Source: an uncultured Gemmatimonadales bacterium (GTDB lineage Bacteria > Gemmatimonadota > Gemmatimonadetes > Gemmatimonadales > GWC2-71-9). Taken from it: 64,000 bases of DNA. Positions 1 to 64,000 of the stretch are shown here, piece by piece; the stretch's first letter is position 1; every line of letters starts with the position of its first letter. Made by a program: the position numbers and the translations under genes. The stretch spans positions 1 through 64,000 of the forward strand of contig CAVOGR010000007.1 in the NCBI GenBank assembly GCA_963695555.1, in the 5' to 3' direction. Below the pieces are notes generated by a model. The model was not told the origin of the DNA and searched no databases. It worked only from the letters and a program-made list of their open reading frames with translations.

Positions 1-80
1 CACCACCGTAGCAGCGAGGTCCGGCTGGTGCCGAAGGTTTCCTCGTGTCCGTGCCACCGATTACCACGACTGTTCGACCA

Positions 81-644
81 TCAGTGGAAGGTCACGCTGA
101 CGCCGAGGTTCACGATTCGCTCGCGCCAGTCATTGTCGTGATGGCATCCGGGAATCGAGGTTCTCCGTTGATCAGACATCGCGTCCGACCCGATGTCATC
201 CCCCGCGCGGCGCTCCACCGAATCCGGTCTCCTCGTCGACCAGGGCCGAGCAACATCCTGCCGTACCTGCTCGAAGTGCGCAATCCGCCACGCCGCCTTT
301 CACGGAGGAGCCGGAACGAGTTCCCGGTTCCCGCTGGGGCGATGAACATCGCACGCTCGAGGGTCTCGTCCAGGTCGAAGTTGTCATCCCAGGCCACCCG
401 TCCACTCGCCCCCGGAGCAGGCTCTGGCTCACGGTCCCACGAGCTTGACCGTGAGGAAGAAAACTCCAAGTCTCGTTATCACCAAATCCCACCGGACACA
501 CCATCGATGAGAGAGGCCTGGTTTTTCACCATGCCGCCGAAACCAGGAGAGCCTTCGCGGTCGCTGCAGTCGTTCGCGCGGGTCTTCAACCACTTCCCTT
601 GAGCGCTCGCTTCTGGCACAAAGCCGATCCACCAGCGCACCCAT
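81..644 (-). pseudogene. Possible disrupted outer-membrane beta-barrel protein remnant
   Basis: A minus-strand frame ends ...DWRERIVNLGVSVTFH* (stop at 81-83), an alternating beta-strand with a near-terminal aromatic residue. Upstream sequence is broken across frames and the start is undefined. Confidence 0.2.
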
Positions 645-899
645 GGTCGCGCCTGAAGCCGCGTTGGCGTAGTCCTATCCTCTTTTCATTCATATTACAA
701 CAGGCATACACCCCCACCACACCACTATACTCTGACTGGTCGAACGAGTTCATGCCCGTGTCCGCCTTGAGGCTGGCGAGGCATAGACCGCGTGCGAGGT
801 CCTTCTCTAAGCGATTCTAGATGGTAAGATTTCAAAAAGCAGTGCCATCTGTAACCGGCATCGATCCGGGCGGGCTTCTTCCTCGAAATCCGAGCAGCG

Positions 900-1607
900 A
901 GCTCACTCCGATCAACGCCGTCCTCATCGCCATTATCGCCATCATGACCGTCGCATGTCTACGCCTTCGACTGTGGCCAGTCGATCGTCTCGGTGAGCGA
1001 AGGCCGGCCAACGCGGTCTGGCTTGCCCGCCGGTCGCTACCACGGCTGACCCTCGACACCGGGGCAGCCGGGTGCGCGGTCGATCGTTGGGTGCGCGCCG
1101 CGGGACGATTCGATCCACCCATCAGGTCGTCATTCGGGGACGGGTCTACCGAGAGAGTCCCGGGTCTACGTGGTGACCCCGCTCCTGCTCGACGGCTCCG
1201 ATAGCGCTGTGTTCGTCAACCGCCGCTTCGTGCCCGCAAGCGACGCCATTACCGTGTACCTCGACCGCTGACAGCCCGGCGGCGGCAGGTCGACAGGCAT
1301 TACGGTCGCGATCCATCCGGCCGGATCGCAGCGTCTCTTGGTGCGGATGGCACAACAACGTGGAACCGGCTCGACCTGATCACCCTGAGGTACCAGTCTG
1401 CCCTATCCTGTCCTTCGCACTTCGATCCTGGAGCCCAGCGGCAGACAGCCGCCCCTTCCACGCCGGCTCGAGCCCTTGCCGCTCAACGACGGGCCTCGCT
1501 TGAGTTACGCCATCCAGTGGTTTCGTCGGTGCCATCGCGCTCGTCGGCAGGACGATCCTGGTGACGCGCGAACGGGATCGCCCCCGAGGCTGGTCCGCAA
1601 GGCTTAG
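900..1607 (+). pseudogene. SURF1-family protein (cytochrome oxidase assembly), multiply frameshifted
   Basis: SURF1 motifs occur in order across frames: TM + ACLRLRLWPVDRLGERR (cf. RLGxWQLxR); HQVVIRGRVYRESPG; VYVVTPLLLDGSDSAVFVNRRFVP (cf. VNRGWVP); LEPLPLNDGPRLSYAIQWF (cf. GPHLSYAxQWF) followed by a hydrophobic segment. Ends are approximate. Confidence 0.75.
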
Positions 1608-2843
1608 GTGCGATCCAACGCCTGGATGGTTGCGGTCGACGGCGACCGCTCACGTGAAGCCGATGAGCCGTCCGTTCCACCGCTCGAGCGTCCACAGGAG
1701 GTTCTGTTCCGCCAGCTTTCGGAGGTCCACGTCGCTCCACCCGCGCGGACCAGCTCGGCGAACAACGCCGGGAGGACGATACGTCACCAGGCCGTCCAGC
1801 CAGCGCCATCCGTCGAATCGCTGCCGATCCCCACATGATCAGCACCGGCCACTCGTCGAACATGCTCGATATGATCCGCGACATCGGCAAGCGTCGCCGT
1901 GGGCATCGGATGCGTGGCATTGTATTCCTGCCAGATCCTGCGCCGCTCGGCCGGGGCGGTCACGCCCTCGAAGAGCTTCCGGAAGCTCCCGCTCCCGCTT
2001 GGTGGCGGCCCGCGCCACCTGGGACGAGACGAACTCCGGTACGAAGGTGACCATCACCACACCGCCATTTGCCTGCAGCTGGCGCAGCACGCTGTCCGGC
2101 ACATTGCGCGGAACGTCCACCAGAGCCCGGGCCGACGAGTGGGAGAAGATGACCGGCGCTTCCGACGTTGCGATGGCGTCGTGCATGACGCTGGGTGCGG
2201 TGTGGGACAAATCGATCATCATGCCCAGACGGTTCATTTCGCGTACGACTTCGCGGCCGAAAGCCGTCAATCCGCCATGCCGTTGCTCATCGAGGGCTGC
2301 ATCCGCCCAATCCACGGTCACGTTGTGGGTCAACGTCATGTATCGGGCGCCCAGGTCGTAGTAGGCGCGCAGGGCCCCGAGGGAGTTCTCGATGGCATGG
2401 CCGCCCTCCAGCCCGATGAGCGAGGCGATGCGGCCCTCGCGAAACGCCTGCTCGATGTCGTCGGCGGTGAGTGCCAGGGCAAAGTCGTTGGGGTACTTGG
2501 CGGTCAGGCGGCGGGCGATGTCGATCTGCTCGAGCTGCACCCGGGCGTAGCCGCTATCCGGAATTTCGCCCGGCACGTACACCGACCAGAATTGAGCACC
2601 GACCAATCCCTCCCGCAGTCGTGCGATGTCCGTTTGCCCCGGGGTGCGCTTCGAGAGATCGTAGGCGTCCACGTCGAACGCAGCCTGTCGGGATCGCCGA
2701 ATCTCCCACGGCAAGTCGTTGTGCCCATCGATCAGTGGGGTGGAGCGCAGGATGGCACGCGCGTGCTCCAGCGCGGAATCGGATTGCCCGAAGACGGGGG
2801 CGGCGAACACGGAGCAGAGGACGAGGAGGACAGGCAGGCGCAT
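1604..2843 (-). CDS. Membrane dipeptidase (peptidase M19), secreted; 3' part frameshifted
   Basis: Signal peptide [19 protein letters not shown]; motifs IDGHND, GLEGGH, YMTLTH, IDLSH, FSHS. After a shift near 1985 it continues [27 protein letters not shown], then after more indels [11 protein letters not shown]...ATIQALDRT*. Confidence 0.85.
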
Positions 2844-2967
2844 GAGCGAGGATCCTCGCAAGTAGGAGATCGGCACATCCGGAGCGGGTGCCGCGAAAGC
2901 TAGCTGGGGCCGAGAGAGGAGGATACCCGATCGGACTTCTCCACCAAAGTGTCGGCGACGTTGGCGA

Positions 2968-3756
2968 CTACCCGGATTGACTTCGCCTCCCTGCCAGTCG
3001 CATGGCGTTCTGGGCCTCGACAGCGCCGCGCCACGGCCCGGCACGATCGATCAAATCCAGTTTGGCCACCACCGCTTCGGGCAATCGAAGCGGTTGGCCT
3101 GTGCCGAACACGAAGCGCTCGGATCCGATGGTGTCGAGCAGCGTGGCCAGATCGTCCTCCGGCGGCCCCCACACCCAGGCAATGTCCCAGGTGATCCGCG
3201 CCGACTCGGTGGGCGTGGAGCCAAAATGGACCTGCTCGATGTAACTCCGGTCCGCTCCCGTCACGATGATCCGCACAGCAGGATTGTGGCGTGCGAACGA
3301 ACGGACGTGCCAGGGCGCAAGCTCCGCCGCCCGGTCGTTCGGATGACGTTGCCGCGCATCCTCGAGCCGAACCGCAACGAGGAGCGGGACACCGGCCAAA
3401 CCGCAGGCGCCCAGCAACTCAGCCAGATGGTCACCGTCGGGGGCCAAGGCGTAGTACTCCGGATCACATCGCACGGCCGGCACGCCGCGATCGAGCGCAT
3501 CATCGAACGCGGCCCGCCAATTCGGTAACCCCGGATGCACCGCCGGCACAGGCCGGAGCCGGTCGGAATCATTGGTCACCCCATACAATGGCGCGTTGCC
3601 CTCCATCGGATCGCGCCAGAACATGGCCGGCAAATAGCTCACCCACGCTTCATCGATACCGACCCGATCCATGGCATCCAACAGCCCGTCGCGGGTGCCC
3701 CCGGTTACGTTACGGAACGGGTACGTGCCAAGGAACGCGCTCACATCGATCACCAT
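2968..3756 (-). CDS. Amidohydrolase_2-fold protein with degenerate metal site
   Basis: TIM-barrel amidohydrolase pattern ([16 protein letters not shown]) but no HxH motif; begins 1 nt after the stop of the neighbouring amidohydrolase gene. Confidence 0.75.
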
Positions 3757-3757
3757 G

Positions 3758-4570
3758 TCACACCACTCCGGGGCCGAAGGATCGACCAGGAAAGATCCGA
3801 GCGGCGTTCCGCCAGGCTACCTGCTCCACCTCGGTGGGCGTCAGCAGCCGTTCGAGATAGCGGAGCTTGGCCCAGCCCGTATCCAGGGTCAGATCGCATC
3901 CAAAGAGCATGCGGTCGACTCCGACGGCCTCGACCGTAGCCTCGAGCATGCCACCGTCGACTCCGCTGCCGGAGAGATCCACGTACACGTTGGGATGAGG
4001 CCGAAGCGCCCGAAGCGAGTGCAGCCAGTCGCCACCGCCGGCGAGATGGGCCAGAATGAATGACACGTCGGGGTGACGGTGGGCCAAGGCGCAGAGTTCC
4101 ACCGCATCCGAGGCCTCCTGATTCGGCCACTCACGGCGCCGGTGCTGCCAGACGTGGTGCAAGATCGGCACGCCATGGGCTTGGGCCATCCGGCAAATCG
4201 GATCGAGTAACGGGTCGTCCGCCCGACGGCTCGCCGCCAACTTGATTCCGATCATTCCGGTGTCCTTCCCCAGCAGCCGATCGACCTCCTCGCCCGCATG
4301 CGCGGCGAAGTTCGGATTGACCGCAACGTAGCCACGAATCCGACCCGGATTCGCCCGCATGAGTCCCACGAGTTGATCGTTACCGTAGGTCAGGTCGTCG
4401 GGAGATGGAAAATAGGTCGGCGAGCTACGCCCCCAACTCCCGAGAATCGAAGCGACGTGCACCGAAATGCCCATCTGCTCGCCCGCACGCAAACGACTCG
4501 TGTTTCGCTCGCGATAATCGGCCCGCGGCGTTCGGTCGTGGTAGAAATGGGCGTGCACGTCGATCAGCAT
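3758..4570 (-). CDS. Amidohydrolase_2 family metal-dependent hydrolase
   Basis: IDVHAH, GIKL, PILHH, FILAHLAGG, NVYVDLSGS, RMLFGCD. Confidence 0.88.
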   Translation of the reverse strand: MLIDVHAHFYHDRTPRADYRERNTSRLRAGEQMGISVHVASILGSWGRSSPTYFPSPDDLTYGNDQLVGLMRANPGRIRGYVAVNPNFAAHAGEEVDRLLGKDTGMIGIKLAASRRADDPLLDPICRMAQAHGVPILHHVWQHRRREWPNQEASDAVELCALAHRHPDVSFILAHLAGGGDWLHSLRALRPHPNVYVDLSGSGVDGGMLEATVEAVGVDRMLFGCDLTLDTGWAKLRYLERLLTPTEVEQVAWRNAARIFPGRSFGPGVV

Positions 4571-5778
4571 CGGCCCTTCCCTTGGGGACCACCCCGGACG
4601 GCTCCAATTGCCTCTTCCAACACGCTAAGGGTGCGATCGATCAGCTCGGGATCGTGTGCCATGGATACGAAGTTATAGGCCGTGCGCTTCCAAAGGATCC
4701 CGCGGGCTGCAGCCGCCCTGACCACGCCGTAGCCAAAGAGGGGATCGCGAAACTCCAGGTAACACATCTCAGGCATGCCGCGGACTGCGGAGATTACCGA
4801 GGGATGCCGCCCGGCAAGCATCGTGAGGCCGGCATAGAGCCGGACGCCCAGCTCGCCGAGCCGGCGCGGAACCCGCTCCGTGACCATGATGCCGATGACC
4901 GTTTGCGCCGCAGCGAGAGAAACCTGCTCCGTGGCGAGGGTCGATGAGATCCAGGTCCTCGTCGCGCCGGCCATGATGTCCCGCCGCCCTCCGACCGCGG
5001 CGATCGGGAATCCATTGCCGAGCGCCTTGCCAACGACCGCCAGGTCCGGCTTGACGCCATAACGCTCGGCCGCTCCGCCGAGGGCGATCCGGAACGCGGT
5101 CTTGATCTCGTCGAAAATGAGCACGGTACCCAGCTGTTCAGTTTCCGTGCGTATTCGGGCGAGCCATTCGATGTCTGGTGGGCCATCGATAACCGGTTCG
5201 ATGACGACCGCCGCAAGGTCCGGACCCAGCCGGCGAAGACACGTAACACCTTGGTCTATGTCGTTGAACGGAATGTCCTCGTGCAGCGACCGTACCGCAC
5301 GCGGTACCCCGGGCTCCGATTGGCACCAATCCAGCCACCCGTGATATCCGCAGGTTACCACATGGTCGCGTCCGGTGTGCACTCGTGCTAAGCGCACCGC
5401 CGCCAGTGTCGCTTCGGCACCCGTTTTGAGGAAGCGAAGCTGTTCCATCCATGGCATGGACCGCGACAGGAGCGCCGCCACCTCTTCCTCGAGAAGCGGG
5501 GGCAACGGGCCGACAACTCCGGCGGCGATCGCCTCGGAAGCGGCGCGGTTGACCTCGGGATGCCCGTAACCCAACGCTACGGCGCCGAGCCCCATGACAT
5601 AGTCGATGAACTCGCGGCCGCGCTCGTCCCAGATCCGAGCACCGGACGAACGAACCACTCTGGCCGGCACGGCATTCGGGCAATCAGGACCGAACAGGGC
5701 CGCGAGTTGCTTGCTCCCGGTCGAGGTCTCGCCCGGGATGTGCGGCGCAGTCATTTGATGAGAAGTGTCGTGTGTCAT
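4564..5778 (-). CDS. Class-III PLP aminotransferase (glutamate-1-semialdehyde aminomutase-like)
   Basis: STGSK, FIDYVMGLG, KTGAEA, GYHGW, LIFDEIKTAFR, VGKALGNG. Start placed at ATG 5778, which overlaps the corrected upstream stop (ATGA). Confidence 0.88.
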   Translation of the reverse strand: MTHDTSHQMTAPHIPGETSTGSKQLAALFGPDCPNAVPARVVRSSGARIWDERGREFIDYVMGLGAVALGYGHPEVNRAASEAIAAGVVGPLPPLLEEEVAALLSRSMPWMEQLRFLKTGAEATLAAVRLARVHTGRDHVVTCGYHGWLDWCQSEPGVPRAVRSLHEDIPFNDIDQGVTCLRRLGPDLAAVVIEPVIDGPPDIEWLARIRTETEQLGTVLIFDEIKTAFRIALGGAAERYGVKPDLAVVGKALGNGFPIAAVGGRRDIMAGATRTWISSTLATEQVSLAAAQTVIGIMVTERVPRRLGELGVRLYAGLTMLAGRHPSVISAVRGMPEMCYLEFRDPLFGYGVVRAAAARGILWKRTAYNFVSMAHDPELIDRTLSVLEEAIGAVRGGPQGKGRC

Positions 5779-8560
5779 GCCAGCAACTCGAGCACGCCAA
5801 AGCGCTGAGGATCCTGACGATCCCCTCGCAGCCACACCCAGCCACCTCCCCCGTCCAGACGAGCTGACCGGCACGACGCAAACGCTCGGGAGGCGGCGGC
5901 ATCTCGTTCACGATGAGGTCAAACCGCACCCGGTCGGCTCCGAGCACCGACTCCCACCACTTCGGAGTCATGCGGAGGGTCACGCAATAGCCGTCGGCTG
6001 TCCGTTGCCATCGACCCTCGGCAGATTGCGCCTCAATCGACACTCCTCCAGCGCCCAGGAGCCGTACAACTCCAGCTGACGCTCCGGCGGCTGCATCCGG
6101 CACCGCGAGAAGTCTGAACACCTCTCGGCCGGCATCCTGTTGCAGATAGATCTGGATACCATCGGAATGGATGTCGTCGACCTCATTGTCCAAGAGGAGC
6201 GGTGGAGCGTCGGTGGGGCGGAAGTACGGATGTTGCTTTCTCACATCCACCGCGAGGTAGAGCCCATCGCCATTCCAGTTGAGGTATGCCGTTGCGCTGA
6301 ATGCCTCGGGCCCGGGATACGGCTCTTCGCTGCGGCGGTATTGGTCTTCGTGGTCGAGGCCGAGTGGTGCCGAGAATTCGAATCCGGCAAGGGAGCCGTC
6401 GAGCGGCGGGGTGTCCGGCACGAACGGCACGGTCGATTGAATCAGCATCGGCGGGTCGAGGTCGAGCCTCGTCGGGGCCACGGGGGGCGCTTCTCTCAAT
6501 CCGCCTAGCTCAATCGCCTCGGCCCCGGCCTCGATGCCCCACCCCGAGGCAACCTCGCGATGCCGGTCGACGCCCGATTCGGTCTCCACCTCGATAGGGC
6601 CGGGCGCCACACGGAGGGTGGGAGCAGGTCCGGCATGCGGCGACACGAGGAGCGTGACAAATCGTACGTCCGAACCGTCCGCACGAATCACCACGAATTC
6701 GGCCGTATCGCCGCTCGGCGGCCTGCCGGGCGCTGCAGCGCGGATCATTATCCCATCGAAGGCAAACACCGCGATGAGCTTCCGCTCGCCGACCCGTGCC
6801 TCGATGACGAGCGGCTCATCCGCTCGGCAGTCACATTCTTCGACTCCGGTGACGTGATCGCCGGCGAGCGAGCCCGGACGCCAGGTGGGTGTCGAGGGGA
6901 ACGCCATGGTTCCTTCGAAGTGATAGGGCAGCTCCACCACGCGCCGATCCGGGCCTCGGTACTCCATGATATCCAGCACGTATGCCGGGCCGGAAATGAC
7001 GGTCCGGAGCATGTCGCCGTAGCGGCCGCGCACCCAGCCCCACCGGTCGGCCACATCGAAGGCCTCGCAGCTCGCCTCACCGGGCAATTGTGACCGCCCA
7101 TCGAGGCGCGGCGCATTGTGCGCCAGGGTCGAGCGGTACCATGCCAGCGTGTCGGCCACGTAGGACCCGGTGCCAAAATCCGGTAGCCACAGTGTGCCAT
7201 CAGCATAGAGGGAGAGATGCAGCCGGTCAGGGTGTCCATGCCCCCCACCGTAGGGCCCGCATTCCAGGCTCAGGTAGCGCCCGTCGTCCCGCAACACAGC
7301 CAGGCCCTGCCCCTCCATGAAGACCGACTCGGCCTCCCAGCCACTGTCCGGAGATAACTCCGGCATCATTTCCAACAGCATCCACCAGGACAAATCCGCC
7401 CTGGTTCGTGGCATACCGCTTGGCTCAGGGAGCGACGCCTCGTGCAGGTACGACTCGAATGGCTCCGCCGGCTGGCCCGGAGTGCCATACAGCTTGGCCA
7501 GCCACGATGTGAAGAACCGCTCGGTTTCCGCGTCCCCGGACCCGACCCACGCCATCCCGACTTCCCAGCATTCGAGGTACATCGGCTGAGCAAGCGACAG
7601 CCCGAACCGTGAGTCCTTACGCGCCGGGAAGGTCGTATCCGGCAGGGCCGTGCGTGCAGGGGCCTGGAGCGCCAGAGTGAGCCGATCCGCCAAGGGCGGC
7701 TCAGCGCCGATGTCGATTCCCGCGAGGCGTGCCCACGATGCGCCTGTGAGCAGGCCTCGAAGGGCAAAGAGGTGGTAGTTCTCTCCTTCATACCACATGC
7801 CATCGGGGCCGTAGCCGCGCCCCAGATGCGCAATCAGGCCGGTCGGACCTTCGATGGATGCCTGCGCCAGCGCTTCGTCTTCAAACCATGCGGCCACGGC
7901 GGCAAGCGCGGCATTGTTCCAGGTTTGTCGGTTCGAGAATCCTTCGTTGTACTCTCCGATGAGATTCGCGGCCTCGTCCGCCATGCGGGACACCGATTCT
8001 TCAACCTCGTCCCCGAGGAGGCCACCCTCTCGGAGGAGGAAGGCGCCGGCCATGATGTTGGTCAGCCACAGCGATTCGAGATAGGTCGAGAAGAAGAGGC
8101 GGCTCGGGCCCAGCACGTTGTCCCGGTTTGGGAACTCGTGATAGCGGGCGCCATACCACTCGAGGAGCTCGAGAGCTCGCGACACCGACTCGGTGTCATC
8201 AGCAAAGACGCCGACCGCGGACAGGTGGGCGATTCGTTCCGCGAGCCAGAGATGTTGAAAGCGCGCCCAGTTCTGGTCGTGGCGTTCACCTGTCACCACC
8301 GCATGGCACCGTGGGCAGCGGTGAGCCGATGGACTCCACGGATCGAAGATCAGGGTTGCGCCATCCGTGGGACATAGCCCCCCATCCACCGACAACAGGG
8401 CCTTTGCCTCCGGCAGCGGCGGCATCCGGGCCAGCAGCGGCTCCGCATGTTCGCGCAACCGCGAGCGCAACCCGCCGAGGTCCGACGATTGGTCAATGAT
8501 CGCTCGGCGCGCGATTAGGTCATCCCGACTCAACACGAGCGAATACCCTCCCGTGACCAT
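5775..8560 (-). CDS. Heparinase II/III-like oligosaccharide lyase with C-terminal CBM9-like domain; one frameshift near the 3' end
   Basis: SNRQTWNN, DGMWYEGENYH, GGGHGHPDRLHL, WYRSTLAHN; the C-terminal ATAYLNWNGDGLYLAVDV..SDGIQIYL resembles CBM9/DOMON. Adding one G to the G-run at ~5848-5852 restores GGGWVWLRGDRQDPQRFGVLELLA* ending at 5775. Start may be GTG 8536. Confidence 0.8.
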
Positions 8561-9552
8561 TCGACAGGCATCACCGTCATCCCTAGCGTCTTCGCAGCCT
8601 CGATCAGCGGTGCCGGATCATCAGGCATCACGAAGAACATCGACCCTCCCGCACCGGCACCTGCCGCCTTTCCACCCAAGACCCCGGCACTTGCCGCAGC
8701 TTCTTCCAGTTTCTTCATGAGGTCCGTCTGCATCCCCGGATCGAGCTCTTGCTGACATCGCCAATTCCTGCTCAGGAGGACGGCGACGCGCTCGAGGTCC
8801 GCCGCAACCAGGGCGTCTGCCATGGCGTGAGCGAGATCTTTGAGTTCCAGAAGCGCCCCGGTGACGGCACGGTCGCCATCGTTATACGCCGTCATCACCC
8901 GCGTGATGGTATTGCCCGATATGCGCGACTGTCCTGTATAGCACAGCACGGTCTGCCGCGCGAGCGCGGACGCAAAGTCCCCATCGAGTTGAAGCGGCCG
9001 CACCGATACGTCAGGATCCTGGAATTCGAACAGGTGGAACCCTCCGAATGCGGCGGCGTACTGGTCCTGCTTCCCGCCGGCAACGCCAGCAACCTCCGCC
9101 TCGGCTTTCCGGGCCAGCTCCGCGAGTTCTTTCGGCGAGGCATCCGTTCCGTTTGCGCTCGTCAGCACTCGGGCCAACGCAACGTCGACCGCTCCGGAGC
9201 TTCCAAGACCGGATCCCGGCGGTGCCTCGCAATCGGTCTCCAGGGAAAATGGCGGGTCAACGGGCGTGACGCGAAGGGCCGCTCGGAGCAATCGGAGTTT
9301 GCCGGACTGGTCCAGTTGATCGAGGCGCGCGCCATGGAGTTCTTCGCGGAGATCGCGCGAGAAGAGCCTGATCCCCTGCCCTCCCGGCACCCACCGGGCG
9401 GTGGCGGACAACCGAATGGCCACGTTGACCACGGCACCGCCTTCAACCATCGAGAAGGGCGGAACATCGGTCCAGCCTCCAGCCAGATCCAATCGCAGCG
9501 GGGCGCTGGCTCGAATCCCCTCGGTCAGGCCGCTCAGGGGTCGACCCGCCAT
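8530..9552 (-). CDS. GHMP-family sugar kinase (HddA/fucokinase-like)
   Basis: APLRLDLAGGWTD, PPGSGLGSSG, GGKQDQY, GGKAAGAGAGG. Confidence 0.9.
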   Translation of the reverse strand: MAGRPLSGLTEGIRASAPLRLDLAGGWTDVPPFSMVEGGAVVNVAIRLSATARWVPGGQGIRLFSRDLREELHGARLDQLDQSGKLRLLRAALRVTPVDPPFSLETDCEAPPGSGLGSSGAVDVALARVLTSANGTDASPKELAELARKAEAEVAGVAGGKQDQYAAAFGGFHLFEFQDPDVSVRPLQLDGDFASALARQTVLCYTGQSRISGNTITRVMTAYNDGDRAVTGALLELKDLAHAMADALVAADLERVAVLLSRNWRCQQELDPGMQTDLMKKLEEAAASAGVLGGKAAGAGAGGSMFFVMPDDPAPLIEAAKTLGMTVMPVEWSREGIRSC

Positions 9553-10970
9553 TGGGCAACCGTGCTGAGTTCTCCTCTGAGATCCATGCGCACGCCGCGC
9601 ACCCGGCGATTGGCACCTTGAACGCCGCGCGCATAATAGAGGAACGCCACGGGCACCGAATCGACGAACACGCGGCGGATCGCCTCGCCGCCGGCCGGCA
9701 GCTTCATGCCGGTAAGGTCCACGAGCGGCCCAAGGTACCCCAGTGACAGGTCGCCCGGAATGCCCATGACCGCCCCCTCGAAATCGTGTCGCTGTCCGTA
9801 CACCCGGTCGAGAAAGGCCGACAGCTCGAGCTGGCGGAGTCGGACGTCGAAACCAACTTCGTGCAACTGTGCTTGAAGCATCTGCTCGAGCGCCGCTTCG
9901 CCGCTGCCCACCGTCAGAAGTTCGAAGCTCGGCCGTCGGTCGCCGAGCAGCCGCCGCGCCGAGGCGCGGTCCATCGGGACGGCCGGCGCCGGCAGCACCC
10001 CCGGCACGCCGGGCGGAATGGGACCAAAGGCGCTCGCGCCAAAGCCGTAGAGGTAGCCCTCGACGATCTCATCCCGATCGATGCTGAGCGAAACCGCCCG
10101 ACGAACCGTAATGTCGTCAAATGGCGCACGGCGGGTATTGAACACGACGCCGTACGTAAACAAGAGCGGGTAGTCGAGAACCACGAGCTCGGGATTCCGC
10201 CGCACGAAGTCCGCATGGGCAGGCTGAATTCCGGCGAAGTCCAGTTCCCCGGCGGTGAGCGCCGCAAGCTTGGTGGTCGGCTCGTCCACCACCACCACGA
10301 TGAAGCGATCCAACTGCGGGGGGCCGCCGAGGTCGGCCGGGAAGTCCGGATTGGCGGCGAAGACCCACCGCCGGTTGGGCTCATACGACACGAACTGGAA
10401 GGGGCCGTTGCCGACCGGCGCCTGGTTCCACTCCGCCTGTCGCATTCGATCCCGCGGCACGGTGTCGAGCCTGTGTGCCGGCACAATCGCCAGGTCCGTG
10501 AGCACGTCGGGGAAGTCCCCCTGCGGGTGGTCGAAATCCAGCAGGACCGTCGTGTCGTTGGGCACCTCGATACCAGAAAGGTGTGCCAAGTCGGCCAGCC
10601 GGGGATACCCGGTTGATGGGTCGCGTGCTGCAGCCAAGGTGAATCGCACGTCTACGGCGGTGGTGGGTGTGCCATCATGCCACCGCACGTTCGACGCGAG
10701 ATGCAGGGTGAGCCTCGTGTTTGCGCGGGACCATTGCCACGACCGGGCCAAATACGGCTCGATCGCGAGCGTGCTGTCGTAACGCGCGAGCGTCGTCAGG
10801 AATACGTACCGCTGGACCTGCTTCGCGAGCGGGTGAATCGTGACGAGGGGGTTGCTGCTCTGGAGGTCGGCTCCGGACGCATACAGCACCGTGGATCCGC
10901 GCCGTGTAGCCGCAGAGCCACATGCCGCCGCAGCAAGGAGGAGCGCGCCCAGCCCGAGTCGACTCACCAT
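9534..10970 (-). CDS. ABC transporter substrate-binding lipoprotein, family 5 (Dpp/Opp-like)
   Basis: Lipobox LAAAAC; PYLARSW, VRWHDGTPTTAVDVRFT, PVGNGPF. Confidence 0.92.
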   Translation of the reverse strand: MVSRLGLGALLLAAAACGSAATRRGSTVLYASGADLQSSNPLVTIHPLAKQVQRYVFLTTLARYDSTLAIEPYLARSWQWSRANTRLTLHLASNVRWHDGTPTTAVDVRFTLAAARDPSTGYPRLADLAHLSGIEVPNDTTVLLDFDHPQGDFPDVLTDLAIVPAHRLDTVPRDRMRQAEWNQAPVGNGPFQFVSYEPNRRWVFAANPDFPADLGGPPQLDRFIVVVVDEPTTKLAALTAGELDFAGIQPAHADFVRRNPELVVLDYPLLFTYGVVFNTRRAPFDDITVRRAVSLSIDRDEIVEGYLYGFGASAFGPIPPGVPGVLPAPAVPMDRASARRLLGDRRPSFELLTVGSGEAALEQMLQAQLHEVGFDVRLRQLELSAFLDRVYGQRHDFEGAVMGIPGDLSLGYLGPLVDLTGMKLPAGGEAIRRVFVDSVPVAFLYYARGVQGANRRVRGVRMDLRGELSTVAQWRVDP

Positions 10971-11055
10971 GTCAGGTAATTAAGGGCCGAACGAGGTTCC
11001 CTCCAAGCGGCAAGAAGGACTGGCGCCGCGTGCCACCGCCCCTGAGATTCTTTGG

Positions 11056-12021
11056 ATGATCCGATTTCTCGTCCGGCGTCTCTCGATGGGTGCTGCCGTT
11101 GTCTTCGGCGTTGTCACGCTCACCTTTCTCCTGCTCCACATCGCGCCAGGCGATCCGGTCGAACGGTTGATTGGGCCTGCCGCCACCTCGGCTCAGATCG
11201 ACGCGCAACGACGGGCCCTCGACCTGGATCGTCCCCTGATCGCCCAGTACGCTTCCTGGGTAGGCCGGTTCACGGTTGGTGATTGGGGAACCAGCATTGC
11301 ACGGGGCCGGCCGGTACGCCAAGTCATCGCCCGCGCATGGCCTGCGACCGTCATTCTCGTGGGCCTCTCCCTGAGCTTGAGTTATGTCATCGGCATCTTC
11401 GTCGGCGCCGTCCAGGCCAACGCGAGGGGAACCCGCCTCGACACGACGATCTCGGTCACCACCGTTGCCGTCTACGCACTGCCGGGATACTGGCTCGGCC
11501 TGATGCTGGTCATGGTCTTCACCTACTGGCTGCGGATCCTGCCGGCCTTCGGTGCGGCTGGATTGGACGCCGACTTCGTGACCGGCTGGCCGTGGGTGCT
11601 GGATCGGCTCCGGCATCTCGCCCTCCCGGTCGCGACGCTGACCCTGATCGGGATCGGAGGGGCGGCCCGCTTCGTCCGCGGCTCCATGGTGGACGTATTG
11701 TCCCAACCGTACGTGGTTGTCGCGCGCGCGAAAGGACTTGCCGCATCGCGCGTCACGTTTCATCACGTGCTTCGCAACGCCCTCGTTCCCCTGGTAACCC
11801 TGCTCGGCCTTTCCATTCCCGCCCTGTTCTCCGGCGCCGTCTTCGTCGAGGCCGTCTTCGCCTGGCCGGGTGTCGGACGAGTCCTGGTGGAGGCCGTCCA
11901 GGCACGGGACTACCCCGTGGTCATGGCGGCGACGGCCGTCAGCGCCATTCTGGTGGTGCTTGGAAACCTCGCGGCCGATGTGCTGATGACCTGGGTGGAC
12001 CCTCGGGTGAGGCACGCATGA
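11056..12021 (+). CDS. ABC transporter permease (DppB/OppB-like)
   Basis: APGDP, GDWGTSI, LRHLALP, ARAKGL, HVLRNAL, FAWPGVG, DPRVR. Confidence 0.93.
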   Translation: MIRFLVRRLSMGAAVVFGVVTLTFLLLHIAPGDPVERLIGPAATSAQIDAQRRALDLDRPLIAQYASWVGRFTVGDWGTSIARGRPVRQVIARAWPATVILVGLSLSLSYVIGIFVGAVQANARGTRLDTTISVTTVAVYALPGYWLGLMLVMVFTYWLRILPAFGAAGLDADFVTGWPWVLDRLRHLALPVATLTLIGIGGAARFVRGSMVDVLSQPYVVVARAKGLAASRVTFHHVLRNALVPLVTLLGLSIPALFSGAVFVEAVFAWPGVGRVLVEAVQARDYPVVMAATAVSAILVVLGNLAADVLMTWVDPRVRHA

Positions 12022-12875
12022 ACGGCGCGAGGGGGTGGACCGATCGCCGGGCTGTATTCGGCCTCGGTATCTTCACGGTTCTCGGTGTCCTCGCGCTGTT
12101 TGCCCCGGTGCTCTCCACCGGCGATCCGACCATGCAGGGAGATGTCGTGGCAACACGCTTTCTGCCGCCATTGAGTACCGATCTCCGCGGCGTCTTTCAT
12201 CTGATCGGCACCGATCGGTTCGGCCGGGACGTGTGGACGCGGCTCGTCTACGGCTCGCGCATTTCGCTCACCGTCGGCGCGCTTGCCGTGGCGCTCTCGG
12301 TGGCGATCGGGATCGTGGTCGGCGCCGTTGCCGGGCACTGGCGTGGGCCGATCAGAGCGGCCTTACTCGGCCTCACCGACTTCGCACTCGCCCTGCCTCG
12401 AGTGGTGTTGCTCTTGTTGCTCGCGGCCCTGTGGCAGCCCAGTGCGATCGTGGTCGTGGTCGTCCTCGGGACGACCGGATGGATGCCGATCGCCAGGCTG
12501 GTGTACGGGGAGGTTCGTGGGTTGAGCGCTCGTCCGTTCGTCCAAGCCGCCGAGGCCCTGGGCGTGGGCCGATCGGGCATCCTTTCACGGTACATTCTCC
12601 CAAACGCCCTGACGCCGGTGATTGTGGCCGCGACGCTTGGGTTGGGCAATGCCATCATGCTCGAAGCCGGATTGTCGTTCTTGGGCGTGGGGGTGCAGCC
12701 GCCAACCCCGTCCTGGGGCAACATGATCGCGTCCGGGCGGGATACGCTGGTCAACGCCCCGTGGGTCGCGACCGCGCCCGGGTTGATGCTCGTGCTCGTG
12801 GTGGTCGCCAGTACCCTCTGTGGCGACGCAGCCCAGGATGCGTTGGAACCGGCGAACCTGGGACAACACCGCTGA
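12018..12875 (+). CDS. ABC transporter permease (DppC/OppC-like)
   Basis: GTDRFGRDVWTRLVYGSRISL, AAEALG, ILPNA, EAGLSFLG, PSWGNMI; ATGA overlap with the preceding permease. Confidence 0.93.
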   Translation: MNGARGWTDRRAVFGLGIFTVLGVLALFAPVLSTGDPTMQGDVVATRFLPPLSTDLRGVFHLIGTDRFGRDVWTRLVYGSRISLTVGALAVALSVAIGIVVGAVAGHWRGPIRAALLGLTDFALALPRVVLLLLLAALWQPSAIVVVVVLGTTGWMPIARLVYGEVRGLSARPFVQAAEALGVGRSGILSRYILPNALTPVIVAATLGLGNAIMLEAGLSFLGVGVQPPTPSWGNMIASGRDTLVNAPWVATAPGLMLVLVVVASTLCGDAAQDALEPANLGQHR

Positions 12876-12889
12876 TCGTGTGCCGAGGG

Positions 12890-13324
12890 TCAGCGGTTAT
12901 CGTAGACGTAGCTCTTCATGAGTTCGATCGTGCTCTCCTGATCCCTTACCCGGTAGGCCAGCATGTCGCCGCTGGTCACGATCCCGATCACCTCGTCACC
13001 CTGCACCACCGGCATATGCCGGATCCGTCGCTCGGTCATCACCCTCATGCATTCGTCGTGCGTGGTGTCGACCGGGCAACAGGTGACAGGCGAGGTCATG
13101 ACGTCCCGAATCGCGGTCGTTGCGGGGTCGCGGCGTTCGGCTACAACCCGGCGGAGAATGTCGCGTTCGGTGAAGATGCCCACCATGGCCCTGCCGTCCA
13201 TCACGACGACACCGCCAATCCCACGTTCGTTCATCAGCCGGGCCGCGTTCACTACTGACTCATCGGCAACCATCGATACCACGTCACTGCCTTTGTGACG
13301 GAGGATGTCTTGGACAGTCGACAT
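12890..13324 (-). CDS. CBS-domain protein
   Basis: MSTVQDILRHKG, VGIFTERDILRRV, RRIRHMPV, GIVTSGD; GAGG upstream of ATG 13324. Confidence 0.92.
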   Translation of the reverse strand: MSTVQDILRHKGSDVVSMVADESVVNAARLMNERGIGGVVVMDGRAMVGIFTERDILRRVVAERRDPATTAIRDVMTSPVTCCPVDTTHDECMRVMTERRIRHMPVVQGDEVIGIVTSGDMLAYRVRDQESTIELMKSYVYDNR

Positions 13325-13442
13325 CGGCACACCTCTCGAGGGGGATGCCTTGCATGGTAAGGAAGAGCGGCCGGACTCGCCAGGGAAACTCCCGGCAGGC
13401 ACCACGTCCCTCACGATGGGGAAGACGGGTGGAAAGTGCTGC

Positions 13443-13467
13443 TAATGTATTGTCCGACAATATATTA
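13443..13467. promoter_or_regulatory. AT-rich palindromic operator, GntR/FadR-like (TTGTC-N-GACAA core)
   Basis: TAATGTATTGTC-C-GACAATATATTA: 12-bp arms with 1 mismatch, in a divergent intergenic region. Confidence 0.6.
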
Positions 13468-13627
13468 CGATTGGTATTCTCCCGAGCTGTGCAGCCAAGA
13501 CCGACAATTCCACGCGGGCTGGGACCCCGTCCACCACTGCTAAACGAGGTTTCGGGCGCGCTTCATGAACTTCTCACGCACTCGTATCGAGACTTCAGCC
13601 CGGCTAACAGGAGAAAGGGTAGTGACG

Positions 13628-15517
13628 ATGAGCGGTGCCATGCAGGACTGGAAGCGGACGCACGCGTCCAAAATCACGACGGTGGAGAAGGCGATCAAAA
13701 TGATCCCGCGCGGGCGGCGGATCCTCATCGGCTCCGGAGCCGCGGAGCCGCACGAGCTGGTCGAGGGACTGGTAGCGCACGGCGGCCATCTCGCAGACAA
13801 CGATATCGTCCATCTCATGACGCTCGGGCCCGCACCCTACGTCCAGCCCGGGATGGAGCATCGGTTTCGTCACACCGCCTTCTTCATCGGGCACAACGTA
13901 CGGGCCGCCGTAGCCGAGGGGCGTGCCGACTTCATGCCCGTATTCCTGTCGGAAATCCCTGCGCTCATCAAGAGCCGACGCGTGCGCATCGACGTGGCGC
14001 TGATCCAGGTGTCGCTCCCCGATCGGCACGGGTACGTGAGTCTGGGCGTCTCCGTGGATATCGTCCGGGCCGCCGTGGAAGCCGCCGATCTGGTCCTGGC
14101 CGAGGTGAACCCCAAGACACCGCGTACCCACGGCGACTCATTCATTCACGTCGACCGGATCGACGCACTGGTCCCGGTTGATTACCACCTTCCCGAGCTG
14201 CCCGCCAAGGCCGCGGACGATGTTTCTACGGAGATCGCTCGCTACGTCGCGAGCCTCATTCCCGACGGAGCGACCCTGCAACTCGGTATCGGAAAGATTC
14301 CCGACGCGGTGCTGGCCGCCCTCTCCAACCACCACGACCTCGGGGTGCATTCAGAGATGTTCTCCGACGGCGTCATGGACCTCGTCGAAGCAGGGGTGAT
14401 TACCGGTCGAAAGAAGACATTGCTCCCGGGCAAAGCGGTAACATCGTTCCTGATGGGAAGCCAGAAGCTCTATGATTGGGTTGATGACAATCCCGTTGTG
14501 GAAATGCGGCCCAGCAATTTCACCAACGACCCGTTCAACGTCGCGCGGAACGACCGCATGATCGCGGTCAATTCCGCACTCGCGGTCGACCTCACGGGCC
14601 AAGTAGCGGCCGATACGCTCATGGGCAACTTCTTCTCGGGCATCGGCGGTCAAGTCGATTTCATACGCGGAGCGGCGCGGAGCCACGGGGGCAAGCCAAT
14701 CATCGCGCTCCCGTCGACGGCCAAGGAGGCCAGCCGGATTCAGCCCGCCCTGGAAGAGGGAGCAGGTGTCGTCACCAGCCGCGGCGACGTCCGGTACGTC
14801 GTGACCGAGTTCGGCATCGCCGACCTCTGGGGCAAGAACATCCGCCAGCGCACCATGGCGCTCATCGAGATCGCGCACCCGGACTTCCGGGCCGAACTCC
14901 TCAATGCGGCCAAGGGACGCCGGTACGTCTTCGCCGACCAGATCGCGTCCGAGACCGTCTACCCGTGGGAAGACGCGCGGACCGTCCAATTGAAGACGGG
15001 TCAGACCATCGAGCTTCGGCCCGCACGCTTGAGCGACGAGGAGGCGTTACAGGACCTCTTCTACCGGCTCTCGGACGAGAGCACCTATCGGCGCTTCATG
15101 GCCTACAAGAACGTGCACTCACACTCGGAAATGCAACGACTCGTCGACTCGGATTACGAGCACAGCATGGCACTCCTGGCCACCCTGCCCGAAGGACCGG
15201 AAGAACAGATCCTCGCCATGGCGCGGTATGACGTCGATCCGGGGACGCGGCTTGCCGATATCGCCTTCGTCGTCCAAGATCAATGGCAGGGATGCGGGCT
15301 CGGAACCCTCTTGATGAAGCGCATGGGTGAGATTGCCAAGGCGCGAGGCGTAGCCGGTTTCACGGCCGACGTGTTCGACAGCAACAAGCCGATGCTCATG
15401 GTCTTCCACAAGAGCGGCCTTCATGTGCGAAGCGAGACCAAAGACAGTACCCGGCACCTCACGCTCTTGTTCGACGAACCGGAGCAAGAGGAAAGCTCCC
15501 GCGTTCGCACTGGTTGA
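13628..15517 (+). CDS. Acetyl-CoA hydrolase/4-hydroxybutyrate CoA-transferase fused to a C-terminal GNAT acetyltransferase
   Basis: DGATLQLGIGKIP, HSEMFSDG, SGIGGQVDFIRGA, VVTEFGIADL; GNAT part LRPARLSD..LSDESTYRRF..QWQGCGLG. AGGAG lies upstream. Confidence 0.9.
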   Translation: MSGAMQDWKRTHASKITTVEKAIKMIPRGRRILIGSGAAEPHELVEGLVAHGGHLADNDIVHLMTLGPAPYVQPGMEHRFRHTAFFIGHNVRAAVAEGRADFMPVFLSEIPALIKSRRVRIDVALIQVSLPDRHGYVSLGVSVDIVRAAVEAADLVLAEVNPKTPRTHGDSFIHVDRIDALVPVDYHLPELPAKAADDVSTEIARYVASLIPDGATLQLGIGKIPDAVLAALSNHHDLGVHSEMFSDGVMDLVEAGVITGRKKTLLPGKAVTSFLMGSQKLYDWVDDNPVVEMRPSNFTNDPFNVARNDRMIAVNSALAVDLTGQVAADTLMGNFFSGIGGQVDFIRGAARSHGGKPIIALPSTAKEASRIQPALEEGAGVVTSRGDVRYVVTEFGIADLWGKNIRQRTMALIEIAHPDFRAELLNAAKGRRYVFADQIASETVYPWEDARTVQLKTGQTIELRPARLSDEEALQDLFYRLSDESTYRRFMAYKNVHSHSEMQRLVDSDYEHSMALLATLPEGPEEQILAMARYDVDPGTRLADIAFVVQDQWQGCGLGTLLMKRMGEIAKARGVAGFTADVFDSNKPMLMVFHKSGLHVRSETKDSTRHLTLLFDEPEQEESSRVRTG

Positions 15518-15571
15518 TCACAGAGGCGCACTAAGCCTGCCTGCTCCACCGCTCGGACGCGGGTCCAGGCA

Positions 15572-17314
15572 CTAGGTGGGGAGATCGTCTCCCGGCTGCC
15601 ACCCGATCTCCTCCAATTGACGAAGCAGGCGCAGGGTCGCGTCACGGTCTCCCTGCACCGGAAGGAGGAGGAGGTCCCCGTCACGGGCCCAAGCCAGCGC
15701 CTCACGCACACCGAGCATCTCCGAATCGGCAACCACTAAACGTTCCCGCGGGGCTCCGAGCTTCACGAACTCATCGACCAGGAGCGCCGGCACCTCGCCC
15801 GGGCCGCGGCCACGCAGGTGCTTGGCCAACTCCTTGATGACGATGCGGTCCGGAGCGGCCGCCCACGCAGCTCGTGCCAGCGCCCGGATGGAGTCGTCAT
15901 CGCGATCACCCGCCTGGCCGATGAGAATGAGGCGCCGCGCCGCGGGCAGTCGGGCGGCCATCTCGACCACGGCGGCAATGCCATGCGGGTTGTGGGCAAA
16001 ATCGAGGATGACCCGGACCCCGCCTAAATCGAACATGTTGAGTCGGCCGGGATTGTCCTCACTCGAGGGCTGAAAGCTGCGGAGCGCGGCAGCCATGACC
16101 TCGAGCGACAGACCCAGGCCGGCCGCCACACCCACCGCCCCGAGCACGTTCGCCACGTTGTACCGGGCAGCCCCGCCGAGCGTGATCGGTATTCGGTCGA
16201 TCCGTTCGACGATCCGCGCCGTGCCCGCCAGGTTGAGCACCACCCCACCGCCTCGAGCGTAGACCGCATCGCCACCACGCGCGACATGCGCCTGCATGAA
16301 GGGAAGCCCCCCATCCAGGGTGAACCAAGTGATCGGCGCTGCAAGCGCCGCGACCGTGGAGCGGAGGGCCGGGTCGTCGGCGTTCAGCACCACCCGCCCG
16401 TGATGATCCACCACGCGGGCGACGACCAGCTTCACTTCAGCCAACGAATGGAGGTCATGGATTCCGAACTCGCCGAGGTGATCCTCGGCAATGTTGGTCA
16501 CGAGGGCGACCTCGGCGCGCCGCACCGCAAGCCCGCGCCGGAGGATCCCGCCGCGCGCCGCTTCCAGTACCGCTCGCTCCACCCGGGTGTCCCGGAGCAT
16601 CATCCGGGCGCCTCCGGGACCGGCCCAATCACCCTGATCGATGGTCTCCCGGCCGACGCGCACACCGTCGGTGCTGGTGATACCTGGCACGTACCCCCCC
16701 GCTTCGATCATGGCGGCAACCAATCGCACCGTCGTGGTCTTGCCGTTACATCCGGTCACCAAGGCCAGGGGAACATCGCGCACTCGTTCCCAAGGGATGG
16801 CATCGACATCGGGCAGATCGGCCGTCGGCCAGGCGATGGACCCGGAGCCCAGGCCGACCGACACTGCATGCTCATCCCATAAGCAGGCGACTCCGTGCGC
16901 GGCGGCGGCTTCTGCGATGGCAGGGAGGCGTGGATTCCTCTCCCGATCGATGGCCTCGCTGAGTCGCCGGGCGGCCTCGGCCACGCTTGGCGGTGTACCT
17001 CCGGTGAGCGTGGCCTCGGCCGCCTCCCAAGCCCATTCATTCACTTCGGTCGCGGCATAGAGCGCATCGATCGGCGCAGTCAGGACGAGGCTAGCGCCGC
17101 CTGGAAACGTCCGGCTGTACTGATGCTCTTGACCCCATCCCACGGCATCGAGGATGCGCCGTGCGGCGTCCCGCCAGGCCTCGACCGCACGCGCCTCTTC
17201 TCCCGGAGGGATGCTCACATCCAGGATCGCTCCGGGCCGGTCGCAGAGGAGATTGGGTCCGGTCAGCCGCCGGGAATCGGTTATCGCCGCCATGCGGGCA
17301 TCGCCCACGTCCAC
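15572..17314 (-). CDS. Cyanophycin-synthetase-like Mur-ligase protein (N-like + M domains, no ATP-grasp)
   Basis: TGCNGKTTT, LEAARGG, TNIAEDHLG, LNADD, PGRLN, LDFAHNP, GDRDD; the N-terminus is collinear with the adjacent CphA N-terminus. Alternative start ATG 17293. Confidence 0.85.
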   Translation of the reverse strand: MDVGDARMAAITDSRRLTGPNLLCDRPGAILDVSIPPGEEARAVEAWRDAARRILDAVGWGQEHQYSRTFPGGASLVLTAPIDALYAATEVNEWAWEAAEATLTGGTPPSVAEAARRLSEAIDRERNPRLPAIAEAAAAHGVACLWDEHAVSVGLGSGSIAWPTADLPDVDAIPWERVRDVPLALVTGCNGKTTTVRLVAAMIEAGGYVPGITSTDGVRVGRETIDQGDWAGPGGARMMLRDTRVERAVLEAARGGILRRGLAVRRAEVALVTNIAEDHLGEFGIHDLHSLAEVKLVVARVVDHHGRVVLNADDPALRSTVAALAAPITWFTLDGGLPFMQAHVARGGDAVYARGGGVVLNLAGTARIVERIDRIPITLGGAARYNVANVLGAVGVAAGLGLSLEVMAAALRSFQPSSEDNPGRLNMFDLGGVRVILDFAHNPHGIAAVVEMAARLPAARRLILIGQAGDRDDDSIRALARAAWAAAPDRIVIKELAKHLRGRGPGEVPALLVDEFVKLGAPRERLVVADSEMLGVREALAWARDGDLLLLPVQGDRDATLRLLRQLEEIGWQPGDDLPT

Positions 17315-17329
17315 GCTCCGAGGTCGGGC

Positions 17330-20116
17330 CTAGTCGTCGTCGCGAGCCAATCGGACACCGCGCTCGTCGCGGACGAGATCTTGGAGGAGCAGATCGCCCT
17401 CCGAGAAACTGGGCAGGTCCGACAAGTCCCGGGCAGCAGACTTCGGCCGGTCGGGAGCCCCGACCTCCGTGGCCGGTTTGAAGTTGATGATTTGCTTCCA
17501 GCCGCGCGTCACGTTGTCGGCGAAGATGAGCAGCAAGTCTCCCGGTCGTGCCATCCGGAGCGCGTGATCGACCGCCGCCGCCTCCTCGGGAACGACATCG
17601 ATCCGCTCGGCGGGTACATCGGCGGCGAGGAGTTCGTCCCTGAGCATGTCCGGGACTTCGGTCGGCTGGCGACCGCGTAAGCCGTCGTCCCGCCGGCAGA
17701 TGTAGTGGTCGAAGTGACCGGCTGTGGTGCGGGCGATGCCGCGGATATCTTCATCCCGCCGGTCGCCGGGGCCGGCCAGCACGCAGATTCGTCGACCCGG
17801 CGGATCGAACCCGTCCACCATCCGGCACATGGCCTTGACCGCCGCCGCATTGTGTCCGTAGTCGAGAATGACCTTGAACGGGTGCTCATCGAAGATGTTG
17901 GTCCGTCCCGGCGCTTGGAAGAAGGTGGTGTCGAAGGTGCGGAGCCCGTGCTGAATGTCTTCCAGCTTGACGCCCATGCTGTAGGCCATGGCCGCGGCGA
18001 ACATGGCATTCTGTACGTTGTGGAGCGCCCGTCCCTCCATCGCGGCAGGGATCAAATGGGTCCACAACAGGGGGATATGCGTGCCACGATCATAGATGGT
18101 GATCATGTGGCCGTTCATTCCCTCCTCCAACACCACTCCTCGACCACCAGCCCGGATGTGCTCGCGCACCAGGGGGTGCAACGGGCTCATGGTCACGTAG
18201 CAAACCGTCTCCGCCTCGGTGTAGTCGGCCATGCGAAGACACAGCGGATCGTCCGCGTTGAGCACGGCGGTGTTCCGCGCCACCTCGATGGGGATGCGCT
18301 TCACCTCGGCAAGCTGCTCGATGGTGTCGATCCCTCGGAGCCCGAGGTGGTCTTCCGCAACATTGAGGCACGCGGCCACGTCGCAATACCGATAGCCCAT
18401 GCCCGCCCGGAGCAGGCCGCCCCGCGCGGTTTCCAACACGGCCAGATCCACGAACGGATCGCTGAGCACCATGCGGGCCGCAATGGGACCAGTCATGTCG
18501 CCCGCCACGGTGCGGATCCCGTCGATGTAGACGCCGTCGGTCGTGGTGAGCCCCACGGTCCGGCCTGCCAGCTTGTGAATGTGGGCCAACATCCGCGCCG
18601 TGGTGGTCTTGCCGTTGGTCCCGGCGATGGCCGCAATGGGCACCTGGCTGGCCGTCCCGGGTGGGAAGAGCATGTCCATGACCGGACCCGCCACATCTCT
18701 CGGCGTCCCCTCGCTCGGCGCCACGTGCATGCGAAAGCCGGGCGCGGCGTTCACCTCGCAGATGCCGCCGCCAATGTCCTTGTACGACCGACTGATGTCC
18801 TCCGTGAGGAAGTCGACGCCGCCCACGTCGAGTCCGATTGCGGTGACCGCGCGCACGGCCATGGCGACGTTGTCGGGGTGGACCGTGTCGGTGACGTCGA
18901 TGGCCGTCCCGCCCGTCGACAGGTTACCGGTGGTCCGCAGGAACACGACCTCGCCCTCGGGTGGCACCGTCGTGCGTGCATAGCCAAGGTTTTTGAGCAA
19001 ACGTTCCGCCTGATAGTCGAACTCGAGCCGCGTCAGGACCTTCTCATGACCGACCCCCCGGCGCGGGTCTCGGTTTACCAGCTCGACCAACTCCTCGATA
19101 GTATGGGTCCCGTCTCCGACGACGTGGCCCGGCACACGTTTGGAGACGGCCACCAGCCGGCCGTTCACGACGAGCATCCGGTGGTCCAGTCCCGTCAGGT
19201 GCTTCTCAACGAGGACCCCACGGCTGTGTTTCCTCGCCTGTGCGAAGGCGAGTCGCACATGTTCCGGGTCCTGGAGGTTGAGGGAGACGCCCCGCCCGTG
19301 ATTGGCATTCAGCGGCTTCACGACAACGGGATACCCGATGCGCTCCGCCTGCACCACCGCTTCTTCTTCGCCATACACCAGCCGCTGCTTCGGAACCGGA
19401 AGGCCCAGGTTCTCGAGAATACGATTCGTCTCGTCCTTGTCCGACGCGATCTCGACGGCGATGTGCGGCGTCCGGGTGGTGACGGTAGCCTGGATCCGCT
19501 GCTGGTAGCGCCCGTGCCCGAACTGGATCAGGCTGTATTCGTTGAGGCGAATCCAGGGAATGCCGCGGTCCTCGGCGGCCTTGACCAACGACGCAGTACT
19601 GGGGCCAAGCGCGCGGCGCTGGGCGAACCGGATGAAGTCTTCCCGCTCGCGCTCCCAATCGTAGCCGGGCGGCACGGCACCGGGCGGCTGCAGCGCCGGC
19701 GGGAGAAGCGAATGCAGCAGCGTGAGCGCAAGACGCCCGGCTTCGAGCCCAACCTCGGCCTGTTCGTATTCATACACCACGTCATAGAACCCGGGCTCAC
19801 CGGTGCCGCGGGTCTTGCCAAAGGTGACGTGCTCCCCCGTCGAGTTTTGGAGTTCGATCGCGACGTGTTCCAGGACGTGGCCTAGCCACGTCCCTTCTTC
19901 TTCGACCATTCGGCGGATGAACCCGCCAGGCTCACCGTACGAACAGCCATGCTCCGCCAGCCCGGGGAGAACCGCCACGAGTCGATCGATGAATTCTTGC
20001 CCAAGCTTACTGGTCGGCCAATTCTCGAGCGGCCCGAGGTCCACAACCAGTCGAATGACGGGGAAGTGAGCATACAGGCTCGGGCCTTGATAGACAGCGC
20101 GTTCAGTGATCCGCAT
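17330..20116 (-). CDS. cphA: Cyanophycin synthetase
   Basis: N domain HGCS..GHVLEH, ALGPST; ATP-grasp VVKPLNANHGRGV, NLSTGG, EVNAAPGFRMH; Mur domain GTNGKTTT, ETARGG, DYGHN; 928 aa. Confidence 0.96.
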   Translation of the reverse strand: MRITERAVYQGPSLYAHFPVIRLVVDLGPLENWPTSKLGQEFIDRLVAVLPGLAEHGCSYGEPGGFIRRMVEEEGTWLGHVLEHVAIELQNSTGEHVTFGKTRGTGEPGFYDVVYEYEQAEVGLEAGRLALTLLHSLLPPALQPPGAVPPGYDWEREREDFIRFAQRRALGPSTASLVKAAEDRGIPWIRLNEYSLIQFGHGRYQQRIQATVTTRTPHIAVEIASDKDETNRILENLGLPVPKQRLVYGEEEAVVQAERIGYPVVVKPLNANHGRGVSLNLQDPEHVRLAFAQARKHSRGVLVEKHLTGLDHRMLVVNGRLVAVSKRVPGHVVGDGTHTIEELVELVNRDPRRGVGHEKVLTRLEFDYQAERLLKNLGYARTTVPPEGEVVFLRTTGNLSTGGTAIDVTDTVHPDNVAMAVRAVTAIGLDVGGVDFLTEDISRSYKDIGGGICEVNAAPGFRMHVAPSEGTPRDVAGPVMDMLFPPGTASQVPIAAIAGTNGKTTTARMLAHIHKLAGRTVGLTTTDGVYIDGIRTVAGDMTGPIAARMVLSDPFVDLAVLETARGGLLRAGMGYRYCDVAACLNVAEDHLGLRGIDTIEQLAEVKRIPIEVARNTAVLNADDPLCLRMADYTEAETVCYVTMSPLHPLVREHIRAGGRGVVLEEGMNGHMITIYDRGTHIPLLWTHLIPAAMEGRALHNVQNAMFAAAMAYSMGVKLEDIQHGLRTFDTTFFQAPGRTNIFDEHPFKVILDYGHNAAAVKAMCRMVDGFDPPGRRICVLAGPGDRRDEDIRGIARTTAGHFDHYICRRDDGLRGRQPTEVPDMLRDELLAADVPAERIDVVPEEAAAVDHALRMARPGDLLLIFADNVTRGWKQIINFKPATEVGAPDRPKSAARDLSDLPSFSEGDLLLQDLVRDERGVRLARDDD

Positions 20117-20133
20117 GGAACCCCAAAGAGGAA

Positions 20134-20967
20134 CTACGTTGTAGTCGCGGGAGCGAGTGGCGTCCGGGTGAGCAGGTTGTACGAAGCACCATTGATCAGT
20201 ATATGCAGCCGCACGCCGATGATGCAGACGGGGTCGTGGCGATGAGATGAATCCATCGACGTAAACTCGACGTCGGACGGATCTATGATGGTGATTGCGC
20301 CGCTCCCCCGGACCTCGATGCTGTCGTCTGGCCCAATGAAGGCAGCCGTATCTTCGTCCAGCCCCAAGCCGATCGCAAACGGGTTGTACGCCAGTGCCGC
20401 GAGCAGCCGCCCCAGGCGCCCACGCTGCCGGAAGTGCTGGTCGATAATGACCTGATTGGTCAGACCCAACCCCGGGGCCAGCGTCACCATGTCAGCGCGC
20501 GGCGACGAGCCCTCCTCGCCGAAGGCGATCATGTGCTCACTCAGGAATGCGGCCCCTGCCGAGGTCCCCGCGACGGGTACCCCGTTCGCATTGAGCTGGC
20601 GCACCAGCCGAGCCGCGGGGGTCCCGCCGAGCGTCGTGCTCAGCCGGAGTTGGTTCCCACCCGTCAGGAACACCCCCGTGGCGTCGCGCAGTTTCTCTAG
20701 CAGGTCCTCACGGTCGGCGTCGGCCCGATCGCGAAACGGAAAGGTGCGTACCCGGTCGGCACCAAGGTCCTTGAACACTGCTTCATACTGCTCGCCCGTG
20801 TCGTCCTGCTGTGACGCCGTGGGAATGACGGCGATTCTGGCGCGGTCGGCGCCGCAGAGCTGCACGAATTCCCGGAGGATCTCGGGATCCCTGAGTTTCT
20901 CTTCCGCCCCGCCAATCGGCACGATGTGTCCACGAATCGCATCCGGATTCGGCCGCGCAGGTGTCAT
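20134..20967 (-). CDS. cphB: Cyanophycinase
   Basis: PIGGAEEK, IPTAS, TGGNQLRL, GTSAGA, DQHFRQRGRLGRL, GLDEDTA. Confidence 0.95.
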   Translation of the reverse strand: MTPARPNPDAIRGHIVPIGGAEEKLRDPEILREFVQLCGADRARIAVIPTASQQDDTGEQYEAVFKDLGADRVRTFPFRDRADADREDLLEKLRDATGVFLTGGNQLRLSTTLGGTPAARLVRQLNANGVPVAGTSAGAAFLSEHMIAFGEEGSSPRADMVTLAPGLGLTNQVIIDQHFRQRGRLGRLLAALAYNPFAIGLGLDEDTAAFIGPDDSIEVRGSGAITIIDPSDVEFTSMDSSHRHDPVCIIGVRLHILINGASYNLLTRTPLAPATTT

Positions 20968-22133
20968 GATTGTCCCTCGAATGTGCCTAGTTTGACCACG
21001 GCACCGTCTCTCACGTGCCACTGCCCTCCCGCCATGACGTCCATCATGCCCCCCTCGTCGTCGAGCATCACAAGGTCGGCGTCGGCCCCGATTGCGATAC
21101 GGCCTTTCCCGGCTAGCCGGAGCAGCTTTGCGGCGTTCGTCGTGAAGACCGGCAGCACCACTTCCAGCGCGTGACCCATGCGCACCAGCTCGCGGAGAGT
21201 CGCGGCCATGGCGCGCGGCTCTCCCACGTCCATCCCGGTCATTTGCCCCGCTCCGTCAAAGGTCGGGAGCGACCCGCCGCCGTCGGAGCTCACCGTAATG
21301 CGGTCCCGCGGAAGCCCGCGCTCCAGAAACATGGTGACAGCCCGGGCCGCGGGCCACGCATCTTCATCCTCGGCCACCGGAAAGGCGGTCACATCGATGG
21401 TGCAGCCACGCTGGGCCAGCTCGAGCGCCTCCTCGAACAACGCCCGTCGCCGGTTGACATGCGTGGGATTGAAGACCCGCGCTGGGACCTCGCTCCGTTC
21501 GAGCGCCTCCCGCACCATGCTCAAGCCCCGAGGCCCGTCACCTAGGTGCAAGTGGAGGATGCCGGCCTTGCCTGACAAGAGCCCCCCCACGTGGGCGTCG
21601 GCCGCCACGTGGAGCAGCTCGTCGAGCGTCGGTTGGCTCGAACGGTGATCACTCAGTGCCACCTCGCCGACCCCGAGGATGCGATCGATATGGACGATAT
21701 CGCCCCGCACGGTCCCGGTCACCGTGACGGGAGGCAGATGGTAGCCGCCAGTCAGACAGTAGGCGGTGATTCCCTCGTCGAGGAGCCCCCGCGTTGCGGC
21801 TACTAAGTCGCCAGGGTGGCGAGTGGTATCGTCGGTGCCCAGGACACCCACAACCGTCGTCACTCCGCCGCGGGTGAACCGACTGACTCCAAGTGGCGGG
21901 ACCCGGGTTCGAGGTCCGGCTTCCCCACCGCCGCCGGTGATATGTACGTGGGGATCGACGAGCCCCGGGATGACCCGGCGACCCGCAAAGTCATGCCGCG
22001 TTACACCCAACGAGGAAGGAACGCCCGGGTCGGCATCGCCGATCCAGACGATCTTACCGGCGGCAACGAGTATGTGCCGGACGCCGAGACGCTCTGGGGC
22101 GAATATCTCAACGTTGAGGAGTAGATCCATCAT
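20964..22133 (-). CDS. iadA: Isoaspartyl dipeptidase (beta-aspartyl peptidase)
   Basis: DPHVHITGGGGEAG, GVLGTD, ALSDHRSSQP, HLHLGDG, PTHVNR, SSDGGGSLP. Confidence 0.95.
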   Translation of the reverse strand: MMDLLLNVEIFAPERLGVRHILVAAGKIVWIGDADPGVPSSLGVTRHDFAGRRVIPGLVDPHVHITGGGGEAGPRTRVPPLGVSRFTRGGVTTVVGVLGTDDTTRHPGDLVAATRGLLDEGITAYCLTGGYHLPPVTVTGTVRGDIVHIDRILGVGEVALSDHRSSQPTLDELLHVAADAHVGGLLSGKAGILHLHLGDGPRGLSMVREALERSEVPARVFNPTHVNRRRALFEEALELAQRGCTIDVTAFPVAEDEDAWPAARAVTMFLERGLPRDRITVSSDGGGSLPTFDGAGQMTGMDVGEPRAMAATLRELVRMGHALEVVLPVFTTNAAKLLRLAGKGRIAIGADADLVMLDDEGGMMDVMAGGQWHVRDGAVVKLGTFEGQS

Positions 22134-22162
22134 TGGCTGGGCCAGGCATCCATGAGGCGGAT

Positions 22163-22168
22163 AGTATA
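22163..22168 (-). promoter_or_regulatory. Putative -10 element (TATACT) for the cyanophycin operon
   Basis: TATACT about 30 nt upstream of the iadA start, in GC-rich surroundings. Confidence 0.45.
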
Positions 22169-22199
22169 GTCGGGAACGACGGGGAGGTCGAGGAAGGTG

Positions 22200-22565
22200 T
22201 CAGGAGCGGAACACCCTGCGCCCGACCCAGGCATACACCGCAATATTCACCGCGAGCACCCCAATGCCGAGACCGATTTGAAGACCGCGCGTGAGACCAG
22301 GGGGGTACAGCAACGGGACCAGATAGTGTTCGATGAAGCCGGTTTCGTAGCCCGCGCTGCCGGCCCGCCTACGAAGCCAGTTTTCCAGTGGCGTAAGCGG
22401 ACAGGGCCAATTGGCGAACTCGATGAGCGCTCCCCACACCACCGCAGGAAGATGAAGCCAGATGATCCCGGGCCACTTGAGAGCAAGTAAACCACCCAAG
22501 ACCACGAAGCATACGAAGCACAGGTGGATCAGGACGACCATATCGGCGAAGAGCAGGTTGATCAC
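22200..22565 (-). CDS. DUF2784-family membrane protein
   Basis: ADMVVLIH, WLHLPAVVWG, CPLTPLENWLR, GFIEHYL; GTG start with GGAG upstream. Confidence 0.85.
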   Translation of the reverse strand: MINLLFADMVVLIHLCFVCFVVLGGLLALKWPGIIWLHLPAVVWGALIEFANWPCPLTPLENWLRRRAGSAGYETGFIEHYLVPLLYPPGLTRGLQIGLGIGVLAVNIAVYAWVGRRVFRS

Positions 22566-22652
22566 CGTCGTCTCCCGGTCGAGCGGCAACAGCAAGTCAT
22601 CTTCCCGGCCCTGCTACCCAGGGGGCCGGCACCCGAGCCGGGATCGGGGCCC

Positions 22653-22688
22653 TTGACAGCCGCCGTTTCAGGGGTAGTTCAGTACTGA
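22653..22688 (+). promoter_or_regulatory. Sigma70-like promoter with an overlapping palindrome (probable MarR operator)
   Basis: TTGACA at 22653-22658; perfect palindrome TCAGTACTGA at 22679-22688 overlapping the expected -10/+1 region, upstream of the marR-type gene. Confidence 0.5.
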
Positions 22689-22724
22689 GAGCCCCAGCAC
22701 TAACCCTCTAGGTTTTGAACCATC

Positions 22725-23294
22725 ATGGCAGACGTCTCCCAGCGCCCCACCGCACAGGCGCCCGGCCAGAAGGCCGGATCCGACAGCGGCACCCGAACAG
22801 GACGCTACGGCATTCGCGGCGAGCCGCTGCGCTATGGCGACCCCACCACCACCGCCCTGCAGCTCTGGGAACACCTCTCGAAGGCCCACTCAGCCGTGCA
22901 TGCCCAGGCGACCTACGACCTGACCCAACGTGGTCTCACCATGGCGGAGTATGGGGTGCTCGAAGCTCTGCACCGCAGGGGGCCAATGCAACTCGGGGAG
23001 ATCCAACGGGACCAATTGGTATCGAGCGGTGGGGTCACGTTTCTCGTGGACCGTCTCGAAGCCAAGGGTTTGGTGGAACGCCACACTTCGCGGACAGATC
23101 GACGGGCAAAGTACGCGGCCCTGACCTCCCAAGGGGAGACAATGCTGGTCGAACTCCTTCCCGCTCACGCCGAATGCATTCGGGACAGCCTGTCGGGCCT
23201 CAGTCTCCCGGAGCAGCGCAGTGCCATCGGCATTCTCCGGGCCTTGGCGCGAGAGGCGGCAGGCCGGAAGCCCACGCCGTCCGGCGTCACCTAG
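22725..23294 (+). CDS. MarR-family transcriptional regulator
   Basis: GLTMAEYGVLEAL, VTFLVDRLEAKGLVER, DRRAKYAALTSQG. Confidence 0.92.
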   Translation: MADVSQRPTAQAPGQKAGSDSGTRTGRYGIRGEPLRYGDPTTTALQLWEHLSKAHSAVHAQATYDLTQRGLTMAEYGVLEALHRRGPMQLGEIQRDQLVSSGGVTFLVDRLEAKGLVERHTSRTDRRAKYAALTSQGETMLVELLPAHAECIRDSLSGLSLPEQRSAIGILRALAREAAGRKPTPSGVT

Positions 23295-23310
23295 TCGGAG
23301 CCGACTTCCG

Positions 23311-24832
23311 CTACTTCTTTCGGTATCGCCAGTCGACGATCCCGCTTCCCCGGCCCTCGACCGTAAAGACACTCGATCCATCGGAAGGAATCGATGCGAG
23401 CGCCACCTCGTTCGAGGATATCACCGCGCCGTCGGGCCCGACGAACTCGAACACCAGCACCATCGCTGCCGACGCGCTCTTTCGTTTGTTCAGGGCAACG
23501 CCCCGCACCGATGTCCCGCCTTGCGAGGGTGTGGCAGTTAGGCTGTCCACGAAAATTGGCAGCGCATCGAGCTGGGCGACGGCCGACTGGGCCTCGCCCT
23601 TCTCTTCGAGAAACACGTAGCCCTGAACCAAGAACCGGTGGGACAGCTCGTCGAACGGGTCGCGCGCGAGGGAACGCTTGGCTGTTGCGACCAGCTTGGC
23701 TCCGTTCTTGAGCTCATTGTAGGTCAACGCCAGGTTGGTCAGGGCGATACGGTTGCTGGGATCGGCCATCACGGCCCGTTCGAAGTCCTTGGCAGCGGCC
23801 TCGAACTGTTTCTGCTGATACTTGCCCGCCCCACGGTTGATCAAGTACGGAGCCGCATTGGTATCGACCTGCTGCGCCATCGGAACGGTCTCTCCGAGGG
23901 CAGCGAGGATGGCCTGCGCGCTATCCGAATGTCCGGCGGCCTGGTAGATACTGGCGAGATTGCGCTTGGCGGCGTCGTCGCGCGGGCGCCACTCGGCCAG
24001 ATCGCTTGAACGCTGCGAGCGCCTCCGGGTACCGCTGGGCTTGGAACATGATCCGGCCGAGGGCACTGGTCGCAGCATCGCGGCCGGCGGAGTCGTTGGC
24101 GGCCTGGGCCGACGCGATCACCCGCTCCAGGTAGGCGCCGGCGCTATCGACGTTATCGCCCTCGGCGAAGAGCTGGGCCACGCGCCGCGTGGCCCGCCCA
24201 ATCTCGGGATCGGGTTTCCCATCCACACGGGCGTCCATGTTCGCGGCGAAGCGGAAATAGGTCAACGCGCTATCGGGCTCTTCAGCCAGCTCGAAGATCG
24301 TCCCCATATTGCTGTACGCGCGTGGTTCTCCACGGTACATCCGCAGGGCAAGCCGGTAGGTCACCACGGCGCTGTCGATGCGCTGCTCCTGCACGTGGAG
24401 GTTGGCCACCTCCGCGATGGCGAGCCACGTCCGCCGGCGCAGGTCGGTGACCTCTGCCGCGCATTCGGGGGCCAACGCCTCGGCTCGGGTGAACGCCGAA
24501 TCGGCACCGATGACGTCCCCCATATTGAGGTAGGTCCGGCCGAGGTAGAACCAGGCTCCAGCGTTCTTCTCTTGGCCGCGCTCTTCGATCGCGCGGATCA
24601 GGCTGGTGCGTGCGTCTCCAAGCAATCGTTCCCGGTTCGCCTCGCTCTCAGACGCGGTCTTGAGCGAGGCCGTCGCGCCGCGCACGCTGAAGTGGCCGGT
24701 CTTGAAGCAATCGGAGGACTCGAATCGTACCGGCTGCACATCGATGACACGCTGCCGGATATCGGCATCCTGGGCAACCGCAACCGCCGGGAGCAGCACG
24801 AGCACGGCGCCTTTCCAGAACTGCGTGGCCAT
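23311..24832 (-). CDS. Secreted TPR protein with C-terminal FxLYD-like beta domain; frameshift near 24003
   Basis: Signal peptide MATQFWKGAVLVLLPAVAVA; TPR repeats continue across ORFs 23921..25045 and 23311..24078; C-terminus VRGVALN..LVFEFVGPDG..WRYR. Confidence 0.75.
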
Positions 24833-24977
24833 GGTATCCCCCTCGAACGCCGCACGCCGCGGCGATTCCGCTCGATCAAACTGCGAACGACCCGTGCCGA
24901 CCCCTTCACGGCAACGGGCTCCCCATGAGCGAGTATGCGTTGACCAAGAGTCCCGCGCAAGCACGGGAACACCGCCC

Positions 24978-26183
24978 TCAGGTGGTCGATCGGAGGGCGT
25001 GGATTGCGGAATCGAGCGCGTCGATGGCGGCCCCGAGCTGAACATCCGACAGATACGGCGCCGGCCCTAACCGTAATACGTCGGCGCGGTAGTCCGACAT
25101 GACTCCTCGCTCGCGGAGTAGGCGGCACAGCTCACCCGCGCGGGGCGCCGTGAGGGCGAGAAAACCGGCGACCCCGGGGAGCCCGACCGATCGATCGCGA
25201 TCGATGATGGCGGGATCGGCCGCGAGGGCGTCAAAGCGATCCGTCAGGAGCCCGACCTGGTGCTGGCTCACCATGCGGAGAAATTCAGGCGTGAGGCCGT
25301 GGTCTTCGAAGAAATCGAACACCTCCGCGGCGCGATAGTGGCTGGTCGGGTCGTAGGTCCCTCCCGCGAACCGGGCCGGTCCTGCACCGTAGCCAACCTC
25401 GCGGCCGGAGATTGGTGCGGCCAGCGCGCCGAACTCGCTGAACCATCCCGTCACCACCGGGCGCATCGCACAGTCGGCGGGAAGCCGGAGGAAGGAGTTC
25501 CCTTCACCCATTTGACAGTACTTGTAGCCTCCGCCCACGACGTAGGCGTCTTCGAGCCCCGCCTCGTGTACCGAAAACGGGACGATGTTCGTGGCGTGGT
25601 AGGCATCGACCAGGAGCTCCGCGCCGTGGCGTCGGCACGTGGCCATCAACTCACCGAGGCCCGGGACAATATGGGCGTTGCGAAAGAGCACCGCCGAGAC
25701 CAGCACGGCGGCCGTCCGCTCCGTCGTTGCCGCTCCCAGCCGTTCGGCGACCGTATCCACCGGCAGTGCGGGGACTCGCGTGACCTCAATGCCCTCTTCC
25801 TCCAGGCGGTCGAGTTGCCGGCGGATTGTGTGGAATTCCCCGTCGGTCGTCACCAGACGGGGTCGAGCGCCAAGCGGCAGCGCCGACAGGAACCGCACGA
25901 CCAGGTCGTGGGTACTGGTGGAGAGCGCCACCGAGCCGCCCGGGTCGCCGAGCCACGTCGCGAACCCGCGACGGACCCGGTCCGCCTTAGCGAAGGCTGT
26001 GTCCCATTTCTCGTCGACCAGGGCTGCGGCATCGCGCCATGCCTGGGTTTGACCCTCGAATGCGCGGTCTGGCCAGGCCTGATGCGAGTGACCCGTCAAC
26101 AGCAGTCGCTCGGAGACTCGAAACTGGCTGTAGTGCGGGGCGAGCGCGTTGGGGCTTCGGGCTACATCCTCGAGGGCCGGCAT
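24978..26183 (-). CDS. kynU: Kynureninase
   Basis: PLP class-V motifs LTGHSHQAWP, LVDAYH, GGGYKYCQMGEG, TGWF, LRLGPAPY; directly downstream of kynA. Confidence 0.85.
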   Translation of the reverse strand: MPALEDVARSPNALAPHYSQFRVSERLLLTGHSHQAWPDRAFEGQTQAWRDAAALVDEKWDTAFAKADRVRRGFATWLGDPGGSVALSTSTHDLVVRFLSALPLGARPRLVTTDGEFHTIRRQLDRLEEEGIEVTRVPALPVDTVAERLGAATTERTAAVLVSAVLFRNAHIVPGLGELMATCRRHGAELLVDAYHATNIVPFSVHEAGLEDAYVVGGGYKYCQMGEGNSFLRLPADCAMRPVVTGWFSEFGALAAPISGREVGYGAGPARFAGGTYDPTSHYRAAEVFDFFEDHGLTPEFLRMVSQHQVGLLTDRFDALAADPAIIDRDRSVGLPGVAGFLALTAPRAGELCRLLRERGVMSDYRADVLRLGPAPYLSDVQLGAAIDALDSAIHALRSTT

Positions 26184-26185
26184 GG

Positions 26186-26968
26186 TCAGAGGTCCCCTCG
26201 GATTGCCCAGAGATCGGGAAATACCGGCTTCATCAAGGTCGTCTTTAGGTATTCCGCGCCGGCGCTCCCGCCGGTGCCCGGCTTGGTCCCGATGGTGCGC
26301 TCCACCATCTTCACATGCCGGTAGCGCCACTCCTGCAGCCCCTCGTCCAAATCCACCAGCCGCTCGCACACCGGAACGATGGTCGGATTCCCGCGGTAGA
26401 TGCTAGTCAAGATTCCCTGCACCTGAGGCGACGATGGGGCTGGCTGGGTCACGTCGCGTTCCAAGAGTTCCGCAGGAATCGCGTACCCGCTATCCGCGAC
26501 ATACTTCAGGAACGCATCCCACAGCGTGCCTTGCCGGTATCGCGTCTCGAGTGTCTGGCGCCCGACCGAGTCCACCGGAAAATGCTGGATGGCGGCCCGG
26601 TCCCGTCGCCCGAGGAGAAACTCGAGCTCGCGGAACTGGTACGATTGAAATCCACTGCCCGATTCCAGCCGATCCCGAAAGGACAGGAAGTCTAGCGGAG
26701 TGATGGTCTCCAAGACGTCGATCTGAGACACGAGGACTTTGAGAATGGTGAGGATGCGTTTGAACGTGGCCAACGCGAGCGGCGTATTGGTCTCGACCAA
26801 CAATTTGCGCAGGTAATCCACCTCGTGGATCACTTCCTTGAACCACAACTCGTAGACCTGATGGATAATGATGAAGAGCGTTTCGTCATGCTCGGGCCCT
26901 TCGGACACCGGTTGCTGCAGGTGGAGCAATTCGTCGAGTTTGAGATAGCTCGAGTACGTCAGCGGCAT
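26186..26968 (-). CDS. kynA: Tryptophan 2,3-dioxygenase
   Basis: YSSYLKLDELL, HDETLFIIIHQVYELWFK, SGFQSYQFRELE, WRYRHVKMVERTIGTKPGTGGS. Confidence 0.96.
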   Translation of the reverse strand: MPLTYSSYLKLDELLHLQQPVSEGPEHDETLFIIIHQVYELWFKEVIHEVDYLRKLLVETNTPLALATFKRILTILKVLVSQIDVLETITPLDFLSFRDRLESGSGFQSYQFRELEFLLGRRDRAAIQHFPVDSVGRQTLETRYRQGTLWDAFLKYVADSGYAIPAELLERDVTQPAPSSPQVQGILTSIYRGNPTIVPVCERLVDLDEGLQEWRYRHVKMVERTIGTKPGTGGSAGAEYLKTTLMKPVFPDLWAIRGDL

Positions 26969-27011
26969 GGGTGTCGCTCCTGAAGTGGCTTCCGGAACCA
27001 GGGAAACATCG

Positions 27012-29264
27012 CTAGTCAAACCGGGGCACGTACCCGTCGAGCACGTGGTAGGGGCTGGACCAGGGCAGCGGGTGCTGCAGGGCCTGCGCTGCGTGGTGTG
27101 TCCAATATGGGTCCCACAAGTGGGCGCGCGCCAGCACACAGAGATCGGCCCGACCCGCCGCCAGAATGCTATTGACGTCCATGAAGGACGAGATGTTCCC
27201 CACGGCCATGGTCGAAATAGCCGCCTCGTGGCGAATACGGTCGCTGAATGGCGTCTGAAACTGCCGCCCATAGACAGGCTGTGCCTCGGGAACCGTCTGC
27301 CCGGCGGATACATCGATGATGTCGCACCCGTGGGCCTTGAGTCGACGGGCCACTTCGACGGCGTCGGGCGGCTCCATGCCGCCAGGAACCCAATCGACGG
27401 CTGAAATCCGGACCGACACCGGCTTGGGTTTGGGCCATGCCGCGCGGACCGCATCCAGGATCTCGAGGGGGAACCTGAGCCGGTTGTCGAGCGACCCGCC
27501 ATACGCATCCGTCCGCCGGTTGGTGAGCGGAGAAATGAAGGTCGAGAGTAGGTACCCGTGCGCGAAGTGGAGTTCCAGCAGATCGAAGCCTGCTTCGTCC
27601 GCCATACGGGTGGCCTGCACGAAGTCGTCGCGGACCCGGTCCATGTCATCACGGTCCATCGCCCGTGGCACCTGATACCCGGGTGCGTACGGAATCGGCG
27701 ATGGCGCGAGGAGGGGCCAGGCTCCATCCGCGAGCGGCCCGCCTTCGCCCTCCCACGGGCGCTTGGTGGCGCCCTTCCGTCCCGCGTGGGCAAGCTGAAT
27801 CCCGATCTTGGCCGGTGAGTGCCGGTGCACGAAGTCGACGATGCGGCGCCACGAGACGGTGTGCTCGGGCTGGTACATCCCGGTGCACCCCAGCGAGATC
27901 CGTCCGTCGCGGCTCACGTCGGTCATCTCGGTCATAACCAGGCCGGCACCTCCGACCGCCCGGCTGCCAAGGTGCGCCAGGTGCCAGTCCCCCGGCGTGC
28001 CGTCCTCAGCGGAGTACTGGCACATCGGCGACACGACGACCCGATTGACCAATACGAGATCCCGAAGCCGGAACGGCGTGAACATCGGTGGGGGCGCGGG
28101 TGAGGTGTCGACGGCGACCCCGCTCTGTCGCGTCGCCTGTCGCGCGAAGACGCGGTCAACTTCGGACACGAATGTCGGGTCGCGCCGTCGAAGATTCTCG
28201 TGAGTTATGCGGAGGCTCCGGGTCAGGAGACTGAACGCAAATTGGACCGGCTCGAGGGCCCGATAGCGTTCCGTCTCCTCGAACCACTGAAGGCTGACCT
28301 CGGCCGCGCGCTGGAGGCTCTCCACCTCCGGTCGCCGAGCACGCTCGTACGCCGTCAACGCCGCCGGTACGTCGGCCGTGCTACGGAGCGCATCGACCAA
28401 CGCGATGGTGTCCTCCATGGCCAACTTGGTACCTGAACCGACAGAGAAATGTGCGGTGTGGGCCGCATCACCGATCAAGACCACGTTCTCGTGGTGCCAC
28501 GTGGCATTCCGAATGGTCGGGAACCGGCGCCAAATGGATCGGTTGGCGAGGAGGGAATGACCTTCCAGCTCCTCGGCGAAGAGATCTTGGCAAAAGGCAA
28601 CGGTGTCGTCCTCGGTTGCGCTCTCCATGCCGGCGGCGCGCCACGTCTCCTCTCGTGCCTCGACGATGAAGGTCGAATGCCCGGCTTCATACTGATAGGC
28701 GTGCACTCGCCACAACCCGTATGGGCTCTCCTTGAAGTAGAAGGTGAAGGCCGGAAACTTCCGGGTTGTGCCCAGCCAGACGAAGCGGTTGGGCCGCCAA
28801 TCGATCTCCGGCCGAAACAGGTCGCTGAACCAACCCCGGACGACGCTGTTGAAGCCGTCGGCACCGAGAATCAGATCGGCTCCCTTCACCGTATCGTACT
28901 CTTGGACCTCCGATTCAAAGCGCAGATCGACATCCAGCTCCTCGCATCGGCGACTCAGAATCGTGAGGAGTCGCTGTCGTGACAACCCGCTGAAGCCATG
29001 GCCCGTCGAGGTGGTGGTGGCACCGCGGTGGTGGATCTCGATATCGTCCCAGTGCGCGAATGCGCGGGTCATCTCGTCGTGGGATGGTTGGTCGGCCTGG
29101 GCCAGGCGTTCTAACGTGGCGTCGGAAAAGACCACGCCAAACCCGAACGTGTCGTGCAAGCGATTTCGCTCGTAGACGGTGACCTGGCTCGCCGGATCGG
29201 CCTTCTTGAGCAGGATGGCCGCGTACAAGCCGGACGGCCCGCCGCCAATAGTCACCACCCTCAC
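27012..29264 (-). CDS. abmA: Anthraniloyl-CoA monooxygenase/reductase (salicylyl-CoA 5-hydroxylase family; FAD monooxygenase + OYE fusion)
   Basis: [57 protein letters not shown] half [22 protein letters not shown]. Confidence 0.88.
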
Positions 29265-30736
29265 GAAGCCGTCTCCAGGGCCGTGTCACGCTCCGCCCAC
29301 GGCGGCGCGACGAGCCGGCGGCGGCCGTCATCCGTCATGGAAACGTCACCTTCCGGTACGTCGCCGCCGAGTTTGTCCCACAGCTTGCAGGTCACTTGCT
29401 TGTGCACCTGATCGAGTCCCTCGCAGTAGTTGGTGTACACACACCGGCGCACCTCGGTGCCTCGGCCGACTCGGATCTTGAGAAACCAGTCGGGATCCGC
29501 CAATGACTGCCGCGCCGACGCGACGATGTCCGCCTCTCCGCGCCGGAGAACGCCCTCGGCCTGGTCGAACGTGGCGATACCCCCGCATACGACCACCGGC
29601 GTAGTGGAACCGGCCGCGCGGATGGCCCGCCGGATCTTACCCGAAGCCTGGACGTTACGGCCAAACGGGCCGCGGGCGTCGGACCGCACGGTCGGCATGC
29701 ATTCATAGCCGCTGGGCCCGGTGTACGGATAGGCCGCCCACCCTACCTTCGGCTGCTTGGCGTCCTCGAATTTCCCCCCGCGGGACAGCGAGACATAGTC
29801 CATCCCGGCCGCCGCGAAGCCGACCCCGAACACCATCGCGTCTTCTACTGTGCTCCCACCGGGAATGCACTCCTCCGTCAAATAGCGACACCCGACGATC
29901 AATCGGTCCGAGCAGCGATCCCGTACCGCGTGAAACACCTCGAGCGGCAGACGCATGCGCTGCTCCACCGGCCCTCCGTAGCCGTCGGGCCGGTCGTTTC
30001 TGGCCGAAAGGAAGGAAGCCATGGTATAGGCGTGGGCGTAATGGAGTTCGACTCCATCGAACCCGGCCCGCTCGGCCCGGTACGCTGCGTCGGCGAAGAT
30101 GGCCGGCAAGACGCGAGGGAGATCGCGTACCGCCGGCCGATCCATGTCGGTTACCCGCTCACGGTACCCATATCGGAGCGCCTCGAGCTCACGGGCGTCG
30201 AGCAGATCATCCAACGCCTCGTCCGGCACGCTGATGAGGTGCTCCCGGATCTCCTCGTCGGTTCCAGCCAGCCGCGCACGGTGCCGGTCGCTGACCACAA
30301 AATACTTCCGGAAATACTTCTCCTTGGATGGACGGCGGCGGATGACCTGGAAGTCGATGAGCTGAATGAGGAGACGAGTGTGACCACCACTCGCCTCCCG
30401 CACAGTATCGACAAGCGTGGCCAGCCCCGGAATGAAGCGGTCGTGCCCGATGCGCATCAGCGGTCCGCTTGGAACGTCCCGTATTCCAGTCGCCTCCACG
30501 ACCAATGCGCCAGGCCGGCCCTCGGCGAACCGGCGATACCACGCCAAGATGGCCGGTGTGACGAGGCCGTCCTCGGTGGCCCGCCACGGGACCATGGCCG
30601 GAACCCAGGTGCGTTGCTCCAGCGTCCGCGGCCCCAGCCGGATCGGGCTGAACCAGATCGAGTCCCGCGCCTCGACCTCGCTCGGCCACCGAGCCTCGGG
30701 CAGCGCGTGCTTGATCCGCTCAGGCGGATGCCACAT
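29261..30736 (-). CDS. NADH:flavin oxidoreductase (Old Yellow Enzyme family)
   Basis: [46 protein letters not shown]-terminal Cys cluster. Confidence 0.88.
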
Positions 30737-30753
30737 CTACGCCCCCCGCCCCG

Positions 30754-31902
30754 TCATGACGTGGCGGCTTTGATGAGTTGCCCGGCGATGATCAACCGTT
30801 GGATCTCGGTGGTCCCCTCGTAGATCCGTAAGGCACGCACCGACCGGTAGAGGCGGTCCAGTGGGTGGTCAGCCAGCACCCCGAGACCCCCGAAGATCTG
30901 AACCGCATCGTCCACGATACGCTGTGCGGCTTCGGTGGCGAAGGCCTTGGCCATGGCGGCCTCGCTGGTGACGCGGGACGCTCCCAGGTCGAGTTCCCAC
31001 GCCGCCCGGTAGGTCAGCAACCGCGCCGCCGTGAGATCGGTCGCCATGCGCGCCAATTTGTCCTGGATCAGCTGAAACTCCGCCAGTGGCTTGCCGAACT
31101 GCCGGCGACGGCAGGCATGGGTCGTCGCCTCGCTCAGCGCGCGCTCCGCCATGCCGCAGGCGGCCGCGGCCACGGTGGGCCGCAACTTGTCCAGCGTGGT
31201 GAGGCCCAGCCGGAATCCCGTACCCTCGGCCCCGAGCCGGTTCGCGACGGGGACCCGGCAATCCTCGAAGGCGATCTCGCCGAGCGGATGCGGAGAACTC
31301 AACACGAGCGGGCGGACGAAGCGAAGACCCTCCGCATTGCCGGGCACCAGAAAACACGAGATGCCGTCCCGGCCCTGTGCCGCGTCAGTCGTGGCGAACA
31401 CCGTGTAGAAGTCGGCGATGCCCGCGTTCGAGATGAGGGTCTTGGTCCCATTCAGTCGGTACGCATTGCCGTCGCGCCGCGCCGAGGTGGTGAGGGATGC
31501 GACGTCCGACCCGGCCTCCGGCTCGGTCATGGCAAAGGCCGCCACTGCGGTTCCCGAAATGACGCGGGCGACCCACTGAGCTTTTTGCTCGTCGGTGCCG
31601 GCCAGCAGAATCGGAACCGTTCCCAACGCCTGGAGCGCAAACATGGCATCGGTCAGCGGGGACGCCGCTGCCAAGGCCTCACGGATGAGGGAGCAGGCCC
31701 GAAAATCTTGCTCTTCGATCGCTCGAAGCCAGCCGCCTTCACCGAGGAGGGCAACCAGCGTTCGCGCCTCGGTCCGGCACGCAGCATCGTCGGCGGGCTC
31801 GGGGCGCGGCGCCAGGTTGGTCGCCGCCCACGTCGCCACATTGGCAGCGAGGGACAGGTGGCGCTCTTCCAAGAACGCCCGGACCGCCTTCGGGTCAGGC
31901 AC
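30754..31902 (-). CDS. Acyl-CoA dehydrogenase
   Basis: AFAMTEPEAGSD, LNGTKTLISN, RRQFGKPL, AVQIFGGLG, RIYEGTTEIQ. Confidence 0.95.
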   Translation of the reverse strand: MPDPKAVRAFLEERHLSLAANVATWAATNLAPRPEPADDAACRTEARTLVALLGEGGWLRAIEEQDFRACSLIREALAAASPLTDAMFALQALGTVPILLAGTDEQKAQWVARVISGTAVAAFAMTEPEAGSDVASLTTSARRDGNAYRLNGTKTLISNAGIADFYTVFATTDAAQGRDGISCFLVPGNAEGLRFVRPLVLSSPHPLGEIAFEDCRVPVANRLGAEGTGFRLGLTTLDKLRPTVAAAACGMAERALSEATTHACRRRQFGKPLAEFQLIQDKLARMATDLTAARLLTYRAAWELDLGASRVTSEAAMAKAFATEAAQRIVDDAVQIFGGLGVLADHPLDRLYRSVRALRIYEGTTEIQRLIIAGQLIKAATS

Positions 31903-31919
31903 GCGGTGCTCCGGATGGG

Positions 31920-32720
31920 CTATTCAAACACCGGGTCGCGCTTCGCGGTGAACGCTTCATACGCCTCCCGAAAGTTGGGGTGCTGCATGCAACGGGCTTG
32001 GGCCTGGGCCTCCGCCTCGAGGGCCTCCGCGAGTTCCATTGCCGCCTCACGATTCAGGGCATCCTTGGTCACGGCGAGTGCCTCCGACGGGCCGCGAGCC
32101 AGCACGAGCGCGGTACTCTGCGCTTCTCGCATGAGGTCGTCGAGTGGGACGACCCGTTGGTAGAGCCCAATTGCTTCGGCGCGCGCAGCATCGATGAACT
32201 TGCCGGCCATCAACAACTCCGATGCGTGGCCCAGGCCGATGATCCGCGGCAGGAGCCAGGCTGCACCCATGTCGGCGCCCGAGAGCCCAACTTTGGTGAA
32301 GAGAAAGGCGATTTTCGCGGTCGGGGCCGCGATTCGGACGTCACACGCCGTGGCGATAACGGCACCGGCGCCGGCCACCGTTCCGTTGAGCGCGGCGATG
32401 ACGGGCCGCCGGCACGTGCGGATCGCAAGAATAAGATCGCAGGTGAGCCGGGTGAACTCCAGAAGCCCCTTCGCGTCTCGCTCGAACAGCGCCCCGATGA
32501 TGTCTTCGACGTCCCCGCCGGAGCAGAAGGCCCGCCCCTGGCCGGTGATCACAATCGCGCGCACGGACGGCTCGGTGTCGAGCCGGACAAAGGTCTCCCG
32601 CAACTCGCGGTACACCTCGAATGTCAACGCGTTCAACCGTTCGGGCCGGTTCAACGTGATCGTGGCGACCCCGTGTTCGGGGTCGTGATCGTAGAGAAAC
32701 GTCTTCGGGGCGAGGGACAT
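31920..32720 (-). CDS. Enoyl-CoA hydratase family protein
   Basis: ITLNRPERLNAL, AFCSGGD, AALNGTVAGAG, FTKVGLSGADMG. Confidence 0.93.
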   Translation of the reverse strand: MSLAPKTFLYDHDPEHGVATITLNRPERLNALTFEVYRELRETFVRLDTEPSVRAIVITGQGRAFCSGGDVEDIIGALFERDAKGLLEFTRLTCDLILAIRTCRRPVIAALNGTVAGAGAVIATACDVRIAAPTAKIAFLFTKVGLSGADMGAAWLLPRIIGLGHASELLMAGKFIDAARAEAIGLYQRVVPLDDLMREAQSTALVLARGPSEALAVTKDALNREAAMELAEALEAEAQAQARCMQHPNFREAYEAFTAKRDPVFE

Positions 32721-32757
32721 GGGGTCTCTGCTCCTAGCGGCAGATGACGCAACGGAT

Positions 32758-33159
32758 TCAGGGTAGGACGGCGGTCGCTTCGATCTCGATTTGTGCCCCT
32801 TCATCGACGAGGCGTTTCACTTCGACGAGGGCCATCGCAGGATAGTGACGCCCCATGAGTCGGCGGTACACGACACCGATCGCTTTTCGGCCGTCACGGT
32901 AGGCGTCGAGGTCCGTCACGTAGATCGTGAAACGACCGATGTCTTCGGGCGTGCCGCCGGCTGCGCGCACGACCGTCAGGACGTTCGTCAACGCCTGTTC
33001 CCATTGTTCGACGAACGACGAGGCTCGGATTTGCCCGTCTCGAACGACGGCAGTTTGGCCGGCAACAAAGAGTACCCGGCCGCCGGCCGGCCCAACGAGG
33101 GCGTGATTCCATCCTCGCGGGACGCCGAGCGATTCGGGGTTGATGATATCGAAGGTCAT
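32758..33159 (-). CDS. RidA/YjgF family protein
   Basis: LFVAGQ, HYPAMALVEV, IEIEATA. Confidence 0.92.
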   Translation of the reverse strand: MTFDIINPESLGVPRGWNHALVGPAGGRVLFVAGQTAVVRDGQIRASSFVEQWEQALTNVLTVVRAAGGTPEDIGRFTIYVTDLDAYRDGRKAIGVVYRRLMGRHYPAMALVEVKRLVDEGAQIEIEATAVLP

Positions 33160-33932
33160 GCGAGGAGTGCTCCTCCGTCAATGACAATGGCCTGGCCGTT
33201 GATGCCCCGGGCTGCGTCGTCGCACAAGGCGGTCACCGCGTGGGCAACCTCGTCCGGGTGGAGCAGCCGGTGCTGCGGGCTGAGCGCGAGAATGGCCTCG
33301 AGGGCGGCTTCTTCGGACATGCCGGTCGTTCGCCTGATCTGCGCGACCGACGCGCGGGTCATGTCGGTGTCGACATACCCGGGGCAGACGGCGTTCACCG
33401 TTACTCCCGCCTGGGCGACCTCGGCCGCGAGGCTCCGGGTAAACCCAATGACCGCATGTTTCGTGGCACTGTACGCGGCCACGTACTTGGCTCCCGACAA
33501 CCCTGCCACGGAAGCGATGTTGATCACCCGCCCCCAACTGCGCTGCACCATGTCTTCGACAAAGGCCTGGGTACACAACAGCGTCCCGGTCACATTGACC
33601 CGGAACAAGTGATTCCAGTCATCCAGCTCGATCTTCTTCACCGGGGCGGAATGGGCCACACCGGCGTTGTTGACGAGGATGTCCACATGCCCAAGATAGG
33701 TGTTGGCGGCGGCAGCCATGTGTCGAACGCTCTCCGGATCGCCCACGTCGCAGGAGATGGCCCAGGCTTTGTGTCCGGCGTCGCGCAATGCCTGCTCCAC
33801 CTCGCTCAGCTTGGCGGTGGATCGTGCCGCCACCACGACCGACGCGCCGGCCTGGGCCAAGGCTTCGGCAATGGCCGCGCCGATGCCCCGCCCTCCGCCG
33901 GTGACGACCGCTGTCCGTCCTTCAAGCCGCAT
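33156..33932 (-). CDS. Short-chain dehydrogenase/reductase (3-hydroxyacyl-CoA dehydrogenase-like)
   Basis: TGGGRGIG, NNAG, YSATK, VCPGYVDT. Confidence 0.93.
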   Translation of the reverse strand: MRLEGRTAVVTGGGRGIGAAIAEALAQAGASVVVAARSTAKLSEVEQALRDAGHKAWAISCDVGDPESVRHMAAAANTYLGHVDILVNNAGVAHSAPVKKIELDDWNHLFRVNVTGTLLCTQAFVEDMVQRSWGRVINIASVAGLSGAKYVAAYSATKHAVIGFTRSLAAEVAQAGVTVNAVCPGYVDTDMTRASVAQIRRTTGMSEEAALEAILALSPQHRLLHPDEVAHAVTALCDDAARGINGQAIVIDGGALLA

Positions 33933-33941
33933 GATGGTACC

Positions 33942-34712
33942 TCATGTGCGATCAGGCTCTGCGCGTGTCGCGACAACGGCATCCTCGAGAATACCGCCGA
34001 GGATCTCGATCACTTGTCTTCCCTCTTCTGTGCTGGCCTGGGCCGGGTTGCCAAAATAGGCTCGCGGGCCGCCGGCCTCGTCAAAGGTATGTTTGCCCTC
34101 TCGAATCGCCTGCGACAGCGAGGCAGGATTCGGGGCGAGACTCCGCCGAATCTCATTCCGAACGAGCTCTGGACACTGTGCAAGAATGACGGAACTTTCA
34201 TATTGACCGGCGTGACACGCGCCGCTTTGAAACTCCTCGGTCAGGCGGGGCGCCCACGGCCTCTTGGTGATGTTCGGGAAGATGACCCGGCCCTCGGCAT
34301 CGCCCTCGGTCGCGGCAACCGCAGCATCCAGGGCCGCGAGATGCGCCGGGTCGAGGTGCACGTTGGCGAGCGCGAGGTCGAGCCCGAACCGGGCGACACC
34401 CTGCGCCAGATCGGCCACCATGGCCGTCACCGTGCCGGGACCGACCGAGAGCGTGCCGGGAAACTCCGCTGCGAACGGGGCGGCGGTATAGTGAAGGCAG
34501 GGCAGCAGGAGACACCCGTATCCGCGCCGCGCCAGCCGCTCCGCACCGGCCTGAGCCATCGCCTCGGCGATGAGCCCATCCGTCGCCAGCGGGAGATGGG
34601 GACCGTGGGCCTCGATCGCCCCGATGGGGAGGATGGCCAGGGAGGCAGTCTCCTCGAGATCCCGAACCTCCTCCCAGGTCATGTCGGCCAGCCGGAGTGG
34701 GCGCATCGTCAT
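33942..34712 (-). CDS. Creatininase/amidohydrolase family protein
   Basis: LADMTWEEV, PIGAIEAHGPHLPLATD, HAGQYES; start 34712 or 34706. Confidence 0.88.
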   Translation of the reverse strand: MTMRPLRLADMTWEEVRDLEETASLAILPIGAIEAHGPHLPLATDGLIAEAMAQAGAERLARRGYGCLLLPCLHYTAAPFAAEFPGTLSVGPGTVTAMVADLAQGVARFGLDLALANVHLDPAHLAALDAAVAATEGDAEGRVIFPNITKRPWAPRLTEEFQSGACHAGQYESSVILAQCPELVRNEIRRSLAPNPASLSQAIREGKHTFDEAGGPRAYFGNPAQASTEEGRQVIEILGGILEDAVVATRAEPDRT

Positions 34713-34771
34713 TGTGAAGCTCGGAACGCGTGTGAGGACTGCCGGCATCGACTCCAATCGGTGAGCCACTC

Positions 34772-36295
34772 ATGACCTTCGTCCCACCAGAGTCGTTCAA
34801 TATGGCGGACTACTTTCTCGACGCCCGTCTGCGCGAGGGAAAGGCTAACGCGACCGCAATCCGCACCGGCAACGGGGAATGGACGTACCAGGCGGTGTTC
34901 GAGCTGGCGAACCGGTTCGGCCGCCTGCTTCAATCGGCCGGCGTGGAGCCGGAACAACGTGTCATCATTGCGCTCCCAGACGGTCCGGAATTCGTGGCCG
35001 CTTTGTTCGGTATCTTGAAGATTGGGGCGGTGGTGGTGATGGTCAACCCACATCTCAAGTCCGATGCCGTTGCCTATTTCTATGACTACACCAGGGCCCG
35101 GGCGGCGCTCATCCACCGAGACACCCGAGGCGCATTCGAAACCGCTGCCACCGAGGCCCGCAATCTGCGGACGATCCTCGTCGTGGGAGAGGACGGATTC
35201 ACCGAGCAACTGGCCTCGGCACCCAGCGTGCTCGACGCCTTCCCGAGCCACCGGGACGATGCCGCCATTTGGCTTTTTTCAGGCGGAACCACGGGCCATC
35301 CCAAGGCAGTCATGCAGACCCACCGTTCGTTCGCGAATACGACGGAATGCTATGCCAAAGAGGTGATCCGGTACCGCGAGGGCGACACCACGTTGTCGGT
35401 GCCGAAACTGTTTTTTGGGTACGCGACCGGCTCGAATCTCTTGTTTCCCTTCGCCGTCGGGGCAAGCAGCGTGCTGTTCCCGGAGCGGGTCACGCCGGAG
35501 GTAGTGTTCTCAAACGTCGCGCGGTATCGGCCCACTATTCTGATCGCCGTCCCGACCATGATCTCCCAAATGTTGAGCCACCCCGAGGCCAGATCCCAGG
35601 ACCTCTCGTGCCTACGGGTGGTCACGTCGGCTGGTGAGGCGTTACCAGTCGAGCTCCACAGGCGCTGGCAGGAGACGTTTGGCGTCGAGTTGCTCGACGG
35701 CCTCGGTACCGCCGAAATGTGGCACATCTTCATCTCGAATCGGCCTGGGGCGGTCCGACCCGGCAGCCTGGGTACGGTGGTGCCGGGCTTCGAGGTGACA
35801 GTTTGTGACGAGCACGGCGCGGAACTTCCCGATGGCGACGTGGGGTGGCTCCGGGTACGGGGACAGTCGCGGGCCATCGGCTACTGGCAACAGATGGAGA
35901 AGTCCGCGCAGGCGTTTCAAGGGGAATGGTACGTGTCCGGGGACATGGTGCAACGTGACTCCGACGGGTACTTCACCTATGCCGGGCGTGGGGACGACAT
36001 GTTGAAGGTGTCCGGCAAGTGGCTTTCGCCCCAAGAGGTGGAGAACTGCCTGCTCCAACATCCCGCCATCGAGGAGGCCGCGGTGGTCGGCATCATCGAC
36101 GACGAAGGCCTGACCCAGCCGCATGCGTTCATCGTCCCCATCGGCGCCCCACCCACCGAGCACGAACTCCAGGCGTTCGTGAAAGAACGCCTGGAGTCGT
36201 ACAAACACCCCAGAACCGTCACCTGTCTCGAAGCACTCCCGCGAACCCACCTCGGCAAGGTCGACCGGGCGGGGCTGCGTCGAGGGGCCGGCTAG
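34772..36295 (+). CDS. Benzoate/anthranilate-CoA ligase family protein
   Basis: FSGGTTGHPK, PKLFFGY, SAGEALP, LDGLGTAE, GRGDDMLKVSGKW, LPRTHLGK. Confidence 0.92.
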   Translation: MTFVPPESFNMADYFLDARLREGKANATAIRTGNGEWTYQAVFELANRFGRLLQSAGVEPEQRVIIALPDGPEFVAALFGILKIGAVVVMVNPHLKSDAVAYFYDYTRARAALIHRDTRGAFETAATEARNLRTILVVGEDGFTEQLASAPSVLDAFPSHRDDAAIWLFSGGTTGHPKAVMQTHRSFANTTECYAKEVIRYREGDTTLSVPKLFFGYATGSNLLFPFAVGASSVLFPERVTPEVVFSNVARYRPTILIAVPTMISQMLSHPEARSQDLSCLRVVTSAGEALPVELHRRWQETFGVELLDGLGTAEMWHIFISNRPGAVRPGSLGTVVPGFEVTVCDEHGAELPDGDVGWLRVRGQSRAIGYWQQMEKSAQAFQGEWYVSGDMVQRDSDGYFTYAGRGDDMLKVSGKWLSPQEVENCLLQHPAIEEAAVVGIIDDEGLTQPHAFIVPIGAPPTEHELQAFVKERLESYKHPRTVTCLEALPRTHLGKVDRAGLRRGAG

Positions 36296-36299
36296 GAAC

Positions 36300-38285
36300 T
36301 CACGGTCGTTCCCACACGTTGTTCGCGCGATCGACGTCGGGCAACGTGCCCTCGGCGTCGAGTTCCACTTTCACGACCGGACGACGCGAATCGATGTCGA
36401 GGGTGGCGTGCGCCTGTCCGGTGAGCCAGTGCTCGACCGAAACCACGCGACTGACCGTCGTGCCATCATCAAAGGTCACGGTCACGTAGGCGGGCATCGG
36501 CAGGTATCCCCGGTCCGCGATGACGATTCGGGTCCCGCCGGGGATAGGCTCGACCGCTTCCACAGCCTGGTCCAGCGTCCATGTCTCGTAATACCAGCTG
36601 TGCCAGAACCAGTCGAGGTCCTCGCCGCTCACCGTTTCCATTGTAGTGAAGAAGTCCCACGGCTTGGGGTGCTTGAAGGTCCAGTTGCGCAGATACGTCT
36701 GCCAGGCCTTCTGGAATCGGTCCTCGCCGAGGTAGCGCCGAAGTGCTACCAACGCGGTGGCGGGTTTCGCGTAGGATGCAACACCCCCCGCTCCCTGGTA
36801 GTGGAAGTCGGTCCACCGCATCATCTCGCCCTCGGTGCCGCGTCGGGTCTGAGCGACATACGATTGCCGGTCTCCCTCGTCGAAATCCGGTCCGGGATAG
36901 AACTCCTTCGACGCTTGGTTCTCGTGGAACGAAGTCGAGCCCTCGTCCATCCAGCCATATCGCTTTTCATCCACCCCAATGATCATGGGCAGCCACATGT
37001 GGGCTTCTTCGTGGGCCGTCACGTAGTAGAGCGCGCTATCGCCGGCGTTGTTGTAGTCTCCAATGAGGGTCATCATGGGGAACTCCATACCGCCGCCCAT
37101 GATGCCTCCGCCCTCGACGGCGGTCATATGCGGCCACGGATAGGGCACCCCAGTGAATCGGGACAGAAAGTCGATGGCATGCTGGGTATAGCGAGCTGAA
37201 TGCTGCCATCGCGGTGCGCTCGACCGCCAGATCGCGTCCACGCGCGTGTAATCGACCTGGCCATCGCCGTCGCGGTCGCCCACCGCGGTGCGTGCGGCAT
37301 CCCAGCGTGATTCGCGCGTGGCGCTGAACGCCATGTCGCGCACGTTTCGGGCGGTGAAGCGCCAGCGCAGCCGTCCACTGGCGGACGTCCGGGTGGCGCG
37401 GCCCGGGCCGAGATCTTCCTCGGTCAATACCGCCACCACGTCGTCACTTTGTTCCGCCCGGGTGAGGCGTTCGAGAACGGCCGACGGCAATACCTCTGCT
37501 CGATTCTGGAGGGTACCGGTGCCCATGATCACCCAGCCCTCGGGCGCTTCGATGGTAACGTCATAGTTGCCGTACCCCATGTAGAACTCGGCGTTCCCCA
37601 GATACGAATCGAGCTGCCAGCCCACCACATCGTCGTACACCGCCATCTGGGGATACCAATAGGCCATGTAGATCAGATTGTCCTTATTCCATCCCATCCT
37701 GCCGGATTGCGGCGCTTTGAAGCCCCAGGAGATCGCGAGCGTCAGCGAGTCTCCCGAGCGCAGCGGCGTGGGCGGCCGGACGCCAAGGATGGTTCCCTGC
37801 ACTTGGTAGCCGGCTCCGCGCCGGAGCTCACGTTCGCTCAGCGTTTGCCCTCCGGCAGCCACGCCGGTGAGCTCGACGCCACCCGTCATCTCCACTGGGC
37901 GATTCCGTGGCACGCCAGGCGAGTGGAGGTTCTGGAGAAGGTGGAGGAACACCACATTGAGCGACCGGGGAGAGCGATTGTGGTAGGTGATCGTGGCCCG
38001 GCCGTCCAGGCGCTTCCCCTCGGGATCGAGCGACGCCTCGATTCGATAATCGGTCCACTGCTGCCAATACTTGGCCCCGGGCGCTCCCGTGGTGCTTCGG
38101 GTCCCGGCCTCGATCGCGGCTCGGTATTCCGGGGGAGGGATCACCGGGTAGGGCACCGGACGCTCCGGTCGCGCCGTGGCGGGAGTCACAGCTGGTTGAG
38201 GGGCGACGCCCGGTTGAACGACCAGGGCAGGACTGCCGCACCCGACACCAAACGCCACCGCGATTCCCAGCACGAGACCTCGCAT
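36300..38285 (-). CDS. M1-family zinc aminopeptidase, lipoprotein
   Basis: GAPGAKYWQQ, GGMEFP, HEEAH plus WMDEG, FKHPKPWDFF; lipobox-like FGVGC. Confidence 0.9.
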   Translation of the reverse strand: MRGLVLGIAVAFGVGCGSPALVVQPGVAPQPAVTPATARPERPVPYPVIPPPEYRAAIEAGTRSTTGAPGAKYWQQWTDYRIEASLDPEGKRLDGRATITYHNRSPRSLNVVFLHLLQNLHSPGVPRNRPVEMTGGVELTGVAAGGQTLSERELRRGAGYQVQGTILGVRPPTPLRSGDSLTLAISWGFKAPQSGRMGWNKDNLIYMAYWYPQMAVYDDVVGWQLDSYLGNAEFYMGYGNYDVTIEAPEGWVIMGTGTLQNRAEVLPSAVLERLTRAEQSDDVVAVLTEEDLGPGRATRTSASGRLRWRFTARNVRDMAFSATRESRWDAARTAVGDRDGDGQVDYTRVDAIWRSSAPRWQHSARYTQHAIDFLSRFTGVPYPWPHMTAVEGGGIMGGGMEFPMMTLIGDYNNAGDSALYYVTAHEEAHMWLPMIIGVDEKRYGWMDEGSTSFHENQASKEFYPGPDFDEGDRQSYVAQTRRGTEGEMMRWTDFHYQGAGGVASYAKPATALVALRRYLGEDRFQKAWQTYLRNWTFKHPKPWDFFTTMETVSGEDLDWFWHSWYYETWTLDQAVEAVEPIPGGTRIVIADRGYLPMPAYVTVTFDDGTTVSRVVSVEHWLTGQAHATLDIDSRRPVVKVELDAEGTLPDVDRANNVWERP

Positions 38286-38384
38286 TGGTACCCTCCCTTT
38301 CTTCTGAGTGTCTCAAGGTAGCCTGCTCCCCGTGGAGCCGGAGCCGCCTGGGGAGGCAAACAGCCAAGGATGTGTTAGACAGAC

Positions 38385-38411
38385 GCAACCGAACGGCGTT
38401 AGGATTCGTAA
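38385..38411 (+). promoter_or_regulatory. Putative ECF-sigma promoter (GCAACC-N16-CGTAA)
   Basis: AAC...CGT bipartite motif immediately upstream of the MoxR operon. Confidence 0.45.
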
Positions 38412-38486
38412 GAAAGTGTGAAGGCCTGTTCTCTCAGGTCTGGCCAGGGCAGGATCCAGGGCAGACCGGTCACGAATCGAGGCGAC

Positions 38487-39303
38487 GTGCTGCATCGGCT
38501 GGCCCCAAGCCCGATCCGAATTCTGGTCCTGCGCGGCCGCGCAATCGTCGCGCTGCTGAGCCTCTGGACGGTCTCGAGCGGCGTGGCCCAGACTGGCGGA
38601 GGCTCACCGGACGGCCAGGCAGCCCTCGGCAGGCACACCAGGGGGCGAGCCTTCTACTTCACACGCGCTGTCTACACCGATGTCGAGCGGCGCGGCCGGT
38701 TCGGGTGGTGGAGTGTGGATTACCCCAAGGCCGACCGTCAGTTCCTCATGGGACTGACTCGGCTGACCGGCATCGATGCCCACCATTCCGAAAACCCTAT
38801 CAGGCTCGACGACCCTGAACTCCGTCGGTATCCGTTGGTCTACGCGGTCGAGGTGGGGCACATGGCCCTCACCGAGGCCGAGCGGACCGGCCTCAGGAAT
38901 TACCTGATTGGCCGGCGGAATCCTGCTGGTGGATGACTTCTGGGGCTCATGGGAATGGGCCAACTTCCAGTCGGAGATGGCGCAGGTCCTTCCGGGCTAC
39001 CCGATCGTCGATCTTCCGGCCGACCATCCGCTGCTTCACGTGTTCTACGACCTTGCCGAGATCGTGCAGGTGCCGAACGTGGGATTGGGACGGGCCGGCG
39101 GACGCACCTGGGAGAAGGATGGATACACGCCTGCCCTGCGAGGCATCTTCGACGGGCACGGTCGGCTCCTGGTTGTCATCAATTGGAATAGCGACTTGGG
39201 CGACGCATGGGAATGGGCGGAGGACCCCTACTACCCCATCCGGTTTTCGAATTTCGCGTATCAACTCGGCGTCAACGTCATCGTGTACGCCATGAGCCAC
39301 TAG
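38487..39303 (+). CDS. DUF4159-domain secreted protein; frameshift near 38908
   Basis: FYFTRAVY, WSVDYPKAD, LRNYL then GGILLVDDFWG, NSDLGDAWEW, YQLGVNVIVYAMSH; paralogous to the intact gene 45227..46018. Alternative start 38418. Confidence 0.85.
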
Positions 39304-39307
39304 CGCA

Positions 39308-41590
39308 GTGTTCGACTCGATCTTCTCCTTCCTCTTCAAGTACCGCCCTGCCGTCTTCGCGAACGGACGGCTGGGATTCGAGCCACCCATTCCGCCTGTG
39401 GTGCTCGTCCTCGGGGTAACCATCCTCCTCGCCGGCGTTCTCGTGACCTACCGCTCCGCCCGGGGCCGCATGGGACGCCGCTATTTCTTCACCCTCACGG
39501 GGCTCCGCACCGCGCTCCTCGCCCTCTTGTTGCTGGCCCTGCTCCGGCCCGTGGTGGTCGTGTCGACCGTGATACCTCAAGAGAACATCCTGGCGGTCGT
39601 CCTGGACGACTCGAAGAGCATGCAGCTCGCCGACCAAGGCGATGCCCCGCGGAGCAGCCTCATCAGCCGCACGTTTTCGTCGGAGGAGGCCGGTCTGCTC
39701 CATGATCTGTCCGAGCGCTTCACCCTCCGATTCTTCCGTTTCGGCACCGATGTGGCCCGGCACGATCTTGCCCAGCCGCTCGGATTCGGAGAGACTCGGA
39801 CCAACTTGGGCGGGGCGCTGGCAGGGGTTCGCCGGGAGCTGACCGGGGTCCCGCTGGCGGGTGTCGTCGTGGTCACGGATGGAGCGGATAACGTGGCGGG
39901 AAACCTGGCCGAATCCGTGCTCCAGTATCAATCGGACGGCGTTCCCATCTACACGGTCGGTGTGGGCCGAGAGGTCTTGCCGCGTGACATCGAGCTCAGC
40001 CGCGTCGAAGCTCCGCACCAGGTCCTGAAGGGGTCCTCGGTGATGGTCGACGTCATGCTCACGCAAAGCGGCTTTCGCGGTGATCGGGTAACGCTCAACG
40101 TAGAGGATGGCGGCCGTATCGTGAACTCCCAGGAGGTGCGCCTGGCGGGCGATCGCGAGGCCACGGTGGTCCGGGTCAAGCTCACCGCGACAGAGGCCGG
40201 GGCACGCCTCTTCCGATTCCACGTACCGCCCCAGCCCGGCGAACTCATCAGCGAGAACAATGCCCGCGACGTGATGATCTCGGTCGAGGACCGCCGGGAA
40301 AAGATTCTCTACTTCGAGGGGGAGCCGCGCTTCGAAGTAAAGTTCATCCGACGCGCGTTGGAGGATGACCAGAACATCCAGGTCGTCACGCTCCAGCGGA
40401 CGGCGGAGAATAAGTACTTGCGACTCGGCGTGGACGATCCGGATGAACTCGTCTCGGGATTTCCGGCAACGCGGGAAGAGCTCTTCGCGTACCGCGGCAT
40501 CATCCTGGGAAGCGTCGAAGCCAGCTACTTCACCCACAGCCAACTCGTTCTGCTCGAGGAGTTCGTGGGGCAACGCGGCGGAGGCTTGCTGGTGTTGGGC
40601 GGGCGGCGCGCATTCGGCGAGGGCGGATACGCGGGGACACCGCTCGAAACCGTGTTGCCCGTTGTCCTGCCGCGCACCGCGGACGCGGAATTCTTCAGCG
40701 AGGTTGCCGTCGGGCCCACCCCGGCAGGTCTCGTCCACCCGGTCACCCGGCTGGTCGATGACGGAAAGCAATCCAGCGAACGGTGGACCGGGCTTCCTCG
40801 AGTGTCACTGCTCAACCCGATCATCCAGAGCAAGCCCGGGGCGAGCACCCTGCTCACGGGTCGGTCCGACGCGTCGAGTGAGTCCTATGTGGTGCTGGCC
40901 TTTCAGCGCTATGGCAAGGGGAAGGCCATTGCCTTCACCCCGCAGGATTCCTGGCTGTGGCAGATGCACGCCGACATCCCGCTCGACGACATGACGCATG
41001 AAACCTTCTGGCGTCAGATGCTTCGCTGGTTGGTCTCGAACGTGCCCGATCTGGTCACCGTCGCGACCCCAACGGAGCAGGTCGAGCCCGGCGAGACCGT
41101 CACCATCACCGCCGATGTCCGCGACTCGAGCTACCTGGGCGTCAACGGTGCCCAGGTCACAGCGTCCATCACCGATGCCCTGGGCACCGAAACCGACTAC
41201 CCAATGGAATGGACCGTGACGGAGGATGGGGTCTACCGCACCAGCCTCCCCACGGACCTTGCCGGCCGATATGACGTCCGGGTCCTGGCGCGCCGTGGAG
41301 ACGCAGTGCTCGGCGAGGGCCACGCGGCCCTTCGAGCGGAGCCCCAACCGACGGAGTACTTCAGCCCCGCAATGCGGGCCGACCTGTTGAAGGACGTGGC
41401 GGCCCAGACCGGAGGGCGCTTCTACACCGAAGCAACCCTCGGCAGACTGGCCGAGGACGTCCGGTACACCGAGAGCGGCATGACGCGGCTCGAGTCCCAT
41501 GACGTGTGGGATAGTCCCATTCTGTTCCTGGCCTTACTCGCGATCGTCAGCCTGGAATGGCTGCTCCGCCGGCGTCGGGGTTTGGCATGA
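39308..41590 (+). CDS. Membrane vWA + glutamine-amidotransferase-like domain protein
   Basis: N-terminal TMs, MIDAS LDDSKSM..VVVTDG, Ig-like segment, GGGLLVLGG, QRYGKGK, FWRQMLRW, C-terminal TM EWLLRRRRG. Confidence 0.82.
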   Translation: MFDSIFSFLFKYRPAVFANGRLGFEPPIPPVVLVLGVTILLAGVLVTYRSARGRMGRRYFFTLTGLRTALLALLLLALLRPVVVVSTVIPQENILAVVLDDSKSMQLADQGDAPRSSLISRTFSSEEAGLLHDLSERFTLRFFRFGTDVARHDLAQPLGFGETRTNLGGALAGVRRELTGVPLAGVVVVTDGADNVAGNLAESVLQYQSDGVPIYTVGVGREVLPRDIELSRVEAPHQVLKGSSVMVDVMLTQSGFRGDRVTLNVEDGGRIVNSQEVRLAGDREATVVRVKLTATEAGARLFRFHVPPQPGELISENNARDVMISVEDRREKILYFEGEPRFEVKFIRRALEDDQNIQVVTLQRTAENKYLRLGVDDPDELVSGFPATREELFAYRGIILGSVEASYFTHSQLVLLEEFVGQRGGGLLVLGGRRAFGEGGYAGTPLETVLPVVLPRTADAEFFSEVAVGPTPAGLVHPVTRLVDDGKQSSERWTGLPRVSLLNPIIQSKPGASTLLTGRSDASSESYVVLAFQRYGKGKAIAFTPQDSWLWQMHADIPLDDMTHETFWRQMLRWLVSNVPDLVTVATPTEQVEPGETVTITADVRDSSYLGVNGAQVTASITDALGTETDYPMEWTVTEDGVYRTSLPTDLAGRYDVRVLARRGDAVLGEGHAALRAEPQPTEYFSPAMRADLLKDVAAQTGGRFYTEATLGRLAEDVRYTESGMTRLESHDVWDSPILFLALLAIVSLEWLLRRRRGLA

Positions 41591-42573
41591 TACGCCCGAT
41601 CCTGCTGGGCCTAGCACTCTGCCTGCCGCTCGCCACGCTGCCCGCGCAGACGCACCTCGTGGTCGTCACAGGACTCGGCGGTGAAGCACGGTATCGCGAC
41701 ACCTTCCACGCGTGGGCGCTGGAATTGATCGACGCCACCACCGGCCGCTACGGGGTGCCGGTCGACAACGTCATCTACCTCGGTGAGTCAGCCAATCGGG
41801 ACACGACGCGCATCGCGGCCCGCTCCACCATGGAGAACATTGAGCGAGCCCTCACGGACCTGGCGGGACGCGCCGAACCCAACGCGCAGGTGATTGTGGT
41901 ACTCATTGGCCATGGGAGTGCGCGCGACGGCGAGCCCAAACTCAATTTGCCCGGCCCCGACCTGACGGCCGTGCAGCTCGCGCGGCTGCTCGACGCATTC
42001 CCCACGCAGACGATCGTCGTAGCCAATTTCGCAAGCGCCAGCGGAGGCTTCATCCCCGCCCTGTCCGGGCCGCGACGGGTCATCATTACCGCCACCAAGA
42101 GCGGAACGGAACGAAATCAGGCCCGCTTCGGCAAGTTCTTTGTAGCCGCGTTTGCCGGGGGGCAAGCGGATGTCGATCACGATGGAATCGTCTCCGTGCT
42201 CGAAGCATTCACCTACGCACGACGAGAAGTGGCTCGTACCTACAGCCAAGAAGGCACCCTGCTCACGGAGCATGCCCTGCTCGACGATAACGGGGACAAG
42301 ACCGGGAGCTACGAGCCCGATCCTACGACGACCGACGGTGCACTCGCCCGGACCATCACCCTCGGATACAGCGCAGCGGGTCCCATCGCGCGCGATCCGG
42401 AGCTCGCGGCCCTGTACGAGGAGAAGCGGATCCTCGAACAAGCCATCGCCGCATTGCAGCGGGACAAGAATCGGCTGGAACCCGCAGTCTACGAGCAACG
42501 ACTGGAGGCGATCCTGCTCGACCTCGCCGCAACCAACAAGACCATCCGCGACCGGGAGGACGGCACACCATGA
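41587..42573 (+). CDS. Secreted caspase/legumain-fold (clan CD-like) protein lacking the catalytic Cys
   Basis: Signal peptide; VIVVLIGHG, NFASASGGF, VIITAT, ADVDHDGIVSVLEAF. Confidence 0.65.
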   Translation: MIRPILLGLALCLPLATLPAQTHLVVVTGLGGEARYRDTFHAWALELIDATTGRYGVPVDNVIYLGESANRDTTRIAARSTMENIERALTDLAGRAEPNAQVIVVLIGHGSARDGEPKLNLPGPDLTAVQLARLLDAFPTQTIVVANFASASGGFIPALSGPRRVIITATKSGTERNQARFGKFFVAAFAGGQADVDHDGIVSVLEAFTYARREVARTYSQEGTLLTEHALLDDNGDKTGSYEPDPTTTDGALARTITLGYSAAGPIARDPELAALYEEKRILEQAIAALQRDKNRLEPAVYEQRLEAILLDLAATNKTIRDREDGTP

Positions 42574-45221
42574 TCCGACGGGCCCGACCGATCACGGGAG
42601 TGGTGCTCGGACTCGCCGTGTCTGCCTGCGGGTCGCGCGGTCACGCGCAGGCAACGCTGGCGCAGGCCGATTCGCTGGCCAGAGCGGGGGAATATCGGAC
42701 GGCCATCGAGGCCTACCGCGGACTGAGCCGCCGCGAGCCATCCTGGCAGACGACTCGCATGCTCGCCAGCAGCCTGCAGGCAATCGGTGACTACGTCGAC
42801 GCGGAACAGACGCTCCGCTCGGCCATCGAAGATTCGGTACCTGACGCCCACCAGCTTTGGAATACGCTCGGCGAGGTACTCACTCGCCAGGGACGGGACG
42901 TGGAGGCTCGCGAGGTGTTCGAGCGCGGCATCGCGAGCGGCGCGGCCGATCGGCTCTCGGCCGAGCTCAACCTTGCAGTCGCGAGCTTCGACCGCGGCGA
43001 ACTCGACGCGGCGACGCGGCAATTCGACCGGTTCATCGACATGTACAATCGCGGAGCGGCACGGACGGCAGCCGACTTCAGGGCCGTTGCGCGAGCCGTC
43101 CGCTACCTCGGACGCACCGACCCACAACTCTACAAGGACGCGCTCCGGGCATACGACGAGGCCGTCGCCTTGGATCCGCAGGATCTCGACATCCAAGTCG
43201 AGATCGGCAACCTGTTTCTCGAGAAGTACCGGAGCGACGAAGCCACGACGACCTTCACTGCCATCCTCGAGCACAATCCCAATCACGCCGACGCTATTCT
43301 CGGCCTGGCTCGCGTGAAACACTTCGACGGTTCGAGCGAGGCCTTCGCCCTGGTGCAGCGGAGCCTCGGGATCAACCCCAATCTGGTTGGTGCCCGCGTA
43401 TTTCTCGCTCGTCTCTACATCGACCTGGAGGATTTCGCCTCGGCGGCGTCCGAGGCCGAACGGGCGCTGGCCGTCAATCCGCGAGCGGTCGACGCCTTGG
43501 CAATGTCGGCGGCAGCTCGTTACCTGGCCAATGACTCCACCGGCTTCGCTCAGGCTCGTGACAGTGCCCTCGGAATCGATCCGCGTAACACGGCATTCTT
43601 CAGCACCCTGGCCGAGCTCGCGGCCCGGAACCGCCTCTACCAGCAGGCGGTCGATTTTGCGGGACAAGCGGTGCAACTGGACTCGCTGGCCTGGCGGGGA
43701 TACGCCCTCCGAGGCCTGAACCGCCTTCGGACCGGGGCCATCGCCGAGGGCCGGCATGATTTGGAAACGGGCTTTGCCGGAGACCCGTATGACCTGTGGA
43801 CCAAGAACACGCTCGACCTGCTCGATGTCGTCGGGCAATACGTCGAAATCCGCTCACCCCGGTTTCAGCTGGTGCTCGATCCCAAGGAGGCGGAAGTGGT
43901 TCGGCTCTATCTCGAGCCGCTAGCCGAGGAAGCGTATGACCGCCTCGCGGCGCGCTACGGGGTCAGGCCGCCCGCGCCGATCCGGGTGGAGGTGTATCCC
44001 CGGCACGCCGACTTCTCGGTCCGGACGATCGGACTTGCCGGGCTCGGCGCTTTGGGGGTGAGCTTCGGTCCCGTCATCGCGATGGATGCGCCCTCGGCGC
44101 GCCCGCCCGGCGACTTTCACTGGGGTGCGACGTTCTGGCATGAGTTGGCCCACACGTTTCACATGACGGCCAGCAGGCATCGCGTCCCGCGATGGTTCAC
44201 CGAGGGCTTGGCGGTGCTGGAGGAGCGTCGAGCGCGCCCCGGGTGGGGCGACGACGTGACGCCCGGGTTTCTCCTCGCGTTTCGCGAGGGACAGCTGGCG
44301 CCGGTGAGCAACCTCAATCAGGGCTTCATGCGGCCCGCGTACCCGGAACAGGTGATCTACTCCTACTACCAGTCGTCGCTGGTATTCGAGTTGATCGAAC
44401 AGGAATACGGCTTCGAGGCCATCCGGCACATGCTCGCGGCCTATCGCGACGGTGCACAAACCCCGGATGTGTTTCGCACCGTACTCCGTGTCGAACCCGC
44501 CACCTTCGATCAGACGTTCACGTCTTTTCTCGAAACGCGTTTTGCAGCGGCGCTTGCCGCCCTGCGTCACGGAACCGGTGACCACAGAGCCCCAGGGCGG
44601 GACGTGATCGGCCGCCGGGCTTCCGCGGACACGACCGACTTCGCCGTACAGTTGGGGCTCGGAAAGGCACTCTTCTCGGAAGGTCGGCTGGAGGAGGCGC
44701 TGGTCCCACTCCGCCGGGCCAAGGCGCTCTTTCCGGAGTATCTCGGCAGCGACAGCCCTCGGTGGCTACTTGGCCAGGTCTACCAGGCTCGAGGGCAGCT
44801 CGATCAAGCCGCGGCGGAACTCACCGACCTCACCGCTCGTAATGCCAAGCACTACCCTGCGCTCCAGGCACTGGCAGAGATCGAAGCGGAGCGTGGCAAT
44901 CCGGACCGTGCCGCCCGTGCCCTCGAATCGCTCATGTTCGTATACCCGTACGACATCGCACAGCACCGGAACCTAGCCGGCTATGCGCGTGCCCTAGGTG
45001 AGGAGGCTACCGAATTGCGCGAGCGGCGCGCCGTGCTGGCTCTCGACCCGGTGGATCGGCCGCAAGCGCTCTACGAACTGGCGCGGGCCTACCGGGATGC
45101 GGGCGATCGGAGAGCAGCGCGCCGCACGGTGCTCGAGGCCTTGGAGCAGGCACCCAACTACCAGGATGCACTCGACTTGTTGCTCGAGTTGCAGGCCACG
45201 CGCGGCCAAGGCACGGAGTAA
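42570..45221 (+). CDS. TPR protein with central zincin (peptidase MA-like) domain
   Basis: Signal peptide/lipobox-like LAVSAC, many TPRs, TFWHELAH...VPRWFTEGLA. Confidence 0.85.
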   Translation: MIRRARPITGVVLGLAVSACGSRGHAQATLAQADSLARAGEYRTAIEAYRGLSRREPSWQTTRMLASSLQAIGDYVDAEQTLRSAIEDSVPDAHQLWNTLGEVLTRQGRDVEAREVFERGIASGAADRLSAELNLAVASFDRGELDAATRQFDRFIDMYNRGAARTAADFRAVARAVRYLGRTDPQLYKDALRAYDEAVALDPQDLDIQVEIGNLFLEKYRSDEATTTFTAILEHNPNHADAILGLARVKHFDGSSEAFALVQRSLGINPNLVGARVFLARLYIDLEDFASAASEAERALAVNPRAVDALAMSAAARYLANDSTGFAQARDSALGIDPRNTAFFSTLAELAARNRLYQQAVDFAGQAVQLDSLAWRGYALRGLNRLRTGAIAEGRHDLETGFAGDPYDLWTKNTLDLLDVVGQYVEIRSPRFQLVLDPKEAEVVRLYLEPLAEEAYDRLAARYGVRPPAPIRVEVYPRHADFSVRTIGLAGLGALGVSFGPVIAMDAPSARPPGDFHWGATFWHELAHTFHMTASRHRVPRWFTEGLAVLEERRARPGWGDDVTPGFLLAFREGQLAPVSNLNQGFMRPAYPEQVIYSYYQSSLVFELIEQEYGFEAIRHMLAAYRDGAQTPDVFRTVLRVEPATFDQTFTSFLETRFAAALAALRHGTGDHRAPGRDVIGRRASADTTDFAVQLGLGKALFSEGRLEEALVPLRRAKALFPEYLGSDSPRWLLGQVYQARGQLDQAAAELTDLTARNAKHYPALQALAEIEAERGNPDRAARALESLMFVYPYDIAQHRNLAGYARALGEEATELRERRAVLALDPVDRPQALYELARAYRDAGDRRAARRTVLEALEQAPNYQDALDLLLELQATRGQGTE

Positions 45222-45226
45222 ACCGG

Positions 45227-46018
45227 ATGAAGATTCGATTTCTTGTGTTGGTGTCGGCGGCCGTCGCGCTCGCTGCGCTGCCTGCCACCGCCCAACGCCG
45301 CGCTCCCGGTACCGACCGGACGGACCGGTTCAATGTCGGCTATGACGGACGATACACGTTCGTGCGCTTGGCCTACACTCCGATCACCAGCCGTCAGCGC
45401 GGCGGGGGCGGGTTCTTCGGCGGAGCGGACTACCAGTGGAATCACGATTGGCCCCGCGCCGATCGGAACTTCTCCAAGATCCTCGGCGAGCTGACCGCAG
45501 TCGAGGCGCGGCTCGACGGCGGCAATGTGCTGTCGGTCGGCGATCCCGAGATCTTCAAGTACCCGGTGGCATACTTGGTCGAACCAGGGTACATGACGTT
45601 GACCGACGAGGAGGCGGACAATCTTCGCAATTACCTGCTCAAGGGCGGCTTCCTCATCGTCGATGATTTTGCCGATAATTTTTCACAGGGGCCGGAGTGG
45701 GGCAACTTCACCCAGTACATGCGCATGGTGTTGCCCGAGGGCCGCTTCATCAAGCTCGCGCCGGATCACCCGCTGTTCACTTCGTTCTTCACGATCGAGT
45801 CGCTCGACTTCTATCACCCGTACCGCGGGGTTCCTTCCCAGTTTTTCGGCCTGTTCGAGGATAACGACCCCACGAAACGCCTGCTGGTAATCGCGAATTA
45901 CAACAACGACATCGGTGAAGCGTGGGAATACTCGGAAACCGGGTTCTTCCCGGTGGACATTACCAACACCGCGTACAAGCTCGGAGTAAACTACGTCATG
46001 TACGCCATGACGCACTGA
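45227..46018 (+). CDS. DUF4159-domain secreted protein
   Basis: Signal peptide; FVRLAY, WNHDWPRAD, LRNYLLKGGFLIVDDF, NNDIGEAWE, YKLGVNYVMYAMTH. Confidence 0.88.
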   Translation: MKIRFLVLVSAAVALAALPATAQRRAPGTDRTDRFNVGYDGRYTFVRLAYTPITSRQRGGGGFFGGADYQWNHDWPRADRNFSKILGELTAVEARLDGGNVLSVGDPEIFKYPVAYLVEPGYMTLTDEEADNLRNYLLKGGFLIVDDFADNFSQGPEWGNFTQYMRMVLPEGRFIKLAPDHPLFTSFFTIESLDFYHPYRGVPSQFFGLFEDNDPTKRLLVIANYNNDIGEAWEYSETGFFPVDITNTAYKLGVNYVMYAMTH

Positions 46019-46040
46019 CGCCTTTTATCCAGGAAGCCCC

Positions 46041-47075
46041 ATGACGACCCAGATCGAGTCGGCCGCTCACGATACCGTTGACGACTTGGCGCTGGCCCGG
46101 CAGCTCAAGGCCGGCCGCGACAAGATCTTCACCGAGCTCCGGAAGCTCATCGTCGGGCAGGAGGCCGTCATCGAACAAGTGCTGCTGACCTTATTGGCCG
46201 GGGGCAACAGTCTCATCGTGGGGGTCCCAGGGTTGGCCAAGACGCTGCTCATCCAAACGATTGCCCGCGTGCTCGATCTCAAGTTCTCACGGATTCAGTT
46301 CACCCCGGACCTCATGCCGTCCGACATCATCGGAACGGATTTGGTACAAGAAAATCCTGAGAGCGGTGAGCGGCGCATGGTGTTCATGCCTGGCCCGATC
46401 TTCAGCAACATCATCCTGGCCGACGAGATCAACCGCACGCCGCCTAAAACGCAGGCTGCGCTGCTCGAGGCCATGCAGGAACACCGGGTGACCGTCCAGG
46501 GCCGCACCTATACGCTGGATGAGCCTTTCTTCGTGTTCGCAACGCAAAACCCGATCGAGCTGGAGGGTACCTATCCGCTTCCGGAGGCCCAGCTCGACCG
46601 GTTCATGTTCCACATTACCATGGATCACCTGCCGGAGCGGGAGGAGATGGACGTGGTGCGAAGCACCACGGCGATTCAAGACCCGCAGTTCGAGCATGCT
46701 GTCGACGGGCCGGCACTGGTTGCCTTCCAGCGGTTGGTCCGCCAGGTGCCGGTGTCCGACCCGGTGCTCCAGTATGCGGTGTCACTCGTTCGACATACCC
46801 GGCCCAAGGACCCCCGTGCCCCCGAGGCGATCCGGCAGTGCGTGTCATACGGGGCCAGTGTCCGGGCGGCTCAGTACCTCGTCTTGGGTGGGAAGGCCCG
46901 CGCGCTCACCCAGGGTCGGCTCCACGTCACGTTCGATGATGTGAAAGCGCTGGCGCACCCGGTGCTCCGCCATCGGGTCCTCACCAACTTCTACGCGGAA
47001 TCGGAGCGCATCACCTCGGACGATCTCATCGATCAGCTGTTGGAGACGGTGGCACCGCCGTCGTCGGGCCTGTGA
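46041..47075 (+). CDS. moxR: MoxR-family AAA+ ATPase
   Basis: GVPGLAKT, RIQFTPDLMPSD, LADEINRTPPKTQAALLEAMQE, ATQNPIELEGTYPLPEAQLDRF. Confidence 0.96.
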   Translation: MTTQIESAAHDTVDDLALARQLKAGRDKIFTELRKLIVGQEAVIEQVLLTLLAGGNSLIVGVPGLAKTLLIQTIARVLDLKFSRIQFTPDLMPSDIIGTDLVQENPESGERRMVFMPGPIFSNIILADEINRTPPKTQAALLEAMQEHRVTVQGRTYTLDEPFFVFATQNPIELEGTYPLPEAQLDRFMFHITMDHLPEREEMDVVRSTTAIQDPQFEHAVDGPALVAFQRLVRQVPVSDPVLQYAVSLVRHTRPKDPRAPEAIRQCVSYGASVRAAQYLVLGGKARALTQGRLHVTFDDVKALAHPVLRHRVLTNFYAESERITSDDLIDQLLETVAPPSSGL

Positions 47076-47962
47076 CAACTCGTTTTCTCGACCCCAAGGT
47101 CTTGGCGCGCATCGACCGGCTCGATCTCCTGGCCCGGACGGTGGTGGATGGTTTCGTCGCCGGCCTGCATCAGTCGCCCCACCTCGGGGTCTCGGTCGAC
47201 TTCGCTGAGCACCGGGCGTACATGCCGGGTGATGATATTCGCCGCATCGATTGGCGAGTGTACGGACGGACGGATCGCCTCTATGTCAAGGAATTCGAGG
47301 CGGAAACCAATGCCAACATCAGCATTCTCATCGACATCTCCGCGTCGATGGACTATGCGAGCCAGGAAATCTCGAAGCTGGATTACGCCCGCTACCTGGC
47401 CGCAAGCCTGGCCTATTTCTCCTTTCACCAACGCGACCGGGTGGGACTGGTCACCTTCGATCAGGATGTGGTGACCCAGGTACCGCCGACCGGCCGACGG
47501 CTGGACACGATCCTCCATTCGATCGATCGCATCACGCCGGGCGGCCGGGGCCAGCTCGACCTCCCGCTTCGCCGCATCGCCGAGAGCATTCGCCGCCGAA
47601 GCATTCTCGTGTTGATTTCGGATCTGTACGAGCCGCCGCAGGAAATTCTGACGGCGATCAACCGACTTCGGCGGCGGGGCAACGATCTCATCGTATTCCA
47701 TCTGCTCGACCCCGCTGAGGTCGAGTTCACCTTCGACGAGGCGACCCAATTCGAGGACCTGGAGACCGGTGAGCGGATTCCCGTGGTGCCGGCACGGGTC
47801 CGTGCCGGATATCGCGGTCTGATGCAGGAGCACGTGGCCGAGCTCACTAAACGAATGGGCCAGAACCGCATCGACTACTATCTGATCGAAACCGCGAAGC
47901 CGCTCGACCACGCCCTGTTCCATTACCTCAGCCGGCGGCACCGCATGTCGCGAGTCCGCTGA
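47072..47962 (+). CDS. DUF58 vWA-domain protein
   Basis: DFAEHRAYMPGDDIRRIDW, YVKEFEAE, IDISASM, LISDL. Confidence 0.93.
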   Translation: MTTRFLDPKVLARIDRLDLLARTVVDGFVAGLHQSPHLGVSVDFAEHRAYMPGDDIRRIDWRVYGRTDRLYVKEFEAETNANISILIDISASMDYASQEISKLDYARYLAASLAYFSFHQRDRVGLVTFDQDVVTQVPPTGRRLDTILHSIDRITPGGRGQLDLPLRRIAESIRRRSILVLISDLYEPPQEILTAINRLRRRGNDLIVFHLLDPAEVEFTFDEATQFEDLETGERIPVVPARVRAGYRGLMQEHVAELTKRMGQNRIDYYLIETAKPLDHALFHYLSRRHRMSRVR

Positions 47963-50073
47963 TGGGCCTGTCGTTTCTGGCTCCCGCCTTCCTTGCCGCT
48001 TTAGCCGCCTTGGCGGTTCCGGTCCTGGTGCATTTGACGCACCGGAGCCGGAAGGAGGTCGTCCGGTTTCCCTCGCTGCGCTTTCTCGATCAGGTACCCT
48101 ACCGAGCAGTCCGCCGGCAGCGCATTCGGCACTGGGCACTGTTCGCCGCGCGGTGCCTGGCGCTGGTACTCCTGGCCCTCGCGTTCGCTCGCCCGCTGCT
48201 GGACCGCCTGCGCGGCATGGGCTCGGCAGATGCGGGAAGCACCGAGCACGTGATCCTGCTCGATCGGTCGTACAGCATGGGCTACGGCAACCATTGGCAA
48301 CGGGCGCTCGATGCCGCGCGCGATGTTCTGGATGCGCTGGGCCCCGGCGATAAGGTCTCCCTCGTGACCTTTGCCGACGAGGCGAGCCTCGTCGCCGAGG
48401 CATCCTTCGATCCGGCCGCGCTCCGCACCACCCTCGGCGGTCTCACGCCCGGCCCTGGGCGCACCCGATTCGCACCGGCACTCCAGGTCGCGCGGCAGCT
48501 GCTCGACCGATCCGAGCTGGCGGACCGTGAGGTCGTGATGATCAGCGACTTCCAGAACCAAGGGTGGGAACGCTCAGCCGATGTCGGCCTGCCGCGCAGC
48601 ACCCGCTTTCGCACAGTCGATTTGTCGGTGGCAGAACCGGTCAACGTGTTGGTATCGGACGCACAAATTCAACGCGGTGAACGGGGCGGGCGCGAGGAGG
48701 TCTATGTCTTGGCCCGAGTGGTCAATCAGGGCGAGGCCCCCGTGAGAGGTCTCGCGGTAGAACTCGAGGTAGATGCCGCAGCAGTGGATCGCAAACTGGT
48801 CGACGTCGGGGCACGAGGCGCCGCGACGGTTCGATTCGGGCCGATTGCCCAGCCGTCGGCCACCGCCCGCGCGACGGTTAGGACAGCGCGCGATTCGCTG
48901 ACGCTGGACAATGCCTTTCACTTCGTGCTCCCTCCTCGCCCGACTGTGTCGATCCTGATCGTGGAGGCGGCCACCGGCGGCCGCGGCACCCTCTACCTCC
49001 GACAGGCGCTCCGTATCAGCCACGAACCGGCCTTTCTCGTGGAGTCGCGCCGGGTCGACCGGCTCCGGCCCGAGGATTTGGCCGACCGAGCGGTCGTAGT
49101 GCTCAACGATTGCCCGTTCCCGGGGGGCCAGGCCGGACGGGACCTGATCGAATTCGTGCGCGACGGCGGAGGGCTGTTGACCGTCCTCGGCAGTAAGAGC
49201 ACCCTGAGCGGCTGGCCGGCCGACGCGCGCGCACTTCTCCCCGGCACGTGGGGAGCGCCGATCGACCAGCTCCCGATGCGCGGCGTCGCACTCGGGAGCA
49301 TCGACTACGCGCATCCGGTATTTGCCGCCTTCAGCAGCCCGGAGCATGGAGACCTGTCCTTGCCCCGGTTCTATCGCTATCGGCCGCTCCAGATGGACTC
49401 CACGGCCACCGTGGTGGCGCGGTTTTCCGACGGCGGCGTGGCGCTCGCGGAGCGCACCATCGGCCAGGGAAAGTCGCTCATGTGGACCTCGGCGCTCGAC
49501 AACGCATGGAGCGATTTGCCGATCCAACCGGTCTATCTGCCCGTCGTGCACGAGATGGCCCGCCACCTCGCCGGCCGCCGGACGGACCCTCCCTTCTATG
49601 CCTCGGGTCAGATTCTCGATCTGTCCCACTACGTCGACCGTCTCACCGGCACGCGGGGAGCAACGCTAGACGAAGTCGTTGTGGAAACCCCGGGGGGAAC
49701 GAGCGTCTCCAAGACCACGGCCGGTGAGAACCGGTTTCTGCCCTTGGATGAGGCGGGTTTCTACGCACTGCGGCCAGCCGGGAGGCGCATCGCCGTGTAT
49801 CCGGTGGCGGTCAATGCCGATCGCACGGAATCAGACCTCAGCCCGCTCGATCCGGAAGAGTTCAGCGCGGCGGTGACCGCGGATACCGGGCCTGGAGAGC
49901 TCGAACCCAGTCAGGCGGCCAGCCTGACGCCGGCGGAACGCGAGCGGCGTCAATCGCTCTGGTGGTACTTATTGGCCGCGGGGCTGCTGGTGCTCGGAGC
50001 TGAATCGATCGCCGCAAACCGATTACCCTTCGTGGCGAGACCCGAAAGCGCCCAGGAGGCATCTGGTGGCTAG
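47962..50073 (+). CDS. BatA-domain/vWA membrane protein
   Basis: VPVLVHL..RFPSLRFL, LAFARP, MIDAS LDRSYSM, ISDFQ, FVRDGGGLL, C-terminal TM LWWYLL. Confidence 0.88.
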   Translation: MGLSFLAPAFLAALAALAVPVLVHLTHRSRKEVVRFPSLRFLDQVPYRAVRRQRIRHWALFAARCLALVLLALAFARPLLDRLRGMGSADAGSTEHVILLDRSYSMGYGNHWQRALDAARDVLDALGPGDKVSLVTFADEASLVAEASFDPAALRTTLGGLTPGPGRTRFAPALQVARQLLDRSELADREVVMISDFQNQGWERSADVGLPRSTRFRTVDLSVAEPVNVLVSDAQIQRGERGGREEVYVLARVVNQGEAPVRGLAVELEVDAAAVDRKLVDVGARGAATVRFGPIAQPSATARATVRTARDSLTLDNAFHFVLPPRPTVSILIVEAATGGRGTLYLRQALRISHEPAFLVESRRVDRLRPEDLADRAVVVLNDCPFPGGQAGRDLIEFVRDGGGLLTVLGSKSTLSGWPADARALLPGTWGAPIDQLPMRGVALGSIDYAHPVFAAFSSPEHGDLSLPRFYRYRPLQMDSTATVVARFSDGGVALAERTIGQGKSLMWTSALDNAWSDLPIQPVYLPVVHEMARHLAGRRTDPPFYASGQILDLSHYVDRLTGTRGATLDEVVVETPGGTSVSKTTAGENRFLPLDEAGFYALRPAGRRIAVYPVAVNADRTESDLSPLDPEEFSAAVTADTGPGELEPSQAASLTPAERERRQSLWWYLLAAGLLVLGAESIAANRLPFVARPESAQEASGG

Positions 50074-53000
50074 CTTCTCCGAGCACAAGCACATCTCCGC
50101 CCAGGAGGAACTCCTCCAGGTGGTCCGCACGGTGCGGAACCGTTGGCGCCTCAGAGTGTTTCTTCGCGGCGCAGCCATCCTGTTGCTTGTCAGCGTGGGC
50201 ATGTTGCTCCTGGCAACCTACGGCATCGATCGGTTTCGGTTCGATGACACCGCCGTTCTGATGTTTCGGATATTGCTGTACGGGGTGATTGGTGGTGTGG
50301 CCATCTGGTACGTCATTAAGCCCCAGCTCAGAGACGTGTCGGATGAGCGAGTCGCACTGTACCTCGAGGAGCACGAGCCTTCGCTCGACGGCCAGGTCCT
50401 GAGCGCGGTCGAGTTCGGCCGACCGCACGAACCCGGTGCTCCGCAGACCGGCTCCACCGTCTTGATCGAACAGGTGATCGAGTCCGCCGTCGACCGCTGC
50501 CGTGAGATCGATGATGGCAAGCGAGTCGACCGACCCGCGCTCCGTCACTCGACCGGGGTCGTGGCGGGGTCCACGGCCTTTGGTGCGCTGCTCCTCTTGC
50601 TCGGACCCGCCTTCCTCCACAATGGCGCCCCCCTCCTCCTCATGCCCTGGCGGGCACTCGGCATCAACCCGTACCGCATCGTGGTCGAGCCCGGGAGCGT
50701 GACCGTGCCGCGGGGATCGGACCTCACCGTGTCGGCTCAGTTGAGGAATTTCGACGCCGACGAGGTCGACCTCGTGGTCAAGTCCGCCGAGGCAACACAA
50801 TGGGATCGCTGGCCGATGACCCTCGAAGATTCCGCGACGGGGTATTCGGTCATGGTGTTCGACCTGTCGGAGCCACGGGAGTATTTCGTGGAGGCCAGCG
50901 GCGTCCGGTCACCGGTGTTCCGCGTCGACGTGGTCGATTTGCCGTACGTGAAGGACATCGCCGTGGAGTACCACTTCCCCGGATATACCGGACTACCGCC
51001 ACAAACCCAGGAGGGCTCCGGCGATATCATCGCCCTGAAGGGCACCCGCGCCATGCTTCACATCACGTCGACGCTCGAGGTGAACGCCGGGGTGCTCATC
51101 GTCGAACCGGGCGACACTGTCCCGTTGACGATCGAAGCGGATGGCACGCTCACCGGAGACGTAACGGTTCGGGAGGAAGGAACGTACCGGGTCTTGCTCG
51201 AGAGCGCGCAGGGCGACCTGGTGGTCGCTTCGCCTGACTATCTCATCGACCCGTTGTCCGACCAGCCACCCAGCGTGTCGTTCGCCAAGCCAGGCCGGGA
51301 CATCTCCGTGTCGAGCCTCGAAGAGGTCTCGACCGAGGTGCACGCGCAGGACGACTACGGCGTCGCAACGGTGGACCTCGTCTATGCCGTGAACGGCGGC
51401 GAGGAGCAGACGCTCTCGCTCTGGTCGGGGAAGCGATCGCTGAAGGAAGTCTCGGCGGGTCATACGTTCTTCCTGGAGGAGTTGGAGCTCGAGCCCGGCG
51501 ATTTCATCTCCTATTACGCAAAAGCATCGGACGGACGTCGTGGTGCCTCGAGGCAGGAGGCCGTCACCGACATCTACTTCATGGAGATTCGGCCCTTCGA
51601 CCAGAGCTTCCGGCAGGCCGATCAGCAGCCCGGCCAGGGCATGAGCTCGGTCGGTGGGGAGCTGTCGGAGCGGCAACGCCAGATCATCGCCGCGACCTTC
51701 CGCATCGTGCGCGACAGCCTCCGCTACAATGACAAGGAGTTCCGGGAGCACATGTCCACCGTGACGCTGTCGCAGGGGCGGCTGCGAGAAGAGGTGACCA
51801 CCTTGGTCGAGCGGATGCGTACCCGCGGCGTCGTGGGCATGGACTCGACTTTCGCCCTCGTCGCGGAGGCGCTGCCAAAGGCCGTCGAAGAAATGGAGGC
51901 CGCCGAGGCGGAGCTGGGCCAGCGGCAGCCGAAAGCGGCCCTCCCGCCCGAGCAGCGGGCCCTGCAGCAGCTGCAGCGTGCCGAGGCCGCGTATCGCGAA
52001 GTCCAGGTCGGAATTGCCCAGGGTGGCGGTGCTCCCGGGCAGGACGGGGAAATCAGCGAGGAGCTCGCGGACCTGTTCGAACTCGAGCTCGATCGCATGC
52101 GCAACCAGTACGAGCAGGTGCAACGCGGCAACCAGCAGGCAGCGGACCAGACCATCGACGACACGTTGGAGAAGCTGAAAGAGTTGGCCCGGCGGCAGCA
52201 GCAGGAAAATGAACGGCTTCGCGCTCGAGCTCAGGCCGGTCAAACACCCCCGTCCGGCGGCAGCGGCGGTGGGCAACGGCGCCTGGCGGATGAAGTGGAG
52301 CAAGAGGCTCGCCGGCTCGAGCAGCTGGCCCGTGAGCAATCGATGCCAGACCTCGCGGAAACTGCCCGAGGGTTGCGTGAGGCCGCCGAGGCCATGCGAC
52401 GGGCCGCCTCCGCACGGGGTTCCAACGGAGCGGCACAGGGATCGTCCGCCCTCGAGGAGCTCAGAGAGGCGCGGCGTCGGCTCGAGCGGACCCGTGAGGG
52501 GCGCCTTACCAGGGACATCGAGGATGCCCGCCAACGTGCCGAACGGCTGCTGGAGCAGGAGCGGCGGATGATGCAGGAACTCGAGCGGCTCGACCCCACC
52601 AATCCTGGTGCAGGCGAGCGACTCCGGCAAATGGTCGACCGCAAGGGCGCGATGGCAGCGGAGCTGGGCGACCTGGAGGAACAACTCGACCAGGCGGCAC
52701 GCGATGCACGTCGCGACCAAACCGAAGCGTCACGCCGCCTCGGTGAAGCCGCGGGATCGATCCGCGACAACCAGCTCAAGGAGAAGCTGTTGTACTCTCG
52801 CGGCGTCATCCAGGGTCGATCCCAGGACTACGCTCGCAACTTCGAAGAACAAATCCGAGCGGACTTGGAAGACCTCCGCGACAAGATCGACGAGGCGGCC
52901 GGCGCCCTCGGCCCCTCACGCGAGCGGAACATGGAGGAGGCCCTCGACCGTGCCCGCGCCGCCGTGACCGGGCTCAAGTCCCTGGGTGAACGCATGGAAC

Positions 53001-53554
53001 AGGGAGCCGACTCGGCCGGGGTGTCGCAGCCGGGACAGGAGGGAAGCCCAGCGCGTCGACTCGAGCCCGGACAAGAGGCGGCCGGGCAAGAAGCTCGAGA
53101 GGGTGAGCCAGGCCAAGAGTCGCCCGAGGGCCAAGCAAGCGCGGCGGGACGGCCGGGCGGCCAACCAGGCCAGCCGCGCGGCATGGCCCAACCAGGGCAG
53201 TTCTCTCCTGAGGACGTACGCCAGTGGCGCCGGGAAGCCGACCAGCGCCGGCGCGAGCTTCAGGACCTCCGCAACCAGTTGCGTCAAGAGGGCATCGACA
53301 CCGGCGAGCTGGACCGGGTGCTCTCGGGCATGCGCGACCTCGGGATGAGCGACACCTACGAGGACACTCGATCAGCCATCCGCCTCCAACGCGAGCTGTT
53401 GCAGAGTCTCAAAGAGTTCGAGTACGGCCTCCGCCGCGCATTGACAGCACCGGACGCGGACCAGCTCGAGCAGGTGGGGAGCGACAAGGTGCCGCCGGAA
53501 TATCGGGACTTGGTGGAGGAGTACTACCGGGCGCTTGCGGGGGGGAGACGATAG
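50066..53554 (+). CDS. Large membrane-anchored Ig-like/coiled-coil protein (DUF4175-like)
   Basis: 3 N-terminal TMs, beta-rich region (DQPPSVSF, AQDDYGV), long Q/E/R coiled coils, PGQ-rich linker, C-terminus VPPEYRDLVEEYYRAL. Confidence 0.82.
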   Translation: MASFSEHKHISAQEELLQVVRTVRNRWRLRVFLRGAAILLLVSVGMLLLATYGIDRFRFDDTAVLMFRILLYGVIGGVAIWYVIKPQLRDVSDERVALYLEEHEPSLDGQVLSAVEFGRPHEPGAPQTGSTVLIEQVIESAVDRCREIDDGKRVDRPALRHSTGVVAGSTAFGALLLLLGPAFLHNGAPLLLMPWRALGINPYRIVVEPGSVTVPRGSDLTVSAQLRNFDADEVDLVVKSAEATQWDRWPMTLEDSATGYSVMVFDLSEPREYFVEASGVRSPVFRVDVVDLPYVKDIAVEYHFPGYTGLPPQTQEGSGDIIALKGTRAMLHITSTLEVNAGVLIVEPGDTVPLTIEADGTLTGDVTVREEGTYRVLLESAQGDLVVASPDYLIDPLSDQPPSVSFAKPGRDISVSSLEEVSTEVHAQDDYGVATVDLVYAVNGGEEQTLSLWSGKRSLKEVSAGHTFFLEELELEPGDFISYYAKASDGRRGASRQEAVTDIYFMEIRPFDQSFRQADQQPGQGMSSVGGELSERQRQIIAATFRIVRDSLRYNDKEFREHMSTVTLSQGRLREEVTTLVERMRTRGVVGMDSTFALVAEALPKAVEEMEAAEAELGQRQPKAALPPEQRALQQLQRAEAAYREVQVGIAQGGGAPGQDGEISEELADLFELELDRMRNQYEQVQRGNQQAADQTIDDTLEKLKELARRQQQENERLRARAQAGQTPPSGGSGGGQRRLADEVEQEARRLEQLAREQSMPDLAETARGLREAAEAMRRAASARGSNGAAQGSSALEELREARRRLERTREGRLTRDIEDARQRAERLLEQERRMMQELERLDPTNPGAGERLRQMVDRKGAMAAELGDLEEQLDQAARDARRDQTEASRRLGEAAGSIRDNQLKEKLLYSRGVIQGRSQDYARNFEEQIRADLEDLRDKIDEAAGALGPSRERNMEEALDRARAAVTGLKSLGERMEQGADSAGVSQPGQEGSPARRLEPGQEAAGQEAREGEPGQESPEGQASAAGRPGGQPGQPRGMAQPGQFSPEDVRQWRREADQRRRELQDLRNQLRQEGIDTGELDRVLSGMRDLGMSDTYEDTRSAIRLQRELLQSLKEFEYGLRRALTAPDADQLEQVGSDKVPPEYRDLVEEYYRALAGGRR

Positions 53555-53619
53555 AAGCAGGAAGAAGGAAGTAGGAGGTAAGCCGTTTGTATTCCTCACT
53601 CCTTACTCCTTACTCCTCA
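53554..53619. repeat. Opposed heptamer tandem arrays between convergent genes (possible terminator/REP-like element)
   Basis: GAAGCAG GAAGAAG GAAGTAG GAGGTAA (53554-53581), a 10-nt spacer, then TTCCTCA CTCCTTA CTCCTTA CTCCTCA (53592-53619). Confidence 0.6.
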
Positions 53620-54225
53620 CTCTTCCGTTGAGTCGGCGCAGTAGCGTTCCTGCTGCCGGCACAGAATGACTCGCACCTGGTCCAGGTCGATTTCCTCCCA
53701 CTGCATGTCGCCATTCATGACTCCGTCGACCGCGCCGGCAACCGCGCCGGTGGCCGCGCCGGCTCCCGCTCCCCTGACCACGTTTCCACCGACATCAGTG
53801 TCGCGATTGTCAAAGAAGTCAAACGCCTCGGAGAGGAGGCTCCCTGCCAAGCCAAAAACTGCGCCTCCGACAGCCCCCAAACCCGCTCCCTTCGCCGCTT
53901 TCTTGGCCACCCCGGCACCGGTCCGTTTGTTCCCTCGATAGAGCTCGATCTTGGTGAGTGAACCGGTGGGCACTTCCAAGTGGTATCCGCGGCCCTTGGG
54001 CCCCATGGCGTGGAGCACCAGGGTGTCCCCCTCGAGCCCGATCAGATAGCCCTCGTGCTTGCCTTGGCTTGCCCTGCAGTCGTAGGTGGCGCAGCGAGTG
54101 ATCCGGAGCCATTGACCGAGGGCCGGCGCCGTCGGCGCCGGGCTGCCCGGAGACACCACGAAGGAACCGCATGCGGCGGTGAGAACCAGACCGGCCAGCG
54201 CTGCGAGGTGGTGAACGCGTGTCAT
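53617..54225 (-). CDS. Hypothetical lipoprotein with glycine-zipper motifs
   Basis: Lipobox LTAAC; GAGLGAVGGAVFG and GAGAGAATGAVAG; GGAGG upstream of ATG 54225. Confidence 0.7.
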   Translation of the reverse strand: MTRVHHLAALAGLVLTAACGSFVVSPGSPAPTAPALGQWLRITRCATYDCRASQGKHEGYLIGLEGDTLVLHAMGPKGRGYHLEVPTGSLTKIELYRGNKRTGAGVAKKAAKGAGLGAVGGAVFGLAGSLLSEAFDFFDNRDTDVGGNVVRGAGAGAATGAVAGAVDGVMNGDMQWEEIDLDQVRVILCRQQERYCADSTEE

Positions 54226-54291
54226 GGTGCCCTCCCTTGAGTCCACCCGAACGCTAGGGACGGGTGGTCAAGCGAGGGTCAAGTCGGCCAA

Positions 54292-56370
54292 TCAGGGCCC
54301 GCGGGCAGCCTCCACCAGCTTCCGTACTCCCTCGACGACCATGAGCTCCACTTCGGCCACGGGCTGCGAGGCACGCTCGAGCGTCGCCAGCCGCTGCGTG
54401 TGATCCCCGGTCGTGTCGCTCCCCTCAATTCCAGCCATGGCTTGGAGTCCGGTGGCACCCAGTTCTGCCAGGGTCCGAGAAAGGGGCTCGACCTCGCCGA
54501 GGTCGGGAGATCGTTCGATGACCGGAGCCAGGCGGCCGTCGTTGTCCCGCCAGGTGGTCAGCCACGCCCGCACGTCATCACGGCGGGCATGATGCGATGA
54601 GTCCGCCAGGAATTCATCCACGGCGCGATTGAAATGCCGAGCGACGTCGCTTTCTGGGCGGGCCGCATCGACCAGGCGCGTGAGCGGAGTAGCACTCGTG
54701 TAGTCCCGGTTCCGGTGCCGCTGGTAGTCCTTGATCGGCTCCACCACATCGGCCAGGACCTGGAGTGGCTCGATGGGCCCGCCGCCGGTGAGCCGCTCGA
54801 GCATGACCGGGTAACTGCTCCGATGGGTGACACCCACCGACTCGAGCCATACGCTCACGGCCTCGAGCCGCCGATACATGTCGTCGGCGTCGGTCACCGT
54901 CCCGGGCGACCACAAGCGCTCGGCGATTGCAGCGGCGCGCGGCCAGATCCGCGAGTCGATGTTCTCGGCGGTCACGAACTCGGCCCACATGCAGGCTTCG
55001 CCCCCGAGGACCCGGGCCTGCTGCTCAGGCGGGAGAGAGACGGCCGCCGTTCCCAGCGGATCCACGGCGTAATGCTGGCCGGCGGGCTGGATCAGGTCGA
55101 GATAGTAGCCCCGGGAAAGTATGACGTCGTATCCCAGACGGACCGCCTCGACCAGCGATTCCTCGCCGCGCCACGACTGGATCACGATGTCTTTCGGGAA
55201 GCCGGGCGCACGAATCTCCTCCCATCCCACCATCCGCTTACCATGCTTCGTGAGGATGTCGTACAGCCGCCGGTTGAAGTAGGCCTGGAGCGCGTGGTTG
55301 TCCTCGAGATCGTTCCGGCGCATGAAGTCCTGAATACGGCGACTCCGTTGCCAGTGCTTGCCGGTAACCTCGTCCCCGCCGATGTGCCAGAACGGGTCAG
55401 GAAACAGGGGAGCAATCTCGCCGATGAATCCGTCCAGGAGATCGTACACTTCCTCCTTGCTCGGATCCATCGTCGGATCGAACACGCCGAAATGGCGCTC
55501 GATCTGGTACGGGCCCGTTGCGCTGGCAAGCTCGGGGTGTCCGACGAACCAGCTCGTGGTGTGGCCTGGTATGTCGAACTCGGGAATGACGCGGATGCCC
55601 CTGTCGGCCGCATAGGCCACGATGTCGCGAACTTGATCCTGGGTGTAGAACAACCCGTCGGAGCCCATCTCGTGTAATTTGGGGAAGCGTCTGCTCTCAA
55701 TACGGAAGCCTTGATCTTCAGACAGATGCCAATGGAGCACGTTCAGCTTGACCGCCGCCATCGCGTCCAAGTTCCGCTCGATCACCTCAACCGGCATCCA
55801 GTGCCGGCTCACGTCAATGAGAAGGCCGCGCCACGGAAACCGGGGCGCGTCACGGATGGTCACCGAACGCACCACGGGGCCATCGGACCCCGGCTCAACC
55901 AGCTGGAGAAACGTCTCGATTCCGCGTAGCGCGCCGGACGGGGTGGCGGCCGAAAGACGGGCCTTGGTCGGGCTCACTTCCAGCGCATAACTCTCGTCCT
56001 CGACGACGCCGGGGATAGGCCCCGAAGGGGCCTGGACATGAATCTCCAGCACCGCGTCGGTTGGGGTGCCACCAGTACCTCTCGTGAACTGGATCCCAGT
56101 CTGTTTCGAGAGTCGATCGACGAGACGTGCCGCGGCACGGTCGAGGCGTGGCTCGGTGTAGCCCAGCAGCGCCACCGTGAACGACGAATCGACTGGGAGG
56201 CTTCCCTCGCCGAAGGACACCTCGGCCGGGACCGGCATCAGCGTATGGGGGCTCATGGAATCGGTGGGCTCCGATGACGCGACCGTGCAACCCACGCCAG
56301 CGGATGCGACACTCATCAAGGTGAGAAGGGAAACGCTGTGTCGGATCGATCGCGTTCGGGCCATCATCAC
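54292..56370 (-). CDS. Beta-N-acetylhexosaminidase (GH20)
   Basis: DAPRFPWRGLLIDVSRH, LHWHLSEDQG, PEFDIPGH, HIGGDE, GGEACMWAE, IWPRAAAIAERLWS. Confidence 0.95.
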   Translation of the reverse strand: MMMARTRSIRHSVSLLTLMSVASAGVGCTVASSEPTDSMSPHTLMPVPAEVSFGEGSLPVDSSFTVALLGYTEPRLDRAAARLVDRLSKQTGIQFTRGTGGTPTDAVLEIHVQAPSGPIPGVVEDESYALEVSPTKARLSAATPSGALRGIETFLQLVEPGSDGPVVRSVTIRDAPRFPWRGLLIDVSRHWMPVEVIERNLDAMAAVKLNVLHWHLSEDQGFRIESRRFPKLHEMGSDGLFYTQDQVRDIVAYAADRGIRVIPEFDIPGHTTSWFVGHPELASATGPYQIERHFGVFDPTMDPSKEEVYDLLDGFIGEIAPLFPDPFWHIGGDEVTGKHWQRSRRIQDFMRRNDLEDNHALQAYFNRRLYDILTKHGKRMVGWEEIRAPGFPKDIVIQSWRGEESLVEAVRLGYDVILSRGYYLDLIQPAGQHYAVDPLGTAAVSLPPEQQARVLGGEACMWAEFVTAENIDSRIWPRAAAIAERLWSPGTVTDADDMYRRLEAVSVWLESVGVTHRSSYPVMLERLTGGGPIEPLQVLADVVEPIKDYQRHRNRDYTSATPLTRLVDAARPESDVARHFNRAVDEFLADSSHHARRDDVRAWLTTWRDNDGRLAPVIERSPDLGEVEPLSRTLAELGATGLQAMAGIEGSDTTGDHTQRLATLERASQPVAEVELMVVEGVRKLVEAARGP

Positions 56371-56423
56371 CTCCGGATTCTGTGACGCCGTCGAGCGCCC
56401 GACGCGTGACCGAGCCCTGGAGT

Positions 56424-57902
56424 CTACGGCAGGGCTGCCGCGACGCGGCTCACAGGCGAATCTGCCCGCCGGGTGCGGCCTGGGTGCCAGAGCAGCTCAC
56501 CATCGAGGTCGGTCGGTGCGGTGACGCCGAGCCACGCCAGCATGGATGGGAACAGGTCGGCGGTGCGAAGGCGCTCGGCCGGAAGTGGGTGGCTCGACCA
56601 CAGGGGGATCTGCATGTGCGCACGGTGCATGCTGCCGTGTCCCGCCTTGTGCTCCGGGATCTCATACCGCTGCCGGAAATCGAATCCTTCCTGCCCCACC
56701 ACCACCAAGTCGCCCGTGCGGGAAGACCTAAACTGGTCGAGGATCTGCACGGGGGCATCGGGAAACCGTGTGTCCCAGGTTTGTTCGAGCCACTCACGAT
56801 GCGTCAGCGTTCGAGTACCGCCGACCTCCAGTGGGTCGCCGGTCAGGGAATGATAGGAGATCGCCTCACCACGGGACCGAATCTCCGCCTCACCGACCGA
56901 CGACACGACGCGGACGCCGCCCTCTTCCGATTCACCGGCCACGAAGGCGACGGCGGGTTCGGAAACCAGTGCCTCGATGAGGTCCTGGGTGCTGCCGAAC
57001 GCGTCGGGGTGACGAAGCCGCTCGATCGGCCACCGGCCAGTGCGGGGCTCGGTGGGCCGCGCGTACACCATCGCGGACCCGTTTCCGGCGACCATGACCG
57101 CCGCCCGTGGTGCCCGCTGCCACATGATGGGATGCGACAGGGTTGGCACGCCTCGATGGCGGAACCACTCCGGTAGGTCCAGGTGGGTGTGTACCTCGGT
57201 CGCGCCATGATCGCTCACGACGAGGATCAGACTCTCTTCTAGTTCGCCCCGTGCCGCGAGGCGGTCCCGGAGGCGCCCGACCGCCACATCCACCCGCTCA
57301 AGGGCTCGAAGCACCTTGGGGGCGTCGGGGCTGCTCTGGTGAGTGTACCCATCGACTGCCGGAAACTGGGCGAAGAAGAACTTCCATGGCTGGTCCACGG
57401 CCTGAAGGAGGTGCCGAGCTACCACGTCATCCGACGGCTGGTTCCAGAAGAGATAGTGCCCGATGGCTGCCCAGTAGACGCGGGCGCGCCGGGCCGGATC
57501 CCGCTCCGGCGTGAGGCCGCGGGTGATCATGGTGAAGAAGGCGATGCTCTCGGGAGCCAATTCGAAGACGGTGCGGACCCGTGGGTCGATATCGGCGTCG
57601 AGCATGCTGGCCTGGTAGCCGCAGTAGCTCCGTACCGCGTTGCGGTTACGCCACCACTTGCCGTCGTACGCCGAGCGGTCGAGCCAACGGATCGACGGGA
57701 TGTTGCACCGTCCGGGAGTGCAACCAGTCAAGAAAGGCAGGTACGACACACTGGTGGTCGAGGGAAAGCAGGTGACGGCCCGCGTGATGCCTCCGCCGTT
57801 CCGGACCATGTCGGCCAGATGGGGCAGACGTCCATCCTGGAGCTGTCGTTCGGCCACGTCGGGCCGGAGGCCGTCGACCAAGAGCAGGAAGCACCGCCTC
57901 AC
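56424..57902 (-). CDS. Alkaline-phosphatase superfamily nucleotide pyrophosphatase/phosphodiesterase
   Basis: LLLVDGLRPD, TCFPSTT, VDGYTH, VVSDHG, GHGS; the GTG start overlaps the upstream stop (GTGA). Confidence 0.87.
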   Translation of the reverse strand: MRRCFLLLVDGLRPDVAERQLQDGRLPHLADMVRNGGGITRAVTCFPSTTSVSYLPFLTGCTPGRCNIPSIRWLDRSAYDGKWWRNRNAVRSYCGYQASMLDADIDPRVRTVFELAPESIAFFTMITRGLTPERDPARRARVYWAAIGHYLFWNQPSDDVVARHLLQAVDQPWKFFFAQFPAVDGYTHQSSPDAPKVLRALERVDVAVGRLRDRLAARGELEESLILVVSDHGATEVHTHLDLPEWFRHRGVPTLSHPIMWQRAPRAAVMVAGNGSAMVYARPTEPRTGRWPIERLRHPDAFGSTQDLIEALVSEPAVAFVAGESEEGGVRVVSSVGEAEIRSRGEAISYHSLTGDPLEVGGTRTLTHREWLEQTWDTRFPDAPVQILDQFRSSRTGDLVVVGQEGFDFRQRYEIPEHKAGHGSMHRAHMQIPLWSSHPLPAERLRTADLFPSMLAWLGVTAPTDLDGELLWHPGRTRRADSPVSRVAAALP

Positions 57903-58594
57903 GCGGCGGTCTCCTGGATCGCGTCTTCTCGTCCGACCTGACGGGCCGCACGAATCGCCGCCAGAAGCAGGATAAGGCTCCCCGCGACGATCCATATCCC
58001 GGGAATTGGGAAGGCCCACCCCACGGCTGCGAGTCCTGCGTACCGCGCACTGCGGCCGATGGCCACGGCGCCCTGGTACTTCCAGAGCGAGTAGCGGGCG
58101 AGCGTCGCAATCAGGCGCATGGGGTAATGCGGAATGATCGGAAGGGCGCACGTTGCGACCAGCGACAGGAACGGCGCTTTGGCGTAGAGCGCGAGGGTCC
58201 AGGTCGTCGCCTTGTGTTCCCGGAACCGCCTTGCCCCATCACGCGCCAGCAGGCGACTCAACAGTTCCATGTTCCACGCCTCGATGAGCATCGTCGCGAG
58301 CGTCCCGACCAGCACGACGAGCCACAGGGGGTAGAACTCCCCCAAGTAGATCACGGCCCCATCATACGGGATCATCGCGAGCGAGTTCCCCAGGAAGCTG
58401 AAGGGCACGAACCACCAGAGCTTGCTGTGCGCCGGAATCGCGTAGGTCGCGAGGGCGCAGAGGCCGGTCACCCCACCGAGAAGAAGTGGAAGGAGCCACG
58501 GCCCCCACGCCGGGGGGCGAGGTAGGGGTGCGGCGGGCTCGAACTCGTGAACGGGGGCGGAGGAGAACAGAGATGCATGTCGCGGAACGGCCAT
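57899..58594 (-). CDS. VTT/DedA (SNARE-associated-like) membrane protein
   Basis: Multiple TMs with re-entrant-like PYDG and ALPIIPHYPMR, GRSARY; AAGGAG ribosome-binding site. Confidence 0.7.
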   Translation of the reverse strand: MAVPRHASLFSSAPVHEFEPAAPLPRPPAWGPWLLPLLLGGVTGLCALATYAIPAHSKLWWFVPFSFLGNSLAMIPYDGAVIYLGEFYPLWLVVLVGTLATMLIEAWNMELLSRLLARDGARRFREHKATTWTLALYAKAPFLSLVATCALPIIPHYPMRLIATLARYSLWKYQGAVAIGRSARYAGLAAVGWAFPIPGIWIVAGSLILLLAAIRAARQVGREDAIQETAA

Positions 58595-58712
58595 GAAGCT
58601 CCTTTTCGCCGCATTGGACGGGCTTCCTGCGGGTCGAACTGCTACGACGTCATCCCTCGGCCGTGACCTCGGCCCCGTTGGGGCGGCCGCTGGACTCCAT
58701 TGTCACTTGGGG

Positions 58713-59153
58713 CTAATCGATTCCTATGTCTTCGTGCCAGAGATCCGGATGTTGGGCGATGAACTCTGCCATGAGACGGATGCAGGTCGGATCCTGAACG
58801 ACCATGACCTCGATCCCACGGGAACGGAGCAGGTCTTCCTCTCCCATGAAGCTCTGATTCTCGCCGATAATCACCCTCGGGATTCCATACAGAAGAATAG
58901 CACCACTACACATCGCACAGGGAGAGAGCGTGGTGTAGAGGGTACTGGCCCGGTAGACGGCCGCCGGTTGCCTCCCGGCCCGCTCCAGGGCGTCCATCTC
59001 GCCGTGGAGCACCACACTGCCCTGCTGGATGCGGCGATTATGCCCGCGAGCCAGGATCGCACCCTGGTGCACCAGGACCGACCCGATCGGGATGCCGCCC
59101 TCATCCCGCCCGCACCTGGCCTCGTCGATCGCTGCATCCAAGTAGGCGTCCAT
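58713..59153 (-). CDS. Cytosine/nucleoside deaminase (yeast Fcy1-like)
   Basis: EGGIPIGSVL, LHGE, TLSPCAMC, WHEDIG. Confidence 0.92.
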   Translation of the reverse strand: MDAYLDAAIDEARCGRDEGGIPIGSVLVHQGAILARGHNRRIQQGSVVLHGEMDALERAGRQPAAVYRASTLYTTLSPCAMCSGAILLYGIPRVIIGENQSFMGEEDLLRSRGIEVMVVQDPTCIRLMAEFIAQHPDLWHEDIGID

Positions 59154-59215
59154 ACCACGTCGCTCCCAGGCCCGGATCCTTGCCGCTCTCACCCCGGGGT
59201 GGCATCTTTTCTACC

Positions 59216-61021
59216 ATGCGCTTCCCGTCGGTGAAGCTACTCGCCTCGGCCGCTTCCGCCAGTTTCGCCCGGTTCCCATTCGTGCTCGTCGCCGCGTTCG
59301 TTGCCACGGTGACGGCCATGCTCGCCATCGAAGACGTCGGCGAGGACACGGCCCCCCGACTGCTCACGGCGGCGCTCTTGGGCCTGCCACTCTTCACGGC
59401 GCTCGTGCTCTGGGGCGAGCGCCGCGCTTGGCGGTCCACCACGCGGCTCGCGGCCGGCCTCGCTGGAGTCGCGGCGCTCGCGGCATACTACCTCCTGTGG
59501 CCCCAGTGGTCGCCGGTGGTTGCCTTCACGCGGTTCGCGCAATTCCTCGTCGCGCTCCACTTATTGGTCGCATTCCTGCCATACCTCTGGGTCGGCGAAC
59601 CGAACGGGTTCTGGCAATACAATCGGACGCTGTTCCTGCGCTTCCTCACCGCGGCCCTCTATGCCGCCGTGCTGTTCGTCGGGCTGGTCATAGCGCTCGT
59701 CGCGTTGGACAAGCTCCTCGGCATCGACATCCCGGACAAGAGTTACGCGCACCTGTGGTTTCTCATCGCCGGCGTGTTTCATCCCTGGGTGTTCCTGAGC
59801 GGCGTGCCCGATGACTACTCGGCGTTGGACCAACTTCGAGACTATCCGTTGGGCCTCAAGGTGCTGGCGCAGTACATCCTCATGCCGATCGTGCTGATTT
59901 ATCTGGTCATCCTCACCGTGTACATGGGTAAGATCATCGGGACCGGGGTCTGGCCCAGCGGATGGATCGGCTATCTGGTGTCGAGCGTTGCCACCGTCGG
60001 CATCTTGTCCCTCCTCTTGCTCCACCCCATCCAGGAACAGGCCGAGAATCTTTGGGTCCAGAGCTACGCGCGGTGGTTCTACGTGGCGCTGTTTCCGTCG
60101 ATCATCATGCTGGTGCTCGCCATCTGGCAACGGGTCCAGCAATACGGCTTCACCGAGCGCCGCTACTTCCTGGTGGTGTTGGCTGCGTGGCTCTTCGGAG
60201 TGGCCCTGTATTACTCCATCCGACGATCGAAAAATATCAAGGTGATTCCGGCGTCGCTCTGTGCCGTCGCCCTGATCACCTCCTTTGGGCCATGGTCGGC
60301 GTACCGGGTCTCTGTGCGGAGCCAGACGAGTCGACTGGCCAGTCACCTCACGGAGGCGGGATTACTTGCGGCCGGACGCGTCCAGCCGGCCAGCGGCGAT
60401 GTGGCCTTTGAACACCGGCGGGAAATCAGCGAAATCCTGACCTATCTCATCGGAACGCACGGCAGCCGCACCGTTGCCCGGTGGTTCCCCGAGGAGCGCG
60501 CGATTCCCGACACCTCCGGAGCCGATCCGGCCAAGCGCCAGGCCTATGCGATCCAGCGCACGCAGGTCATCATGCAGGGGCTGAACCTGGGGTACGTCAG
60601 CGCCGCCGAGGCTCGCGAGCCCTCAGGCTTCTACTACACCACGGGAGCGCGGTCCGCCCTGGCCCCGGTCGAGGGGTACGACTACGTGTACCATCTGGCC
60701 CGCATCCCCTCCGACACGCTCTCCCTCGGCGATCGACACCTACGCGTCGCGCTCGACTCGGCGGCTGGCATGCTGCAACTGCTCGAGGATCAGACGATCC
60801 TGATCGCCCTCCCCATTGAGCCGCTGATCGACAGGGTTCGGGCTTACCTAGGCGAACATCCGATGGACCGGAATGCCCTTCCGCCGGATCTGATGCGGGT
60901 GGACGGAGAGAACGAGCGCGTGGCCGTTCGCGTCTACGTGAGTCAGCTCTCAGGCCGGCGTATCGAACGGGGGACCGCGGCTACCCAGGTGAGGGGGGAG
61001 GTCCTTCTCCGCCTGAAGTGA
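59216..61021 (+). CDS. DUF4153-family polytopic membrane protein
   Basis: RFP start, FWQYNRTL, YILMP..YLVILTVY, RVQQYGFTERRY, FGPWSA..SQTSRL. Confidence 0.85.
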   Translation: MRFPSVKLLASAASASFARFPFVLVAAFVATVTAMLAIEDVGEDTAPRLLTAALLGLPLFTALVLWGERRAWRSTTRLAAGLAGVAALAAYYLLWPQWSPVVAFTRFAQFLVALHLLVAFLPYLWVGEPNGFWQYNRTLFLRFLTAALYAAVLFVGLVIALVALDKLLGIDIPDKSYAHLWFLIAGVFHPWVFLSGVPDDYSALDQLRDYPLGLKVLAQYILMPIVLIYLVILTVYMGKIIGTGVWPSGWIGYLVSSVATVGILSLLLLHPIQEQAENLWVQSYARWFYVALFPSIIMLVLAIWQRVQQYGFTERRYFLVVLAAWLFGVALYYSIRRSKNIKVIPASLCAVALITSFGPWSAYRVSVRSQTSRLASHLTEAGLLAAGRVQPASGDVAFEHRREISEILTYLIGTHGSRTVARWFPEERAIPDTSGADPAKRQAYAIQRTQVIMQGLNLGYVSAAEAREPSGFYYTTGARSALAPVEGYDYVYHLARIPSDTLSLGDRHLRVALDSAAGMLQLLEDQTILIALPIEPLIDRVRAYLGEHPMDRNALPPDLMRVDGENERVAVRVYVSQLSGRRIERGTAATQVRGEVLLRLK

Positions 61022-61280
61022 GACGGCTGGGGGCCGACCCGCTCGATCCCCGCGCCAGCAGCCGCTCGGTGAAGTCGAGCCGCTCGTAGACCTCTGCCAA
61101 CTCGTTCCGCACCGCATCCATATCGAGCTGGAGCTCCTGCACGGCGTCCCGCAACTGCCGCGCCTCGTCGTCGGTGCCGGGCAGCGAGGTCCGAGCGCGG
61201 CTCTGGGTGATCATCCAGGTGATCCCCAACGCGCCGCCGAGCATGATCAAGAGAGCGAGCAGCGGAAAGATCATTCCCAT
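60981..61280 (-). CDS. Small TM + coiled-coil hypothetical protein
   Basis: AAGGAG ribosome-binding site; N-terminal TM followed by a coiled coil ending ELAEVYERLDFTERLL. Confidence 0.75.
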   Translation of the reverse strand: MGMIFPLLALLIMLGGALGITWMITQSRARTSLPGTDDEARQLRDAVQELQLDMDAVRNELAEVYERLDFTERLLARGSSGSAPSRLTSGGEGPPPSPG

Positions 61281-61300
61281 GGCAGCTCCTTCATCGGCCC

Positions 61301-62687
61301 CTACGCCGGTGCCGGCGCGGCGCGGGGCACTTCCTCCAGCTGGGCGGTGAAGTGCCGCAGATACGGCGGGTCGTTGAGCAACCGGAGCCCACGCAACGCG
61401 TGCCGGTGTTGGAACGCCTGGCCGCACGCCTCCACCACGTAGTCCATGTGGCTTTGGGTATAGACCCGGCGCGGAATGGCAAAGCGGACCAGTTCCATCG
61501 CGGGGGGTTCAGCAGCCTGGCCAAACATGAGGCTGCCGATCTCCACGGTTCGGATACCCGCCTGCCGGTAGAGCGCGCACACCAAAGCTTGCCCGGGAAA
61601 CTGCTCCGGCGGAATGTGAGGGCACAACTCACCGGCATCGACGTAAATGGCGTGGCCGCCCGGCGGCTCCACGATTTGGTATCCGATGTCGAGGAGTCGC
61701 TCGCCCAGGTATTCCGTCGAGCGGAGCCGGTAGGCAAGGTAATCCTCGTGCACTACCTCCTCGAACCCCTGGGCCATCGCCTCCAGGTCGCGGCCGGCCA
61801 CCCCACCGTAGGTGACGAACCCCTCGGTCAGAATGAGGAGCGCGCCCGCCCGTTCCGCGAGGGCATCGTCCCGGAGGAGCAGCACTCCGCCGATGTTCAC
61901 GAGGCCGTCCTTCTTGGCGCTGATCGTCGCCCCGTCGGCCAGGTCGAACATTTCCCGGACGATGCTCTTCACGGTCCGCTCGGCTTGCCCTGGCTCGCGC
62001 AGCTTGATGAAGTAGGCGTTCTCGGCGAACCGGCATGCATCGAGAAAGAGCGGAATGCCGTAGCCGTCACAGATCCGGCGCACGGCCCTGAGATTCTCGA
62101 GGCTGACGGGTTGCCCGCCGCCCGAGTTGTTGGTGACGGTAATCATGCACAGCGGAATGCGATCGGGGCCCACCCGTTCGATCAAGCTCGACCAACTTGT
62201 CCACGTCCATGTTGCCTTTGAAGGGATGGCGGCCCTTGGCATGCTTCCCTTCGTCGATCACCAGGTCGATGGCCTCGGCCCCGGAGTGCTCGATGTTGGC
62301 CCGGGTGGTGTCGAAGTGGTTGTTGTTCGGCACCACCTTCCCAGGCCCACCGACCAATTCGAACAGGATGCGCTCGGATGCCCGGCCCTGATGCGTCGGC
62401 AGGATGTGCGTGAACCCGGTCAAGTCCTCGAGGCGATGAAGAAACCGATAGAAGCTCTCCGCACCGGCGTACGATTCATCGCCCTGCATCATGGCAGCCC
62501 ACTGCAGGCTGCTCATGGCGCCGGTGCCGCTGTCGGTCAGGAGATCGATCAGCACGTCCCGGGCGTGAAGATTGAACATGTTGTACTGCGCGTCATGGAG
62601 CGCCTGTTCGCGCTCCGCGGGCGTCGTGAGCCGGAGCGGCTCGACCACCTTGATCTTGAAGGGCTCGATGATGGTCTTCATCGCCAT
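61301..62687 (-). CDS. tnaA: Tryptophanase (beta-eliminating lyase); frameshift near 62190
   Basis: EPFKIKVVEP, IDLLTDSGT, THQGR, HFDTT, then ITVTNNSGGGQPVS, SAKKD (PLP Lys), PRRVYT, LRHFTA (His typical of tryptophanase; tyrosine phenol-lyase has Phe here). Start 62687 or 62681. Confidence 0.87.
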
Positions 62688-62727
62688 CGCCCAGCCGTCG
62701 CCGGCAGGTACCCAGCCCGTCTGGCGC

Positions 62728-63972
62728 TCACGCGGACGGCATGCCCCCGATTCGGAGCCGTACGACGTACTGGACATCCAGTTCGTCGCGCCAGATGCCG
62801 TAGATCGTGTCGCCTTCGAACCGAAGCGGCGTGAAGCGTTCCGGCATCGCGACCACACCGAGGTACCGCCCCTCCGCGTCAAACACATCGAAATCCGACG
62901 ACCCGAGGTCCTGTTGCGGGTTGAAGAACTCCTGAGCCTCCGGGCTCAGGGCACTGGGCGCCAGGATTCTCTGCACCCACACCGTGTTCTTGGGACCGCT
63001 CAGGAACTGGAGATAGGCCGGGAAGTTGTCCGCGAAGCGAATGGCCGACCGGAGCTGGTCGATGGCCTGCGCCGGCACGCCGGCCTCTTTCCAGAGGCGC
63101 TCCATCGCGTTCAGGAGGACGGCCCGATCCCGCTCCCCGACCGCCATGGGCTCACTGGGCTTCGTGATGACCCGGGTCAGAGCACCAGCAGGGTTGTAGA
63201 CGCCGATCCGGTACGTGTCGTTGACGCCGAACAGGATGCCCGCGTCGGGAGTGAGCGCCCACACCGGCTCGGCCACGAAAAAGGTGATCTCCGGCCCACC
63301 GCTCGCAAACGAGATGGTCTTGCCGGACGGGACGCGCATCAAGGTGTCCGTCACCGAGCCGTCGGTGTCACGGACCGCGATCAAGTCCATGCTGTCCGTC
63401 GCCGGCTGATTGGGCAGCGCGAGCGGCCGCAACTGGTTGACGATCACGCCCGACGGCGTCGCATCCCAGCGAAGGGGAAGGCCGTCGGTGAAGACCATGG
63501 GATAACTCCCGAAACTGGTTCCATCGGGAGCATAGCGATTCACCCGCTGCTGCTGGAGGTCGGGCACCAAGAGGGTGTCACCCAGACCCATCAGCACTGG
63601 CCCCGCGCCGGCACCGAACTCTCCCGGCCCACCGCCCGGCCCGCCGATGGCCCGGTCGAACGTGCCGTCCGACGTGAACACCCGAACCTGCTGCGCACCC
63701 TGATCCATGACGTAGATCCGTCCGTCCGATCCGACCGCGACACCTGCCACCCGAACGAACTGGTAGTCCGGCTCGTCCTCGGCGGAACCGATCTTGAGCT
63801 CCTCCATGACCGTCCAGCGGCTCGCGTCGGTCCACAGCTCACTCGTGGGATTGACGACGATGGGAATGCCGGCGCTGTCGGTCACGGTGCCTGCCCATTC
63901 GGAAGCGGCCTCACCCTTGGCGCATGCGAGCGCCAGGACCAGGAGCAGCACACTGTAGTCTGATCGCTTCAT
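62728..63972 (-). CDS. 6-bladed beta-propeller (NHL-like) lipoprotein
   Basis: Lipobox LALAC; DGRIYVMD, IGGPGGGPGEF, FDVFDAEGRYLG, RDELDVQYV. Confidence 0.85.
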   Translation of the reverse strand: MKRSDYSVLLLVLALACAKGEAASEWAGTVTDSAGIPIVVNPTSELWTDASRWTVMEELKIGSAEDEPDYQFVRVAGVAVGSDGRIYVMDQGAQQVRVFTSDGTFDRAIGGPGGGPGEFGAGAGPVLMGLGDTLLVPDLQQQRVNRYAPDGTSFGSYPMVFTDGLPLRWDATPSGVIVNQLRPLALPNQPATDSMDLIAVRDTDGSVTDTLMRVPSGKTISFASGGPEITFFVAEPVWALTPDAGILFGVNDTYRIGVYNPAGALTRVITKPSEPMAVGERDRAVLLNAMERLWKEAGVPAQAIDQLRSAIRFADNFPAYLQFLSGPKNTVWVQRILAPSALSPEAQEFFNPQQDLGSSDFDVFDAEGRYLGVVAMPERFTPLRFEGDTIYGIWRDELDVQYVVRLRIGGMPSA

Positions 63973-64000
63973 CGTTACATCCACCGTTGGAGTATTGGAA

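Follow-up and report, generated by a model that had tools for sequence, protein, structure and literature searches.

Directly downstream of the cyanophycin synthetase gene cphA1, the window (the 64,000-nucleotide stretch of DNA from an uncultured Gemmatimonadales bacterium analysed here) encodes a CphA paralog that keeps a CphA1-like N domain and a complete M domain and has no ATP-grasp (G) domain. The catalytic residues of its M site are conserved, its relatives are encoded beside cphA1, and in trees its family lies outside CphA1 with mirrored partner clades. We favour, at a probability of roughly 0.55, the reading that this G-less paralog is an M-type ligase of cyanophycin metabolism, catalytically competent and free-standing; from these features we infer its activity, its acceptor and the amino acid it adds. 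Descriptions of cyanophycin synthesis assign it to a single enzyme, CphA1, and treat CphA2 as a recycling variant of cyanobacteria. That a widespread, conserved protein carries just the side-chain-adding half of CphA1 and is tied to a single CphA1 clade in several phyla implies that the non-cyanobacterial pathway is partly unexplained.

Gene, domain architecture and M-site residues

The open reading frame fills its interval in Table 1 exactly and is the last gene of an apparent operon, iadA-cphB-cphA1-X. It begins 15 nt after cphA1 on the same strand, in agreement with the initial annotation, which had placed a 580-aa gene directly after cphA. Translation probably starts from the GTG at 17308, which gives 578 aa, since a GGAG lies just upstream and an identical database protein has 578 aa. 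The neighbouring CphA1 is full length, scoring 1126 bits against the cyanophycin synthetase model (cutoff 877) over model positions 1-866 of 871, with an N domain carrying C58..H80xxE83H84 and intact G and M domains. A scan for promoters and terminators gave counts not above those in shuffled sequences. Database names for the G-less paralog often read 'Mur ligase family protein', and a protein atlas holds automatic names only.

Table 1. Features of the G-less paralog and its operon in the window
Feature	Position	Strand	Detail
G-domain-less CphA paralog (cphA'-type)	15572..17314	-	580-aa ORF
Mlid (Mur ligase C-terminal domain)	15608..16069	-	residues ~416-569; R424, H441
Mcore (Mur ligase middle domain)	16070..16774	-	residues ~181-415
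Remnant of first G (ATP-grasp) core segment	16826..16939	-	residues ~126-163, corresponding to CphA1 ~166-207
CphA1-like N domain without C..HxxEH peptidase-like site	16940..17290	-	residues ~9-125
GGAG, Shine-Dalgarno-like	17316..17319	-	7 nt before GTG 17308; read from sequence
cphA1, full-length cyanophycin synthetase 1	17330..20116	-	928 aa; from model score and domains
Cyanophycinase (cphB)	20134..21021	-	longest-start ORF; model match at residues 33-279
Isoaspartyl dipeptidase (iadA), first in apparent operon	20964..22133	-	first gene

Residues 177-569 form a CphA-type M domain. Pairwise alignment by BLAST, which had been proposed as a check, gave 36% identity to the neighbouring CphA1 across the M domain (residues 118-551 against 437-864, E 2e-64), and Pfam places Mur_ligase_M at 186-397 (65.2 bits, cutoff 24) and Mur_ligase_C at 423-551 (52.7 bits, cutoff 28.4). 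The protein falls below the cutoffs of both cyanophycin synthetase models, TIGR02068 (367.3 bits, cutoff 850) and NF010623 (338.1 bits, cutoff 877); even so, residues 177-553 reach 367 and 338 bits against these models versus 96 against MurE. The NCBIfam models for MurC, MurD, MurE, MurF, FolC and MurT all stay below cutoff, the best being murE at 95.7 bits versus 257.3. Against solved structures the match to CphA1 reaches 238 bits and that to the top MurE-type chain 65.

Residues N497, K499, T500, T522, E558, R731 and H748 of TeCphA1 map to N190, K192, T193, T215, E251, R424 and H441 of the G-less paralog (offset 307). In SuCphA1 the pair whose mutation inactivates M is D585/H586 (PMC9262961), and it corresponds to D278/H279. 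The Mcore holds the P-loop G188-T194, T215, E251, D278/H279 and K295, and all ATP- and Mg-binding residues of the M site are present, bearing out the earlier view that the M-domain motifs are intact. Apart from T193 and T215, which are invariant in a 24-sequence alignment, each mapped residue reaches at least 90% conservation in CphA1 and in the G-less family alike. Four residues with at least 93% conservation among the M domains of CphA1 are not kept in the G-less family: H512, R787, D790 and F802 of the window CphA1, R787 and D790 being part of a GDRRDxD stretch. Conserved arginines peculiar to the family are R237, R241 and R260. In a search for specificity switches, no position showed strict conservation of one residue in CphA1 and of another in the family; the differences are one-sided. 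The lost residues together with the family arginines suggest that the substrate or the amino acid may differ from that of CphA1.

The N-terminal region is more diverged. BLAST of residues 11-73 against residues 3-65 of the window CphA1 was not significant (E 0.66), and Pfam PF18921 (CphA N domain) has no match in the protein. Profile-profile comparison, in contrast, aligns family residues 9-59 with CphA1 N domain residues 1-54 (probability 81.8%, E 1.1e-5) and, with hhalign, residues 9-161 with CphA1 1-207 (92.6%, E 4.6e-7), so that residues 9-161 span the counterparts of the CphA1 N domain and of some 40 residues at the start of the G domain. Segment 110-160 alone, which holds the AIAEAAAAHGV..VSVGLG parallel, matches CphA1 153-206 (81%, E 1.2e-5). 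The N-terminal parallels with CphA drawn in the initial annotation, among them AIAEAAAAHGV..VSVGLG, which BLAST alone fails to recover, are therefore upheld by profiles and fold. An alternative placement of residues 126-176 where the G domain ends (CphA1 412-487), from the low-confidence head of an alignment, was rejected because the segment alone matches only CphA1 153-206.

The profile alignment leaves CphA1 residues ~208-487, about 280 aa, unmatched, as expected from the initial claim that the ATP-grasp part is skipped. No ATP-grasp Pfam domain occurs in the G-less paralog, compared with several in the neighbouring CphA1, and residues 1-176 contain no HxxEH, in line with the proposed absence of the C..HxxEH site. 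The AlphaFold model (pLDDT 97, pTM 0.95), another of the suggested checks, gave Foldseek query-normalised TM scores of 0.83, 0.81 and 0.80 to the CphA1 chains 7wae_A, 7lg5_A and 7lgq_A and 0.55 to MurE 1e8c_B. The M part makes up ~70% of the query, hence a TM score of 0.83 requires the N part to be superposed as well.

The G-less paralog therefore shares with CphA1 (7LG5, 7LGQ, 7WAE) the N fold, the N-Mcore-Mlid order, the ATP/Mg and D-H residues and an operon, and differs from it by lacking the ~280-residue ATP-grasp part, C..HxxEH and the CphA1-conserved H512, R787, D790 and F802. With MurE it has in common the Mur ligase middle and C-terminal domains, the P-loop, the Mg-binding glutamate and the D-H motif, whereas a CphA-like N part stands in place of the Mur N-terminal domain. 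CphA2, described in PMC10273328 as cyanobacterial and as consisting of an N domain, an active G domain and an M domain that is truncated and inactive, is likewise a reduced relative of CphA1 that kept the N domain and one catalytic domain. The reduction is the reverse of that seen here, where G is gone and M is complete and, judged by its residues, appears active. Sequence profiles, fold and tree all agree with the description of the protein as a mirror image of CphA2.

Family, phylogeny and coupling to one CphA1 clade

Among the best 150 representatives at 50% identity, the N domain of the family is present in 147, the length is 540-660 aa in 134, and the G domain has no match. The N region is highly conserved across the family, with the motifs DSRRLTGPN and APxDxLYAATE strongly kept. 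Members occur in Gemmatimonadota, Acidobacteriota, Pseudomonadota, Planctomycetota and Myxococcota, and cultured carriers include Luteimonas lutimaris, Plesiocystis pacifica, Colwellia psychrerythraea and Congregibacter litoralis. One of the 150 representatives (P0169) shows a partner-type CphA1 M domain reading in frame into the G-less protein. P0159 (757 aa), like P0169 one of five long representatives scanned, was discarded as a fused form; it contains a stretch of DUF559 and is apparently an artefact of gene calling.

In both trees, with two uncharacterised Mur-like proteins as outgroup, the G-less family forms a starred clade among CphA-type M domains, apart from the outgroup and separate from CphA1. 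Model scores and trees thus place it with CphA, as opposed to the MurE, MurF, FolC or CapB grouping that the initial annotation had named as the finding that would speak against it. A second G-less group, from Actinomycetota and Chloroflexota, also has an N-like and an M domain without ATP-grasp (hhalign against the CphA1 N domain, probability 96.4%, E 1.3e-9) and groups as sister to the family; it sits near CphA1s of a sister clade. Support for pairing the two G-less clades is only 80-89, and the two partner CphA1 clades are likewise sisters. In the second group, unlike the family, N joins M directly without a G-core remnant, the genes mostly converge with cphA1 or lie several kb away, and the family N profile does not detect the proteins at E 1e-5. 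This group is probably Group X and includes the 'shorter copy of cphA' of Tetrasphaera, which PMC10687191 reports as expressed, in MAGs less than the longer copy. The Tetrasphaera shorter copy probably belongs to the sister group, as distinct from the G-less family of the window.

A contig scan with M-domain motifs common to CphA1 yielded at least seven full-length family loci (L001-L007) and the short partial L009, so that the synteny sample, the window plus L001-L007, is small. Co-occurrence with cphA had been proposed as a check, and among the matches listed cphA1 is adjacent and cphB nearby in all eight family loci. The G-less gene lies directly downstream of cphA1 on the same strand in six of the eight, and the two genes are convergent or several kb apart in the other two and in most sister-group loci, again among the matches listed. 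On the same basis, a G-less gene occurs on the same stretch as 15 of the 19 CphA1s of the two partner clades, versus 0 of 45 other CphA1 rows.

The partner-clade CphA1s carry clade-specific changes, among them Q244 (G in all 34 other CphA1s) and an inserted G669, and C..HxxEH is present in all 17 examined. We considered whether the partner CphA1 might be impaired, so that an M domain or a source of primers would have to be supplied in trans, and rejected this: the catalytic M residues are shared, the clade-specific changes touch no known catalytic residue, and C..HxxEH is found throughout.

Possible functions of the G-less paralog

The stand-alone side-chain ligase reading draws on the conservation of every ATP- and Mg-binding residue of the M site, which would make the protein competent for M-type chemistry. 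By analogy with the CphA1 M site, a cyanophycin chain or oligomer would be held with the N domain on one side and Mcore on the other, the CphA1-like N domain anchoring the polymer; the free beta-carboxyl of an aspartate would be phosphorylated with ATP, and an amino acid would then be joined by an isopeptide bond, arginine being the default and another amino acid possible. Since the G-less protein lacks the means to lengthen the aspartate backbone, we propose that it acts on chains produced by the CphA1 encoded upstream, with whose gene its own would be co-transcribed and co-inherited. With the G domain absent, cyanophycin synthesis from Asp, Arg and ATP is not expected of it. Against the ligase reading stands the partner CphA1, whose intact M domain and C..HxxEH leave a second M site unaccounted for. 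Counted on the same side are the four CphA1-conserved M residues missing from the family, the lower expression of the Tetrasphaera shorter copy (PMC10687191) and the modest support for joining the two G-less clades.

A more specific version, to which we give a fairly low probability, is that the G-less protein is a second tailoring enzyme, which adds an amino acid other than arginine or decorates aspartates beyond the reach of the CphA1 M site. Such aspartates could lie at released chain ends, in internal gaps or on chains in granules. Were this so, carriers of both cphA and cphA' would produce a polymer distinct in its chemistry or architecture, with two enzymes dividing the labour, possibly within a CphA1-CphA' complex. 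Altered cyanophycin composition is a stated goal of the biopolymer field, and an enzyme able to attach another amino acid, or to complete chains in trans, would lend itself naturally to that use.

It is rather unlikely, in our estimate, that the protein serves as a subunit of a CphA1 hetero-oligomer, docking through Mcore and the G-core remnant and modulating polymerisation, chain length or granule attachment. Its own active site might or might not be used in such an assembly. That the gene is strictly adjacent to, and co-inherited with, members of one CphA1 clade fits a subunit, as do the conserved G-core remnant, the clade-specific Q244 and inserted G669 of the partner CphA1s and the single in-frame read-through among the best 150 representatives; in the CphA1 tetramer, moreover, Mcore touches the N domain and three Gcores (PMC9427784). 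However, most of Gcore, which according to the same source forms the large dimer interface of CphA1, is gone, and a purely regulatory role leaves the retention of every M-site ATP/Mg residue unaccounted for. The convergent or distant genes in two of the eight listed family loci and in most sister-group loci mean that translational coupling is not general.

We give equally little weight to a ligase acting on an acceptor other than polymer ends, that is, on free aspartate or very short oligomers, yielding beta-Asp-Arg or CphA1 primers, or on internal undecorated aspartates, which it would re-decorate. The retained residues would allow M-type chemistry on these, and R237, R241 and R260 could bind extra carboxylates. 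The minimal CphA1 primer is (beta-Asp-Arg)-Asp (PMC9262961), and beta-Asp-Arg is also produced in the operon via cyanophycinase. A dipeptide both made and hydrolysed within one operon would, however, be a futile cycle, the primer-providing C..HxxEH (PMC9262961) is already in 17 of 17 partner CphA1s, and the kept polymer-anchoring N domain points to a polymeric substrate.

That the gene is a functionless, decaying remnant of a tandem cphA duplication is very improbable: it resembles a deletion derivative of CphA1, but its reading frame is intact, its model has a pLDDT of 97, its catalytic residues are conserved, and it belongs to a large, old family whose length and N and M motifs are kept across several phyla. 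Least credible of all is an ordinary Mur ligase of the MurE, MurF, FolC, CapB or MurT type, serving cell wall, folate or poly-glutamate synthesis and lying beside cphA by chance, for although Pfam reports only Mur_ligase_M and Mur_ligase_C and the name 'Mur ligase family protein' is common, the Mur, FolC and MurT models score far under their cutoffs and under the CphA models, the N part fits the CphA1 N domain and not the Mur N domain, and both the tree placement and the cphA1 synteny in all eight loci among the matches listed disagree.

Relation to cphA' and Group VII

The gene class itself is not new. It is drawn or listed in the supplements of a 2013 paper (Fig. S2B, Fig. S3 and Table S2 of PMC3646047) as cphA', 'cyanophycin ligase-like' and Group VII, the numbering following the grouping of Fuser and Steinbuchel 2007. 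Fig. S2B there gives the Octadecabacter arcticus cluster as cphB, cphA (Group VI), cphA' (Group VII) and isoaspartyl peptidase, so that cphA' is encoded next to a Group VI-type cphA in a cluster layout like that of the window. The same source places consecutive accessions of Plesiocystis pacifica SIR-1 in Groups VI and VII, and the Plesiocystis pacifica locus in our set (L007) contains a single cphA1 with a single family member next to it, the latter falling in the G-less family clade (99*). From organism, adjacency and clade, as distinct from matched accessions, the G-less family appears to be Group VII.

The initial annotation had regarded the form as uncharacterised. In so far as the class had already been catalogued as cphA' (PMC3646047) this did not hold; as to function it stood, the literature covered yielding no functional or biochemical work on cphA'-type proteins. 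Reading the protein as an N domain, a G-core remnant and a complete M domain turns the catalogue entry cphA' (Group VII) into a biochemical hypothesis. Congregibacter litoralis, which accumulates cyanophycin (PMC3679898), is listed with a Group VII protein in Table S2 of PMC3646047.

Domain make-up and operon of ORF X

ORF X, the CphA paralog lacking the ATP-grasp (G) domain, closes a run of co-directional genes. It had been described as a 580-aa gene directly after cphA, and its first GTG indeed lies 15 nt from the cphA1 stop. Another GTG, with a GGAG 7 nt upstream of it, lies at 17308, and the database protein identical to the ORF X product has 578 aa, hence the GTG at 17308 is likely the true start. 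The next gene 3' of ORF X, a CoA-transferase-GNAT fusion ORF, is convergent with the operon. A promoter and terminator scan gave nothing exceeding shuffled sequence.

Coordinates of ORF X, its neighbours and a further ORF of the window
Position	Strand	Feature	Support
13565-15517	+	650-aa ORF with butyryl-CoA:acetate CoA-transferase-like part and Pat-like GNAT acetyltransferase part (residues 473-624)	281 bits, below cutoff (CoA-transferase part)
15572-17314	-	ORF X, 580 aa, last of four co-directional genes	ORF call
17330-20116	-	Cyanophycin synthetase 1 (partner CphA1), full-length, 928 aa	1126 bits, whole model covered
20134-21021	-	Cyanophycinase	TIGR02069, 261 bits
20964-22133	-	Isoaspartyl dipeptidase	TIGR01975, 412 bits
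26186-27793	-	535-aa ORF; first ~277 residues without NCBIfam match, or true start further in	Tryptophan 2,3-dioxygenase match confined to residues 278-535

Pfam places Mur_ligase_M at residues 186-397 and Mur_ligase_C at 423-551 of ORF X, with no match to residues 1-176. The initial annotation had aligned the start of the protein with CphA. By BLAST, the N-terminal part is not significantly similar to the neighbouring CphA1 (E 0.66), but a profile-profile comparison of 107 family members (ORF X and its homologues) with 51 CphA1s supports the parallel, aligning family residues 9-161 with CphA1 1-207 (probability 92.6%, E 4.6e-7). The first 51 residues of the aligned region by themselves gave E 1.1e-5 to CphA1, and segment 110-160 by itself matched CphA1 153-206 exclusively (E 1.2e-5). 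This segment, which carries the AIAEAAAAHGV..VSVGLG parallel, is the counterpart of the first segment of the CphA1 G core.

The AlphaFold model of ORF X is very confident (pLDDT 97, pTM 0.95) and the solved structures it resembles most are CphA1 chains (query-normalised TM 0.83, 0.81 and 0.80), with MurE at 0.55. Since the M part makes up only ~70% of the protein, a TM of 0.83 implies that the N part superposes in the same frame. The M domain is 36% identical to that of the neighbouring CphA1 (BLAST E 2e-64); alignment and modelling, both proposed as checks at the outset, agree with the kinship to CphA1. Taken together, the profile alignment and the structural superposition argue that ORF X is CphA1 without residues ~208-487, namely an N domain, ~40 G-core residues and a complete M domain, as expected if the ATP-grasp is skipped. 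The N-domain C..HxxEH site, noted earlier as missing, is not found either: the N part of ORF X contains no HxxEH, and the stretch bearing the site in CphA1 is shorter in the family profile. Going by the available text of PMC10273328 on CphA2, ORF X is aptly called its mirror image.

The M site and the predicted activity

The ATP- and Mg-holding M-site residues of TeCphA1 are named in the accessible text of PMC9427784, and that of PMC9262961 reports inactivation of the SuCphA1 M domain by D585A/H586A. Using the ORF X-SuCphA1 alignment offset of 307, CphA1 N497, K499 and T500 (P-loop 495-501) map to N190, K192 and T193 of ORF X, T522 to T215, E558 to E251, D585 and H586 to D278 and H279, R731 to R424 and H748 to H441. 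All of these ATP/Mg and D-H residues are present in ORF X, consistent with the initial view that the M-domain motifs are intact, and almost every one reaches at least 90% conservation, among CphA1s as well as within the family. K295 of ORF X is likewise conserved, and presumably occupies the place of the carbamylated lysine of Mur ligases. The portions of CphA1 kept in ORF X are those forming the polymer groove at the M site. At no position are the family and the CphA1 M domains each invariant for a different residue; the differences run one way at a time. Conservation among CphA1s is 93-98% at H512, R787, D790 (GDRRDxD stretch) and F802 (window CphA1 numbering), where the family varies; R237, R241 and R260 do not vary within the family but do in CphA1.

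We favour, with a probability of about 0.55, a model where the ORF X product is an active, free-standing M-type ligase acting on cyanophycin from the partner CphA1, which would make the polymer that the separate ligase then works on. A product bound to CphA1 as a subunit seems unlikely. A ligase acting on free Asp or on short primers is just as doubtful as the subunit. Next to the conservation of the mapped residues, a decaying duplicate is highly improbable. An unrelated Mur ligase is the least credible reading for a protein whose residues 177-553 score 367 and 338 bits with two NCBIfam CphA-type models (full-length cutoffs of 850 and 877 not reached) and 96 bits with MurE, the best other Mur ligase model, and which in comparison to solved structures gives 238 bits with CphA1 chains and 65 bits with the best MurE-type chain.

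Occurrence of the family and pairing with cphA1

A word-indexed protein search with ORF X gave 6367 matches, the best 120 of which are all 550-607 aa long, with 95-100% coverage and 53-100% identity, and are named 'Mur ligase family protein' or 'cyanophycin synthetase' at source. An exhaustive search of 50%-identity representatives found 1313 proteins at E <= 1e-30, CphA1s included. Among the best 150 of these, 147 have the family N domain and the remaining three are fragments (366-426 aa); 134 have lengths of 540-660 aa, and none has a G-domain match. Judging by source names and loci, the family occurs in Gemmatimonadota, Acidobacteriota, Pseudomonadota, Planctomycetota and Myxococcota; neither NCBIfam nor Pfam gave a model specific for it. 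One of the 150, P0169 (972 aa), is of another kind: ~400 residues from the end of a partner-type CphA1 M domain (54% identity to that of the window CphA1) lead, with no intervening stop, into an entire G-less protein. Either CphA1 and CphA' are naturally fused here or a stop was missed.

The genome scan was dominated by CphA1 M domains, which swamped the matches listed, hence few family loci appeared in it: at least seven are full-length, or eight with the window. The co-occurrence with cphA that was to be checked is seen throughout, cphA1 being adjacent and cphB nearby in 8/8 loci (seven among the matches listed plus the window). The family gene lies downstream of cphA1 on the same strand in six; L001 and L002 are convergent. 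At L001 the adjacent cphA1 (9714-11747(-)) is an ORF of 678 aa that scores weakly for the G domain (153 bits), and so is broken or misassembled. Tandem full-length cphA pairs, mostly from Betaproteobacteria (L015, L020, L023, L025, L033, L035, L039, L047 and L069), are another kind of cphA doubling; scores against the window M domain are 54-79 bits for the upstream and 224-261 bits for the downstream copy, whose N-domain score is weak.

M-domain trees were built with FastTree (113 rows) and IQ-TREE quick (LG+C20 PMSF, 70 rows); the latter omits roughly half the family representatives with P numbers, ~26 CphA1s whose clades were well sampled, the long-branch cphA' of L035, L048 and the fragments, and retains the outgroup. 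The family forms a clade (FastTree 99, IQ-TREE 99), as does an actinobacterial/chloroflexal G-less group (99 and 98), and the two are joined at 89 and 80. Both lie outside the CphA1 M domains. The grouping with MurE, MurF, FolC or CapB that would have spoken against the initial annotation is not seen, the G-less clades being far from a Mur-like outgroup of two uncharacterised proteins.

The CphA1s beside G-less genes likewise group apart from the rest, in one clade of 10 rows (99) and one of 9 rows (89) with FastTree; these are sisters (87, IQ-TREE) and mirror the two G-less clades. Among the matches listed, a G-less gene lies in the locus stretch for 15/19 partner-clade CphA1s and near 0/45 other CphA1 rows. 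This mirroring, and the restriction of pairing to the partner clades, fit an old two-gene module inherited or transferred as a unit. No G-less gene lies in the locus stretch at L063, L045 and L070 (a complete chromosome, with 8 kb on each side of cphA1), and L040 ends at a contig end; therefore either the pairing has exceptions or these genomes carry the gene at another place.

C..HxxEH is present in 17/17 partner-clade CphA1s and 32/34 others. Changes specific to the partner clades, the window CphA1 included, are N231 for K, Q244 for G, M509 for L and an inserted G669, at sites where other CphA1s show almost no variation (the G replaced by Q244 is otherwise invariant); to our knowledge they hit no catalytic residue. 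A defective partner CphA1 was ruled out, its catalytic M residues being among the invariants common to both groups.

The second G-less group and earlier records of cphA'

The same scan contains at least 12 loci of the second G-less group, from Actinomycetota and Chloroflexota (L008, L010, L011, L012, L026, L044, L049, L050, L052 (partial), L061, L066 and L068). Its N region matches the CphA1 N domain (probability 96.4%, E 1.3e-9) and the family N domain (90%, E 1.4e-6) in profile-profile comparisons. Here N runs directly into M without a G-core remnant, whereas the family keeps one. cphA1 is present in 9/12 loci, as a probable fragment at the locus end in one, and not within the locus stretch in two.

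The initial annotation knew of no characterisation of the G-less form. This holds for biochemistry, as the searchable literature yielded no biochemical study, domain dissection or assay of it, but not for its cataloguing. In the available parts of PMC3646047, Fig. S2B draws an Octadecabacter arcticus cluster cphB - cphA (Group VI) - cphA' ('cyanophycin ligase-like', Group VII) - iaaA, and Fig. S3 with Table S2 lists 28 Group VII proteins (Colwellia, Francisella, Congregibacter, NOR5-3, Octadecabacter, Plesiocystis) and five of Group X (Kribbella, Janibacter, Nakamurella, Dermacoccus, Kytococcus), both groups being traced to Fuser and Steinbuchel 2007. For Plesiocystis pacifica SIR-1 the accessions given there under Groups VI and VII are consecutive, and its locus in our scan (L007) contains a single cphA1 and a single family member; on these grounds we take the family to be Group VII, and the actinobacterial G-less group is probably Group X. 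The form would thus have been catalogued as a sequence group since 2007. A term search of PMC10206079, a 2023 paper on the bioinformatics of cyanophycin genes, gave no mention of it. We regard cphA' as a widespread, conserved pathway component that poses a clear, testable question rather than as a new kind of system. Among the organisms with a listed Group VII protein, Congregibacter litoralis is an accumulator of cyanophycin according to the accessible text of PMC3679898. Tetrasphaera MAGs are described in that of PMC10687191 as having a longer and a shorter 'cphA copy', the latter probably the second G-less group; both are expressed, the shorter less.
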